A stretch of DNA of 34,639 nucleotides, taken from positions 1 through 34,639 of the forward strand of contig JAUVYD010000001.1 in assembly GCA_030603265.1 (NCBI GenBank), read 5' to 3'. The notes below the pieces were generated by a model. The model searched no databases. It was not told the DNA's origin and saw only the letters and a program-made list of their open reading frames with translations. The stretch is from Dehalococcoidia bacterium. Lineage in GTDB: Bacteria; Chloroflexota; Dehalococcoidia; GIF9; AB-539-J10. Each line of letters begins with the position of its first letter. Positions within the stretch are counted from its first letter, which is position 1. This document shows, piece after piece, positions 1 to 34,639 of this stretch. The position numbers and the translations under genes were made by a program.

Positions 1-258
1 CGCCGCCGGGCGAAGCCACGCGTGCTGGTCGTGGAGGTGAAGGAGACAGATGATACTGAGGCGGACATCGCGCTTCTCGCGAAGCTTGTCGACCTGCTGA
101 AGGCCCACCCCGGCGAGGATTGCGTCTCCCTTGTTGTCGAAACCGGGGGTGGCTCGAAGACTGAGCTCGAGATGCCTGATTTGCGTGTCTCGTTCGGCCC
201 TGACCTGGAGCGCGAACTGGAGACTGTGCTAGCCGGCGCCTGCTACAGGCTGGACTGA
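1..258 (+). CDS. 3' end of a CDS entering from upstream (about 85 C-terminal codons); product uncertain, tentatively the C-terminal tail of a DnaE-type DNA polymerase III alpha subunit
   Basis: Frame 1 is open from nt 1 to the TGA at 256-258. The tail (..VVEVKETDDTEADIALLAKLVDLLKAHPGED..LAGACYRLD) resembles, from memory only, the C-terminal extension of some DnaE proteins. No catalytic motif lies inside the window. Confidence 0.4.
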   Translation, partial: RRRAKPRVLVVEVKETDDTEADIALLAKLVDLLKAHPGEDCVSLVVETGGGSKTELEMPDLRVSFGPDLERELETVLAGACYRLD

Positions 259-771
259 CGCGTGAGCTTGACCGCGCTCCAGTGATAGAAGCCGCTGCTT
301 CAGCCCGAGCCCTCCTGCGAATCCTGTGAGACTTGAGTCAGCGCCTATCACCCTGTGGCACGGCACGATGACAGGCACAGGATTCCTGTGAAGAGCCTGG
401 CCGACCGCCCGACAGGCCTTCGGCTGTCCGATTGTAGCAGCGACCCAGGAATAGCTCCTCGTCTCGCCGTAAGGAATCCAACGAGTTGCCTCCCAGACAC
501 GGGTGCGAAAGGGGGTCCATGTGCGCGTGTCGACCTCATCGGAGAACGCGACCTGCTTGCCCTCCATATAGCGGACGAGGCGTTCGGGCAGCGTGCCGAG
601 ACTGTCCGGAGTTGCCTCCCGCAATTCGCCCGCAGACAGTCCCGTGTTCTCTCGCATAGCGGCCGTGCACGATGAGCGGGACGGACGGGGGAGCACAATA
701 TGCGATACTCCCACATCGGTGCGGGACACTGCCATCCAGCCAAGTGCAGTGTGAAGGACCGAGTATTCCAA
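229..771 (-). CDS. ogt: Methylated-DNA--protein-cysteine methyltransferase (Ogt/MGMT)
   Basis: Active-site motif PCHRV (..NPVPVIVPCHRVIG..), preceded by the YGETRSY and ACRAVGQAL helix-turn-helix region. The start is TTG at 769-771, 6 nt after the hpf stop. The 3' end overlaps the convergent upstream CDS by 30 nt. Confidence 0.9.
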   Translation of the reverse strand: MEYSVLHTALGWMAVSRTDVGVSHIVLPRPSRSSCTAAMRENTGLSAGELREATPDSLGTLPERLVRYMEGKQVAFSDEVDTRTWTPFRTRVWEATRWIPYGETRSYSWVAATIGQPKACRAVGQALHRNPVPVIVPCHRVIGADSSLTGFAGGLGLKQRLLSLERGQAHASVQPVAGAG

Positions 772-777
772 AGCTGT

Positions 778-1329
778 CTATCCCATGTCGGGCTCTATCA
801 GCCCGTAGTCCCCGTCCTTGCGGCGGTAAAGGAGATTTGCCTTGTCGTCGTCGGAGTTGACGAAGAGGAAGAAATCGTGCCCGAGCAATTCCATCTGGTC
901 CGTCGCCTCGTCCAGCGACATCGGCTTGAGCGTGAACCGCTTGGTTTTCACCAGACGCCTCGGCTCCTCGGCAGTCGCCTCTGCAGGCTCAAGGGAAGGC
1001 TCCATCTTACGGACTGTGTCGTTGCTCCTATCGAAGTGCTTTCCCTTGTAGTGTGAGATGCGACCGGTGAGTGCGTCGACAACTCGGTCTACGGCTGTCC
1101 TGATGTCCTCGCCGTGTTCCTGCGCACGAATGAGCACCCCGTTGCTGTCCAGAGTGACCTGGACTACGAACCGCTGGTCCGGCTGCCGTGCTCCCTCCCT
1201 GGATATCTCGACTTTGCCTTCATCGATGCTGGGCAGGAAACGGGCCATCTTGCCAATGCGCTTGGTGGCGTAGTCCTCGATGGCGGGAGATACGGACACG
1301 TTGTTCTTGGCTACGATCTGGAGTTTCAT
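778..1329 (-). CDS. hpf: Ribosome hibernation promoting factor, long form (HPF/RaiA family)
   Basis: N-terminal sigma54-modulation/S30EA domain (MKLQIVAKNNVSVSPAIEDYATKRIGKM..). C-terminal dimerisation domain (KRFTLKPMSLDEATDQMELLGHDFFLFVN..LLYRRKDGDYGLIEP). The ATG at 1327-1329 follows GGGAGGT; the longer ORF start at 1374 has no SD. Confidence 0.9.
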   Translation of the reverse strand: MKLQIVAKNNVSVSPAIEDYATKRIGKMARFLPSIDEGKVEISREGARQPDQRFVVQVTLDSNGVLIRAQEHGEDIRTAVDRVVDALTGRISHYKGKHFDRSNDTVRKMEPSLEPAEATAEEPRRLVKTKRFTLKPMSLDEATDQMELLGHDFFLFVNSDDDKANLLYRRKDGDYGLIEPDMG

Positions 1330-1343
1330 GTTGACCTCCCATT

Positions 1344-2090
1344 CTATACTTCTCTGGCAACCGTGAGCCCCCATACGGCAACCGCTCCTGCATCCCGAAG
1401 GGCCACTGCGCAGGACTCAAGAGTGGCCCCTGTTGTGCAGACATCGTCAACGACGAGGACTTGCTTGCCAGAGACAGACGTATCATTGCAGGCGAAGGCT
1501 CCGGAGACATTCTGTCTCCGCTCCTCGACACTTGTCGTGTGAACTTGGCTGGTGCCCTCTCTCACCCGGGCAAGGGCATCCGCAGAGACCGGTGTATATG
1601 TTTCCTTTGCGACCTCACGTGCCAGGAGAAACGACTGGTTGTAGCCTCGGCGCCTGGCGCGTCTGGGATGCAGCGGCACCGGAACGATGATATCAGGCTC
1701 ATACTCCGCATCCCGGAGGCCCCTGACAAGGTACGTGGCAAGGGTGGGGGCGATTGCCCTCAGATTGCGGTATTTCAGTTCGTGGATTGCCCGCCGTGCG
1801 ACGCCCTCGAAACGGAGGGGTGACCGGATGACGGAGATGGCGCCTGTCGTCTGTGCACAGGTTGGACACAGTATCCCGCTGGCCTGTGGACGGCCGCAAC
1901 GCGGGCAGAGTGGGGGAAAAATCCACGGGAGTTGGCTCTCACAGTGGGCGCACAAGTAGCTGCCTACTCGACCACAGCCTATGCACGACTGTGGGAACAA
2001 ACAGTCAAGTGCCAACCTGACGGCACTGCCGACGTGAAGCACACTGGCCTGTGCCTGAGGGGTTCTAGTGCGCGCGTGCGCGCAGTTCAC
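1344..2090 (-). CDS. comF: ComF family protein (ComFC-like phosphoribosyltransferase-fold protein)
   Basis: N-terminal double zinc-finger (CIGCG..CAHC..CPRCG..CPTC). C-terminal PRTase motif VLVVDDVCTTGATL. The start is ambiguous: GTG 2090 overlaps the upstream small ORF by 26 nt, and GTG 2042 is the alternative. Confidence 0.8.
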   Translation of the reverse strand: MNCAHARTRTPQAQASVLHVGSAVRLALDCLFPQSCIGCGRVGSYLCAHCESQLPWIFPPLCPRCGRPQASGILCPTCAQTTGAISVIRSPLRFEGVARRAIHELKYRNLRAIAPTLATYLVRGLRDAEYEPDIIVPVPLHPRRARRRGYNQSFLLAREVAKETYTPVSADALARVREGTSQVHTTSVEERRQNVSGAFACNDTSVSGKQVLVVDDVCTTGATLESCAVALRDAGAVAVWGLTVAREV

Positions 2091-2274
2091 CGCTCAGAAT
2101 GGGCTCGTTGAGGTATACCTCTCCATTCCTGATCTTGATGTTGTAGCCGCAATCAGGGTTAGTACATACCCATGCCTTATACGTAATCGGCGCACCTTGG
2201 CTTCCGAAGTCCGACAGAGGAACAAGGTCGCCGCTGCCGCACTTCAGGCACTTCGGGAATGATGCGTTGTCCAA
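2065..2274 (-). CDS. Small (69 aa) zinc-ribbon protein, function unknown
   Basis: Four Cys in two knuckles (CLKCG ... CTNPDCG). TTG start at 2272-2274 lies about 7 nt after GGGAGGAGG. It sits directly downstream of a near-consensus promoter and is the first gene of the comF-hpf-ogt string. Confidence 0.5.
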   Translation of the reverse strand: MDNASFPKCLKCGSGDLVPLSDFGSQGAPITYKAWVCTNPDCGYNIKIRNGEVYLNEPILSGELRARAH

Positions 2275-2306
2275 GGTAGTCCTCCTCCCAAACCAAGTCT
2301 CGCCAA

Positions 2307-2335
2307 AGTATATATCAAGCCATGTTCACTCGCAA
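2307..2335 (-). promoter_or_regulatory. Sigma70-type promoter for the zinc-ribbon/comF/hpf/ogt string
   Basis: The minus strand reads TTGCGA-17 nt-TATACT. The -10 lies about 32 nt upstream of the TTG start at 2274. Confidence 0.5.
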
Positions 2336-2364
2336 ACGAGGCGCAAATGGTCCGGTTCTGCCTC

Positions 2365-2955
2365 CTACGGGTTGAGTGGTGTCTGTGACAATCTCGTGTA
2401 GAGAGCACCCTGCGGCCTGAGCTGGCTTCTCATGAGACTCACTGCCCCTGCGTCGAACCGGAGGCCCTCCGGAAGCGTGGCTGCCAGTACGGCAACCCCG
2501 AGTTCACTCTTTGCCCGGCGCGAAGCCTCCGGGCGGACGCGCCCGATTGTCAGATGCGGCGCAAAGGGACGGCTCTCCCTGGCATAGCCCAACTCTGCAA
2601 GTGCGAGGTCCACCCGTGTGGCCAGCCTTGACAGCACTTCAATGTCGCCACTCAATCCCGCCCAGACTACCCGTGGTTGCGCAGTATCCGGAAAGCCCCC
2701 CAGCGCATCTATCTCCAGGTGCATCGGGGGTGTTCCAAGGCAGGCCGTCGTCAGTACCTTCTTGACCTCCTCAACCCGGGGTGCCGGTATCTCACCGAGG
2801 AACTTGAGGGTCAGGTGAATTCCGTTGGCTGAGACCCACTTCACGGGCGTGCGGGACCGCTGCCGCAGCCCGTCGATGACGCTGCCGAGCCCTCTCTTCA
2901 CGTTGTCGGGCAGCTCTATCGCCACAAATGCCCGTATCTCATCGCGCTCGCTCAA
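2365..2955 (-). CDS. thpR: RNA 2',3'-cyclic phosphodiesterase (ThpR/LigT, 2H phosphoesterase)
   Basis: Two H-x-T-x motifs (HLTLKFLG and HLTIGR) at the spacing typical of 2H phosphoesterases. I place the start at TTG 2953-2955, 7 nt after GGAGGG. The longest ORF runs to GTG 2997. Confidence 0.8.
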   Translation of the reverse strand: MSERDEIRAFVAIELPDNVKRGLGSVIDGLRQRSRTPVKWVSANGIHLTLKFLGEIPAPRVEEVKKVLTTACLGTPPMHLEIDALGGFPDTAQPRVVWAGLSGDIEVLSRLATRVDLALAELGYARESRPFAPHLTIGRVRPEASRRAKSELGVAVLAATLPEGLRFDAGAVSLMRSQLRPQGALYTRLSQTPLNP

Positions 2956-3838
2956 TCTGTGTCCCTCCGTGCGACAGGAGCTGCCTGGCGTTTTCACCTG
3001 CTATGAGTTTCCTGGTGGCAGACCCCAGCTCTGCTTTGTCCATTTCCTGGAGGGCCCGCTTCTGACTTACCAGAGGGAAGTCCGACCCGAAAAGGATATG
3101 GTCGGAGCCTGCTATCCGGTCCACCACGGAGAAGATGTCGGGGCTGTACAGGTACTGTGTGGCGGCGGTGTCGAAGTACACGTTGGAGAGCGTCTCTCGC
3201 ACCTCTGGCATCAGGCTGTAGAAGGGAAGCCCACCACCCCAGTGGGCGCATACGAGGACCGCCTGCGGGAACTCTGCCGCGAACCTGTACGGCTGCTCGG
3301 GCGTGACAGTGCCCTTGCCCGCGTACGCATGCCCTACTGGTTCGGATACGTGAGTCAGTACTATCATCTGCCGGGCCACGGCAATCTCGACAATGGGCGA
3401 GAGCAGTGGACTGTCGGCCAGCGAGAAGCCCTGGATGTCGGGGCGCAACTCGCCAATGCCCCTTGCCCCTGACGCGGCACACCGCTGTAGTTCTTCGACT
3501 GCCTTCTCGGGTGATGCCGGCTGGAGTGCGCAGAAAGGGATCAGCCGATCGGAGTGAAGGCTGGCTGCCTCGAGCAGGTAGTCATTCGTGCGCACGCACA
3601 TCTCATGACTGGTCCAGCCGATGTTCAGTACTACGGAGACATCGACGGATGCTTCGTCCATGCTGGCAAGCAGTTCTTCTGCCGTGGCCAGCCTTGCCTT
3701 CGGGTTGGTGTAGAGCGCCGCGAAGCAGGGGTCTACGCTTGCGTAGTGCTCGCGCTCTCTGCGTACCCAGTCAGGCATTATGTGAGTGTGGAAATCGATG
3801 ACCCTGGGTTCTCGCACTCCTGCTCTTTCATGCGACAT
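2939..3838 (-). CDS. Metal-dependent amidohydrolase-fold hydrolase (amidohydrolase_2/ACMSD-like TIM barrel)
   Basis: N-terminal VIDFHTHIMPD metal-binding motif, internal HVSEP..CAHWGGG and a C-terminal FGSDFP motif. The ATG at 3838 is preceded by GAGGGG at 8 nt. Confidence 0.75.
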   Translation of the reverse strand: MSHERAGVREPRVIDFHTHIMPDWVRREREHYASVDPCFAALYTNPKARLATAEELLASMDEASVDVSVVLNIGWTSHEMCVRTNDYLLEAASLHSDRLIPFCALQPASPEKAVEELQRCAASGARGIGELRPDIQGFSLADSPLLSPIVEIAVARQMIVLTHVSEPVGHAYAGKGTVTPEQPYRFAAEFPQAVLVCAHWGGGLPFYSLMPEVRETLSNVYFDTAATQYLYSPDIFSVVDRIAGSDHILFGSDFPLVSQKRALQEMDKAELGSATRKLIAGENARQLLSHGGTQIERAR

Positions 3839-4334
3839 GCAGCCTACCCCTCAATTCCTTCAGATTCACCACATCCTCTCGATTGTATTCCAGAAGCGTT
3901 TGGAGTGCCTGCTCATCACCATGGCGAACGTAGCGCCACCAGAGAACGACTGCCTGTCGGCCGTTCACCCCTTGAAGCGTCCTCTCGATGCCCAGTTGCT
4001 GCTCCACTGCTTTGAGCCCCCCGTAGAGATTCTGTCGCCAGCAGTCGTACATCAGGTCTCTATGCAGCATCAATGACTGCAGTGCGACCTGCAGCTTGGA
4101 TTCGATGAAAACGAGGTCGAATCGGGCGCCATTGTATGTGTACAGTGTGCCGACGCCGTCGAGCGCTCGTAGCAGGCTCTCGCTGCTGATCTCGCGCCCC
4201 ACAAGCTGGATGAGCTCGAATCCGTGTGGAACCACCTGGCGGTAGATGCCCACGACAGTGATGCGATTCGCGAACGGGCTGAGACCGGTCGTCTCGATGT
4301 CCAGATAGGCTTCCAATTTCGATGCGGCGTGCAA
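3828..4334 (-). CDS. RNase H-like / DEDDy 3'-5' exonuclease domain protein (YprB-like)
   Basis: Exo motifs DIETTG (ExoI), YNGARFD (ExoII) and YNREDV (ExoIII, Y-x3-D). TTG start at 4332-4334 follows GAAGGGAA. The gene overlaps the downstream amidohydrolase start by 11 nt. Confidence 0.7.
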   Translation of the reverse strand: MHAASKLEAYLDIETTGLSPFANRITVVGIYRQVVPHGFELIQLVGREISSESLLRALDGVGTLYTYNGARFDLVFIESKLQVALQSLMLHRDLMYDCWRQNLYGGLKAVEQQLGIERTLQGVNGRQAVVLWWRYVRHGDEQALQTLLEYNREDVVNLKELRGRLHVA

Positions 4335-4362
4335 GGCGTCGGGTTCCCTTCGGACGATGCGC

Positions 4363-4896
4363 TCAGGCCTCCCTGCCCTGAAGCGTAGACATCAGCCGGC
4401 CAAGAACGAGAGCTCCGATGGCAACAAGCCCTGTGATGGACAGGGTGAACACCCATCCGAAGCAGGCAATCATGACCGGAAGGAGAAAGGGCTTTATGGC
4501 CCGACCGAACAGGAACACTGATATCTGCCCGACCCCTCCACCGTGACTCCGAACTGTCCCGAGCAAAGGGTACCATGCATAGGCGGGGCCCACGGACAGC
4601 ACTCCTGCCAGTAGTGATAGAAGTGAGCCTTTCAGACCCGAGTCCTTCCCGACAAGCAAGCTTATGTCGTGCGGTTTCAGAAACAGATTGGTGAGCACAA
4701 GTGCCACGAACACGAGGGACAGAGGCACCGCCAGTTTTCTGAACACAGAGGCGCTGAATGCTAGAGCCTGCAGGCCGGTCTCGGGAGAGAAGCCCAGGAC
4801 CATGGCGTAGACCGCCACGACGATGCCGAGGAAGATGAGCCCTCCCCGTCCACTCGAGCGGCGTGCGCCGCCTTGCGGCGCCTCGGACTTCGTCAC
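4363..4896 (-). CDS. Integral membrane permease, second half of a split two-component permease (ArsP/DUF318-like)
   Basis: Polytopic hydrophobic protein. GTG start forms a GTGA overlap with the stop of the upstream membrane protein. The pair resembles split 'predicted permease' pairs. Confidence 0.55.
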   Translation of the reverse strand: MTKSEAPQGGARRSSGRGGLIFLGIVVAVYAMVLGFSPETGLQALAFSASVFRKLAVPLSLVFVALVLTNLFLKPHDISLLVGKDSGLKGSLLSLLAGVLSVGPAYAWYPLLGTVRSHGGGVGQISVFLFGRAIKPFLLPVMIACFGWVFTLSITGLVAIGALVLGRLMSTLQGREA

Positions 4897-5405
4897 AGCG
4901 TTCCTCCGGAGAGAGCCACGAACATTGCAGTCAGCAACGCGATTGGGACTGAAAGGAGGAACGAGAGCGAATTGCGCAGAACAGCGAACCGGGTTCCGAG
5001 CGTCAGTGCCTCAGCCGGCAGTTGGGCGATTCCCACTGTGACCCAGCTGATGATGAAGGCGGCGACGGCGAAGACGCTCACGCCATCGGCGAGCAGCTGC
5101 TCGGAGATGACGTAGCTGTTGACAGGGTTGCCTGCCAGAATGCTTCCTATTCCTGCACCCGTGAGGGAATCGAGCAAAGGGTCACCTGAGAACAACGTCC
5201 CAAGCACGGAGGATGGGATTGCCGTGTGGAACAGTCCAATCAAGAGAGCGACGCCGCCGAGGAGGGGGAGCATAGAACGGAACTGAAATGCTGCCTTACG
5301 GGCAGCGCGAATCACCTCAGGGCGACCTGGCATGCCCGACCGGGTGACCTGTTTTCCTGCTCTCTCTTGCGTGCTCACGTTGTCTTCGCCAACTGATGCT
5401 CTCAA
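4893..5405 (-). CDS. Integral membrane permease, first half of a split two-component permease (ArsP/DUF318-like)
   Basis: Hydrophobic segments (MLPLLGGVALLIGLF.., ..GSILAGNPVNSYVISEQLLADGVSVFAVAAFIISWVTVG..). The start is uncertain: TTG 5405, or an internal Met further downstream. Confidence 0.55.
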   Translation of the reverse strand: MRASVGEDNVSTQERAGKQVTRSGMPGRPEVIRAARKAAFQFRSMLPLLGGVALLIGLFHTAIPSSVLGTLFSGDPLLDSLTGAGIGSILAGNPVNSYVISEQLLADGVSVFAVAAFIISWVTVGIAQLPAEALTLGTRFAVLRNSLSFLLSVPIALLTAMFVALSGGTL

Positions 5406-5426
5406 GGTGGGGTTCGGCTTCGTTCG

Positions 5427-5455
5427 ATTGCGGGCTCTGACGAGTGAGTGTACTA
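5427..5455 (+). promoter_or_regulatory. Sigma70-type promoter for the Nudix gene
   Basis: TTGCGG-17 nt-TACTAT, about 60 nt upstream of ATG 5518. Confidence 0.4.
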
Positions 5456-5517
5456 TAGGCGGACGCTCTTCGTCATGCTGGTGATGGGCGATTGCAGCTG
5501 AGGGTTGGTGGTATGCA

Positions 5518-8045
<2,528 letters not shown>

Positions 8046-8356
8046 CTAAGAATAGTACAACATGGCTGTCACTGGTACTACCGGCCTCCCTCTTTCATGG
8101 CCCACGCGGGAAGTCTCAACCGGATTTCCCTTCATCCTGACGCCGCTGCGGTCTCTGGCAGCAAACTCCTGTTGCACGGCGACTCCCGGCTTGCCTGTGG
8201 CGTCATGCGGGGGCTGTGCAAGTGCCTCGTCGACACTGCAGCTCTGGCCCCCCGGCCTGGTTGTCGTCCCCCGTCGATAGAAGTGAATGTGCCCGGACAC
8301 ATGTCTGCCCGGGCGCGAGGCAGGGGTCCGTAGCTGCATGGCTCGTACTGGCTGAA

Positions 8357-8365
8357 TGCTATACT
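8357..8365 (+). promoter_or_regulatory. Extended -10 element (TGcTATACT) upstream of tgt
   Basis: TGCTATACT lies 6 nt upstream of the GGAGGA SD at 8372-8377. There is no good -35. Confidence 0.35.
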
Positions 8366-8380
8366 GGTTGCGGAGGAACA

Positions 8381-9577
8381 ATCGAGAAGGGAAGTAGCTG
8401 CTTCAGGATTCTGCATGGTGGTAGTGGTGCGGAGCCGCGGGTTGGTGAAGTGGAGACCGCGCATGGCCGGGTGGAGACGCCTGTGTTCATGCCTGTTGGC
8501 AGTCAGGCGACGGTCAAATCCCTCTCCCCCGATGATCTCCGCGAGATAGGCTGCGACATAATCCTCTGCAACGCGTACCACCTCTACCTCCGTCCCGGCG
8601 TCGAAACCGTGCAGCGGGCCGGGGGGTTGCACCGGTTCATGTCCTGGGACAGGGCGATACTGACCGACAGCGGTGGCTTCCAGGTGTTCAGTCTCGCTCC
8701 GCTTCGCAAAATCAACGACGAAGGCGTCGTATTCCGCTCTCACATCGATGGAAGCGAGCACCATCTGACTCCGGAGAAGGCCATCGGGAACCAGGAAGAG
8801 CTCGGAGCCGACATCATCATGGCGCTCGACGATGTGCCCTCCGGAACGGCTGACAGCGCGAGGGTGACCGAAGCAGTTCAGAGGACGCACCGCTGGGCCG
8901 AACGCTGCCTCGCGGCTCAGCGCCGGTCAGACCAGTTGCTCTTTGCCATAGTCCAGGGTGGCGGCGACCTCGTGCTACGAAAGCTGTCGGCGCGGACTCT
9001 TGCAGCGATGGATTTCCCCGGCTACGCCGTTGGCGGCTTGAGCGTGGGCGAGCCGAAGGAACTGATGTACTCGGTTCTCGAGGAGACGGTGCCGCTCCTG
9101 CCGGCCGGACGACCGCGTTATCTGATGGGAGTCGGGTCTCCTGAAGACCTTGTTGAGGGTGTGTGGAGGGGCGTGGACATGTTCGACTGCGTGTTGCCAA
9201 CGCGCGTGGCCCGAAACGGCGCCGTCTACACTCTCCAGGGCCGTCGCAATGTGCGCCGTGCGGAGTTCAAGGTCCAGGATGGGCCACTTGACCCCGATTG
9301 CGACTGCTACACCTGCCGGACGTTCTCCGCCTCGTATGTTCACCACCTCTTCAGATGTGAGGAGCTCCTCGCGTATCGGCTCGCGACCATACATAACCTG
9401 AGCTTCGTGCAGAGACTCATGAAGCGAATCAGGGATGCTATCGTGCTAGGAACCTTCGAGTCATTCCGAGATGATTTCCACAGGCTCTACAAGCCCACGG
9501 ATGAGACAGTCCGTCTGGCTCAGAAACGCACGCGCACAGTCGGGAGTAGCAGAGGAGCTGGTGACGACGCACTCTAG
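8381..9577 (+). CDS. tgt: tRNA-guanine transglycosylase (queuine tRNA-ribosyltransferase)
   Basis: VETPVFMPVG, ILTDSGGFQVFSL (catalytic Asp region), YAVGGLSVGE, and zinc-site CxCxxC..H (CDCYTCRTF..YVHHL). The 5' end is uncertain. There is no ATG/GTG/TTG at the family-typical N-terminus, so I use in-frame ATC 8381, 3 nt after GGAGGA. The alternatives are GTG 8216, CTG 8411 and GTG 8450. Confidence 0.88.
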   Translation: MEKGSSCFRILHGGSGAEPRVGEVETAHGRVETPVFMPVGSQATVKSLSPDDLREIGCDIILCNAYHLYLRPGVETVQRAGGLHRFMSWDRAILTDSGGFQVFSLAPLRKINDEGVVFRSHIDGSEHHLTPEKAIGNQEELGADIIMALDDVPSGTADSARVTEAVQRTHRWAERCLAAQRRSDQLLFAIVQGGGDLVLRKLSARTLAAMDFPGYAVGGLSVGEPKELMYSVLEETVPLLPAGRPRYLMGVGSPEDLVEGVWRGVDMFDCVLPTRVARNGAVYTLQGRRNVRRAEFKVQDGPLDPDCDCYTCRTFSASYVHHLFRCEELLAYRLATIHNLSFVQRLMKRIRDAIVLGTFESFRDDFHRLYKPTDETVRLAQKRTRTVGSSRGAGDDAL

Positions 9578-9598
9578 CCGAGTCTCCGGGGCACAACT

Positions 9599-10333
9599 GT
9601 GGATACACTGGTAACGTCGAACAACCTTCTGTTCCTTGCCTTCGTGCTGGCGGACCTGGGTCTCGCAGTGCTTGTATTCAGGTTCTTTGGCAAGGAGGGC
9701 TTGTACGTCCTCGTTGTCGCGTCCGTGATTGTGGCCAACATTCAGGTAACCAAGACGGTCGTGCTTTTCGGCCTCACCGCAACGCTCGGCAACGTCCTGT
9801 ACGGGAGCACGTTCTTCGCCACCGACGTCCTCAGTGAGGTGTACGGCAAACGGGAGGCTCGACGAAGTGTCTGGCTCGGCTTTGTTGCCATGGGACTGGT
9901 TGTTGTCTGGATGCAGTTCGGCCTTGGATTCGTGCCGGGACCCGAGGACCTGGCGCATGACTCACTGGCAACGGTTTTCGGACTGATGCCACGTGTGGCG
10001 GCCGGAAGTCTGGTCGCGTATCTCGTGGCCCAGCATCACGATATCCTGGCCTTCCATTTCTGGAAGGCCAGGACTCGGGGTCGCTTCCTCTGGCTGCGCA
10101 ATTGCGCCTCCACCATGGTGTCTCAGGCCATTGACTCAGCGCTGTTCTGTTTCATCGCGCTGTGGGGTCTGTACGACACTGGCACATGGCTGGAGATACT
10201 CGCAACAACGTACATACTGAAGTGGGTGGTTGCCTTGCTGGACACCCCGTTTATCTACCTGGCGGTTCGGCTTCACCCGCCTGGGCGGCCCGAGCCGTCC
10301 GGAGATGGTGCATTTCCGAAGGAGGTGGCATGA
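9599..10333 (+). CDS. yhhQ: Queuosine-precursor transporter (YhhQ/VUT family, DUF165)
   Basis: Six-TM protein with the family-typical ..LGNVLYGSTFFATDVLSEVYGKREARR.. and ..MVSQAIDSALFCFIA.. segments. It lies immediately downstream of tgt. GTG start. Confidence 0.78.
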   Translation: MDTLVTSNNLLFLAFVLADLGLAVLVFRFFGKEGLYVLVVASVIVANIQVTKTVVLFGLTATLGNVLYGSTFFATDVLSEVYGKREARRSVWLGFVAMGLVVVWMQFGLGFVPGPEDLAHDSLATVFGLMPRVAAGSLVAYLVAQHHDILAFHFWKARTRGRFLWLRNCASTMVSQAIDSALFCFIALWGLYDTGTWLEILATTYILKWVVALLDTPFIYLAVRLHPPGRPEPSGDGAFPKEVA

Positions 10334-11898
10334 GAATCTGCACTGTTCAGGAGATGAGAGAGCTTGATAGACGTGCGGTTGAGGAGTTCGGCCTTTCTGA
10401 GGACATCCTCATGGAGAACGCGGGCCAGGCGGTGTACGAGGTCGCGAAGGCGGAATTCGGCACGGAGGGAAGGCGCTTCGTTGTGCTCTGTGGTGGAGGC
10501 AACAACGGCGGCGACGGACTGGTCGTTGCACGGAAGTTGCACTCGGTGGGTGCCGAAGTCAGGGTCTATCTATTGGCCGACGAGGACTCGCTTCACGGGG
10601 CGGCGCGCAGAAATCTGGAGGCCGCGATGCGCGCGGGCATTCCTCTGCAGCGACTTCGCACAGTCGAGGACCTCTATCTGGGCAGGTCGGGAGATGTTCT
10701 CATTGATGCCATCTTCGGGACGGGGCTCTCGCGAAGCCCCGAGGGCCTGCACAGGGAAGTGATTGAACGCGTCAATGCGTTCAACCAGCCGATTCTGAGC
10801 GTGGACATTCCGTCCGGAGTCAATGGAGACACGGGTGCGGTGCCGGACATCGCAGTGCGGGCGACGTGTACGGTTACCTTTGGCGTGCCGAAAAGGGGAA
10901 ACCTGCTGCAACCCGGGCGGGAACTGTCGGGAAGGCTATACGTGTCGCACATCTCGTTCCCGCCGTCACTCCACTGTGCCGACAGCCAGGTTGTCACGAA
11001 TCGTCTCAGCTCCCTGTCTCCCAGGCAGGCTAAGTGCCACAAGGGCGACTTCGGTGACGTCCTGTTCGTCGCTGGTGCACGGGCCTACCTGGGTGCTCCG
11101 CTCTTCGCCTCGATGTCATTCCTGAAGGCTGGCGGAGGATACGCGCGACTCGCTACGCCTGTGTCAATCGCCCCTTTGCTGGCGTCCCGGGCGAGCGAGG
11201 TGGTCATGGTTCCTCTTCAAGAGACGGCCGATGGAAGTATTGCCCTCTCGAACCTCGATGAATTGTGTGCCCTCGCAGACAACGTCGACATGGTCGTTGT
11301 CGGCCCGGGCGTATCCCTCAACGGGGAAACACAGGAGCTTGTCAGAGGGCTTGTCTCTCGCGTCACGAAGCCCATCCTTGTTGATGGTGACGGCCTCACT
11401 GCCATAGCATCTGATGGGGAGATGGTCCGGCGGCGCGAGGCCCCCGTGGTGCTCACGCCCCACGCCGGCGAGATGTCTCGACTGCTCGGCGTCTCCGTAG
11501 CAGCGGTGGCGCAGGACAGAATCGCGGCGGTACAGGATGCCTCCCGCAGGCTGAATGCAGTGGTCCTGCTGAAGGGCTCGAGCTCTCTTGTCGCTGAGCC
11601 GGATGGCCCCGTGTCAGTCAATCTCAGCGGGAATCCGGGCATGGCAACCGCCGGCAGCGGGGATGTGCTCGCCGGGACGATTGCGGCGCTGCACGGACTG
11701 GGGCTAGGCCTCCGAGAGGCCGCAGAAGTCGGCGCATTCATACATGGCCTGGCGGGTGACCTCGCGGCTGAGGCAAAGGGGCAGGATGGTGTTGTCGCCG
11801 GTGACATCATGGAGCACCTGCCGCGCGCGATGCGACTCTACCGGGAGAGATTCCGTGAGCTGGAACGAAACTTCTGTGGGAGACTGGTCGTTATATAG
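10330..11898 (+). CDS. nnr: Bifunctional NAD(P)H-hydrate repair enzyme Nnr (epimerase + ADP-dependent dehydratase; YjeF)
   Basis: N-terminal YjeF_N domain (VLCGGGNNGGDGLVVAR..DAIFGTGL). C-terminal carbohydrate-kinase-like dehydratase domain (KGDFG..TPHAGE..GNPGMATAGSGDVLAG). The ATG at 10330 follows GGAGGTG and forms an ATGA overlap with the yhhQ stop. Confidence 0.9.
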   Translation: MRICTVQEMRELDRRAVEEFGLSEDILMENAGQAVYEVAKAEFGTEGRRFVVLCGGGNNGGDGLVVARKLHSVGAEVRVYLLADEDSLHGAARRNLEAAMRAGIPLQRLRTVEDLYLGRSGDVLIDAIFGTGLSRSPEGLHREVIERVNAFNQPILSVDIPSGVNGDTGAVPDIAVRATCTVTFGVPKRGNLLQPGRELSGRLYVSHISFPPSLHCADSQVVTNRLSSLSPRQAKCHKGDFGDVLFVAGARAYLGAPLFASMSFLKAGGGYARLATPVSIAPLLASRASEVVMVPLQETADGSIALSNLDELCALADNVDMVVVGPGVSLNGETQELVRGLVSRVTKPILVDGDGLTAIASDGEMVRRREAPVVLTPHAGEMSRLLGVSVAAVAQDRIAAVQDASRRLNAVVLLKGSSSLVAEPDGPVSVNLSGNPGMATAGSGDVLAGTIAALHGLGLGLREAAEVGAFIHGLAGDLAAEAKGQDGVVAGDIMEHLPRAMRLYRERFRELERNFCGRLVVI

Positions 11899-12190
11899 CA
11901 AGAGAGACGTGCTGGTGGGTGTGGAAGAGGACGAGGAAGGGCACTCTGGACTTGCTCGAGCGCGGTCTCGTGGTCGATTATGTGATCATGTGGCTGTGGA
12001 AGAAGGGGCTGCCAGGTCCGCGTGTGGAGGACTGCGGTGTGGGTGGGGCTGTGTCCTGGCATGCCATGTGCTTCGGGGTGCAATCCAGGGCCTTCGCCCT
12101 CCTGTCGGGCACAGCCATGTGTGGTGGCTGTCAGAGGAAGGATGCTGTGATGGAGCAGGCAGTCCCGTTCCGGCGTTCTTTGCACGTGCG

Positions 12191-12219
12191 TTGACATTCG
12201 TGAAGGAGGGAACTAGAAT
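12191..12219 (+). promoter_or_regulatory. Near-consensus sigma70-type promoter abutting the tubulin-like gene start
   Basis: TTGACA (12191-12196), a 17-nt spacer, then TAGAAT (12214-12219). The ATG at 12226 begins 7 nt after the -10. Confidence 0.55.
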
Positions 12220-12225
12220 AACGCC

Positions 12226-13398
12226 ATGAAGCTGCTGGTAATAGGACTTGGACAGTGTGGCGGGCGGATTGCTGACAGATTCGCTCGCTTGAACAAGAGA
12301 GGACATGCTCTCCGTGGGATGGACACCCTCGCCGGAGTTTTCGCAGTCAACACGGATGTTGCGGATCTCAGCGGACTGCGCACAATCAGACCTGACTACA
12401 AGCACCGCATACTCATCGGTGCGCAACGTACGAACGGCCATGGCGTGGGAAAGATCAGCGAACTGGGTGCCGAGATAGCGAACGAAGACGTCGACAAGAT
12501 AATTGACGCGATTCGTACGGCCGAAGGATTCTACGAGACTGACGCGTTCCTGCTGTGCGCCGGGGCTGCGGGTGGTACAGGGTCTGGCGCGATAGGGGTG
12601 CTGACCAAGCATCTGAAGGAGCGGTATATCGGGAAGCCTGTCTATGACGTGGTGGTCCTGCCGTTCCGCCAGGAGGAGACCACTGAGACCAGGACCATCT
12701 ACAACACGGCAACGTGCTTGAAGTCAACGTACCTGGTCGCTGACGCCGTCTTCCTGATTGACAATCAGCGTTACGTGAAGAAGGATTCCCCCGCCGAGAA
12801 CAACCTGAACACGATCAATGCGAAAGTCGCGGAGCCGTTCTATAACATGCTGTGCGCGGGCGAGGAGACCAAGAGCCGCTTCGTTGGCTCCAAGACACTC
12901 GATGCCGGAGACATCATCCAGACTCTCACCGGATGGACGGTCATTGGAGGTGGCATGTCGAGGCTGGAGCGGCGACTGCCGTTCTGTGGGCCGAAGCGCG
13001 ACTTCCGTGACAAGATGATTGAAACCAGCCGGGCCTCGCATGCGATGGATCAAGCCATAAGCGAGCTGTCAATGACGATTGACCCGAGTGATGTGGGAAG
13101 GGCTCTCTATCTCCTCACGGCCCCTGCCAAGGAGATGAGTATGGACATTCTCAAGCAGCTTGGAGACAACCTCAAGAGCCTTGCGCCAAACTCCCTCATC
13201 CGGAGTGGTGACTACCCGCGTGATAGTCGCCAGGTTGATGTCACGCTCATCATGTCAGAGATTGGCAGCATTCGTAAGATAACTGACTACTTCACCAAGG
13301 CGATTGATCTTATCTCGGTGATGAAGGCGAAACGCGGGCTTGGCTATCAGACGAGAAGGCTCGAGGAGTCCTTCGATGAGATCCCAGTTCTGCTGTGA
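12226..13398 (+). CDS. Tubulin/FtsZ-superfamily GTPase, CetZ-like (390 aa)
   Basis: T1 loop GLGQCGG (aa 7-13, nt 12244-12264). Tubulin signature GGTGSG (aa 116-121, nt 12571-12588). LIDN (aa 177-180). T7-type loop TLDAGDIIQTL (aa 224-234). The overall N-terminal layout (MKLxxIGxGQxGG...NGHGVGxxxELGAEIAxEDVD...DAFLxxxGxxGGTGSG) matches my memory of archaeal CetZ. An in-frame TAG at 12214 fixes ATG 12226 as the first possible start. Confidence 0.85.
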   Translation: MKLLVIGLGQCGGRIADRFARLNKRGHALRGMDTLAGVFAVNTDVADLSGLRTIRPDYKHRILIGAQRTNGHGVGKISELGAEIANEDVDKIIDAIRTAEGFYETDAFLLCAGAAGGTGSGAIGVLTKHLKERYIGKPVYDVVVLPFRQEETTETRTIYNTATCLKSTYLVADAVFLIDNQRYVKKDSPAENNLNTINAKVAEPFYNMLCAGEETKSRFVGSKTLDAGDIIQTLTGWTVIGGGMSRLERRLPFCGPKRDFRDKMIETSRASHAMDQAISELSMTIDPSDVGRALYLLTAPAKEMSMDILKQLGDNLKSLAPNSLIRSGDYPRDSRQVDVTLIMSEIGSIRKITDYFTKAIDLISVMKAKRGLGYQTRRLEESFDEIPVLL

Positions 13399-13433
13399 TT
13401 GACCCTTTCTTGTTGCTCTGACACAAGAGCAGC

Positions 13434-13470
13434 AGAGAGGCCCCTGGCCGGTAGAGCCAGGGGCCTCTCT
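13434..13470. terminator. Intrinsic terminator hairpin between the convergent tubulin-like gene and the hendecad-repeat gene
   Basis: Perfect 15-bp stem AGAGAGGCCCCTGGC / GCCAGGGGCCTCTCT with a 7-nt loop, followed on the + strand by GTTTTCTTG. The tail on the minus strand is weaker in U. Confidence 0.6.
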
Positions 13471-13497
13471 GTTTTCTTGAGCCCTTCGGGTTTCTGT

Positions 13498-14076
13498 CTA
13501 CCTGCGGGCCTTCGTGAACACTGTCCAGGTGCGCGTCATGGCCTCTCCGTGTGCCTGGCGGGCCTGCTTCTCGGTTTCGTCTCTGTCTTTCAGCGACTGC
13601 GCGACGACGTCGTCATACGCTTTCTTAGCCTGGGCAACGCTGTCGTCATATGCTTTGCGGACCTGCACGAGGCTCTCGTCGAAGGCGTGTTGAGCCTGAG
13701 CCGTGCCGTCTTCCATCACTTTCCTTGCCTGTGCGAGGGAGCTCTCGTAGTGGCCCCGGGCCCGTCCTGCGGCGTCCATTGAGCTCCGCCGAGCCTTGTC
13801 GAGAGCGTCCGTGTAGCTCTTCTCGGCTTTCTGCTCCTGGTCCTTGTAGGCGTTCTCCAGTTGGCGCTCCGCCTGGACGTACGCAACATAGGCTGCTACA
13901 GCACGTTGTTGGGTTTCGTCCAGGGCATCAACCTTCATTGCCTCTTCCGTGGCGGGAGGCATCTTCGCGTCATCGGGCTGCGTCTTGGCTGCTGCCGCTA
14001 TCGGAGGCCCCTTTGCGTCATCAGTCTGCGCCTTGGGTTGTGTCGCTTTCTCGCGCGCTTCGTCTACGTTGGCCAT
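13498..14076 (-). CDS. Hendecad (11-residue) repeat alpha-helical protein, 192 aa, function unknown
   Basis: The ATG at 14076 follows AAGGAGGG at 5 nt. About eleven tandem 11-residue units occupy aa 66-187 (consensus roughly AYDDSVAQAKK). The N-terminus carries a duplicated K(A/T)Q(T/P)DDAK(G/M)PP motif. No TM segment and no signal peptide. Confidence 0.7.
   Translation of the reverse strand: MANVDEAREKATQPKAQTDDAKGPPIAAAAKTQPDDAKMPPATEEAMKVDALDETQQRAVAAYVAYVQAERQLENAYKDQEQKAEKSYTDALDKARRSSMDAAGRARGHYESSLAQARKVMEDGTAQAQHAFDESLVQVRKAYDDSVAQAKKAYDDVVAQSLKDRDETEKQARQAHGEAMTRTWTVFTKARR
13507..13884 (-). repeat. 33-nt (11-codon) periodic tandem repeat region inside the 192-aa gene
   Basis: The aromatic/hydrophobic register recurs every 11 residues: Y66, Y77, Y88, (S99), Y110, M121, F132, Y143, Y154, (R165), (H176), F187. 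Confidence 0.75.
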
Positions 14077-14175
14077 CTATGCCCTCCTTTGCAGTTGTCC
14101 TTCATCGATGTCTCTTGTGTGAGAGTGTATCACGTACTGCTGGCCGAATCCCCTGATGTGGAGGCAGCGCCGGCA

Positions 14176-15738
14176 TCATTCATCTTCCTGGCTGTCATCG
14201 GACCTCTCGAACGGCCTGTCCTTCTCTGATGCGTACATCTTCGAGAGGAACTCGAGCCGCGACCGCATGTCGCGCTTTGCGGCGTGCGGCGCTGGCTTCA
14301 GTCTCGACTCGTCCGGCTCGATTCGGCTGAGGGCCTCTTCGAATAGCTTGGAGGAGGAGGGTTCGGATGGTTCTTGGGCCTCCTGGTTGACCTTCTCCGC
14401 GCCCGCCGCGGTTTCGTCAAAGACGCGAACGGCTGCGCGAGCAGCCTTGCGAGCGGTCCTGGTGGTCTCCTCGGCCTTCTTGATGGCCTCCTGGAGAACC
14501 TTTGCTGACGCGACTACAGTGTCGCGCGCTGCGGCGATTGATGCCTCGGTGGCTTCTCTCGCGACGCGTCTCGACTCCTCTGCCGCCCGCAGTGATTCGG
14601 TGCCGTTTTCCTCGGAGCGACGTACGGCCTCTGCTGCCAGCCTCCGCGCCTCCTCCTCCGCCTCGGCAGCGAGTTTCCCGATCTCTTCAGCCCGGGCTGC
14701 CGATTCCTCGGACGCCTTCAGGGCGTCTTCCGCCAGCCTCATGGCTGCCGACGTAACCTCTTCGCTGCGTCTGACGGCCTCGCGAGACGAACGCTCCGCT
14801 TCCTCGGCCTTCCCCATGGCCTCCTGCGATGCACGAGACGCGGACTCGACCGCCTCCTTGCTTGCCCTTACCGATGTTTCGATGCGGGCGACCACTTCGT
14901 GTGACGACTTGATCTGCTGGCCGGCCTCACGCTGGCTTAGCTTCCCTGCTTCTTCCGCTCGCCGAAGGGCGGTTTCAAACGCACGGCTGGACTGCGCGGA
15001 GGACGCATTCGAGGCAGCAATTGCCTCTTCGGCCCGGGCAAGCGCCTCTTCGAACGCCGCCGAAGACAGAGCGGCTGAATCGGAGGCCGACTGGAAGACT
15101 CGCTCCGCCCTTGCGACTGCCTTCTCGGATGCCTTCTCAGCGTCTCGTGACGCCTTCTCGGACGAGCGGGCGACTCGCTCGAGTGTGATGCGGGCCTCAT
15201 AAGAGGTTTTGACGGCTTCCTCAGAGGCCCGTGTGGCCTTCTGTCCCTCTTCTTCGGCGCGCGCCACCGCTTGCTGGGCGGCACGCCGGGCTTCTTCCGC
15301 CTTCTCCTGCGCACCCTGCGCAGCCTTCTCGACCCTGCCCAGCAATTTCTGAGAGGAAGAGACTGACTCCTCTACGGAGTCCATCGTCTGGTTCGCGAGT
15401 TGCTCAAGCAGGGCGACTGCCTCTTCAAATGAGCGAGCGCTCTCCTCGGCGGCCTCAGTGGACGACTGAACGGACTGCTCGGCTGCAGCGATGGCCTCCT
15501 GAGCCCTCGAGTTGGTCTCATTCACTGACTGGCTGACGGCGGACGCCTTCTTTGCAGCGTCCTCGGCCATCTGTCGCGCCTCTTGTGCCGTGACCATCGC
15601 CTCGCGGCCGATGTTCTCGATTCTGGTGACGGCCTGTCCCGAGGCCTTGCGGGACTGCTCCGCAGCCTGGCGCGCAGCCAGGTTCATCTGTTCGGCTCTC
15701 GCTACCGCCTCTTCGAAGGATGGTGACTCGCTGTCCAT
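14176..15738 (-). CDS. Ala/Glu/Ser/Arg-rich low-complexity alpha-helical repeat protein, 520 aa, function unknown
   Basis: Long ORF with its own near-consensus promoter and a GGAAGG SD. The motif F-E-(E/T)-A-(V/L)-x-(R/L)-x-E recurs at F8, F104, F229, F254 and F466. The tail is acidic (..SDDSQEDE). The antisense 348-aa ORF is a compositional shadow. Confidence 0.7.
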   Translation of the reverse strand: MDSESPSFEEAVARAEQMNLAARQAAEQSRKASGQAVTRIENIGREAMVTAQEARQMAEDAAKKASAVSQSVNETNSRAQEAIAAAEQSVQSSTEAAEESARSFEEAVALLEQLANQTMDSVEESVSSSQKLLGRVEKAAQGAQEKAEEARRAAQQAVARAEEEGQKATRASEEAVKTSYEARITLERVARSSEKASRDAEKASEKAVARAERVFQSASDSAALSSAAFEEALARAEEAIAASNASSAQSSRAFETALRRAEEAGKLSQREAGQQIKSSHEVVARIETSVRASKEAVESASRASQEAMGKAEEAERSSREAVRRSEEVTSAAMRLAEDALKASEESAARAEEIGKLAAEAEEEARRLAAEAVRRSEENGTESLRAAEESRRVAREATEASIAAARDTVVASAKVLQEAIKKAEETTRTARKAARAAVRVFDETAAGAEKVNQEAQEPSEPSSSKLFEEALSRIEPDESRLKPAPHAAKRDMRSRLEFLSKMYASEKDRPFERSDDSQEDE

Positions 15739-15802
15739 CTATGTGTCGCCTTCCGGCAGGCGTTCAGCCATCACCGAGACGCGGCTGAACGCACGCAACG
15801 GT

Positions 15803-15831
15803 ATTGTAGTTACACTCCTCGGTATTTTCAA
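15803..15831 (-). promoter_or_regulatory. Near-consensus sigma70-type promoter for the 520-aa repeat-protein gene
   Basis: The minus strand reads TTGAAA-17 nt-TACAAT. The -35 overlaps the stop codon of the nitrilase-family gene. A 9-bp hairpin (15761-15769 / 15783-15791) lies in the predicted 5' UTR. Confidence 0.55.
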
Positions 15832-16655
15832 CGAAAAGCAGGGAGTTTTCGATTATGCAGGGCGGGCAGTCGCTCGCGGACATCGGTCAACCCGCCCAGG
15901 TCGAGCTCTGCCGAGATGATGTGTTCTCCCTCCTGCGGCGCGTGGGCGAGAACTCGACCCCATGGATCGACAATGATGCTGTTTCCGTACGTTGCTATCC
16001 CCCCTGCCCCCATCCCCGCCTGTCCCAGCGCGACCACGAAGCACTGGTTCTCGATAGCGCGCGCCCGAACCAGTATCTCCCAGTGCGCCTCTCCTGTAGG
16101 AGCCGTGAATGAGGATGGGATGAACACGAGGTCCACTCCGAAGTCGGCCAGCCGCCGATACAGTTCCGGGAACCGTATGTCGTAGCAAATGGTCAGACCC
16201 ACTCTCATCCCTGCGGCCTCGGCGCACACGACATCCGTACCTGCGGTGTAGTGGCTCGATTCGGCCACCGACCTGTCTCCAATGGTGATGTCGAACAGGT
16301 GCATCTTGCGGTACGCTGCCGCGATTCCTCCCCGGGGGTCGATCAAGACCGACGTGTTGTACGGCATGGAAGCGTCCGGGTTCTGCTCGTGGACGCTTCC
16401 AGCCAGGATCCAGACTTCGCGTTCGGCGGCAACGCGCATCAGCGGCTCAAGGGCAGTGCCCGGAAGGGGCTCCGCAATGCTGCTGAGGGTGGACGAATCG
16501 CCTCTGTAGTCGAATGTCTCGGGCAGAGCGATCAGTGTGGCTCCATTCTCTGCAGCCTTCTTCACCAGGTCCACGGCATGCTGGATGTTCTGCTGCTTGT
16601 CGGGGCCGCTCGCCATCTGGGCGATTGCCACGGTCACTCGTCTGCTGGTTGCCAC
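15828..16655 (-). CDS. Carbon-nitrogen hydrolase family protein (nitrilase superfamily, omega-amidase/Nit-like)
   Basis: Glu-Lys-Cys triad contexts: LIALPETF, YRKMHLFD, TICYDIRFPE. GTG start at 16655 follows GGAAAGGAAG. Confidence 0.85.
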   Translation of the reverse strand: MATSRRVTVAIAQMASGPDKQQNIQHAVDLVKKAAENGATLIALPETFDYRGDSSTLSSIAEPLPGTALEPLMRVAAEREVWILAGSVHEQNPDASMPYNTSVLIDPRGGIAAAYRKMHLFDITIGDRSVAESSHYTAGTDVVCAEAAGMRVGLTICYDIRFPELYRRLADFGVDLVFIPSSFTAPTGEAHWEILVRARAIENQCFVVALGQAGMGAGGIATYGNSIIVDPWGRVLAHAPQEGEHIISAELDLGGLTDVRERLPALHNRKLPAFR

Positions 16656-16845
16656 GTGTGTCTTCTTCCTTTCCCGGGACGCCTGAACAGGCGTAAGAAT
16701 GCACCGAACGCGACGACTTCCTGCGGGAGTGTCCCTCAGTCGTCGCTATCTGACAATAATACCACGAGTCCATGGCTGACGGACGGTGTGGTGTCAACAT
16801 GTACAGACAGTTCGTTCGGTCAGAACGTGAGAGAAGGTGGAGGAT

Positions 16846-16876
16846 GAGCAGGCGCGGTATGGTGCCGCGCCTGCTC
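16846..16876 (-). terminator. GC-rich hairpin 9 nt downstream of dctM (candidate terminator without a clear U-tract)
   Basis: 12-bp stem GAGCAGGCGCGG / CCGCGCCTGCTC with a 7-nt loop. The downstream tail is pyrimidine-rich but not a U-run. Confidence 0.4.
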
Positions 16877-16884
16877 ACAGGGTG

Positions 16885-18219
16885 CTACTTGATCATCTGG
16901 CTCGGCAGCCATGTGATGATATCAGGGAAGATTACGAACAGTATGAGAGCGATGGCAATGAGCCCGATGTAGGGTACGACTCCACGAATGATGTGCATGG
17001 AATCAATCCCCTGCTCGGGCGTCGTAACCGCCTTCAGGAAGAAGATGGCATAGGCGAATGGAGGGCTGAGGAACGACATCTGCAGATTCACAATAATCAT
17101 CATTGCGAACCACAGGGAGTCGAAGCCTACCACCTCCGCGATAGGCGTCACGATGGGAATCATGATGAGGACTATGCCAATCCAGTCGATGAACATCCCC
17201 ATGATGAACACCAGGAACATGACCACGATCAGGGCGCCCCACTTGCCTCCGGGGACGGAGAGCACGAAGGTCTCGACGACCTTGCCGCAGCCCAACCCGA
17301 GGAAGATGCTCGTGAAGAAGGTTGCGCCAACGACGACGATGAAGACCATGCTGAAAGTGTGTGCCGTGTTGAAGCACGTCTCCTTGATGACCCTGAAGTT
17401 GAGACTGCGGTACCCTGCCGCCATCACGATGGAAGCGAGCGCACCGACCGCTGCCGCCTCTGTCGGTGCCGCGATACCCGCGAAGATGCTGCCCAGCACT
17501 GCAAGAACGAGTACTATCGGAGGAAGCAGCGATGTGAACAGCAAGCGAATCTTCAGGCCCCACGGAGCGGTCCTTTCCTCGGGGGGCAGAACCGGCGCCT
17601 CCTGGGGTCTGAGGGCACAGCGTGTGAGGACATATACCGTGTAGAGAGCGGAGAGGGTCAGCCCTGCCGGGAAAGCTGCCATGAACAGCTTGCCCACGGA
17701 GATACTCGCCATCGGGCCGTAGAAGATGAGCATGATGCTCGGAGGAATCAGGATTCCCAGCGAGCCCCCTGCGCAACAGGCGCCAGTCGCCAGTTCCTTT
17801 GAGTACCCGCGTTCCAGCATCGGTGGGAGGGCGATGAGGCCGAGCATCGTGACGGATGCCGCGATTACCCCGACCGTCGCTGCAAGTACGGTGCCGAACC
17901 AGATAGTGGCGACTGCCAGGCCGCCTCTGAGGCCGCCCAGCCAGAGGTATAGAGTGCTGAACAGCTGTTTTGAGACACCTGAGCGCTCCACCATTATGCC
18001 CATGAAGATGAACAGCGGCACGGCCAGGAATGTGTAGTTCGTTGTGATGCCGAACAGTCTGTCGTAGAAGAGAGAGAATATCGTGGGGTTCCAGAAGACA
18101 AGGCCCGAGACGAGCGCGACACCGCCCAGTGCAAGGCCAAGAGGAAAACCACTTGCGACAAACGCAAGGAGCAGGACGAGCATGACGACGGTGATTACCT
18201 GAGGGCTTGCGTCTATCAT
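16885..18219 (-). CDS. dctM: TRAP transporter large permease subunit (DctM family)
   Basis: A 444-aa polytopic membrane protein with DctM-like segments throughout. ATGA overlap with the dctQ stop. Confidence 0.9.
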   Translation of the reverse strand: MIDASPQVITVVMLVLLLAFVASGFPLGLALGGVALVSGLVFWNPTIFSLFYDRLFGITTNYTFLAVPLFIFMGIMVERSGVSKQLFSTLYLWLGGLRGGLAVATIWFGTVLAATVGVIAASVTMLGLIALPPMLERGYSKELATGACCAGGSLGILIPPSIMLIFYGPMASISVGKLFMAAFPAGLTLSALYTVYVLTRCALRPQEAPVLPPEERTAPWGLKIRLLFTSLLPPIVLVLAVLGSIFAGIAAPTEAAAVGALASIVMAAGYRSLNFRVIKETCFNTAHTFSMVFIVVVGATFFTSIFLGLGCGKVVETFVLSVPGGKWGALIVVMFLVFIMGMFIDWIGIVLIMIPIVTPIAEVVGFDSLWFAMMIIVNLQMSFLSPPFAYAIFFLKAVTTPEQGIDSMHIIRGVVPYIGLIAIALILFVIFPDIITWLPSQMIK

Positions 18220-18731
18220 AGCTCTTCACCCCTCTTCAGCTTGTACAGGTCGCGGATGACCCATCCCAGCGTGGTGAGTACCCACAGGGTCAACGCCAGC
18301 ACGAGCATCCAGCGATAGGGCCACAGTATGGGTCTCCAGAAACCGACTTCCGAGAACTCGCTAATAGTGAAGGAATACATGGCGCGAGGGATGGCACGTT
18401 GCAGGAGCATGGCGAAGAGGGGGAAGAACAGGAGCACGTTGAGCACCGCGTCGACGATAGTCTTCATCTTCGGGGAGTAGCGAGTGTACAGAATATCGAC
18501 GCGTACCTGCTCTCTGCGCACCGTTACCCATGCCATACCCATGAGCATTATCGTGCCGCCCAGCATGTAGCTGATATCGAAGGCCCACACCGTCGGAGCG
18601 CGGAACAGGTACCTCATGAAAGTATCGTATGTGAGCGCGAATATCAGCACGAGAAGGAGCCATGAGACGGCTTTACCCGCCCACACGCTCACCTTGTCCA
18701 CTGCGTCCAGAAACGATTTTATGAAATTCAC
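18216..18731 (-). CDS. dctQ: TRAP transporter small permease subunit (DctQ family)
   Basis: A 171-aa, four-TM protein lying between dctP and dctM. GTG start. Confidence 0.85.
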   Translation of the reverse strand: MNFIKSFLDAVDKVSVWAGKAVSWLLLVLIFALTYDTFMRYLFRAPTVWAFDISYMLGGTIMLMGMAWVTVRREQVRVDILYTRYSPKMKTIVDAVLNVLLFFPLFAMLLQRAIPRAMYSFTISEFSEVGFWRPILWPYRWMLVLALTLWVLTTLGWVIRDLYKLKRGEEL

Positions 18732-18777
18732 TCGATTTTATGCCTCTATTGCGGTGAGTAGGGAACACGGAATTGCG

Positions 18778-18803
18778 AGAGAGGCCCCCGAGGGGGCCTC
18801 TCT
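18778..18803 (-). promoter_or_regulatory. Intercistronic GC-rich hairpin between dctP and dctQ
   Basis: 11-bp stem AGAGAGGCCCC / GGGGCCTCTCT with a 4-nt loop, in the 90-nt dctP-dctQ spacer. No U-tract follows it. Confidence 0.5.
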
Positions 18804-18821
18804 GCAGCAATAGACGTTTGC

Positions 18822-19943
18822 CTAACCTCCGTAGGTCATGAGGTCGGGATCGGGTTGGGCGAATGCCTTGAAGTCTCTGTATGCCGCGACGAAGTCGCGC
18901 TGGGACTCAAGTACCTCGGCGAAGAACGCGTCCTCCGCTGCCAGGTCGTTGTACATGTTGTTCGCCAGGTCGACGATGCTCTTCTGCACGTCTTCCGGCA
19001 GGTACACGAACTCGGTACCGTAGTCCTTCAGGCTCTGCATACCTAGCGTGTCCGCGTACTCAACCATCACCCACGAGCGCATGAGCTCCGCCTCGGCCGC
19101 CTTGCTGACGATTGCCTGGAGCTCGGGGGACAGCGCATTCCACTGGTCCTCGTTGATGAGCAGCTCGAATGCGGCCTGTGGGGCATGGATGCCAGGGCCA
19201 TGGACGTACGCGCCCAGCTCATGGAAGCCAGCGTTCCAGTCAACACCTGGAGTGCTGAACTCGAAGGCGTCGATGACGCCTCGCTGCATCGACTCGTAGA
19301 TCTCACCGCCGGGCATTGTGACGACTGCGGCGCCGGCCTCGTTCAGCATCTCACCCCAGATGCCGGCTGTCCTGAATTTCATGCCCTTGAAGTCGTTCAT
19401 GCCCGTCACCGGTTCGGCGAACCAGCCGAACAGCTCGGCGGAGGTCATGCCTGAAAGCATGGCCTTGATGTTGAGGTCCTTGCGGTCATACATCTCCTGC
19501 CACAACTCCGCGCCGCCGGCCTCGTAGTTCCAGACCATGAATTCCGTAGGGCCGGTGCCGGCCGGGTACAGGTTGAACAGGTCGCCTACAAGGCCGATCT
19601 CGCTCGTGTGGTAGTGCGAGCCGGTGTAGCAGGCGTCGAGTACGCCCTCATGGACAGCGCGCATCTCCTTCAGTCCGTCCACGATTGAGCCGCCGGGGTG
19701 CACCGTGACGTTGATGCGTCCGCCGGTCATCTCGGTGATGGTCTGCCCGAGGTTGTCGCAGGCCTTGTACATCACGAAGCCCGTTGGGAACGGGGTCTGA
19801 AGGCGCCATTCATGCGACTCTTCAGTCGGGGCCGCCTCTTCCTCCTCAGCGGGCGCTGCTGCCTCAGGAGCGCAGCCGACAATCACGAGACTCGCGATTG
19901 CCATGACTGCTACCATCAGCACAAGTAGCCTCTTGCCTTTCAA
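18822..19943 (-). CDS. dctP: TRAP transporter substrate-binding protein (DctP family; COG4663-like), lipoprotein
   Basis: TTG start at 19941-19943 lies 5 nt after GGGAGGTG. Signal peptide with lipobox IVGC, followed by an A/E/P-rich linker. The mature domain is DctP-like. The longer ORF to 19994 has no SD. Confidence 0.88.
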   Translation of the reverse strand: MKGKRLLVLMVAVMAIASLVIVGCAPEAAAPAEEEEAAPTEESHEWRLQTPFPTGFVMYKACDNLGQTITEMTGGRINVTVHPGGSIVDGLKEMRAVHEGVLDACYTGSHYHTSEIGLVGDLFNLYPAGTGPTEFMVWNYEAGGAELWQEMYDRKDLNIKAMLSGMTSAELFGWFAEPVTGMNDFKGMKFRTAGIWGEMLNEAGAAVVTMPGGEIYESMQRGVIDAFEFSTPGVDWNAGFHELGAYVHGPGIHAPQAAFELLINEDQWNALSPELQAIVSKAAEAELMRSWVMVEYADTLGMQSLKDYGTEFVYLPEDVQKSIVDLANNMYNDLAAEDAFFAEVLESQRDFVAAYRDFKAFAQPDPDLMTYGG

Positions 19944-20011
19944 CGTTTCACCTCCCTTTTGATCTGTGGTTGCGGCACACCAATGGCCTCGCAACCTGTA
20001 CGTATATGGCT

Positions 20012-20040
20012 ATGATAGACATGCTGTGTGCATACGTCAA
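20012..20040 (-). promoter_or_regulatory. Sigma70-type promoter for the TRAP operon
   Basis: The minus strand reads TTGACG-17 nt-TATCAT, about 65 nt upstream of the dctP TTG start. Confidence 0.5.
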
Positions 20041-20051
20041 GCACTGAAGTC

Positions 20052-20077
20052 ATTCCGTATGCAGGGTGGCACGGAAT
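20052..20077. promoter_or_regulatory. Inverted repeat ATTCCGT-N12-ACGGAAT just upstream of the TRAP promoter -35 (candidate regulator site)
   Basis: Perfect 7-bp arms at 20052-20058 and 20071-20077. The repeat is centred about 60 nt upstream of the predicted TSS. Confidence 0.35.
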
Positions 20078-20318
20078 TGCAACTGGGGAGCCCCTGTCGA
20101 AGACCTGACGAATCTGAAGCAGAGGACAACTCTTCACGCCGGGGTCTGAGAGGGCAGTGCCGCGCCATCGCTGCAGACCGCCGACTTGCGGGCAGCGCCC
20201 ACAGGTACCCGCAGTGCTGTGGTGATGTGTGCCCCGGCAAAGAATCCGCCCTGCACAAAGACCGGTTGTGCGTATTCTTCCCTGCAGGGGCCACTTGAGG
20301 GCGTTTGTCTCTACCGCG

Positions 20319-21236
20319 TCATGCGGGCTGTCGCGCGGAGCGTAGCCGTGCGAGCACCTGACCCCATTCGCGTTTTTCCCACGTGACCAGAAGCGGCCCG
20401 GCGATGAACATCGAACTGTATGTTCCCACCAGCAGCCCCAGGAACAGGACGAGAATGAAGTAGTGGATGGTGGCGCCGCCGAAGAGAAGCAGAGCCACAA
20501 TGACGCACAACGTCGTGAGGGATGTGTTGACCGTGCGCACAAGCGTCTCCACCAGGCTGCAGTTGACCGTTATGCCAAGGTCATGGCTGATGCCCTTCGC
20601 CCGGTTCTCGCGGATCCGGTCGAACACAACAACGGTGTTGTTGATGGTATAGCCGACGATGGTCAGCAGCCCTGTGATGAACAGAGCATCCACTTCCACT
20701 CCTCTGAAGTGGCCGAGCAGAGCGAAGAATCCTGCCACGATGAGGACATTGTGGATGAGCGCCACGATCGCGCAGGCCCCCCATTTGAACGGACTGGGCA
20801 TGCGTCGGAATGCCCACGCTATGTAGAGCAACATGGCTGCTGACGCCAGGAGCATGGCGAGCCCCGCCTTCTCTGCGGTCTCGGTAGCTACTGACGGGGA
20901 AACCGTGTTGTAGTCCATGACTGTGACCGAGCTTCCGAGCTCCGATTCCAGCGTTGTCATCAGGTCTTCCCGTTCCTGCGGCGACAGCTGCTTGAGACGG
21001 ACCAGGTAGTCATCGTCGCTACCCTGAATCATCGCCTCCGTATGCCCGAAATCCCACACGGCCTGTCTCAATGCCGACTGCTCTACCTGTGGCTGGAAAT
21101 GCAGGGTCATGGAGGTCCCACCGGTGAAGTCGATTCCGGGACGCAGACCGAACGTAATGAGAGCCATCACCGCCACGAGGACCGCAATAGCGGAACCAAG
21201 AAAGAACCAGTGTCTCTTTCCCACGAAATCAATCAT
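20319..21236 (-). CDS. secF: Protein translocase subunit SecF
   Basis: MIDFVGKRHWFFLGSAI.. N-terminus and six-TM SecF topology. ATGA overlap with the secD stop at 21233-21236. Confidence 0.93.
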   Translation of the reverse strand: MIDFVGKRHWFFLGSAIAVLVAVMALITFGLRPGIDFTGGTSMTLHFQPQVEQSALRQAVWDFGHTEAMIQGSDDDYLVRLKQLSPQEREDLMTTLESELGSSVTVMDYNTVSPSVATETAEKAGLAMLLASAAMLLYIAWAFRRMPSPFKWGACAIVALIHNVLIVAGFFALLGHFRGVEVDALFITGLLTIVGYTINNTVVVFDRIRENRAKGISHDLGITVNCSLVETLVRTVNTSLTTLCVIVALLLFGGATIHYFILVLFLGLLVGTYSSMFIAGPLLVTWEKREWGQVLARLRSARQPA

Positions 21237-22567
21237 GACTTCACTCCGTATGCTCGCAGGCTGGTGGCCATCTTCGTCGACACAAGGACTCTCAGGAATG
21301 TCCTTGTCATGACGATAGCAGTGAACATGCTCACGGCCACGCCTATGGACAGGGTCAGGGCGAAGCCCCGTACCATGAATGCGCCGAACGTACCACCGAG
21401 CCAGAAGAGGATTATGCATGCTATGAAGGTTGTGATGTTGCTATCCCTGATGGCTGACCATGCACGGTCGAAGCCGATCTCTACCGCCGCAGCCAGCGTC
21501 CGGCCGGCGCGCAGCTCCTCTTTGACGCGCTCAAAGATGAGGACGTTTGCGTCGACGGCCATTCCCAGGGAGAGAATGAAGGCGGCGATGCCGGGCAGTG
21601 TCAGCGTGAGCTGAGCGGAGAAGACGTTGAATATGGCCAGCAGCATGGCGCCGTATATTCCCAGGCTGACGCAGGCCACAATGCCTGGAACCCTGTAGTA
21701 GACAATCATCAGTACCAGAAGCATCAGGAGTCCGACACCCGCCGCAAGGAGGCTCTTGCGTATCGAGTCAGCGCCCAGCGTCGCGTCCACGTCTCTCTGG
21801 TCGATTATCTCCAGGGGCACGTCGAGTGCGCCCGAGTTCAGCTTGTTCACGAGGTCGGTTGTCTCGTCGATTGTGAACTGTCCCTCAATCTGGCCCCGGC
21901 TGCTGATTACGGAGTTGACCATGGGGGCTGAGATAATCGCGTTGTCCAGCGCGATTGCGAGGGGCATCTGGATGTTCCGGGCCGTGATCTGTTCGAAGAG
22001 ATGAGCCCCCTCGCTATTCCACTCGAAGACGACTATGGGCGCGCCATACTGGTCGAAATCCTGACCTGCACTCTTGAGGTACTGGCCGGTGAGCTCGCGC
22101 TCGTTCCCATCCGTGCCCTCGGCCGTTGCGGCCTCTTCCGTGAACGAGTAGTTGCCTTCGCTGTCCAGCACCGGGTTGCCGCTTGAGTCGACCTCCAGCT
22201 CCCGGAAATAGAGCAGGCCGGTGTCTCCAATGAGACTGATTGCCCTGCTGATGTCTTTCACACCGGGGAGCTGCACGAGGATACGGTCGGTGCCCTGCTT
22301 CTGAATTGTCGGCTCCGTAGCTCCGTACTCGTTGATTCTTCGCTGAATCTTCTCGATCGCCGACGCCATTGCCTGCTCATTGGACACCGAGGGGTCTTTC
22401 TTGCTCAAGTCCGCCTCATACAGCAGCTGGCTGCCTCCGCGCAGGTCCAGTCCCAGTGTCAGTCCCCCCGGCCCGAGAAGATTGGAGTTGACCGGGACTA
22501 TTGACACCAGCGACAGGCCCAGCAGAACCACAATGAATGCCAGGAGCACGATATCTCTTCTTCTCAC
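21233..22567 (-). CDS. secD: Protein translocase subunit SecD
   Basis: N-terminal TM, periplasmic domain (LGLDLRGG..), and a C-terminal six-TM domain. GTGA overlap with the cca stop. Confidence 0.93.
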   Translation of the reverse strand: MRRRDIVLLAFIVVLLGLSLVSIVPVNSNLLGPGGLTLGLDLRGGSQLLYEADLSKKDPSVSNEQAMASAIEKIQRRINEYGATEPTIQKQGTDRILVQLPGVKDISRAISLIGDTGLLYFRELEVDSSGNPVLDSEGNYSFTEEAATAEGTDGNERELTGQYLKSAGQDFDQYGAPIVVFEWNSEGAHLFEQITARNIQMPLAIALDNAIISAPMVNSVISSRGQIEGQFTIDETTDLVNKLNSGALDVPLEIIDQRDVDATLGADSIRKSLLAAGVGLLMLLVLMIVYYRVPGIVACVSLGIYGAMLLAIFNVFSAQLTLTLPGIAAFILSLGMAVDANVLIFERVKEELRAGRTLAAAVEIGFDRAWSAIRDSNITTFIACIILFWLGGTFGAFMVRGFALTLSIGVAVSMFTAIVMTRTFLRVLVSTKMATSLRAYGVKS

Positions 22568-24108
22568 TTTGCAGTCCTCACAGTGACATGTTCCCTCTCG
22601 ACAGCCTTCTTGGCCAGCTGAAGCGCTTCCTCTTTCGAACAGACGAGTCCAGCGGCTTGCGCCTCACGTATCGCCTCCAGCAGTATCCCGACTTCGGGGC
22701 CGGGCCTGAGATCGAGCGAACGCATGAGCTGATGCCCGTCGATGAGCTTGGATGGAGCGGCTACCGCTTCCTGTCGCCGATGCTCCGCAATGATGAATCC
22801 TATCAGGTCGCAGACGTTGTGCCATTCACTCATGGTGAACAGTGGCCCCCTGCAGGCCAGGTAGTCTGCCATGGCTACATAGAGAATGCCGGGGCCGGTG
22901 CCCCTGGCGTCGCGGAAGAACCTGTAGACGGCACGGGCCGTTGGCAGGCCCTCGTTGGACAGCTGTGCCGGACGAAGGTGATGATAGACCAGCATCTCGA
23001 CATAGGCTGTCTCCTTCTGGCTGAACCTGAGGCGCTCCAGGATGGACCTTGCGACTATGGCGCCCTCCTTGGAGTGTCCCAGGAAACGCGCGCGCCCCGA
23101 TTCGTCGAGTGTCTTGGTCTGTGGCTTGGCAACGTCGTGCAGCAGACAGGCCAGCTTTGCCAGTGTCCCGCGTGACGTTCCGCCTGACAGGGTGCCTTCA
23201 AGGTGCATCTGACAGCCCGGGTCATCGGGAACGCAGTCCAGCATCTCGTCGTTGCCGAAACGCCATTCACTCTCCCCCGCGACGTACTCGAAGGTTGCGA
23301 CGGTCTGAATGGAGTGTTCGAGCACGTCCCAGAAGTGACACGTGGGCTGTTCCACATCTCTGCATTCCTCCAGTTCAGGAAACAGAGGCGCCAGGAGACC
23401 GAGGCGGTCAAGGTAGTGGATGCTGTCGGCTGCCTGTGGCAGAGACAGGAGCCTGAGTAACTCCTCGTGTGTTCGCTCTCCTGCCACATCACGCACGCGT
23501 TGGCACGACGCTGATATCAGCGATTCCGTAGCGGCATCCATCATGAAAGCGAGTTCGTGGGATAGCCGAACAGCACGCAGCAAGCGCCCCGGGTCCGCTT
23601 CGAATACATCGGGATTGCAGGCTCGCAACATGCCGGCTGCCAGGTCATGGAGTCCCCCGTAGGGATCCACTGCGTCCCTGGCGATTCCCGGGGATGCTCC
23701 CTCCGGGCTCGTCATCTGAGCGGCGACTCTCGCCGCCGGGACGGCAATGGCGTTGATGGTGAAGTCTCTCCTGGAGAGGTCGTTGCGGATATCATGCTCG
23801 TACCCGACGAAATCGATGATGGTCGACGTGTCCTGCGGGTCCGTGGTCAGATCCGGGGGTAGTACCACCCGCGCGACGCAGTGCTCCTCGTCGAGTGGCA
23901 CGTATGTGCCGTGCAGCGCCCGTGACAGTTCCTGTGCCACCGCGAACGGCTCACCCTGAACCGCTATGTCAAGGTCGTGGCATGGTCTTCCCAGAATACT
24001 GTCTCGGACGAATCCCCCGACGACGAAGGCCGGGTGCGCGGCAGTATCTGCAGCTTGAAGCACACGGACCAGCGAGGCACACGAATATGTGCATACAGGT
24101 AGGGGCAT
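22564..24108 (-). CDS. cca: CCA-adding tRNA nucleotidyltransferase with C-terminal HD domain
   Basis: Pol-beta nucleotidyltransferase motif GGFVRDSILGRPCHDLDIAV, RRDFTINA, and an HD motif (LLHDVAKP). Confidence 0.88.
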   Translation of the reverse strand: MPLPVCTYSCASLVRVLQAADTAAHPAFVVGGFVRDSILGRPCHDLDIAVQGEPFAVAQELSRALHGTYVPLDEEHCVARVVLPPDLTTDPQDTSTIIDFVGYEHDIRNDLSRRDFTINAIAVPAARVAAQMTSPEGASPGIARDAVDPYGGLHDLAAGMLRACNPDVFEADPGRLLRAVRLSHELAFMMDAATESLISASCQRVRDVAGERTHEELLRLLSLPQAADSIHYLDRLGLLAPLFPELEECRDVEQPTCHFWDVLEHSIQTVATFEYVAGESEWRFGNDEMLDCVPDDPGCQMHLEGTLSGGTSRGTLAKLACLLHDVAKPQTKTLDESGRARFLGHSKEGAIVARSILERLRFSQKETAYVEMLVYHHLRPAQLSNEGLPTARAVYRFFRDARGTGPGILYVAMADYLACRGPLFTMSEWHNVCDLIGFIIAEHRRQEAVAAPSKLIDGHQLMRSLDLRPGPEVGILLEAIREAQAAGLVCSKEEALQLAKKAVEREHVTVRTAK

Positions 24109-24117
24109 GGGAGCCGA

Positions 24118-25596
24118 TTATAGCCCCGCGCGTGGGCAATTGTAAAGCAGACGGGGTGTCCTGCTAGCGGCCGAAGCGCGGTGCCGACCGACCAGCGCGA
24201 TCGCCCGGGCGGCGCGCGCCATTGTGGGAAACACAGGCACGCCTGCCTGCAGCAGTTTCGACTCGGCCTCGATGCGCTCGATCTCCGTCGACCCCGGAGG
24301 CAGCACGAGCACGAATGGCTTCCTGCACTCCTGCCGCAGCCTCGCGAGAAACGCATTGATGTCTGCCGTCTCATGAGCGCTGAGGAAACTGAGCATGATA
24401 TCCATGTCTTCCTGGATGACGATAATCTCAATGGCTGGCTCTTCCGCGACGAGGCGTATGGCCTGGAAGAGGGTGTCGAGTCCGCGGAACTGGGCAGGGC
24501 TCACGTCAACAGGGTTCCTCAGGATGCTGCCCACTTCGCCTAGCAGGGCCTTCAGGCTCTCTTTTGTACTCGGCGACAGCTCGGGGACGGCGAGGGCGTT
24601 GTCGTTGCAGGCATCGCTGCCCGATACGGAGATTCCGCCGCCTCCGTCGGCGAGGCCGCCGATAATGGCGACCTTCTCTGCCCGGAATTCGCCAAGTTGC
24701 TGCAGCAGGAGCAGGCAGTCGCTGAGCTCTTCGATACTGCGGGCCTCTATTGCCCCTGCCTGGCGCAACATCGCGCTCCACACAGGCGCCGAACTGGCGA
24801 GCGACCCTGTGTGTGAGAGCGCGGCAGCCGCGCCGGCGTCGGTCCTGCCACCTTTCCACACGACGGTTGGCTTTACCTGGCAGACGGCTCGAAGTGTGCG
24901 AAAGAGGCGTTGTCCGTCTCTCGTCCCCTCCATGTATGCCCCGACAGCGCTGGTCTTGCTGTCTGCGGCGAAGTACTCGAGGAAATCACTTGTATCGAGA
25001 TCGATGCTGTTTCCAACGCTGATACCTTTGCTGAACTTGATGTGACGAGCGATTCCGATCTCAACCAGCTTCGCCGCAATCCCTCCACTCTGGGAGATGA
25101 AGCCGATGCTGCCCGGAGAGCCGACCTTCCCCAGCAAAGAGGGGCCAAGTGGGATACGCGCCTCCGGACAGTAGCTCCCGATGCAGTTGGGGCCTACAAC
25201 GCGGAGGCCGGTTTCGCGCGCCCTGCGGAGCATCCTCTCCTCGAGTTGTTTCCCTTCCCGGGAGCCTGTCTCGCTGAACCCCGCCGTGAAGAACTGGACG
25301 ACTCGAGCCTTCTTCCGGATGCACTCCTCAATCAGGTCCAACACGGAGTTGGAGGGCACGGAGGCTATCACATAGTCAATATCACTCTCGATGGACGAGA
25401 GGCTCCGCGCGATTTCGAGTCCCGCCACAGTGCCACCGCGGGCGCTCACCGGATAGATAGTGCCCGTGTACCCGGCTGTCTTGAGACCGATGACCCACTT
25501 GGCCCCGGACTTTCTCTCATCTGATGAGGCTCCCACGACGGCTATTGAGCGAGGATAGAAGACGTGGTCGAGCTCGCGGAGTCTGTCTTCGAACAC
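24118..25596 (-). CDS. ADP-forming acyl/acetyl-CoA synthetase alpha-subunit-like protein (CoA-binding + succinyl-CoA-synthetase-like domains)
   Basis: FYPRSIAVVGAS CoA-binding N-terminus. Phosphohistidine loop LSHTGSLAS. GTG start at 25594-25596 lies 6 nt after AAGGAGG. There is no ATP-grasp (beta) domain. Confidence 0.75.
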   Translation of the reverse strand: MFEDRLRELDHVFYPRSIAVVGASSDERKSGAKWVIGLKTAGYTGTIYPVSARGGTVAGLEIARSLSSIESDIDYVIASVPSNSVLDLIEECIRKKARVVQFFTAGFSETGSREGKQLEERMLRRARETGLRVVGPNCIGSYCPEARIPLGPSLLGKVGSPGSIGFISQSGGIAAKLVEIGIARHIKFSKGISVGNSIDLDTSDFLEYFAADSKTSAVGAYMEGTRDGQRLFRTLRAVCQVKPTVVWKGGRTDAGAAAALSHTGSLASSAPVWSAMLRQAGAIEARSIEELSDCLLLLQQLGEFRAEKVAIIGGLADGGGGISVSGSDACNDNALAVPELSPSTKESLKALLGEVGSILRNPVDVSPAQFRGLDTLFQAIRLVAEEPAIEIIVIQEDMDIMLSFLSAHETADINAFLARLRQECRKPFVLVLPPGSTEIERIEAESKLLQAGVPVFPTMARAARAIALVGRHRASAASRTPRLLYNCPRAGL

Positions 25597-25761
25597 GCGA
25601 CACCTCCTTGCATAAGGGGGACCAGACGGGGATAGCGCGCAAGTGTACCAGACCCCGACCTCTGTGATTGCGGCTGCATCCACATTCGTCATGTTGAACT
25701 ACCACCCGCTGCCAGAGTAAAGTTGGCTCTTTGTTGGCATATCTGGAGGAAACTGAGAGTC

Positions 25762-27159
25762 ATGTCTGACACACGACAACAGATGAAGCCGTTCGTGGAG
25801 CCGGAATCGGTGGCCGCGATAGGCGTTTCACGTCGCACCGGTCCTGGTGCCTTCAATCTCCTTGACAACATCCTGAGCTACGGCTACGAGGGACGGCTCT
25901 ACCCCGTGAACCCGAACGCCACTGAGATTCTCGGCGTGAGGACCTATCCCTCTGTGTCCAGCCTTCCGGAGGTCGTGGACCTTGCACTCATCAGCCTGCC
26001 CCGGGACATCGTTGCGGGGGTTGTCAAGGACTGTGTCGCAAACGGAATCAAGGCCATCGTCATCATCACACAGGGATTCGCTGATGCGGACGATGAAGAG
26101 GGCAATCGACTGCAGCGTGAGCTGCTTGAGCTTGTCCGTGGGACGGGCACGTGTATCCTTGGGCCGAATACGTTCGGGACCGCGAACGCACAACTGAAGT
26201 TCAGCTCGTCGTATATCCACATCCCGATGGATGACAATGGCGTTGGCACCATCTCCCAGACCGGGGGGACCTTCCTTGGATTGAATGACATAAGGCTTGT
26301 CGGCAAGGCCATCGATGTCGGGGACTCGTGTGATATCGACATCGTCGACTGCCTGGAATACTTCGAGCATGATGAGGCGACGAGAGTTATTGCCCTTCAT
26401 GTCGAGGGCATGCCGGACGCGAAGCGGTTCCTTGAGGTGGCGCGGAGAGTCGCACTTCGAAAACCGGTGGTGGCACTCAAGACCGGCAGGTCCGGGCGTT
26501 CCGCTCAGGCTGTTCTCTCCCACACGGGAGCGCTTGCCGGCAGAGATGAACTCTGGGACGTGGCCCTTCGTGAGGCAGGCGTCGTCCGAGTGGACGATAT
26601 CGAGGAACTGGCGGATACCCTGCGGGCGTTCCTGACGCTTTCAGCCCCAAGCGGAAACGGAATCGGTGTCATGACGCCTACGGGAGGATTTGGCATCATT
26701 GCGGCAGACGCGTGTGGCAAGTTCGATATGGACCTTGTTGAGTTCACCGATAGTACGATGGCCGGCCTGCGGGCGCTGTCTCCGGAATGGCTTGCGGTGG
26801 GTAACCCAGTGGACTATTTCCCCGGCGTGTCCATTATGGGCCGCCCGCGCGACGAGATGGAGTTGGCCGCGATGCGGCTCATCATGGCGGATGAGAGAGT
26901 CAACGCTGCCATGGGCGTCATAGGGGCCTTCAGCCCGGAGCTTGGCGATGAGCTTGCGCTACTGGCGCGGGAGATGGCACGGGATTTTCCCGACAAACCG
27001 CTCGTCTACTTTCTCTACGGGCCCCACTTCACAGAGGTCCGGAAGAGACTGGAGAGCACGGGGACGACGCTTGGCTTCCCCAGTCCAGAAAGGGCTGTGC
27101 GGGCCCTGATGCACTTGAAGCGCCGCGCGGACTACCTTGCGCGGCAACATGCCCGGTGA
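25762..27159 (+). CDS. ADP-forming acyl/acetyl-CoA synthetase alpha-subunit-like protein (paralog of 24118-25596)
   Basis: PESVAAIGVS CoA-binding N-terminus. Phosphohistidine loop LSHTGALAG. Same domain order as the divergent neighbour. The ATG at 25762 follows GGAGGA. Confidence 0.75.
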   Translation: MSDTRQQMKPFVEPESVAAIGVSRRTGPGAFNLLDNILSYGYEGRLYPVNPNATEILGVRTYPSVSSLPEVVDLALISLPRDIVAGVVKDCVANGIKAIVIITQGFADADDEEGNRLQRELLELVRGTGTCILGPNTFGTANAQLKFSSSYIHIPMDDNGVGTISQTGGTFLGLNDIRLVGKAIDVGDSCDIDIVDCLEYFEHDEATRVIALHVEGMPDAKRFLEVARRVALRKPVVALKTGRSGRSAQAVLSHTGALAGRDELWDVALREAGVVRVDDIEELADTLRAFLTLSAPSGNGIGVMTPTGGFGIIAADACGKFDMDLVEFTDSTMAGLRALSPEWLAVGNPVDYFPGVSIMGRPRDEMELAAMRLIMADERVNAAMGVIGAFSPELGDELALLAREMARDFPDKPLVYFLYGPHFTEVRKRLESTGTTLGFPSPERAVRALMHLKRRADYLARQHAR

Positions 27160-27296
27160 GCGTCCATCACGCATCTGCGACATGAGGCACGCTGGTCCGG
27201 TTGCCTCGCTGCCTCCTCAGCGCAAGGCCCGTCTGCCGTAACGGCGAAGATCTGGCGTAGAGCAGTTTGCCGGGTTCTCCGATTGTGCGGCGGTGG

Positions 27297-28307
27297 CTAG
27301 CCGGCCTTCCTGGCGGTTCTGCTCATCGTCGTCGCCAGCTTGAGAGCCTCGATCAGGCTCGTCGGGTCTGCCGTCCCTTTGCCAGCCTTGCCGAAGACCG
27401 TTCCGTGGTCCACTGACGTCCTGATGATTGGCAGTCCCAGCGTTACGTTTACTCCCTTCTCGAAGCCGACCATCTTGATGGGGATGTGACCCTGGTCGTG
27501 GTACATCGCAACCACAAGGTCGAACTCTCCGCGGAACGCTCGCAGGAACGCTGTGTCGGGTGGCAGTGGTCCCCTGACCTCCATGCCAAGGGCCTTCGCC
27601 TCTTCTATCGCCGGGATGATGTGTTGCTGTTCCTCGGAACCGAAGAGGCCCCCCTCGCCAGAATGCGGATTGAGGCCCGGCACGACGATTCGGGGCTTCT
27701 CCACGCCCATCGCTCTAGCAGCCTGCTCGCCGAGTTGCATGACGTGCAGTACGCGCTCCCTGGTGACGAGGTCACAGGCATCGCGCAGCGAGACGTGTGT
27801 TGATACGTGCACAATCCTCAGGCTATCTGCAACCAGCATCATAACCGCATCACTGACGCCGCACAGGTGGGCGAGAATCTGAGTGTGGCCCGGGAAGGAA
27901 TACCCTGCCTGGTTCAGTGCGTCCTTGTTGAGCGGTGCGGTGACTATCGCGTCAACCTTTTCCTGAAGGGCCAGCGAAGTGGCCTTCTCGATAGCCTGGT
28001 ATGCGGCTTTCCCCGCCCTGGCATCCACGCGCCCGCGCACGAGGGTCGCGACGTCGACGTTCTTCAAGTCCAACACGTTCAACGTGTGGCCTCCCACCTG
28101 AACGTCGCCAGGATTGGAGACCGAATGAACGGCCATTTGGATGCCGACGATGTCAGCCGCCGCTCTCATAGTCGCGGCGTCGCCGATGACGAGGCTGGTG
28201 CACAGGCTCTGGACTTCGGGGTCTGCGAGAGCTTTGACGACTATCTCGGGTCCCGCACCTGTCGGGTCCCCCATCGTGATTGCGAGCAATGGAGTGTTGT
28301 TCTTCAT
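27297..28307 (-). CDS. pdxA: PdxA-family NAD-dependent 4-phospho-hydroxyacid dehydrogenase (PdxA2-type)
   Basis: ITMGDPTGAGPEI N-terminus, FPGHTQ, NPHSGEGG and YHDQGHIP metal/substrate motifs. The ATG at 28305-28307 shares one nt with the upstream kinase stop. Confidence 0.85.
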   Translation of the reverse strand: MKNNTPLLAITMGDPTGAGPEIVVKALADPEVQSLCTSLVIGDAATMRAAADIVGIQMAVHSVSNPGDVQVGGHTLNVLDLKNVDVATLVRGRVDARAGKAAYQAIEKATSLALQEKVDAIVTAPLNKDALNQAGYSFPGHTQILAHLCGVSDAVMMLVADSLRIVHVSTHVSLRDACDLVTRERVLHVMQLGEQAARAMGVEKPRIVVPGLNPHSGEGGLFGSEEQQHIIPAIEEAKALGMEVRGPLPPDTAFLRAFRGEFDLVVAMYHDQGHIPIKMVGFEKGVNVTLGLPIIRTSVDHGTVFGKAGKGTADPTSLIEALKLATTMSRTARKAG

Positions 28308-29551
28308 CAACCTTGTCCTTTCGTGAAATGCCGGGCTACCTGTATTAGCGCGTCCTCGTTGCCGAAGCCTCCGGCTTTCGTGACCACGCGAAGACCCTCG
28401 TAGTGTCGGCCGACTGCCTCTCCTGCGATGACTCCCGGCTGGAGATCACCCAGTATCCGCAAGGCTTGGATTCCCTCGTCCCCGCAGACAGCACGCGCCA
28501 CGTCGCCCCCGCACAGAAACAGCCCGGTGATATCGCACAGGGACAGCACCCTGGTTACTATGTCGCCGAGGATGCGCGCCATGAGGTGGCGATACTGTGG
28601 CATGTACTCGCTCAGGCTTGAGCTGAGGATGACGATTTCCCTGTCGAGCAGCAGGTTCTGGACCTCTCGCGCTACCTGGTTGATGCGAGGCTCGCGCCCG
28701 CTTCGTGTCCTGAACTCGTGTGGCTCCACTTGCACCAGTGGTGGGTGAAGTCGGTCAATGAGACGGCGCACCTGTTGGATGCTTACCTCGTTCCGGCTTC
28801 CGACAGCGATGAGTGCGCGTCCATGGCGTGTGGGAGGGAGTTCCCTCCCGTGTGGCGAGAATCCGAACGCCAGAGGAAGCTGCGCTCCCAGGCCACCTGA
28901 GCCGCAGGGCAGCCACCTCTCCCTGCTGAGGGCCAGCGCATCGGCGATACAGCGCAGGTGCTCAGCTCTCGTTGCATCGATGACAACCGCACGGCTTGCG
29001 CACTCCCGAATGCGTTGGACGAGGTGCTCCGGACCTCGTTCGACGTCCGCAAGGCCAAGGCCTTCGGCTGCAATTCCGGAGCCCAAGCGTAGCAAGTCGG
29101 CTACACTGGACTTCGTCACGGGGCTTACGGGGTCTCGCGAGAAACTCGTGAGATGTACGGGCACGCCCTCAACCAGGAGCTCGCCATTGACCACCGTGCG
29201 CTTGATGGAGGGAAAGGCGGGACAAACGACCGCCTTTGATGCCCTGGTCACGTCGAGGAGGGCTTGGAGTTCCGCAGCGATGTTGCCGCGGAGCGTCGAG
29301 TCGATCTTCTTGTAGATGTAATAGTCCTGGAAGCGCTCTCCCACTGCTTTGACGCGCCTGTACGCTTCCGACGGTGATTCGGCGCGACTGTCCGTGGTTG
29401 CGACAACCGAATCGGAACCCGGGTTCGTGCTGCTTGAGAACGAAATGGTTGCTGCCAGACCCGCTTGCGCGAGGCCGACGCCCGTGTCCATCGCACCGGT
29501 GATGTCATCCGCGATAACACAGAATCGCACGCGCTCTCCGGAGGTTCCCAT
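28307..29551 (-). CDS. Four-carbon acid-sugar kinase family protein (DUF1537; OtnK/DtnK-like)
   Basis: N-terminal VIADDITGAMDTG (family ADDxTGA motif). Two-domain length (414 aa). Coupled to a PdxA-family gene, as in known DUF1537 clusters. Confidence 0.8.
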   Translation of the reverse strand: MGTSGERVRFCVIADDITGAMDTGVGLAQAGLAATISFSSSTNPGSDSVVATTDSRAESPSEAYRRVKAVGERFQDYYIYKKIDSTLRGNIAAELQALLDVTRASKAVVCPAFPSIKRTVVNGELLVEGVPVHLTSFSRDPVSPVTKSSVADLLRLGSGIAAEGLGLADVERGPEHLVQRIRECASRAVVIDATRAEHLRCIADALALSRERWLPCGSGGLGAQLPLAFGFSPHGRELPPTRHGRALIAVGSRNEVSIQQVRRLIDRLHPPLVQVEPHEFRTRSGREPRINQVAREVQNLLLDREIVILSSSLSEYMPQYRHLMARILGDIVTRVLSLCDITGLFLCGGDVARAVCGDEGIQALRILGDLQPGVIAGEAVGRHYEGLRVVTKAGGFGNEDALIQVARHFTKGQG

Positions 29552-29682
29552 GTGGCGCGCCTACTGTAGACGCCACACCGTACCCTGTCAATCCGAGTGC
29601 TATGGTCGTATACTGGGAGAAACAAAAGAGGGATGGCTGGGGTCGCCCCCTTCCCGCTATCGCAAAGGAGGAGAATCAGATC

Positions 29683-30822
29683 ATGGAAGTGTTGTTTACT
29701 GAACAAGAGCGGATGTTCCAGCAGCAGATGAGAGACTTCGTGGAGGGCGAGATTGCTCCGTATGCGGACGAGTGGGACCGACGCAATGAGCTCGCGTACG
29801 AGGCATTCCAGAAGATGGCCTCAATCGGCCTCGCCGGCCTGACCATTCCGGAGGAGTACGGTGGCCAGGGTGGGTCAATGCTGGATGGGTTCATCGCGTC
29901 GGTGGAGCTTGCCCGCGCCAGCATATCGGTCGCATCTATCTTCGGGACACACACGGGTCTGGCCCTGAGCGGCATGTATCACTACGGCAATGAGGAGCAG
30001 CGCAGGCGCTTCGTCGTTCCGGCGGCTAAGGGAGAGAAGCTGTGTGCGTATGCACTCACCGAACGCGAGGCAAGCAGCGATATCTCGCGAATGAGCACGA
30101 CGGCCCGCAGGGAGGGCGACGAGTGGATCATCAATGGTGCGAAATGCTTCATCTCCAACGGCGACACGGCTGACACCATTCTCCTGTTCGCGACGGTTGA
30201 CAAGCAGCTGGGAAGCAAGGGCATCACCGCCTTCGTGGTTGAGAAGGGAATGCCAGGGTTCTCAGTCGGCAAAGTGGAGGACAAGCTGGGCATCAGGGCG
30301 GAGAGCGCGGCGGAGCTCATGTTTGACGATGTACACATCCCTGTTGCGAATCAGATAGGTGAGGTCGGCAAAGGAATGAGGATAGCCCTCACGATACTCG
30401 ACGAGGGCCGGCTTGACGTGTCGGGGCAGGGAGTGGGCGTTGCCTCAGCAGCTCTTGATGCCGCAATCGCCTATTCGAAGCAGAGGCAGCAGTTCGGACA
30501 ACCCATCAGCGAGTTCCAGGGCATTCAGTGGATGATGGTTGACATGGCGACCGCTGTGGACGCGGCGTGGCTTCTTGGCTACCGTGCCGCCAAGCTTGCG
30601 GACTCGGGCGCGAGGTTCACCAAGGAAGTCGCGGAGGCCAAGTTGTTTGCAGCGAACACCGCTATGGATGTGACGAGGAAGGCCCTGCAGATTCATGGCG
30701 GCTACGGCTACATGAAGGACCTTCCTCTGGAGCGCTACTACCGCGACGCGAAAATCCTTGAGATATACGAGGGCACCAGCGAGGTCCAGAAGCTGGTAAT
30801 CTCCCGGGCGCTTCTCTCGTAG
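29683..30822 (+). CDS. Acyl-CoA dehydrogenase (short/medium-chain type)
   Basis: CAYALTEREASSD (FAD/substrate signature 1) and QIHGGYGYMKDLPLERYYRDAKILEIYEGTSEVQ (signature 2 with the catalytic Glu). The ATG at 29683 follows AAAGGAGGAG. Confidence 0.9.
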   Translation: MEVLFTEQERMFQQQMRDFVEGEIAPYADEWDRRNELAYEAFQKMASIGLAGLTIPEEYGGQGGSMLDGFIASVELARASISVASIFGTHTGLALSGMYHYGNEEQRRRFVVPAAKGEKLCAYALTEREASSDISRMSTTARREGDEWIINGAKCFISNGDTADTILLFATVDKQLGSKGITAFVVEKGMPGFSVGKVEDKLGIRAESAAELMFDDVHIPVANQIGEVGKGMRIALTILDEGRLDVSGQGVGVASAALDAAIAYSKQRQQFGQPISEFQGIQWMMVDMATAVDAAWLLGYRAAKLADSGARFTKEVAEAKLFAANTAMDVTRKALQIHGGYGYMKDLPLERYYRDAKILEIYEGTSEVQKLVISRALLS

Positions 30823-30834
30823 CGACTCGCTCCC

Positions 30835-32541
30835 TCAAGCCCGGGAGATGATGCGGAACTCGGCGACGTCGACCACGCCGAGGTCTGTGAGCCGGAGTTC
30901 CGGTATCACTGGCAGGGCGAGGAATGAGAGCAGCGCAAATGGTGCGGGTGGCAGTGTTCCGAGGTAGTGTGCCTCCGCCTGGACACTGCGCATCTGCTCC
31001 AGCACCCGCGTGAGCGGTGCAGGTGAGAGAAGTCCGGCGACAGGGAGTGGCAGGGCGGCTCTCACTTCGCCATCCGCGAATACGACGAGGCCCCCCTGCA
31101 TCTCGACCAGTGCCCTGAGCGCGCCGAGGATGTCTTCATCTGTGGTTCCCACTGCGATGAGATTGTGCGAGTCGTGGGCGACGGAACTCGCCAGTGCCCC
31201 TCGCTTGAGCCCGAATCCTGTTACGAGACCCTTGCCGATATTGCCCGTTCGGCGGTGACGCTCGACGACCACCAGCTTGAGGATATCTCTCTCCGGGTCG
31301 GACACGATTGCGCCACCGGAGACCGTGGGCATCATGTAGCGCTTCTTCGTGATGATCTGGCCCGGCACGAGTTCGATGACGGGGAACTCGTGGCCGTCGT
31401 GTGGCATGGAAAGCCCCTGACTATCCAGCAGCCCTGTGCGCACTGTGTCGGTCAGCTCCGCATCAGGAGGAGCTGACTGGAACAGCGGCCGGCCACACTC
31501 CGCGACCAGCTTCCCCCGGTAGAAGACTTTGTCGACGGCGAAGTCTGTCAGGTTTTGTACGGTCACGAGGTCGGCACGTTTGCCGGGACAGATGCACCCT
31601 CTGTCGTGAAGTCGAAAGTAGCGGGCCGGATTGATTGTGGCGAGCTGTATGGCGCGTACGGGGTCGAGGCCGAGCGCAATCGCCTTGCGGACTACGTGGT
31701 CGATATCGCCTTCCTCGTCCAAGTCGGCGGCGCTTCTGTCGTCAACTACGAACATGCAGCGCGGATAGGTCAGGTCCGTCACAAGCGGCAGAAGGGCCTC
31801 GAGGTTCTTCTCGGACGAGCCCTCTCGTATCATGATATGCATGCCCTTGTGCAGCTTCTCAAGGGCTTCGTCATAGCTTGTGCACTCGTGGTCGGACATG
31901 ATGCCGGCTGCCATGTAGGCATCGAGGGAGTGTCCCAGGAGACCCGGGGCGTGCCCGTCGACGGGCTTGCCCGCTGCGGCCTCAATCTTGTCGAGCACAT
32001 CCTGGGCGCCGGCCAGGACGCCGGGGTAGTTCATGACCTCACCGAGACCAATGACGTCGGGCTCGGCGAAGAGAGCGCGGATGTCATCAGCAGAGAGCAC
32101 CGCTCCTGACGTCTCCAGCGGTGTGGCCGGTACGCACGAAGGCGCCATGAACTTCATGTCGAGAGGGAGGCTTCGTCCCCAGCGCATGCAGAATTCAAGG
32201 CCGGCCTTCCCGCAGACGTTGGCAATCTCGTGCAGGTCGGTTACCACGGTCAGTGTGCCGTGAGGGACGACGGCTTCGGCGTATCTGGCAGGGTGGAGCA
32301 TGGAGCTCTCGATGTGGGTGTGTCCGTTTATCAGACCAGGCGCAACGTATGCACCCCGGAGGTCGACCACATCTCGTGCGTTGTTGTAGCTACCGAGTCC
32401 GGCGATGGTGTCGCCGCAAATGGCAATGTCCGCATCCTCCACTACTCCGGCCAGCGTGTTGATGACCCTGCAGTTTCTCAAGATGAGGTCAGCGGGTTGT
32501 TCCCCTCGCGCAACGCGAATCAGCTCAGGCGTGTTCATCAT
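30835..32541 (-). CDS. ade: Adenine deaminase
   Basis: Amidohydrolase metal motif GLINGHTHIESS, then HAPG.., SDHE.., and a C-terminal Ade domain. I start it at the twin ATGs at 32536-32541 (MMNTPELIRVARG..). The longer ORF to 32757 would run through hpt. Confidence 0.88.
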   Translation of the reverse strand: MMNTPELIRVARGEQPADLILRNCRVINTLAGVVEDADIAICGDTIAGLGSYNNARDVVDLRGAYVAPGLINGHTHIESSMLHPARYAEAVVPHGTLTVVTDLHEIANVCGKAGLEFCMRWGRSLPLDMKFMAPSCVPATPLETSGAVLSADDIRALFAEPDVIGLGEVMNYPGVLAGAQDVLDKIEAAAGKPVDGHAPGLLGHSLDAYMAAGIMSDHECTSYDEALEKLHKGMHIMIREGSSEKNLEALLPLVTDLTYPRCMFVVDDRSAADLDEEGDIDHVVRKAIALGLDPVRAIQLATINPARYFRLHDRGCICPGKRADLVTVQNLTDFAVDKVFYRGKLVAECGRPLFQSAPPDAELTDTVRTGLLDSQGLSMPHDGHEFPVIELVPGQIITKKRYMMPTVSGGAIVSDPERDILKLVVVERHRRTGNIGKGLVTGFGLKRGALASSVAHDSHNLIAVGTTDEDILGALRALVEMQGGLVVFADGEVRAALPLPVAGLLSPAPLTRVLEQMRSVQAEAHYLGTLPPAPFALLSFLALPVIPELRLTDLGVVDVAEFRIISRA

Positions 32542-33061
32542 CAATCTCGATGGTGTAGATGTCAGGCAGGTGGCGGAACTTGTTGTCGAAGTCCAGCCCG
32601 TAGCCGACGACGAACTTGTCCGGAATTGTGAATCCGAGGTAGGCAATCTCAATTGGCGTCTCTCTGCGGCTGGGCTTGTCCGCGAGGGCGCAGATGGCAA
32701 CGGAGCGGGCCCCTGTGTCCTTCGCGTGGCGCAGGACATAGTTGGCGGTGTAGCCACTGTCGATTATGTCCTCCACGATGAGGACGTCCTTGTCCTTCAC
32801 CTGTATTGTCATGTCCTGCAGCAATCTGATTCGGCGGGAGCTTTCGCTGCCACTGTCGTAGCTCGAAACGGTCACGAAATCCACCTCGAGAGGAATCTCG
32901 ATCTGCCGCACCAGGTCCGCCATGAAGATGAAAGCGCCCTTGAGTATTCCGACGGCGACCAACTGCCTCCCTCTGTAGTCCTCTGAGATCTGGCCGGCGA
33001 GCCGGGAGATGGCTCGCTCGATGTCGTGGCGTGGGATGAGCAGACTAAGATGGTCCTTCAT
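32525..33061 (-). CDS. hpt: Hypoxanthine(-guanine) phosphoribosyltransferase
   Basis: GILKGAFIFMADL, PRPP motif VLIVEDIIDSGYT, and FVVGYGLDFDNKFRHLP. ATGA overlap with the upstream gene stop at 33058-33061. Confidence 0.9.
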   Translation of the reverse strand: MKDHLSLLIPRHDIERAISRLAGQISEDYRGRQLVAVGILKGAFIFMADLVRQIEIPLEVDFVTVSSYDSGSESSRRIRLLQDMTIQVKDKDVLIVEDIIDSGYTANYVLRHAKDTGARSVAICALADKPSRRETPIEIAYLGFTIPDKFVVGYGLDFDNKFRHLPDIYTIEIDDEHA

Positions 33062-34512
33062 GCAGTTAGCCTCGCCTGGCTGTGTCCGCCCCAATCCTGT
33101 CTCAGTTCCCCGATGAATGGGAGGTTTCGGTACTCGCCCTTGTAGTCGAGGCCGTAGCCCACAACGAATATATCCGGAATCTCGAATCCTACGTAGTTGA
33201 GCTTGACGTTTGCCAGTCTCCTGGCCTTGCGGTCAAGCAGAGAGCACACGCGAAGACTCGCCGGCTTGTGCGCGGCCAGATGAGCAAGCACGTAGTTCAG
33301 TGTCATGCCGGTGTCCACGATGTCCTCAACCATGAGAACATGTTGTCCCCCGATGGGAGAGTCGAGATCCCGCGTGATTTTCACGACCTCGCCGTCGCCG
33401 CTGTAGTGTGAGATGTCCATGTAGTCGACCCTCACGGGGATCGAGATGTACTGCATCAGATCGGACATGAAGCACATCATTCCCTTGAGCACGCCGATGA
33501 CGACGATTCTCTCTCCCGCGTAGTCGCGCGATATCTTGCGTGCGATGGCGCGCACTCTGCGCTGTATCTGTGTGTGGCTGTAGAGCACCCTCCCGACTCC
33601 CTCGACCTTCGCCTCTCCCATCGAGCCGTAGCCATACTTCGCCAGCAGCTTCATGAAGTCCTTCTTTGTCAGCAGCCGGATGTTAATATCAGGGTACTGC
33701 TCCCGTAGTCGCCTGACCTTGCGGTTCTTGAGAGTAATCAGGTCCTGCTTCATCGTCGTGAGTTCGACGTACATGTCAAGTTCGGGCAGGTAGAAGTCAG
33801 GCGTGAACATCTGAGAGATTTTGGCCCCGTTCCAGGCGAGGGGGAAGGAGCGTGGCTCGTACAGCCACTCAATCTGATAGAAATCGAGCAGGCCGGCGAA
33901 TTCTGCTTCGCTCTCGTGCGCGAACTCGGTTGGCTTCAAGGGATTCACTGCTATCCGGGGTGGGGTTGAGACCTCGGTGGCCTTCGCCCGTGACTTGTCG
34001 ATACGGTCTCTGAACTGGGCAAGCTGTGCCCTGTCGAGCAGCACGGCGCACAAGTTGGCGGACGCCTTCAGGAAGTCCTTCTCCACCTCCGTGAGTTCCC
34101 TGGACTCCTTTGAGTAGATTCGCAGCTCTCCTATCGTATCTTCTCCAAGGATGACCGGAATCCCGGCGATGAAGAGGACGTTCTGGGATTTGGCCACTTC
34201 CGGGTGTTGCACCCTCTCGTCGGTTGGCGCGTGGGTGACGACCACGATGTTTCCGGCCAGCACCTCGGGCAGACTTTTTCGTGCATCGAGCGGACCCTTT
34301 CTGATGTAGAGGTCGCTTAGCCCATAGGCGCCGACGGTCGTGAGGTATTCCTTCTTCGAATCCAGGAGGAGAATCCTGCAGCCATTCATGTCTGTCGCCT
34401 TGGCGACAGTCCTTGCTATGGCATTGTAGGTCCGACGGAAAGTGAGCCCGGAGTTCGCTATGACTGCAATCTGCTGCAGTCCTGTGTAGTGCCGTCCCCT
34501 GGATGTAGTCAC
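33058..34512 (-). CDS. Three-domain fusion: N-terminal GAF domain + central restriction-endonuclease-like (PD-(D/E)xK-like) module + C-terminal HPRT domain
   Basis: aa 15-160 are GAF-like (..CRILLLD..LTTVGAYG..GIPVILGEDTIGELRIY..). aa 195-295 contain E200/E202..PD239F..VE250LT..K255. aa 305-470 are a full HPRT domain (GVLKGMMCFMSDL, VLMVEDIVDTGMT, FVVGYGLDYKGEYRNLP). GTG start lies 7 nt after GAGGAGGA. Confidence 0.8.
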   Translation of the reverse strand: MTTSRGRHYTGLQQIAVIANSGLTFRRTYNAIARTVAKATDMNGCRILLLDSKKEYLTTVGAYGLSDLYIRKGPLDARKSLPEVLAGNIVVVTHAPTDERVQHPEVAKSQNVLFIAGIPVILGEDTIGELRIYSKESRELTEVEKDFLKASANLCAVLLDRAQLAQFRDRIDKSRAKATEVSTPPRIAVNPLKPTEFAHESEAEFAGLLDFYQIEWLYEPRSFPLAWNGAKISQMFTPDFYLPELDMYVELTTMKQDLITLKNRKVRRLREQYPDINIRLLTKKDFMKLLAKYGYGSMGEAKVEGVGRVLYSHTQIQRRVRAIARKISRDYAGERIVVIGVLKGMMCFMSDLMQYISIPVRVDYMDISHYSGDGEVVKITRDLDSPIGGQHVLMVEDIVDTGMTLNYVLAHLAAHKPASLRVCSLLDRKARRLANVKLNYVGFEIPDIFVVGYGLDYKGEYRNLPFIGELRQDWGGHSQARLTA

Positions 34513-34533
34513 CGCCCGTTCCTCCTCACGCGG

Positions 34534-34639
34534 CTACGAGCACGTGGTGTAGCCACAGGATACGCAGATACTGCAGCCCTCCTGGTGGATGAGAGTCCCA
34601 CCGCATTCGGGGCACTGAGCCGAGACTCCCTGCCGCCGG
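34534..34639 (-). CDS. nrdJ: 3' end of a CDS running out of the window; C-terminal zinc-ribbon typical of class II (B12-dependent) ribonucleotide reductase NrdJ
   Basis: The minus strand translates to ..RRQGVSAQCPECGGTLIHQEGCSICVSCGYTTCS* with TAG at 34534-34536. The CPECG-x9-C-x2-C-x2-CG tail is, from memory, characteristic of NrdJ C-termini. Only 35 codons are visible. Confidence 0.5.
   Translation of the reverse strand, partial: RRQGVSAQCPECGGTLIHQEGCSICVSCGYTTCS

Follow-up and report, generated by a model that had tools for sequence, protein, structure and literature searches.

Organization of the locus

The window analysed here is a stretch of 34,639 nucleotides from a Dehalococcoidia bacterium. 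It carries a gene for a CetZ-like GTPase of the tubulin/FtsZ superfamily, designated A-type, at positions 12226-13398 of the + strand (390 residues, pI 8.45). Two genes on the - strand converge on it: that for p192 (13498-14076; 192 residues, a disordered head followed by a hendecad-repeat helix) and that for p520 (14176-15738; 520 residues, acidic and all-helical with a 25-residue repeat). The three open reading frames agree with an earlier note on this DNA, which described a tubulin-like GTPase gene on the + strand facing convergent genes for two repeat proteins. The trio is flanked by nnr (YjeF_N and Carb_kinase domains) and by a CN_hydrolase gene (15828-16655, - strand). Around it lie ordinary housekeeping genes of the chromosome, and neither TubR-like nor phage genes occur there. 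The spacer between p520 and p192 (14077-14175, - strand) contains the Shine-Dalgarno sequence AAGGAGG of p192; a scan found no promoter or terminator in this spacer, and p520 and p192 therefore probably form a single operon.

A promoter scan of positions 11800-16000 returned exactly two sites, compared with 0.5 +/- 0.8 expected from shuffled sequences. One is a sigma-70-type promoter of the tubulin gene (TTGACA-17 nt-TAGAAT; 12191-12219, + strand) and the other precedes the p520-p192 unit (TTGAAA-17 nt-TACAAT; 15831-15803, - strand). The two near-consensus promoters with 17-nt spacers claimed previously are thus recovered above chance, and they are phylogenetically conserved. Sixteen related loci, in which the surrounding upstream DNA has fully diverged, keep both TTGACA and the -10 hexamer of the tubulin gene unchanged. 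With 6 nt between the -10 hexamer and the ATG, the mRNA is apparently leaderless. The -10 hexamer of p520, TA(C/A)AAT, is invariant across all 17 loci compared. Of these, the ten that belong to the window's clade keep the -35 hexamer (with one substitution, in L002), L016 and L018 also have it, and in the other five it falls outside the aligned stretch. This -35 hexamer shares nucleotides with the stop codon of the nitrilase-family gene that lies upstream.

A GC-rich hairpin lies between the convergent genes (13434-13470), with folding energies of -54.2 kcal/mol (z = -5.6) on the + strand and -50.3 kcal/mol (z = -5.0) on the - strand. Strong hairpins of different sequence occupy the same position in L002, L003, L004, L006, L008, L029 and L074. 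The hairpin had been proposed as a terminator shared by both units. A T-run (13470-13478) follows the stem on the + strand only; there is no U-tract after the stem on the - strand, so termination in that direction would be only partly canonical.

The tubulin and its two helical neighbours

The tubulin matches the Pfam Tubulin family (1.2e-32) and the CetZ_C family (1.8e-11; 44.2 bits, with the cutoff at 21.6), and thus has the same two-domain architecture as Haloferax volcanii CetZ1 and CetZ2. These two proteins (PDB entries 4b46, 6.5e-40 over the full length, and 4b45) and M. thermophila CetZ (3zid) are its top PDB matches, far ahead of any FtsZ, and CetZ1 is its best full-length sequence match among solved structures. 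Its homologues number more than 6,000, with the best ones coming from Dehalococcoidia/Chloroflexota. All of the nucleotide-binding motifs are intact, as is the catalytic T7 (synergy) loop LDAGD (residues 225-229; 12898-12912, + strand), in which Asp229 aligns with the catalytic Glu218 of CetZ1 in the alignment to 4b46. Asp226, Gly228 and Asp229 do not vary among 15 homologues, and both paralogue clades conserve them; many relatives encode a second, B-type tubulin, and both types keep the catalytic residues. The protein is specifically CetZ-like, that is, of the archaeal type, which the earlier note did not recognize. The presence of CetZ-like genes in Dehalococcoidia is already known: Santana-Molina et al. 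(2023; PMC9871819) include sparse, paraphyletic Dehalococcoidia groups among CetZ-like proteins, whose similarity to an HMM of the CetZ C-terminus is about 1e-10, in agreement with the CetZ_C match obtained here. The available excerpts of that paper mention in passing what is the same protein group as the window tubulin, and they contain no conserved partner genes, A/B paralogues, promoter features or tail features for the bacterial group.

The extreme C-terminal peptide of the tubulin, DEIPVLL (13375-13395, + strand), resembles that of FtsZ. Ile386, Pro387, Leu389 and Leu390 are invariant, and a DIP(V/S)LL tail is conserved in both A and B paralogues. The canonical FtsZ of locus L049, from the same bacterial order, ends in ELDVPSFLRK, which the tubulin tail (D/K)(E/D)IP(V/S)LL closely resembles; both tails fit the docking-peptide pattern D-(I/V)-P-x-(F/L)-L. 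The C-terminal tail of FtsZ is the docking site for FtsA. An FtsA with a membrane-targeting tail is present in L049, and the DIPxLL peptide of the tubulin may bind FtsA instead of the repeat proteins.

In p192, residues 1-49 are predicted to be disordered and residues 54-191 to form one 138-residue helix about 20 nm long (AlphaFold pLDDT above 95 throughout the helix). Autocorrelation peaks at lags of 11, 22, 33 and 44 residues (z from 8.9 to 5.7) and a hydrophobic periodicity of 3.667 residues (z = 12.2) confirm the hendecad repeat described in the earlier note. A hydrophobic stripe runs along the helix at positions a, d, e and h, position a being occupied by Tyr, with acidic and basic columns on its flanks. 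Among 51 orthologues the helical core is 87, 98, 109, 120 or 131 residues long, that is, it changes in steps of 11, and the C-terminal tip W-x-(V/I)-(F/Y)-x-K is conserved in all 51. No matching Pfam or PDB family was found for p192; one orthologue has a single weak match to Perilipin in Pfam.

The description of p520 as an Ala/Glu/Ser/Arg-rich helical protein holds (22% Ala, 17% Glu, 12% Ser and 10% Arg; predicted to be all-helical). It is acidic (net charge -22, pI 5.0; the median net charge of its orthologues is -21) and is built on a 25-residue repeat divisible as 7+7+11, with the consensus S-x-E-A-V-A-R-A-E-E followed by 15 more residues and autocorrelation peaks at lags of 25, 50 and 75 (z = 13.0, 9.1 and 7.3). 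The predicted helices span residues 8-115, 122-220, 226-264, 272-378 and 380-455, with short ones at 462-473 and 491-506. A conserved C-terminal motif, R-L-x-F-L-(S/A)-(K/R)-M-Y-x-x-x-K (residues 494-506; 14221-14259, - strand), is followed by an acidic tail. Arg494, Leu495, Leu498, Met501 and Lys506 are invariant in 11 divergent orthologues, and the motif is also invariant in 13 Dehalococcoidaceae-type orthologues. Designed helical proteins were the only PDB matches to p520, a fold search gave nothing at E <= 0.001 and only 20 weak matches were obtained among 1.84 billion representative proteins. The Pfam matches among p520 members are weak and compositional (Phasin_2 in two of 11, best 1.7e-7; ApoLp-III; Alanine_zipper). 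In the Pfam, PDB and fold searches neither p192 nor p520 could be assigned to any known family, and neither showed a recognizable tubulin-binding or membrane-binding domain.

All three genes are under purifying selection, with dN/dS values of 0.04 for the tubulin, 0.22 for p520 and 0.35 for p192. Given these values, the promoter of p520, the Shine-Dalgarno sequence of p192 and a p192 core that changes by whole hendecads, p192 and p520 are real, fast-evolving but selectively maintained genes.

Conservation of the three-gene arrangement

Conservation of the gene neighbourhood had been set beforehand as a test of the association, and the result is strongly positive in both directions. Among 80 genome loci from Dehalococcoidia there are 57 A-type tubulin genes, of which 56 adjoin the partner genes (39/39 in clade I and 17/18 in clade II of a neighbour-joining tree); in L053 an A-type tubulin has neither partner nearby. 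Conversely, a convergent tubulin gene lies within 2.5 kb in all 53 metagenome loci found with a p520 profile. p192 is present in 65 of 66 metagenome loci found via p520, and the C-terminal motif of p520, used as a search pattern, recovered 213 metagenome loci. The order TUB> p192< p520< is maintained in L001-L030, except in L020 (contig end) and L019 (which lacks p192), and the nnr and nitrilase flanks are not conserved across these loci; upstream of the trio at least 11 different gene neighbourhoods occur, and downstream of it at least seven. p192 is absent from L019, L031, L058 and L069 and is therefore not obligatory. B-type tubulins occur without adjacent partners, and the partner genes of Dehalococcoidales lie between two tubulin paralogues. 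The two-way linkage, the internal order kept as the flanks change and the conserved promoter of each unit mean that a functional link among the tubulin, p192 and p520 is well supported. This partly supports the filament-plus-scaffold system suggested in the earlier note; for its further idea, docking of the repeat proteins to the C-terminal peptide, FtsA is a competitor.

A candidate cytoskeletal module and its alternatives

We consider it probable, and favour the reading, that the three genes make up a conserved cytoskeletal module of Dehalococcoidia in which the partners act on CetZ-like filaments. The tubulin would polymerize into GTP-dependent filaments beneath the membrane, with the FtsZ-like DIPxLL peptide as their probable tether and FtsA as the simplest anchor. 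p520, an acidic repeat partner resembling an intermediate-filament-like rod, and p192, a hendecad coiled-coil partner with a basic-aromatic C-terminal tip, would bundle, space or stabilize these filaments or couple them to the envelope. The basic tubulin (median pI of 8.8 for the A-type) and acidic p520 suggest an electrostatic component of binding.

It is possible, if rather unlikely, that the proteins serve the same process without mutual binding, p520 and p192 forming their own nucleotide-independent coiled-coil scaffold or envelope-associated layer alongside the filament, in the manner of FilP, Scy or crescentin, and the linkage reflecting co-regulation or the shared ancestry of a cell-shape locus. 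The roughly 100-residue helices, short linkers and non-heptad repeat of p520 do resemble bacterial coiled-coil-rich cytoskeletal proteins, FtsA is a plausible alternative partner for the tubulin tail, and the two units stand on opposite strands with separate promoters. However, near-perfect two-way adjacency across class-level divergence and many contexts goes beyond what is usually seen for genes that merely share a function, and the consistent basic/acidic charge pairing would go unexplained. We regard as improbable a role of the partners in negative regulation or sequestration, with p192 lying along several tubulin subunits to limit or template polymer length. Stathmin lies along tubulin and tropomyosin along actin in this way, the disordered 49-residue head and single long helix predicted for p192 would suit such a role, and the convergent arrangement permits independent dosage control of the two units. 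Yet the stripe, Tyr and charged columns of p192 are typical of a self-associating coiled coil, its core changes in steps of 11 residues (1.65 nm) that are not multiples of the roughly 4.3 nm subunit repeat of tubulin-superfamily filaments, and p192 is dispensable in some lineages.

The weak Phasin_2, ApoLp-III, Alanine_zipper and Perilipin matches would fit generic amphipathic-helix proteins (phasin-, apolipoprotein- or LEA-like) that coat surfaces or serve in stress, are functionally unrelated to the tubulin and are trapped beside it by descent. This is very doubtful, as the matches are scattered and, for the window proteins, fall short of the family thresholds, the trio has stayed intact while its flanks were replaced at least 11 times, and the reverse search never yields p520 without a tubulin. 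An identity of the tubulin as the cell-division FtsZ, or as a TubZ/PhuZ-type motor with which a mobile element segregates its DNA, is effectively refuted. Some database records call homologues 'cell division protein FtsZ', and in L049 the ftsA-ftsZ pair is immediately followed by a B-type paralogue, but the FtsZ equivalog model gives the window tubulin 62.9 bits where its cutoff is 295.2, the match of this tubulin to TubZ is much weaker (9.2e-6), its surroundings are chromosomal and a separate canonical FtsZ exists in the same order (L049; PMC8163811; PMC10608941).

Comparison with known systems places the favoured three-gene module among, but apart from, several of them. Like CetZs, Dehalococcoidia tubulins occur as multiple paralogues per genome, in hosts with an S-layer-type envelope without peptidoglycan (PMC10608941). 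Unlike CetZs, the window tubulin, known here from its sequence, is found in Bacteria rather than Euryarchaeota, is basic rather than acidic, ends in an FtsZ-like peptide and shows strict linkage to a pair of dedicated coiled-coil genes; no report of such a linkage for CetZ was found in the literature searched. FtsZ, with FtsA, ZapA/ZapB, EzrA and SepF, likewise combines a tubulin-superfamily filament with small coiled-coil or helical-repeat modulators, but the window tubulin lacks an FtsZ_C domain and is a paralogue additional to canonical FtsZ, and neither sequence nor profile comparisons with Pfam and the PDB relate p192 or p520 to the Zap, EzrA or SepF families. BtubA/BtubB-BtubC and TubZ-TubR(-TubY) are also small operon-like modules of bacterial tubulin genes with a dedicated helical partner, and the paired paralogues of Dehalococcoidales recall BtubA/BtubB; the window tubulin is much closer to CetZ, and the trio has no TPR (BtubC) or DNA-binding (TubR) partner. 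Crescentin, FilP and Scy are, like p520 and p192, long segmented helical rods with non-heptad repeats (of 51 residues in Scy and FilP). MamJ, an acidic repetitive adaptor genetically linked to the gene of the MamK cytoskeletal filament, offers a functional analogy to p520, although the filament partner here is tubulin-like and not actin-like. Profile, PDB and fold searches detected no homology of p192 or p520 to crescentin, FilP, Scy or MamJ.

The host order lacks peptidoglycan, a point absent from the earlier note: Dehalococcoidales and SAR202 have lost dcw and peptidoglycan genes and kept ftsA and ftsZ (PMC10608941). In D. mccartyi BTF08 the tubulin/GTPase btf_0551, FtsZ and btf_0548, a hypothetical protein encoded near btf_0551, are abundant in disc-shaped pure-culture cells and reduced or undetected in barrel-shaped co-culture cells (PMC8163811). 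Archaeal tubulin-like genes often neighbour coiled-coil genes of unknown kind, according to PMC9871819, and an archaellum was transferred from Euryarchaeota into Dehalococcoidia (PMC12488501), so that archaeal machinery of such a kind can enter this class. No description of the p192/p520 partner module was found in the literature searched. By analogy with haloarchaeal CetZ1, the module likely has a role in cell shape or envelope organization, which it would perform in bacteria with an S-layer-like wall. Taken together, the trio points to an undescribed three-part cytoskeletal module in a wall-less Dehalococcoidia bacterium.

Gene layout and transcription signals

The three genes reported in the earlier note are present in the window between nnr, which encodes YjeF_N and Carb_kinase domains, and the nitrilase-family gene, a carbon-nitrogen hydrolase gene (15828-16655, - strand) that flanks them on the p520 side. 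The gene for a CetZ-like tubulin (12226-13398, + strand; 390 aa) is followed by the genes for p192, a 192-residue hendecad-helix protein (13498-14076, - strand), and p520, a 520-residue acidic helical-repeat protein (14176-15738, - strand). The remaining genes of the window are chromosomal housekeeping genes, among them ligA, tgt, a TRAP transporter, secDF, cca and pdxA. Among genomes, Dehalococcoidia/Dehalococcoidales MAGs come closest, and the tubulin gene of one related locus (L001) is 99% identical to that of the window. The longest nnr open reading frame is over-extended (10162-10330) and overlaps a Vut_1 (queT-like) gene; the nnr family matches begin near residue 59 and the ATG at 10330 is therefore probably the true start. 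A 348-aa open reading frame at 14156-15202 (+ strand) is not a gene but a shadow frame, antisense to the gene of the Ala/Glu-rich p520; related shadow frames cluster across 44 loci.

A scan of positions 11800-16000 returned only the two promoters that had been proposed for this region, where shuffled sequences lead one to expect 0.5 +/- 0.8 sites, and both are phylogenetically supported. The tubulin promoter (TTGACA with TA(G/C)AAT) is invariant, at a constant distance from the ATG, in 16 loci with otherwise unalignable upstream DNA, and the -10 hexamer of the p520 gene is invariant across 17 loci. In the window (12191-12228) the tubulin -10 hexamer, TAGAAT, ends 6 nt upstream of the ATG, and the mRNA is therefore probably leaderless. 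A Shine-Dalgarno role for the sequence GGAGG in the promoter spacer was ruled out, as more distant loci keep both hexamers but not this sequence. The leader of the p520 gene (15739-15802, - strand), of about 60 nt, holds an inverted repeat (TTCAGCC...GGCTGAA). Within the clade of the window (ten sequences) the leader is similar in length and diverged in sequence, save for the near-identical L001 and L002, and in more distant loci it is longer.

The hairpin that had been read as a terminator shared by the two converging units is present at 13434-13470 and is strong (-54.2 kcal/mol for the intergenic region, z -5.6); hairpins of different sequence and equal strength occupy the same position in close relatives of the locus. 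A T-run follows the hairpin on the + strand only, so that the description as a shared terminator is canonical only in part.

Identity of the tubulin and its two partners

The Tubulin domain (PF00091) matches residues 3-183 of the protein (1.2e-32) and CetZ_C (PF21011) matches residues 193-360 with 44.2 bits (gathering cutoff, 21.6); the latter domain is annotated on 120 of 120 homologues among the matches listed. Against all PDB sequences the best match is Haloferax CetZ1 (6.5e-40, full length), followed by CetZ2 and Methanosaeta CetZ, with FtsZ, tubulins and TubZ far weaker. A profile built from the tubulin gives the same order (CetZ1, 3.7e-52; CetZ2, 6.1e-32; M. thermophila CetZ, 7.5e-19; best FtsZ, 6e-13; tubulins, about 1e-7; TubZ, 9e-6). 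Judged by PDB match scores, the window tubulin thus appears nearer to CetZ than to these other three groups. The G-box motif AGGTGSG (G116-G121) is invariant in its homologues. Tubulin-superfamily proteins depend on an acidic residue of the T7 loop to hydrolyse GTP upon polymerization. In this loop (LDAGD), Asp229 aligns with Glu218, the catalytic residue of CetZ1, and is invariant in 15 homologues and conserved in both of the paralogue clades described below. The GTPase is predicted from these residues to be catalytically intact. Identity to the window protein is 62-99% over the top 120 matches, out of more than 6,000 in all, and the dN/dS of the tubulin is 0.04.

Two other assignments were considered and rejected. 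A cell-division FtsZ is effectively excluded, as the TIGR00065 equivalog model gives 62.9 bits where 295.2 are required, there is no FtsZ_C match and the window context is nnr/nit rather than dcw/ftsA; one Dehalococcoidales locus (L049) has a separate canonical ftsA-ftsZ pair. A TubZ/PhuZ segregation system, which would lie on a plasmid or phage with a TubR-type DNA-binding adaptor and a centromere, is likewise excluded by the weak TubZ match and by the chromosomal housekeeping context (ligA, tgt, secDF, gap, dnaX and recR), and no DNA-binding neighbour was found in the window and related loci.

All 80 genome loci collected with the tubulin profile (L001-L080) come from Dehalococcoidia/Chloroflexota MAGs, a few with deviating bin labels, and none is euryarchaeal. 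Three contigs (L045, L053 and L055) bear Deltaproteobacteria or Syntrophaceae labels; two of them, L045 and L055, show the Dehalococcoidales gap-TUB-dnaX synteny, L053 keeps just a gap fragment upstream, and all three are probably mis-binned. In the survey of Santana-Molina et al. (PMC9871819), Dehalococcoidia sequences form paraphyletic 'CetZ-like' groups outside the canonical CetZ clade. By its sequence the window protein would belong to the CetZ family, yet it is bacterial and lies outside the canonical archaeal clade, and it is filed here as CetZ-like. The existence of a CetZ-like gene in Dehalococcoidia is not new, because such proteins had been noted in that survey (PMC9871819).

The hendecad repeat claimed for p192 is borne out by autocorrelation peaks at 11, 22, 33 and 44 residues and by a hydrophobic period of 3.667 residues (z = 12.2). 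A variable disordered head (residues 1-49) precedes one unbroken predicted helix (residues 54-191, pLDDT above 95), in which Tyr/Phe occupies core position a, a small residue position d, Leu/Val position e and Ala position h, and the core stripe is flanked by acidic and basic columns. All orthologues carry W-x-(V/I)-(F/Y)-x-K and further basic residues at their C-terminus. In a set of 51 orthologues the stretch between the AYxAY motif and the C-terminus measures, almost without exception, 87, 98, 109, 120 or 131 residues; the core lengths thus differ by whole hendecads, which preserves the register between the N-terminal Tyr ladder and the C-terminal W-x-x-F-x-K tip.

The repeat of p520 is 25 residues long (S-x-E-A-V-A-R-A-E-E and then 15 more), with autocorrelation z values of 13.0, 9.1 and 7.3 at lags of 25, 50 and 75. 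The predicted model has seven helices, five of them long and two short, and their packing is of low confidence (pTM 0.31). The most conserved parts are an N-terminal FE-AVARAE block and a C-terminal R-L-x-F-L-(S/A)-(K/R)-M-Y helix with an acidic tail. Both p192 and p520 are genuine genes; their dN/dS values (0.35 and 0.22, respectively) indicate purifying selection.

Searches of Pfam and NCBIfam with p192 and p520 gave nothing above threshold, and sequence-profile searches of the PDB returned de novo designed helical proteins only. A word-indexed homology search with p192 found 7 proteins only, and phmmer against 1.84 billion representatives gave 20 weak matches, mostly fragments, with no credible relative. 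No Foldseek match to the p520 model reached E <= 0.001; the top matches, filamentous microtubule inner proteins of axonemes (E 0.1-1, TM-score about 0.12 to 0.25), were rejected as generic long-helix similarity. Sporadic matches to Phasin_2, ApoLp-III and BORCS6 are compositional and were rejected as homology, and by sequence, profile and fold there is no significant similarity of p192 or p520 to the Zap, EzrA, SepF, phasin, apolipoprotein or intermediate-filament-like families. A paralogous relationship between the two proteins was rejected (hhalign probability 6.7%), and their lengths do not co-vary as expected of a shared ruler (Spearman -0.04). On these sequence comparisons, p192 and p520 are best described as new families.

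Linkage of the three genes across genomes

Conservation of the neighbourhood had been named beforehand as a test of the proposed association and was assessed in both directions. In the forward direction the 80 loci found with the tubulin profile, among which D. mccartyi does not occur, were mapped by ORF clustering and a neighbour-joining tree was made from 101 tubulin ORFs. The partner proteins were detected in 51 (p192) and 54 (p520) of the 80 loci. The tree and the gene map resolve two tubulin paralogue types, of which the A-type, that of the window, comprises clades I and II and is followed by p192 and p520 in convergent orientation. A partner gene adjoins 39/39 of the clade I tubulins and 17/18 of those in clade II (the exception is L053). 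The nearest genes beside the trio belong to at least 11 families on one side and at least seven on the other. In the reverse direction metagenome contigs were searched with the p520 profile, with the p520 C-terminal motif as the search pattern. Where the contig extends 1.5 kb or more past p520, a convergent tubulin lies within 2.5 kb in 53/53 loci, and p192 is present in 65 of the 66 loci with enough room for it.

The linkage test was therefore passed in both directions, and the hypothesis of a functional link survives much strengthened; the evidence for such a link among the tubulin, p192 and p520 is strong. The filament-plus-scaffold idea put forward in the earlier note is supported in part, through this functional link. 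The more constant partner is p520. In four loci (L019, L031, L058 and L069) an A-type tubulin converges on p520 without p192 between them, and p192 is therefore dispensable in some Dehalococcoidia.

The second paralogue, the B-type, lies in a housekeeping array, gap>TUB>dnaX>recR. Many Dehalococcoidales have both CetZ-like paralogues (L031-L080; for example, L039:8001-13743 and L047:1306-3692), arranged either as TUB-A> p192< p520< TUB-B> or in tandem as TUB-B> TUB-A>. In many of them the trio has been inserted directly ahead of the B-type gene (gap> TUB-A> p192< p520< TUB-B> dnaX>), and in one MAG the A-type with p520 and no p192 (L058) and a solo B-type (L075) are on separate contigs. Both types keep the catalytic loop and a DIPxLL tail. 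An alpha/beta-like pair with one catalytically dead paralogue was ruled out, as the T7 loop is kept in both. In L049 (4242-9986), from a Dehalococcoidales MAG, the B-type directly follows rsmH-ftsA-ftsZ and precedes nrdR. At L045:6764-7939, flanked by gap and the B-type, there is a third tubulin-like paralogue, which is highly divergent and forms the outlier of the tree.

A candidate filament system and its meaning

We propose that the CetZ-like tubulin would form GTP-dependent filaments, on which p520 and p192 could act by bundling, spacing or stabilizing them or by coupling them to the envelope. The charges are opposite throughout, with a median pI of 8.8 for A-type tubulins against the acidic p520 (net charge -22 in the window; median -21 for 54 orthologues). 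Other tubulin-superfamily filaments with helical modulators offer parallels, namely FtsZ with the small Zap proteins or EzrA and BtubAB with BtubC, and MamK with the acidic repeat protein MamJ may be a functional analogue of the tubulin and its partners. On such neighbours the 2023 survey reports just that archaeal tubulin-like genes often lie beside unknown coiled-coil genes (PMC9871819).

In well studied bacteria the C-terminal peptide of FtsZ, of the form D-(I/V)-P-x-F-L, docks FtsA and other partners. The CetZ-like tubulin ends in DEIPVLL in the window and in KDIPSLL in other clades; these last residues are conserved in the two paralogue types and resemble ELDVPSFLRK, the end of the canonical FtsZ that L049, a locus of the same bacterial order, encodes; the B-type protein there ends KNIPTLL. 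The same locus encodes an FtsA with an amphipathic C-terminal tail. Given this likeness and the presence of FtsA, it may be FtsA, rather than the repeat proteins, to which the tail tethers the filament. A tail bound in this way would leave the basic globular surface of the polymer free for the acidic p520. An FtsZ-like tail on a CetZ-like body suggests a transferred filament that was rewired to a bacterial FtsA anchor.

Other readings of the two partners were weighed against their action on a tubulin filament. That p192 and p520 form an independent scaffold resembling intermediate filaments is compatible with their architecture; we consider it unlikely, since it accounts less well for the extreme linkage and the charge pairing. 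A role for p192 as a side-binder or sequestering factor like stathmin or tropomyosin would suit its disordered head and long helix, yet it fits poorly with the coiled-coil core pattern and the 1.65-nm quantization of length, and is more doubtful still. Least probable by a small step is that the two are unrelated phasin- or LEA-like proteins, a reading to which the sporadic compositional matches, and nothing else, point and which the reverse linkage contradicts. The fullest form of the filament reading casts p192 and p520 as dedicated filament-associated proteins, in effect prokaryotic MAPs and the first for any CetZ-type tubulin. Joined by one or two CetZ-like paralogues, the two would make up an archaeal-style cytoskeleton, acquired by inter-domain transfer, which shapes and organizes the peptidoglycan-less cells of Dehalococcoidia. 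We hold this whole only tentatively, at somewhat short of even odds.

A cell-shape role of the module is proposed by analogy and from context. CetZ proteins act in cell-shape control, in rod development and motility. Duggin et al., in 2015, reportedly found that CetZ1 controls the plate-to-rod shape transition in haloarchaea, which are similarly wall-less and S-layered. Dehalococcoidales and SAR202 have lost peptidoglycan/dcw genes and kept mraZ-rsmH-ftsA-ftsZ, and D. mccartyi cells are disc-shaped with an S-layer-like wall (PMC10608941). In D. mccartyi BTF08 a tubulin/GTPase (btf_0551), the product of a nearby gene (btf_0548, a hypothetical protein) and FtsZ are abundant in the disc-shaped cells of the pure culture and reduced or undetectable in the barrel-shaped cells of a co-culture (PMC8163811). 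An archaellum has passed from Euryarchaeota to Dehalococcoidia (PMC12488501), which lends plausibility to an archaeal origin of the CetZ-like genes; these would then be a second archaeal-type cell-structure system in Chloroflexota, after the archaellum.

No description of the tubulin-p192-p520 trio came up in full-text searches on CetZ in Chloroflexota and Dehalococcoidia or on Dehalococcoides tubulin. To our knowledge, experimental work on CetZ is confined to haloarchaea and no dedicated partner of CetZ is on record. The two new coiled-coil families, being so tightly linked to a bacterial CetZ clade, would provide candidate tubulin-associated proteins in prokaryotes. The Dehalococcoidales include the bioremediation organism Dehalococcoides, which, like Dehalogenimonas, is in culture, and for this order the module offers a testable explanation of disc shape and of the organization of division without peptidoglycan.

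Follow-up and report, generated by a model that had tools for sequence, protein, structure and literature searches.

The window, the whole 34,639-nt stretch of Dehalococcoidia (Chloroflexota) DNA analysed here, harbours on its forward strand a gene (12226..13398) for a 390-aa tubulin/FtsZ-superfamily GTPase that is of CetZ type, being nearer in sequence and fold to CetZ than to FtsZ or tubulin. The family to which it belongs is vertically inherited and class-wide in the Dehalococcoidia, not a lone oddity, and the gene itself (subfamily A of the Dehalococcoidia clade) lies next to two genes for helical-repeat proteins, AE192 and AE520. Its sequence and setting lead us to think that the product probably binds GTP, self-polymerises and forms a module with AE192 and AE520, most likely as a membrane-proximal, non-division scaffold for cell shape or the envelope.

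Sequence and fold of the CetZ-like protein

The open reading frame begins with an ATG, 12 nt downstream of an in-frame stop codon, and its product comprises a Tubulin/FtsZ GTPase domain (PF00091; aa 3–183, 12232..12774) followed by a CetZ_C domain (PF21011; aa 193–360, 12802..13305), both encoded on the forward strand as are the motifs below. The first domain holds the T1 loop GLGQCGG (aa 7–13, nt 12244–12264), the T4 motif GGTGSG (aa 116–121, nt 12571–12588) and LIDN (aa 177–180, nt 12754–12765), and a GHGVG motif occupies aa 71–75; the second includes the T7 loop TLDAGDIIQTL (aa 224–234, nt 12895–12927). The initial annotation had listed T1, T4, LIDN and T7, all of which are confirmed, and aligning the protein with Haloferax volcanii CetZ1 (PDB 4b46) bears out, at each residue, the CetZ-like N-terminal pattern that it proposed. 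Residues of the four motifs are invariant among 26 aligned family members, D226 and D229 of T7 included. In independent HMMER and MAFFT alignments D229 falls opposite E218 of CetZ1, where the E218A mutation blocks function, and opposite D212 of E. coli FtsZ, so that to judge by these alignments Asp conservatively replaces Glu, just as it does in FtsZ. At the level of sequence, the catalytic motifs are intact.

Profile searches identify both domains well above threshold: PF00091 scores 114 bits against a cutoff of 33 (E 1.2e-32) and PF21011 44.2 bits against 21.6 (E 1.8e-11), the latter over profile positions 7–179 of 180, and the Pfam scan of the protein returned neither an FtsZ_C nor a tubulin_C domain. 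CetZ_C is likewise present in 240 of 240 homologs among the matches listed. The FtsZ equivalog of NCBIfam (TIGR00065) reaches only 62.9 bits against a cutoff of 295.2, with the N-terminal domain alone aligning. PDB sequence searches rank the three solved CetZ structures highest, namely CetZ1 (full-length match, E 6.5e-40), CetZ2 (PDB 4b45; 1e-24) and the CetZ-like protein of Methanosaeta (Methanothrix) thermophila (PDB 3zid; 9e-15), and FtsZ appears at 3e-12 or weaker. Gamma-tubulin (6e-9) and BtubB match the nucleotide-binding segment aa 83–186 only (E 6e-9 to 6e-7), while TubZ structures give weak matches at about 2e-5. The window protein itself has no exact entry on record, and a 99% identical locus (L001) from a metagenome-assembled genome (MAG) stood in for it. 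An AlphaFold model built on a 105-sequence alignment (pLDDT 91.3; an earlier model from 26 sequences, with pLDDT 55.9, was discarded) tells the same story in Foldseek, with CetZ1 the best match (E 3.2e-33, TM 0.93, rmsd 2.0 Å), CetZ2 and M. thermophila CetZ in ranks 2–3 and FtsZ structures from E 1e-24.

Side by side with archaeal CetZ1 and CetZ2, to which it is closest in sequence and fold, the protein shares the Tubulin GTPase plus CetZ_C architecture, a GGTGSG-type T4, an acidic T7 residue at the aligned position, a long helix that follows the second domain towards the C-terminus (aa 350–369 in the AlphaFold model) and a short linker ending in a short hydrophobic peptide; host cells without a murein wall are a further likeness. 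Identity is, however, about 28–33%, and loop sequences differ, CetZ1 and CetZ2 having GQAGG in T1 and LPGxDEG and DNDAxR in T5/H7 as opposed to GQCGG, LPFxxEE and DNQRY here; the long M-loop insertion of CetZ1 with its LLSRL tip is missing altogether. M. thermophila CetZ has the beta-tubulin-like GQCG T1, an LPFREE T5 and DNQ after the H6–H7 region in common with our protein, although as a whole it is far less similar (E 9e-15; TM 0.80, the third fold match). In a neighbour-joining (NJ) tree it falls not in the main bacterial clade but in a group with Bathyarchaeia and a single sequence from Chloroflexota.

Bacterial FtsZ shares the superfamily fold (TM 0.82–0.85), the T7 aspartate at the aligned position and a C-terminal DIPxF/L-L core (E. 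coli LDIPAFLRKQAD versus DEIPVLL), whereas the CetZ-like protein has tubulin-like T1 and T4 loops in place of GGGGGN and GGGTGTG, as well as a short linker, and its gene lies outside the mraZ-ftsZ-ftsA locus. Several sources label homologs 'cell division protein FtsZ', but the protein misses the TIGR00065 cutoff by more than 230 bits and a separate ftsZ, adjoining ftsA, is reported in Dehalococcoidales (PMC10608941). We reject an ordinary division FtsZ, in agreement with the initial annotation, which had also pointed to the lack of division and cell-wall (dcw) gene context. Tubulin proper, BtubAB and artubulin are rejected as well, there being no tubulin_C domain and weak matches over one segment. 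BtubA/B of Prosthecobacter, TubZ and PhuZ resemble our protein in being non-FtsZ members of the superfamily in bacteria, yet BtubA/B and TubZ are weak sequence matches (E 1e-5 to 6e-7), and all three are narrowly distributed or on mobile elements, unlike the chromosomal, class-wide Dehalococcoidia family.

The protein ends in a linker and C-terminal peptide of the form (F)xDIPxLL (13333..13395, forward strand), presumed to be a docking motif. In the AlphaFold model the linker at about aa 370–378 is flexible (pLDDT about 52) and leads into a short terminal helix (aa 379–383), after which comes the terminal EIPVLL (aa 385–390, nt 13378–13395). Residues I386, P387, L389 and L390 are invariant in the 26 family members, and the DIPxLL tail is invariant both in subfamily A and in a second paralog described below. 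The corresponding CetZ1 tail, LESLF, is needed for CetZ1 function.

Genomic context, distribution and phylogeny

A sigma-70-type promoter (TTGACA, 17-nt spacer, TAGAAT; 11 of 12 matches) precedes the gene at 12191..12219 on the forward strand, the scan having found two sites where 0.5 were expected. Orthologs L001–L039 keep both hexamers, −35 and −10, equally far from the start codon, while the spacer sequence diverges. With 6 nt between the end of the −10 hexamer and the ATG, the mRNA is predicted to be leaderless. The bacterial-type promoter of the initial annotation is thus borne out, but its Shine-Dalgarno site is not upheld for this gene, because the upstream GGAGG falls within the promoter spacer and shows no conservation. 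A terminator scan gave one weak site (13458–13471) against 3.7 expected by chance, which is not evidence, and tRNA and Rfam scans of the window had no matches.

The surroundings are bacterial, as had been claimed: the flanks encode NAD-dependent LigA, long-form HPF, a ComF-like protein, Tgt, Nnr, the TRAP components DctPQM, SecD and SecF. The GC content of the gene equals that of its flanks, and the same flanks recur in 13 independent assemblies. Among contigs representing one genome per species, at least 574 stretches match the family, the best 80 of them nearly all from Dehalococcoidia, and metagenomes add 80 further loci; dcw genes are absent both from the window and from all 80 loci, and there is no linkage to an ftsZ, ftsA or mraZ cluster. 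An assembly chimera is excluded because the 13 assemblies share the flanks and 80 loci carry the family. A recent archaeal insertion is rejected with it, given also the metagenome loci, the uniform GC and the conserved bacterial promoter, and identity within the bacterial clade as low as 30–40% argues for old residence. We accordingly assign a negligible probability to the gene being either an ordinary division ftsZ or the result of such a chimera or insertion.

In the NJ tree (100 bootstraps) the bacterial family forms its own clade with 86% support, comprising several paralog subfamilies, and by this analysis it stands apart from canonical CetZ1 and CetZ2. Relative to E. coli FtsZ, the one outgroup, this clade sits among CetZ and CetZ-like groups with backbone supports below 30%, and for that reason we claim neither nesting in, nor a sister relation to, archaeal CetZ. 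The deep branches with a taxon are a handful (Dehalococcoidia, Chloroflexota, Nitrososphaerales, Bathyarchaeia, Thermococci and Methanobacteriota).

Two linked helical-repeat genes and a second paralog

Downstream of the CetZ-like gene, and convergent with it, lie two genes on the reverse strand. AE192 (13498..14076) encodes 192 aa, rich in Ala, Asp, Lys and Gln and all-helical, with an 11-residue repeat, the conserved sequence LDExxQRAxxAYxAYxEAERQ and a C-terminal WxxF/YxK. AE520 (14176..15738) encodes 520 aa, rich in Ala, Glu, Ser and Arg, built of 25-residue helical repeats that vary in number, so that orthologs range from 393 to 782 aa; its N-terminus (FExAVARAExLSxAA) is conserved, as is RLxFLxxMY near the C-terminus, which precedes an acidic tail. 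A candidate promoter (TTGAAA, 17-nt spacer, TACAAT; 10 of 12 matches) at 15803..15831 on the reverse strand, about 65 nt upstream of the AE520 start, is possibly that of a putative AE520-AE192 operon. Both proteins lack transmembrane segments and recognised membrane-targeting sequences, and neither has a significant match in Pfam, NCBIfam, PDB sequence or PDB profile searches. Matches to designed helical bundles, Scy and an alanine-zipper lipoprotein were dismissed as sub-threshold noise, the Scy match scoring 16.6 bits against an NCBIfam cutoff of 1040. By analogy only, the partners resemble Scy, FilP and crescentin in being long, Ala/Glu-rich helical proteins built of repeats and free of enzymatic domains, but their repeats of 25 and 11 residues are not plain heptads and there is no significant homology.

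The linkage holds from both sides. Where downstream sequence is available, 57 of 58 subfamily-A genes are followed by AE192, AE520 or both. Conversely, a degenerate-pattern locus scan of metagenomes anchored on AE192 (a profile search gave 16 matches only, its word prefilter being swamped by low-complexity words) found a convergent CetZ-like gene within 400 nt in 46 of 53 loci and within about 4 kb in the other 7, with AE520 upstream of AE192 in 49 of 49. All other neighbours of the CetZ-like gene differ between lineages. This bidirectional linkage is tight and strong, although convergent transcription means that the partners are not co-operonic with the CetZ-like gene, and linkage is not proof of physical interaction. 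Nothing of the kind is named in a survey of archaeal cetZ neighbourhoods (PMC9856176), and the two partners set the Dehalococcoidia gene apart from archaeal CetZ. Because the CetZ-like gene has these conserved helical partners, a dedicated non-division cytoskeleton is suggested.

The same survey proposes that some archaeal CetZ proteins help to localise biosynthetic and surface complexes, and CetZ1 is described as also positioning the motility machinery. Such a scaffold might here position another machine (respiratory or reductive-dehalogenase complexes, pili or S-layer secretion) and leave cell shape alone; we think this unlikely, as genes for such machinery do not recur beside the CetZ-like gene and the conserved neighbours are the two helical-repeat genes only, plus housekeeping genes in the case of a second CetZ paralog. 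This paralog (B), with its catalytic motifs intact, often flanks the AE192-AE520 pair. Some genomes possess paralog B only, at a GAPDH-dnaX locus with no partner genes nearby. An alpha/beta-tubulin-like split between A and B was rejected because both keep every catalytic motif.

In many genomes paralog B lies directly upstream of dnaX-ybaB-recR, and the P0148 group, a deep branch of the same clade, occurs in regions rich in mobile elements; both observations would fit a TubZ- or PhuZ-like tubulin that segregates a chromosome or mobile element. The window copy, in contrast, has housekeeping genes around it in a conserved order; next to it neither a TubR-like gene nor repeats resembling a centromere were noted, and its C-terminal domain is CetZ_C by Pfam. 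Furthermore, the phage search gave 0 matches in 50,697 records, and the matches in 72,556 plasmids were confined to CetZ genes of haloarchaeal megaplasmids. For the window gene DNA segregation is largely refuted, and we consider it highly improbable.

A proposed shape scaffold and its significance

Returning to the non-division scaffold that we favour, we picture its working as follows. First, the CetZ-like protein would form dynamic protofilaments, turned over as D229 completes the GTPase site of the neighbouring subunit. Second, the filament would act as a module with AE192 and AE520, the gene pair being flanked in many genomes by an equally intact second CetZ paralog. Third, the DIPxLL peptide on its short linker would be the docking site of the filament, either on a membrane anchor or on the helical partners; FtsA or a SepF-like protein is a candidate anchor because the tail resembles the C-terminal peptide of FtsZ. 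Lastly, by analogy with CetZ1 in wall-less haloarchaea, the scaffold may set the shape or organise the envelope of peptidoglycan-less cells with an S-layer-like wall. Polymerisation, GTPase activity, localisation, the partner and tail interactions and the role in shape are all what we infer for this protein. A role in shape would suit the hosts: Dehalococcoidales are reported to have lost their peptidoglycan genes and to keep mraZ-mraW-ftsZ-ftsA elsewhere in the genome (PMC10608941).

Archaea without pseudomurein use two FtsZ paralogs, and the CetZ-like protein could in the same way be an accessory division protein, a second FtsZ-like polymer aiding FtsZ and FtsA in the constriction of wall-less cells. 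The likeness of DIPxLL to the FtsA-binding peptide of FtsZ, together with the retention of FtsA in Dehalococcoidales (PMC10608941), speaks for this, as does the joint fall of a tubulin-like protein and FtsZ in slowly dividing, barrel-shaped cells of Dehalococcoides mccartyi. In strain BTF08 of that species FtsZ is btf_0595, and the 'FtsZ/Tubulin GTPase' btf_0551 is encoded apart from it, which tells against our protein being the division FtsZ itself. For the shape scaffold, on the other hand, speaks the finding that the tubulin-like protein of D. mccartyi and a hypothetical protein encoded nearby abound in disc-shaped cells and are depleted in barrel-shaped co-culture cells. The genes btf_0551 and btf_0548 are candidate counterparts of the window genes. 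Because FtsZ dropped as well, the correlation with morphology cannot separate shape from division. Against a division role, the protein is nearest to CetZ in both sequence and fold, and CetZ1 and CetZ2 are described as shape and motility proteins; in addition, linkage to an ftsZ, ftsA or mraZ cluster was seen in 0 of 80 loci, and the helical partners are without counterpart among known divisome genes. We regard an accessory division role as the less probable reading, with perhaps one chance in several of being right.

The bare existence of the family is already published: Dehalococcoidia CetZ-like proteins receive one sentence in a 2023 phylogenomic paper (PMC9871819), and some homologs are already named "CetZ" in databases. 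New here are the AE192/AE520 module, the paralog structure and a testable mechanism. Reviews describe CetZ as archaea-specific (PMC9856176 and others). Our findings indicate otherwise: CetZ is a core, class-wide, multi-paralog family in a bacterial group. The available CetZ1 literature reports MinD-dependent localisation and names no direct binding partner; AE192 and AE520 are candidate CetZ interactors and, if this is true, would be the first CetZ-associated candidates in any organism.

The family also provides further data on how the tubulin superfamily evolved and on transfer between domains. More speculatively, and with the balance of our judgement leaning against so full a scenario, Dehalococcoidia may own a complete, hitherto undescribed cytoskeleton of one or two CetZ-type tubulins and two helical-repeat proteins that took over shape when peptidoglycan was lost, giving the disc shape, its origin being an ancient acquisition from archaea or a pre-CetZ relic shared by both domains. 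The Dehalococcoidia, organohalide respirers and their relatives, are environmentally and biotechnologically important, and Dehalococcoides cells are wall-less and disc-shaped; to our knowledge no shape-determining machinery is known for them. A CetZ-type filament with two linked structural partners would offer concrete genes for the cell shape of Dehalococcoides.

Sequence and fold of the CetZ-like protein

The CetZ-like gene (window 12226–13398, + strand) begins with an ATG, has an in-frame stop codon 12 nt upstream and encodes 390 aa. The initial annotation had placed its product in the tubulin/FtsZ superfamily on the strength of four motifs, all of which were found in place: GLGQCGG (aa 7–13), GGTGSG (aa 116–121), LIDN (aa 177–180) and the T7 motif TLDAGDIIQTL (aa 224–234). 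Pfam assigns aa 3–183 to the Tubulin/FtsZ GTPase domain (E 1.2e-32) and aa 193–360 to the CetZ-specific C-terminal domain (CetZ_C, PF21011; E 1.8e-11), with nearly the entire CetZ_C profile aligned. In two independent alignments Asp229 of T7 falls at the position of CetZ1 E218 and E. coli FtsZ D212, and it is unchanged throughout the family; CetZ1 E218A is the classic GTPase-dead, hyperstable mutant (bioRxiv 10.1101/2024.04.08.588506).

A PDB sequence search placed the three solved CetZ structures ahead of all other entries: H. volcanii CetZ1 (4b46; E 6.5e-40, full length), H. volcanii CetZ2 (4b45; E 1e-24) and M. thermophila CetZ (3zid; E 9e-15), followed by the best FtsZ (E 3e-12), gamma-tubulin (E 6e-9), BtubB (E 6e-7) and TubZ (E about 2e-5). 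AlphaFold gave a poor model from a shallow alignment (pLDDT 55.9) and a confident one from an alignment of 105 sequences (pLDDT 91.3, pTM 0.90). Foldseek searches of the PDB with this model ranked CetZ1 first (E 3.2e-33, TM 0.93 by target length, rmsd 2.0 Å), then CetZ2 (E 2e-28) and M. thermophila CetZ (E 3.6e-25), with dozens of FtsZ structures below them (from E 1e-24, TM 0.82–0.85). In the model the second domain leads into a long helix (aa 350–369), then into a low-confidence linker of ~10 residues and finally into a short terminal helix that bears the C-terminal peptide. Sequence, domains and fold all mark the protein as CetZ-type, with a polymerisation-dependent GTPase site predicted to be intact.

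That the gene might instead encode the canonical division FtsZ is refuted, as the initial annotation had anticipated, by this closeness to CetZ and by the NCBIfam FtsZ equivalog, against which the protein scores 62.9 bits (cutoff 295.2) with the N-terminal domain alone aligning. A separate FtsZ has also been reported: D. mccartyi, like every high-quality Dehalococcoidales or SAR202 genome examined by Wiegand et al. 2023 (PMC10608941), carries mraZ-mraW-ftsZ-ftsA side by side; according to the same authors, the peptidoglycan genes of the dcw cluster disappeared in the common ancestor of these groups. In D. mccartyi BTF08, FtsZ (btf_0595) is distinct from an ‘FtsZ/Tubulin GTPase’ (btf_0551), and the protein products of both genes were detected (Kruse et al. 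2021, PMC8163811).

As to expression, the proposed bacterial promoter stands; the mention of Shine–Dalgarno sites does not hold for this gene. A TTGACA-17-TAnAAT promoter (in the window, within 12191–12228) is conserved in loci L001–L039, the window's subclade, with a diverging spacer; the GGAGG lies within that spacer and is not conserved. Throughout this subclade the -10 hexamer ends 6–7 nt ahead of the start codon, so that a leaderless mRNA is predicted. The more distant Dehalococcoidaceae-type orthologs (L040 onward) instead have a leader that includes an AAGGT-type ribosome-binding site.

A conserved module with two helical-repeat proteins

All ORFs of 80 loci were clustered without prior bias, and only two families emerged as consistent companions of the CetZ-like gene, its remaining neighbours differing from lineage to lineage. 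In the window these are AE192 (13498–14076, - strand, 192 aa), immediately downstream, and next to it AE520 (14176–15738, - strand, 520 aa), both on the strand opposite to the CetZ-like gene. One or both of these families lie downstream of 57 of the 58 genes of subfamily A (the window's paralog type) for which 2.5 kb or more of sequence is available on that side, the sole exception being L070. At 18 loci a second paralog, B, follows beyond AE520 and divergent from it, giving the order CetZ-A (+), AE192 (-), AE520 (-), CetZ-B (+); this four-gene block sits within a housekeeping region, preceded by LigA, Pth, Eno and GAPDH and followed by DnaX, YbaB, RecR and RecO.

For the reciprocal test we turned to an independent set of metagenome contigs, anchored on AE192. 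A convergent CetZ-like gene was found within 400 nt of AE192 at 46 of the 53 loci with room, and within about 4 kb at the other seven; AE520 lay upstream of AE192 on the same strand in 49 of 49. This conserved CetZ-AE192-AE520 neighbourhood is the main new result of our analysis, and a search of open-access full text with a few term combinations found no description of it. At L126, L149, L152, L156 and L157 the best CetZ-like match lies ~1.3 kb past AE192 rather than adjoining it; the gap implies that an additional ~1.3-kb gene, possibly one more divergent CetZ copy, stands between them.

No significant Pfam, NCBIfam or PDB match was obtained for either partner, by sequence or by profile. AE520 is rich in Ala, Glu, Ser and Arg, has a net charge of -22 and no hydrophobic segment, and consists of repeats 25 residues long, as autocorrelation peaks at 25, 50 and 75 show; its hydrophobic period is 3.58. 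Its orthologs span 393–782 aa owing to varying repeat number, and share an N-terminal FExAVARAExLSxAA and a C-terminal RLxFLxxMY with an acidic tail. AE192 has 11-residue repeats (peaks at 11, 22, 33 and 44), a conserved LDExxQRAxxAYxAYxEAERQ block and a C-terminal WxxF/YxK motif. Since amphipathic helices with hendecad repeats are typical of proteins lying on membrane surfaces, AE192 is a candidate membrane adaptor. A 319-aa Dehalococcoidales protein (P0445) combines PAS domains with an AE192-like region, hinting that the AE192 module could couple to a sensor domain. Two Ser/Ala/Arg-rich ORFs antisense to the partners (14156–15202, +, 348 aa, opposite AE520; 13650–14156, +, 168 aa, opposite AE192) were rejected as genes, being mirror ORFs of a low-complexity, GC-rich coding strand; the minus-strand ORF is the longer and conserved one at 58/58 loci.

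Bacterial residence and paralogs

The surroundings of the gene are bacterial, as first described, and include Ogt, long-form HPF, a ComF-like protein, LigT, NAD-dependent LigA, Tgt, a Vut_1 transporter, Nnr, a nitrilase-family hydrolase, TRAP DctPQM, SecF, SecD, the CCA-adding enzyme and PdxA; GC content is uniform between gene and flanks. The initial annotation had raised the possibility of an assembly joining archaeal and bacterial DNA. Such a chimera is ruled out by L001, a Dehalococcoidia MAG with a 99% identical CetZ-like protein and ten neighbours at 91–97% in the same order, and by 13 independent assemblies that share the window's flanks.

Elsewhere in the window, Vut_1 (9599–10333) overlaps the mechanically called Nnr ORF (10162–11898, +; YjeF_N plus carbohydrate kinase) by 172 nt. 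In Nnr the Pfam match starts at aa 81, and just past the Vut_1 stop there is an internal Met (MRICTVQEM, ~aa 57), so this Met is probably the true start. Two divergent, paralogous CoA-ligase genes of the ADP-forming acyl-CoA synthetase type (CoA_binding plus Succ_CoA_lig) occupy 24118–27159, and 33058–34512 (-) encodes an unusual fusion of a GAF domain to a phosphoribosyltransferase domain. In 3828–5405 (-), an RNase-H-like exonuclease ORF with a DIETTG motif precedes a pair of neighbouring small membrane-protein ORFs (177 and 170 aa); no ORF tested in this stretch had a Pfam match.

Scanning one genome per GTDB species returned at least 574 matching stretches; of the best 80, almost all have a Dehalococcoidia, Dehalococcoidales or Dehalococcoidaceae label. 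Homologs number in the thousands in the large protein databases; each of the 240 listed has both PF21011 and PF00091, every taxon-bearing name among them is Dehalococcoidia or Chloroflexota, and some bear the JGI label ‘tubulin-like protein CetZ’. Three loci (L062, L070 and L072) come from records labelled Deltaproteobacteria or Syntrophaceae MAGs; these are probably mislabelled or contaminated bins, as the LigA-Pth-Eno-GAPDH-CetZ-DnaX synteny of L062 is that of Dehalococcoidales loci.

A neighbour-joining tree (100 sequences, 366 columns, 100 bootstraps) was built from family members including both paralogs of two-copy loci, 67 full-length cluster representatives (found by exhaustively searching 1.84 billion of them), CetZ1, CetZ2 and a partial M. 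thermophila CetZ, with E. coli FtsZ as outgroup. A single clade of 53 sequences (86% support) unites all Dehalococcoidia sequences with their nearest representatives; it contains subfamilies A, B (B1, 99%) and C, the Dehalococcoidia-labelled P0134/P0136 group and the deep P0148 group (94%). Backbone supports for placing this clade as nested within or sister to archaeal CetZ are below 30%. Identity inside the clade falls to 30–40%, which argues for long residence in the Dehalococcoidia lineage and not recent transfer. Named sequences outside it are archaeal (Haloferax, Nitrososphaerales, Bathyarchaeia, Thermococci, Methanobacteriota) with the exception of P0183 (Chloroflexota, 378 aa, ~29% identity), which groups with a Bathyarchaeia sequence and M. 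thermophila CetZ. P0183 would represent a second, independent CetZ-like lineage in Chloroflexota, in agreement with a ‘paraphyletic’ remark in the literature (PMC9871819).

Paralogs A and B share their C-terminal peptide and have lost none of the GTP-binding and T7 residues; with both catalytically intact in sequence, a catalytic/non-catalytic pair of the alpha/beta-tubulin kind was rejected. At L062 (8764–11176) two CetZ-like genes, subfamily C then B, stand in direct tandem between GAPDH and dnaX, an arrangement seen once only and with no helical partner genes nearby. Proteins of the P0148 group (L082 2544–4839; L083 and L084 10001–12305) have 418 aa with Tubulin and CetZ_C domains. Their genes, several copies in one sample, are surrounded by resolvases, IS66 and IS605/TnpB elements and a group II intron RT, and always followed by an uncharacterised gene of 324–327 aa with which they may form a CetZ-like pair on a mobile element.

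The C-terminal peptide and possible roles

An invariant (F)xDIPxLL closes the proteins of this family, in paralog B as KDIPSLL; E. coli FtsZ ends in LDIPAFLRKQAD, the peptide that binds FtsA and ZipA. Similar [DE][IL]PxL[LF] tails occur on many archaeal CetZ-like representatives, and the CetZ1 tail (LESLF) is needed for rod formation (bioRxiv 10.1101/2024.04.08.588506). The tail is thus a feature shared by FtsZ and CetZ and the likeliest, though putative, docking site; its ligands could be FtsA, which these genomes retain, SepF-like proteins or the AE partners. An accessory role in division is possible, given this FtsZ-like tail and the co-variation of the D. mccartyi ‘FtsZ/Tubulin GTPase’, a candidate ortholog, with FtsZ (PMC8163811), but neither family assignment nor gene linkage favours it. 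A tubulin for plasmid or phage segregation is rejected: no phage matched, and the matches among 72,556 plasmids were haloarchaeal megaplasmid CetZ genes only.

A CetZ review and recent primary papers term CetZ archaea-specific. The CetZ_C HMM of Santana-Molina et al. matches Dehalococcoidia CetZ-like proteins at about 1e-10, and their paper does not discuss the distribution, paralogs, partners or function of these proteins (PMC9871819). A survey of archaeal cetZ neighbourhoods mentions purine, F420, sugar-epimerase and pilus genes but no helical-repeat partners (PMC9856176).

The initial annotation was correct in both observation and interpretation, and the gene is no artefact but belongs to a large bacterial CetZ-type family that had been noted earlier but not studied. 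Every function given here for the protein and its module is inferred. With its tight three- or four-gene arrangement, its set of paralogs, its FtsZ-like tail and its link to life without a wall, this family offers a worthwhile and testable lead.

Follow-up and report, generated by a model that had tools for sequence, protein, structure and literature searches.

A GAF/endonuclease-I-like/HPRT fusion protein in Dehalococcoidia and the widespread linkage of its middle module to HPRT

Genomic context of the fusion gene

The window analysed here (i.e., the whole stretch of 34,639 nucleotides from a Dehalococcoidia bacterium) carries, in this order, an nrdJ-type ribonucleotide reductase gene, a gene encoding a GAF/endonuclease-I-like/HPRT fusion protein, a canonical stand-alone hpt gene and an adenine deaminase gene (Table 1). 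The fusion gene is separated by 21 nt from the TAG stop codon (34536–34534) of the nrdJ-type gene, within which the contig ends, while a near-identical nrdJ copy on another contig of the same bin (C160) runs on into a reductase ORF of 492+ aa. Further downstream, the fusion stop codon and the hpt start codon meet in an ATGA junction (33061–33058), and the 3′ end of hpt overlaps by 17 nt with the adenine deaminase gene, whose likely ATG, as read from the sequence, lies at 32541 and whose orthologue in the relative L086 comprises 566 aa. Both the tandem canonical hpt and the ensuing adenine deaminase that a preliminary description of this locus had called were thus present. The stand-alone hpt product has the canonical SSYDSGSESSRRI loop with the usual 18-residue span, and in the HPRT tree it clusters with free hpt genes from other Dehalococcoidia, outside the clade of the fused domains.

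Table 1. Features of the fusion locus in the window (nucleotide positions; aa numbering according to the fusion protein).
Feature	Position	Strand	Basis
Class II ribonucleotide reductase (nrdJ-type), 3′ end	34534..34639	(-)	Translation ends ...CPECGGTLIHQEGCSICVSCGYTTCS and stop
Shine-Dalgarno-like AGGAGGA	34520..34526	(-)	Read off sequence; 7 nt 5′ of GTG
GAF/endonuclease-I-like/HPRT fusion gene	33058..34512	(-)	484 codons open; GTG start (at 34512), TGA stop
GAF sensor domain (aa ~15–165)	34018..34470	(-)	Pfam GAF and GAF_2 above cut-offs; Foldseek
Endonuclease-I-like module (aa 195–296, ~100 aa)	33625..33930	(-)	PHROG, family profile and fold matches
HPRT domain (aa 309–470)	33103..33588	(-)	Pribosyltran, TIGR01203, 1r3u alignment
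Canonical stand-alone hpt, 178 aa	32525..33061	(-)	TIGR01203, 200 bits; start ATG overlaps fusion TGA
Adenine deaminase	30835..32541	(-)	Adenine_deam_C (E 2e-63) and Amidohydro_1 (Pfam)

A scan for promoters and terminators within the operon yielded nothing informative. Likewise, an Rfam search of the window and 19 related loci revealed no riboswitch or leader near the fusion gene, and no conserved operator, RNA element or nucleic-acid target was found for the fusion, an observation that speaks against a regulatory role. Since purF and purH are both present in the bin, the idea of a purine auxotrophy was dropped.

Reality and conservation of the three-domain gene

The bin is a metagenome-assembled genome (MAG) of 251 contigs that shows signs of two strains, with two purF genes and a second, 87% identical fusion copy on C160, which might raise the suspicion that an assembly error or frameshift had welded separate genes into one long ORF. 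Against this, the GAF-module-HPRT arrangement occurs in a single frame in 33 species genomes and, among the matches listed, in at least 120 database proteins of 444–491 aa (62–91% identity across 90–99% of the length), complete chromosomes included. Moreover, the nrdR-nrdJ-fusion-hpt-ade order is preserved on a 736-kb contig of L086, where the gene upstream of the fusion displays Ribonuc_red_lgN/lgC/TSCPD domains and is itself preceded by nrdR; a comparison of the two bin copies gives a dN/dS of 0.25, and the inter-domain junctions are conserved. These comparative sequence data refute the artefact reading, to which we attach a negligible probability, and they confirm the earlier view of 33058–34512 as one three-domain gene, with the coordinates of all three parts correctly drawn. 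The GAF/module/HPRT architecture is not rare. Three odd long representatives (P0125, P0222 and P0123) that might have passed for new architectures carried out-of-frame tails and were treated as assembly or frameshift products.

Invariant columns in alignment A1 amount to 56% for the middle module, 44% for HPRT and 18% for GAF, and by this sequence measure the endonuclease-I-like module is the most conserved part of the fusion protein. Literature searches on GAF with HPRT in Dehalococcoidia, on fusions of endonuclease I with HPRT and on NrdR with HPRT found no relevant published description, in agreement with the initial impression that the architecture is undescribed.

The N-terminal GAF domain

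The N-terminal part matched Pfam GAF (PF01590) over aa 27–157 (E 4e-7; 31 bits vs. a cut-off of 22.4) and just passed GAF_2 (PF13185; 28.7 vs. 28.6 bits). A full-length AlphaFold model built on a 26-sequence alignment reached a pLDDT of 54 and is usable for the GAF part only (pLDDT about 85–93), its inter-domain geometry being unreadable. Foldseek retrieved the GAF domain of PtsP (3trc; E 6.8e-10, TM 0.84) and that of NifA (8jrc), so that the GAF domain proposed for the N-terminus was borne out by sequence as well as by fold. The 27 GAF residues that are invariant in alignment A1 include no assignable ligand signature.

The middle module is homologous to phage T7 endonuclease I

In a PHROG search, the module matched phage endonuclease families (E 3.5e-8 and 5.7e-7), and a profile of the module family matched T7 endonuclease I in its solved structures (3cae at E 2e-4, and also 2pfj and 1m0d). 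The AF2 model of the module (pLDDT 83.6) retrieved viral "Endonuclease I" models in Foldseek (E 8.8e-7; 46 matches at E≤1e-3) and also resembled PD-(D/E)xK domains in the PDB. Against Phage_endo_I (PF05367), the module scored 15.1–18.5 bits, under the gathering cut-off of 29.1, and NCBIfam returned no match for stand-alone module proteins. The middle module is homologous to phage T7 endonuclease I and has a restriction-endonuclease fold. This fold had been correctly anticipated, while the accompanying assignment to a DUF559/Vsr-like group had to be abandoned because these families are fold-level neighbours only (Foldseek) and endonuclease I matches more closely.

Alignment places E202, D239 and E250 of the module opposite E20, D55 and E65 of T7 endonuclease I, and this metal-binding Glu/Asp/Glu set is invariant in 450–452 of the 452 unique sequences. 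More broadly, E202, E219, D239, E250, T252, T253, K262 and K265 are each retained in 449–452 of the 452. The position of K67 in T7 endonuclease I is occupied by Thr252 (Thr in 451/452 sequences), which means that the ExK element described beforehand as degenerate does lack its Lys, and does so throughout the family. A basic KNRKxR helix is also conserved. The conserved acidic, Thr and Lys residues give the module the look of a functional site, and nucleic-acid binding is hinted at by the junction-binding nuclease ancestor, by the KNRKxR helix and by the Arg/Gly-rich low-complexity N-termini seen in GAF-less relatives.

Linkage of the module to HPRT across bacteria

In the best 80 genome loci, the module was fused to HPRT (74/80) or encoded directly upstream of hpt (6/80), and additional module and hpt gene pairs were found to overlap by 4 nt; in three genomes elsewhere, a stand-alone module lay distant from any hpt. 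The taxonomic survey located the module in at least 517 genome stretches and its link to HPRT in over 500 species genomes. The carriers number at least several hundred species and belong to Chloroflexota, Dormibacterota, Acidobacteriota, Methylomirabilota and other groups; relatives of Sphaerobacter or Thermomicrobium are among the culturable bacteria with a module-HPRT fusion. Judged from these genomes, the module is an almost constant partner of HPRT across hundreds of bacterial species.

The N-terminal part that precedes the module varies, being a GAF domain in some proteins and a P-loop domain of the (d)CMP-kinase-like type or a tail rich in Arg/Gly in others. The linker between module and HPRT (KYGYG...) is conserved. 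Neighbour clustering of 85 loci placed nrdR-nrdJ in about 20, UPF0182 in 8 and carB in 5, with no universal third partner besides HPRT among these lineage-specific neighbours and no consistently linked nucleosidase or phosphorylase. Only in the sub-clade of the window does a second hpt follow in tandem; in family f14, the hpt beside the module is the sole HPRT and fully canonical.

Divergence of the fused HPRT domain

The C-terminal domain matched Pfam Pribosyltran (aa 311–457, E 2e-26), scored 189–192 bits against the HGPRTase model TIGR01203 (cut-off 150) and aligned over aa 300–472 with the solved HGPRT 1r3u (E 5e-48). As foreseen, it carries the PRPP motif VLMVEDIVDTGMT, with E396, D397 and D400 all in place, and K343, F449, D456 and R462 are retained as well, so that most of the catalytic residues have been kept. 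The deviations concern loop II (SHYSGDGEVV), which is 3 residues shorter and in which the Tyr is retained with the neighbouring Ser changed into His, and Arg428 (in LLDRK), which sits where a Lys contacts the purine O6/N7 (human K165, the catalytic Asp being human D137; PMC2228302). Free HPRTs have Lys at this O6-contact position without exception (31/31), 19 of the 90 module-linked ones have Arg, and Arg428 may, by its position in the alignment, substitute for the contacting Lys.

All fused HPRT domains (76/76) form one clade (SH-aLRT 97), and since the fusions thereby share one origin they provide no independent replicates for the association between fusion and divergence. Loop II spans 18 residues in 26/29 free and 10/14 adjacent HPRTs vs. 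12–32, mostly 15–16, residues in the fused ones, and the Ser next to the loop Tyr is found in 30/31 free, 14/14 adjacent and 0/35 GAF-fused domains. Furthermore, the catalytic Asp has become Asn in 17 of the 41 non-GAF fusions (one subclade), and the acidic PRPP motif is no longer present in two representative fusions. Under a strict filter no position told module-linked from free HPRTs, the differences between them being located in loop II and at a small number of catalytic positions.

A free, higher-scoring hpt is also present in 15 of the 16 fusion-bearing genomes, and a complete 1.0-Mb genome (G002) encodes the fused HPRT only. By comparison, the 45 module-less genomes carried one HPRT in 38 cases, none in 6 and two in 1. 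It had been left open beforehand whether the fusion would be a ligand-regulated salvage enzyme or a PRTase domain turned regulator, and the comparative evidence leans to the regulator because of the degraded loop II in fusions, the Asp-to-Asn subclade, the rare loss of the PRPP motif and the free hpt in 15/16 genomes.

Proposed function and alternatives

We tentatively favour, at somewhat less than an even chance, a reading in which the fusion is an HPRT paralogue with a specialised task: it would sense the purine/PRPP status, be coupled to a domain directed at nucleic acids and receive a second input through GAF. The protein would then not be the main salvage enzyme of the cell, the neighbouring canonical hpt carrying the bulk reaction. 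Its core would be an ancient, strongly conserved pair of module and HPRT, the module having descended from a phage T7-type endonuclease I. By binding PRPP, 6-oxopurines or their nucleotides, and possibly (p)ppGpp, the HPRT domain would report purine status, and the GAF domain would add a second small-molecule signal. The endonuclease-I-like domain, probably as a dimer, would be the output that binds, and conceivably cuts, structured nucleic acid. The protein would then be a "trigger-enzyme"-type regulator of nucleotide metabolism, comparable to PyrR, to PurR from Bacillus or to the complex of TilS with HprT. What the sequences establish are the identities of the domains, the linkage of module and HPRT, the Lys-to-Thr change and the divergence of the fused HPRT domains; nucleic-acid binding, sensing and regulation are inferences.

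Several findings weigh against such a regulator. The window's HPRT domain exceeds the HGPRTase cut-off and keeps E396, D397, D400, D456 and R462, residues with which it may simply be active, and in family f14 the partner of the module is a true enzyme. The decay of loop II could reflect an altered oligomer and not lost catalysis, as this loop also acts as a dimer-dimer interface in bacterial HPRTs and governs their oligomer state and (p)ppGpp sensitivity (PMC6783271). Finally, the invariant acidic residues of the module are more readily reconciled with a site for catalysis or metal binding than with a remnant that only binds DNA.

The main rival, possible but on balance unlikely, holds that the protein is a ligand-gated salvage enzyme. 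Here, a fully active HPRT would be joined to a dead-nuclease module serving as a dimerisation or allosteric scaffold, which relays to the active site the status of the sensor domain at the N-terminus (GAF in the window, the (d)CMP-kinase-like P-loop domain elsewhere) and takes the place of the tetramer interface by which loop II is normally controlled. This agrees with the TIGR01203 score and the retained PRPP motif and catalytic Asp of the window's protein, with the genome that has only the fused HPRT, with the sole and canonical hpt of f14, with the conserved KYGYG... linker and with the ability of both GAF and P-loop kinase-like partners to bind small molecules; and because loop II governs the oligomer state, its changes may follow from a new quaternary structure. 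A scaffold, however, has no need for Glu/Asp/Glu, Thr-Thr and two Lys that stay invariant from phylum to phylum, and the second, free hpt in most fusion genomes, the Asp-to-Asn subclade with the rare losses of the PRPP motif, and the modules that lie distant from any hpt in three genomes are likewise at odds with a gated enzyme.

Quite unlikely is a nucleotide-recycling pair. In this case the module would be a functioning nuclease or phosphodiesterase that depends on metal and uses K262 or K265 in place of the missing Lys. Its substrate would be nucleic acid or some compound similar to a nucleotide, its products would feed the pools, and it would share one supply line with HPRT, NrdJ, Ade and the (d)CMP-kinase-like domain. 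The almost perfectly conserved metal ligands, together with the pair of invariant Lys in the helix that follows, would suit such an enzyme, and other PD-(D/E)xK enzymes (e.g., BamHI and BglII) tolerate a non-Lys residue at the third position. Moreover, the neighbours and partners all belong to nucleotide metabolism (nrdR-nrdJ, carB, P-loop NMP-kinase-like fusions, hpt and ade), and T7 endonuclease I itself helps to recycle host DNA. Nevertheless, HPRT takes free bases, not the products of a nuclease, and there is no nucleosidase or phosphorylase with a consistent link; T7 endonuclease I requires Lys67, the junction complex 2pfj being, according to its sequence, the K67A form; and an unregulated cytoplasmic nuclease on a housekeeping enzyme would be a hazard.

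An anti-phage defence or mobile-element protein combining a PRTase effector with a nuclease is highly improbable, for despite the phage ancestry of the module and the PRTase-type domains that act as effectors in some defence systems, PADLOC returned only generic PD-(D/E)xK models (best E 1e-4, to 6e-3) and no defence family, the gene sits in a syntenic core region (ftsA-ftsZ-nrdR-nrdJ in L086), inheritance looks vertical across a class, and the HPRT domain is a true member of the HGPRTase family.

Returning to the specialised paralogue as the preferred reading, its extension to all carriers is more doubtful: module and HPRT, fused or as a gene pair, may form an unrecognised widespread class of purine-status-responsive, nucleic-acid-directed regulators or ribonucleoprotein enzymes, with a domesticated phage junction endonuclease as effector, HPRT as metabolite sensor and a variable N-terminal input. 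HPRT, a textbook enzyme that is known to be controlled by (p)ppGpp, is here accompanied by a domain that is conserved as tightly as HPRT itself, has no Pfam or NCBIfam family and features in no published study that we found. Once known, the role of the module would reveal either a new mode of purine-salvage regulation or a new family of metabolite-sensing nucleic-acid-binding proteins that arose by domestication of a phage nuclease. Two annotations now in use, "hypoxanthine phosphoribosyltransferase" and "TilS/HprT", conceal two thirds of the protein and would be corrected as well.

Comparison with known systems

T7 endonuclease I (gp3; PF05367; PDB 3cae, 2pfj, 1m0d and 1fzr) has the same fold as the module, with homology across about 90 residues and a common E...YE...TPDF...(V/L)E pattern, basic stretch and (Y/H)PE(L/V) strand. 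The module differs in having an invariant Thr for the catalytic Lys67, and it is cellular, located in a core genome context and almost constantly linked to HPRT, with no indication of a junction-resolving role. PtsP (EI-Ntr) and NifA provided the top structural matches (3trc and 3ci6; 8jrc) as well as the top weak sequence matches to the GAF domain, but their output domains are wholly different.

Bacterial Hpt/HprT (TIGR01203; PDB 1r3u and 2geb) aligns end to end with the C-terminal 165 aa of the fusion and shares its PRPP loop, catalytic Asp, and purine- and PPi-binding residues. In contrast, the fusion has about 300 additional N-terminal residues forming two domains, a shorter loop II with the Ser-to-His change, and the Lys-to-Arg change; it also belongs to a separate clade whose carriers nearly all have a free hpt too.

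In PyrR and Bacillus PurR, a type I PRT fold that senses PRPP or nucleotides is coupled to nucleic-acid binding, with the PRT-fold domain of PurR sensing PRPP and (p)ppGpp (PMC8789054). PurR has lost catalytic residues, and so have some fused relatives, whereas the PRT domain in the window still looks catalytically competent by its residues. PyrR models scored 23–37 bits on the fused HPRT (cut-offs 138–268), and Pfam matched neither a PuR_N winged-helix nor another HTH in the fusion; the resemblance to PyrR and PurR is one of analogy only.

In Bacillus subtilis, HprT and the upstream-encoded, gene-overlapping TilS form a DNA-binding activator of ftsH transcription (PMC8152036). This complex likewise unites an HPRT with the product of a gene just upstream, from overlapping genes and with a nucleic-acid-directed moonlighting role (PMC8152036). 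The family of the fusion is labelled "TilS/HprT" by JGI, but no TilS PP-loop domain was detected in the fusion (Pfam reporting only GAF, a weak Phage_endo_I and Pribosyltran), and the partner of HPRT is an endonuclease-I-like domain instead of TilS, so that this label is a misannotation.

Gene layout and domain composition

The open reading frame of the fusion begins at a GTG codon, with AGGAGGA 7 nt before it as read from the sequence, and lies 21 nt behind the stop codon of an nrdJ-type ribonucleotide reductase gene, of which only the last 106 nt are retained on the contig. Its TGA is shared with the start of a canonical 178-aa hpt, the end of which overlaps the adenine deaminase gene (ade) by 17 nt, confirming the tandem of canonical hpt and adenine deaminase put forward in the preliminary description. 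This spacing and these overlaps indicate that nrdJ, fusion, hpt and ade form a single, tightly coupled unit, and the full order mraZ-rsmH-ftsA-ftsZ-nrdR-nrdJ-fusion-hpt-ade is seen on a 736-kb contig that carries a relative with 72% identity.

Coordinates of features in the window and in related loci
Feature	Coordinates	Strand	Remark
Fusion ORF	33058..34512	-	484 open codons
Fusion start codon (GTG)	34512
Fusion/hpt junction (ATGA)	33061-33058
Adenine deaminase start codon (ATG)	32541
Fusion segment present in second copy	33691-34512		G000:C160, L002 1501-2322
Tubulin/FtsZ-family gene	12226-13398	+	390 aa
ORF without Pfam match	14176-15738	-	520 aa
Overlapping opposite-strand ORF	14156-15202	+	348 aa
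L126 (G066:C20), kinase-like/module/hpt	1882-3571	-
Free HPRT of a Thermomicrobiaceae genome (G127:C1)	46225-46716		inside 711-aa open frame

Elsewhere on this Dehalococcoidia-type bacterial contig, the C-terminal half of the tubulin/FtsZ-family protein matches CetZ_C (E 1.8e-11), a domain whose known occurrences are mostly in archaeal cell-shape tubulins of the CetZ type.

The proposed domain composition was borne out. Pfam GAF and GAF_2 scored above their cut-offs at aa 24-160, and the GAF part of the full-length predicted model, which was confident, matched the GAF domains of PtsP (3trc; E 6.8e-10, TM 0.84) and NifA. The C-terminal domain was recognized as a complete HPRT (TIGR01203, 189 bits vs. 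a cut-off of 150), and solved HGPRTs aligned with aa 300-472 (E 5e-48). For the middle module, suspected earlier to be restriction-endonuclease-like, Pfam yielded a Phage_endo_I match below threshold and nothing else. Stronger evidence came from other comparisons: PHROG endonuclease families matched at E 3.5e-8 and 5.7e-7. A family profile of 100 sequences matched the T7 endonuclease I structure (3cae, E 2e-4), and an AlphaFold module model built on the same alignment (pLDDT 83.6) was matched by viral "Endonuclease I" models (best E 8.8e-7; 46 matches at E<=1e-3). Its PDB matches, with weak E-values (0.01 at best), were PD-(D/E)xK domains only, for example those of Bax1, PvuRts1I, AbaSI and TnsA and the restriction-like endonuclease domain of R2. 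In the profile alignment, E20, D55 and E65 of T7 endonuclease I correspond to module residues E202, D239 and E250, whereas Thr252 occupies the position of its catalytic K67, in agreement with the ExK element having been called degenerate.

Conservation and distribution

Among the matches listed, at least 120 database proteins of 444-491 aa were 62-91% identical over nearly the whole fusion, their source being Dehalococcoidia or Chloroflexi. The bin of the window contains a second, partial fusion copy (the first 274 codons, on G000:C160), which shares 89.7% nt and 87% aa identity with the window's copy at a dN/dS of 0.25; two related strains have probably been combined in the MAG, and the assembly breaks inside the fusion gene. 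An assembly or frameshift artefact, raised at the outset, is effectively excluded by the near-full-length relatives, the single-frame genome loci and the dN/dS between the bin copies. An anti-phage defence reading of the fusion was effectively excluded as well. The nrdJ 3′ end is also duplicated on G000:C160 (97.6% nt identity), and the bin holds two purF genes. Fusion relatives are named "hypoxanthine phosphoribosyltransferase" by NCBI or "bifunctional protein TilS/HprT" by JGI (many of P0003-P0121), the latter although a TilS domain is lacking. Literature searches for the GAF/endonuclease I-like/HPRT architecture found no description, in line with the initial impression.

The module is the best-conserved part of the protein, with 56% invariant columns (HPRT, 44%; GAF, 18%), and E202, E219, D239, E250, T252, T253, K262 and K265 were each kept in 449-452 of 452 unique module sequences. 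Its metal-ligand set is complete and its basic helix retained, and the catalytic lysine is never present.

A search with the module alone returned 1,832 representative clusters and placed it in at least 517 stretches of species genomes, so that the architecture is not rare. Among the best 80 loci, 33 encode GAF-module-HPRT, 41 module-HPRT and six a module directly upstream of a separate hpt; in four of these six, the module follows a (d)CMP-kinase-like P-loop domain (PF13189) in the same protein. Further module and hpt gene pairs overlap by 4 nt. In the phylum sample the module occurred in 36 of 121 genomes (genome counts throughout being samples of related, partly incomplete MAGs), spanning most Dehalococcoidia families and patchy elsewhere; other named carriers are Dormibacterota, Acidobacteriota, Methylomirabilota, Planctomycetota, Tectomicrobia and Actinobacteria MAGs. 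Three genomes carry a module without a nearby hpt (L123 on G012:C31, L124 on G025:C1 and L125 on G082:C17), so the module-HPRT link is not absolute; judged by their N-terminal sequences, the neighbours there are presumably rpoB (divergent), a formate-tetrahydrofolate ligase together with a nucleoside phosphorylase of the MTA/purine type, and a preQ0 transporter of the YhhQ type.

The N-terminus is lineage-dependent and of four kinds: GAF, an Ala/Pro-rich Arg/Gly-box tail, nothing, or a P-loop NMP-kinase-like domain, which then belongs to the module protein while hpt is a gene of its own. GAF-less relatives (L052, L055, L062, L064, L071, P0141, P0161, P0126) have Ala/Pro-rich N-termini of 80-290 aa with repeated Arg/Gly boxes (e.g., RRRRGRRGSGS, RGSRGGRKHRK, RGRGGRQTD), as is usual for disordered tails that bind RNA. 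Pfam gave no domain for this part in any of the four cases looked at, namely P0141, P0161 and the ORFs of L055 and L064. At locus L126, the (d)CMP-kinase-like protein, module and hpt are three successive overlapping ORFs, with a second kinase-like paralogue nearby on the opposite strand.

Divergence of the fused HPRT domains

A tree was computed for 121 HPRT domains. The 76 fused ones formed a single clade (SH-aLRT 97), nested among HPRTs beside a separate module gene. The window's second hpt lay outside the fused clade and grouped with the hpt genes that other Dehalococcoidia carry in free form. Loop II was canonical in free HPRTs (SSYG..T..SG.V; 18-residue span in 26/29) and in 10 of 14 adjacent ones; in fused domains its span ranged from 12 to 32 residues (15-16 in most) and the sequence varied. 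With residue roles assigned after PMC2228302 and PMC6783271, the Ser beside the loop Tyr was kept in 30/31 free, 14/14 adjacent and 0/35 GAF-fused domains. Arg stood in place of the O6-contacting Lys in 19 of the 90 domains linked to a module, the window's included, vs. 0 of 31 free ones. A 17-member subclade of fusions has the catalytic Asp changed to Asn, and the module-HPRT proteins P0265 (332 aa) and P0168 (286 aa) have lost the acidic PRPP motif (VLLLMGVVSTG, VVIATDVVNTG), which on sequence grounds makes them likely pseudo-enzymes. The HPRT domain of the window's fusion retains K343, E396, D397, D400, F449, D456 and R462; its loop II is short (SHYSGDGEVV), and Arg428 is the residue at the O6-contacting position.

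Fifteen of 16 fusion-bearing genomes had an additional free, higher-scoring hpt, and G002 had the fused copy only. Each of the five genomes of family f14, in which the module gene adjoins hpt, had that one hpt only, and 45 module-less genomes carried one (38), none (6) or two (1) HPRT-class genes. The 711-aa frame around the free HPRT of the Thermomicrobiaceae genome may encode a further fusion of HPRT, in this case perhaps a genuine TilS-HprT.

Discussion

The evidence fits an ancient module/hpt pair that would have fused once, after which HPRT would have drifted at turnover- and oligomer-control positions and carriers would have kept or gained a free hpt; since all fusions share a single origin, the association between fusion and divergence comes without independent replicates. 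Our tentative reading, to which we give somewhat less than even chances, is that the fusion is a paralogue in which HPRT would sense purine/PRPP, the module would act as its nucleic-acid-directed partner and GAF would provide a second input, with the neighbouring canonical hpt carrying the bulk reaction.

The main rival, a true enzyme gated by ligand with the module as scaffold, is somewhat less likely in our judgement; the intact catalytic set of the window's fusion and the genome with a fused copy only speak for it, and because loop II doubles as a dimer-dimer interface (PMC6783271), the decay of this loop could stem from a changeover to a new quaternary structure. That the module is an active nuclease serving "recycling" is improbable; the invariance of its acidic residues speaks for this reading.

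The sensing-paralogue reading is favoured by the single fusion with HPRT drift, by metal ligands without the lysine and by precedents in known systems. PRT folds serve nucleic-acid-directed regulation in PyrR and PurR (PMC8789054), and the TilS-HprT activator places HprT in such regulation; the TilS and HprT genes overlap (PMC8152036), as do those of some module and hpt pairs.
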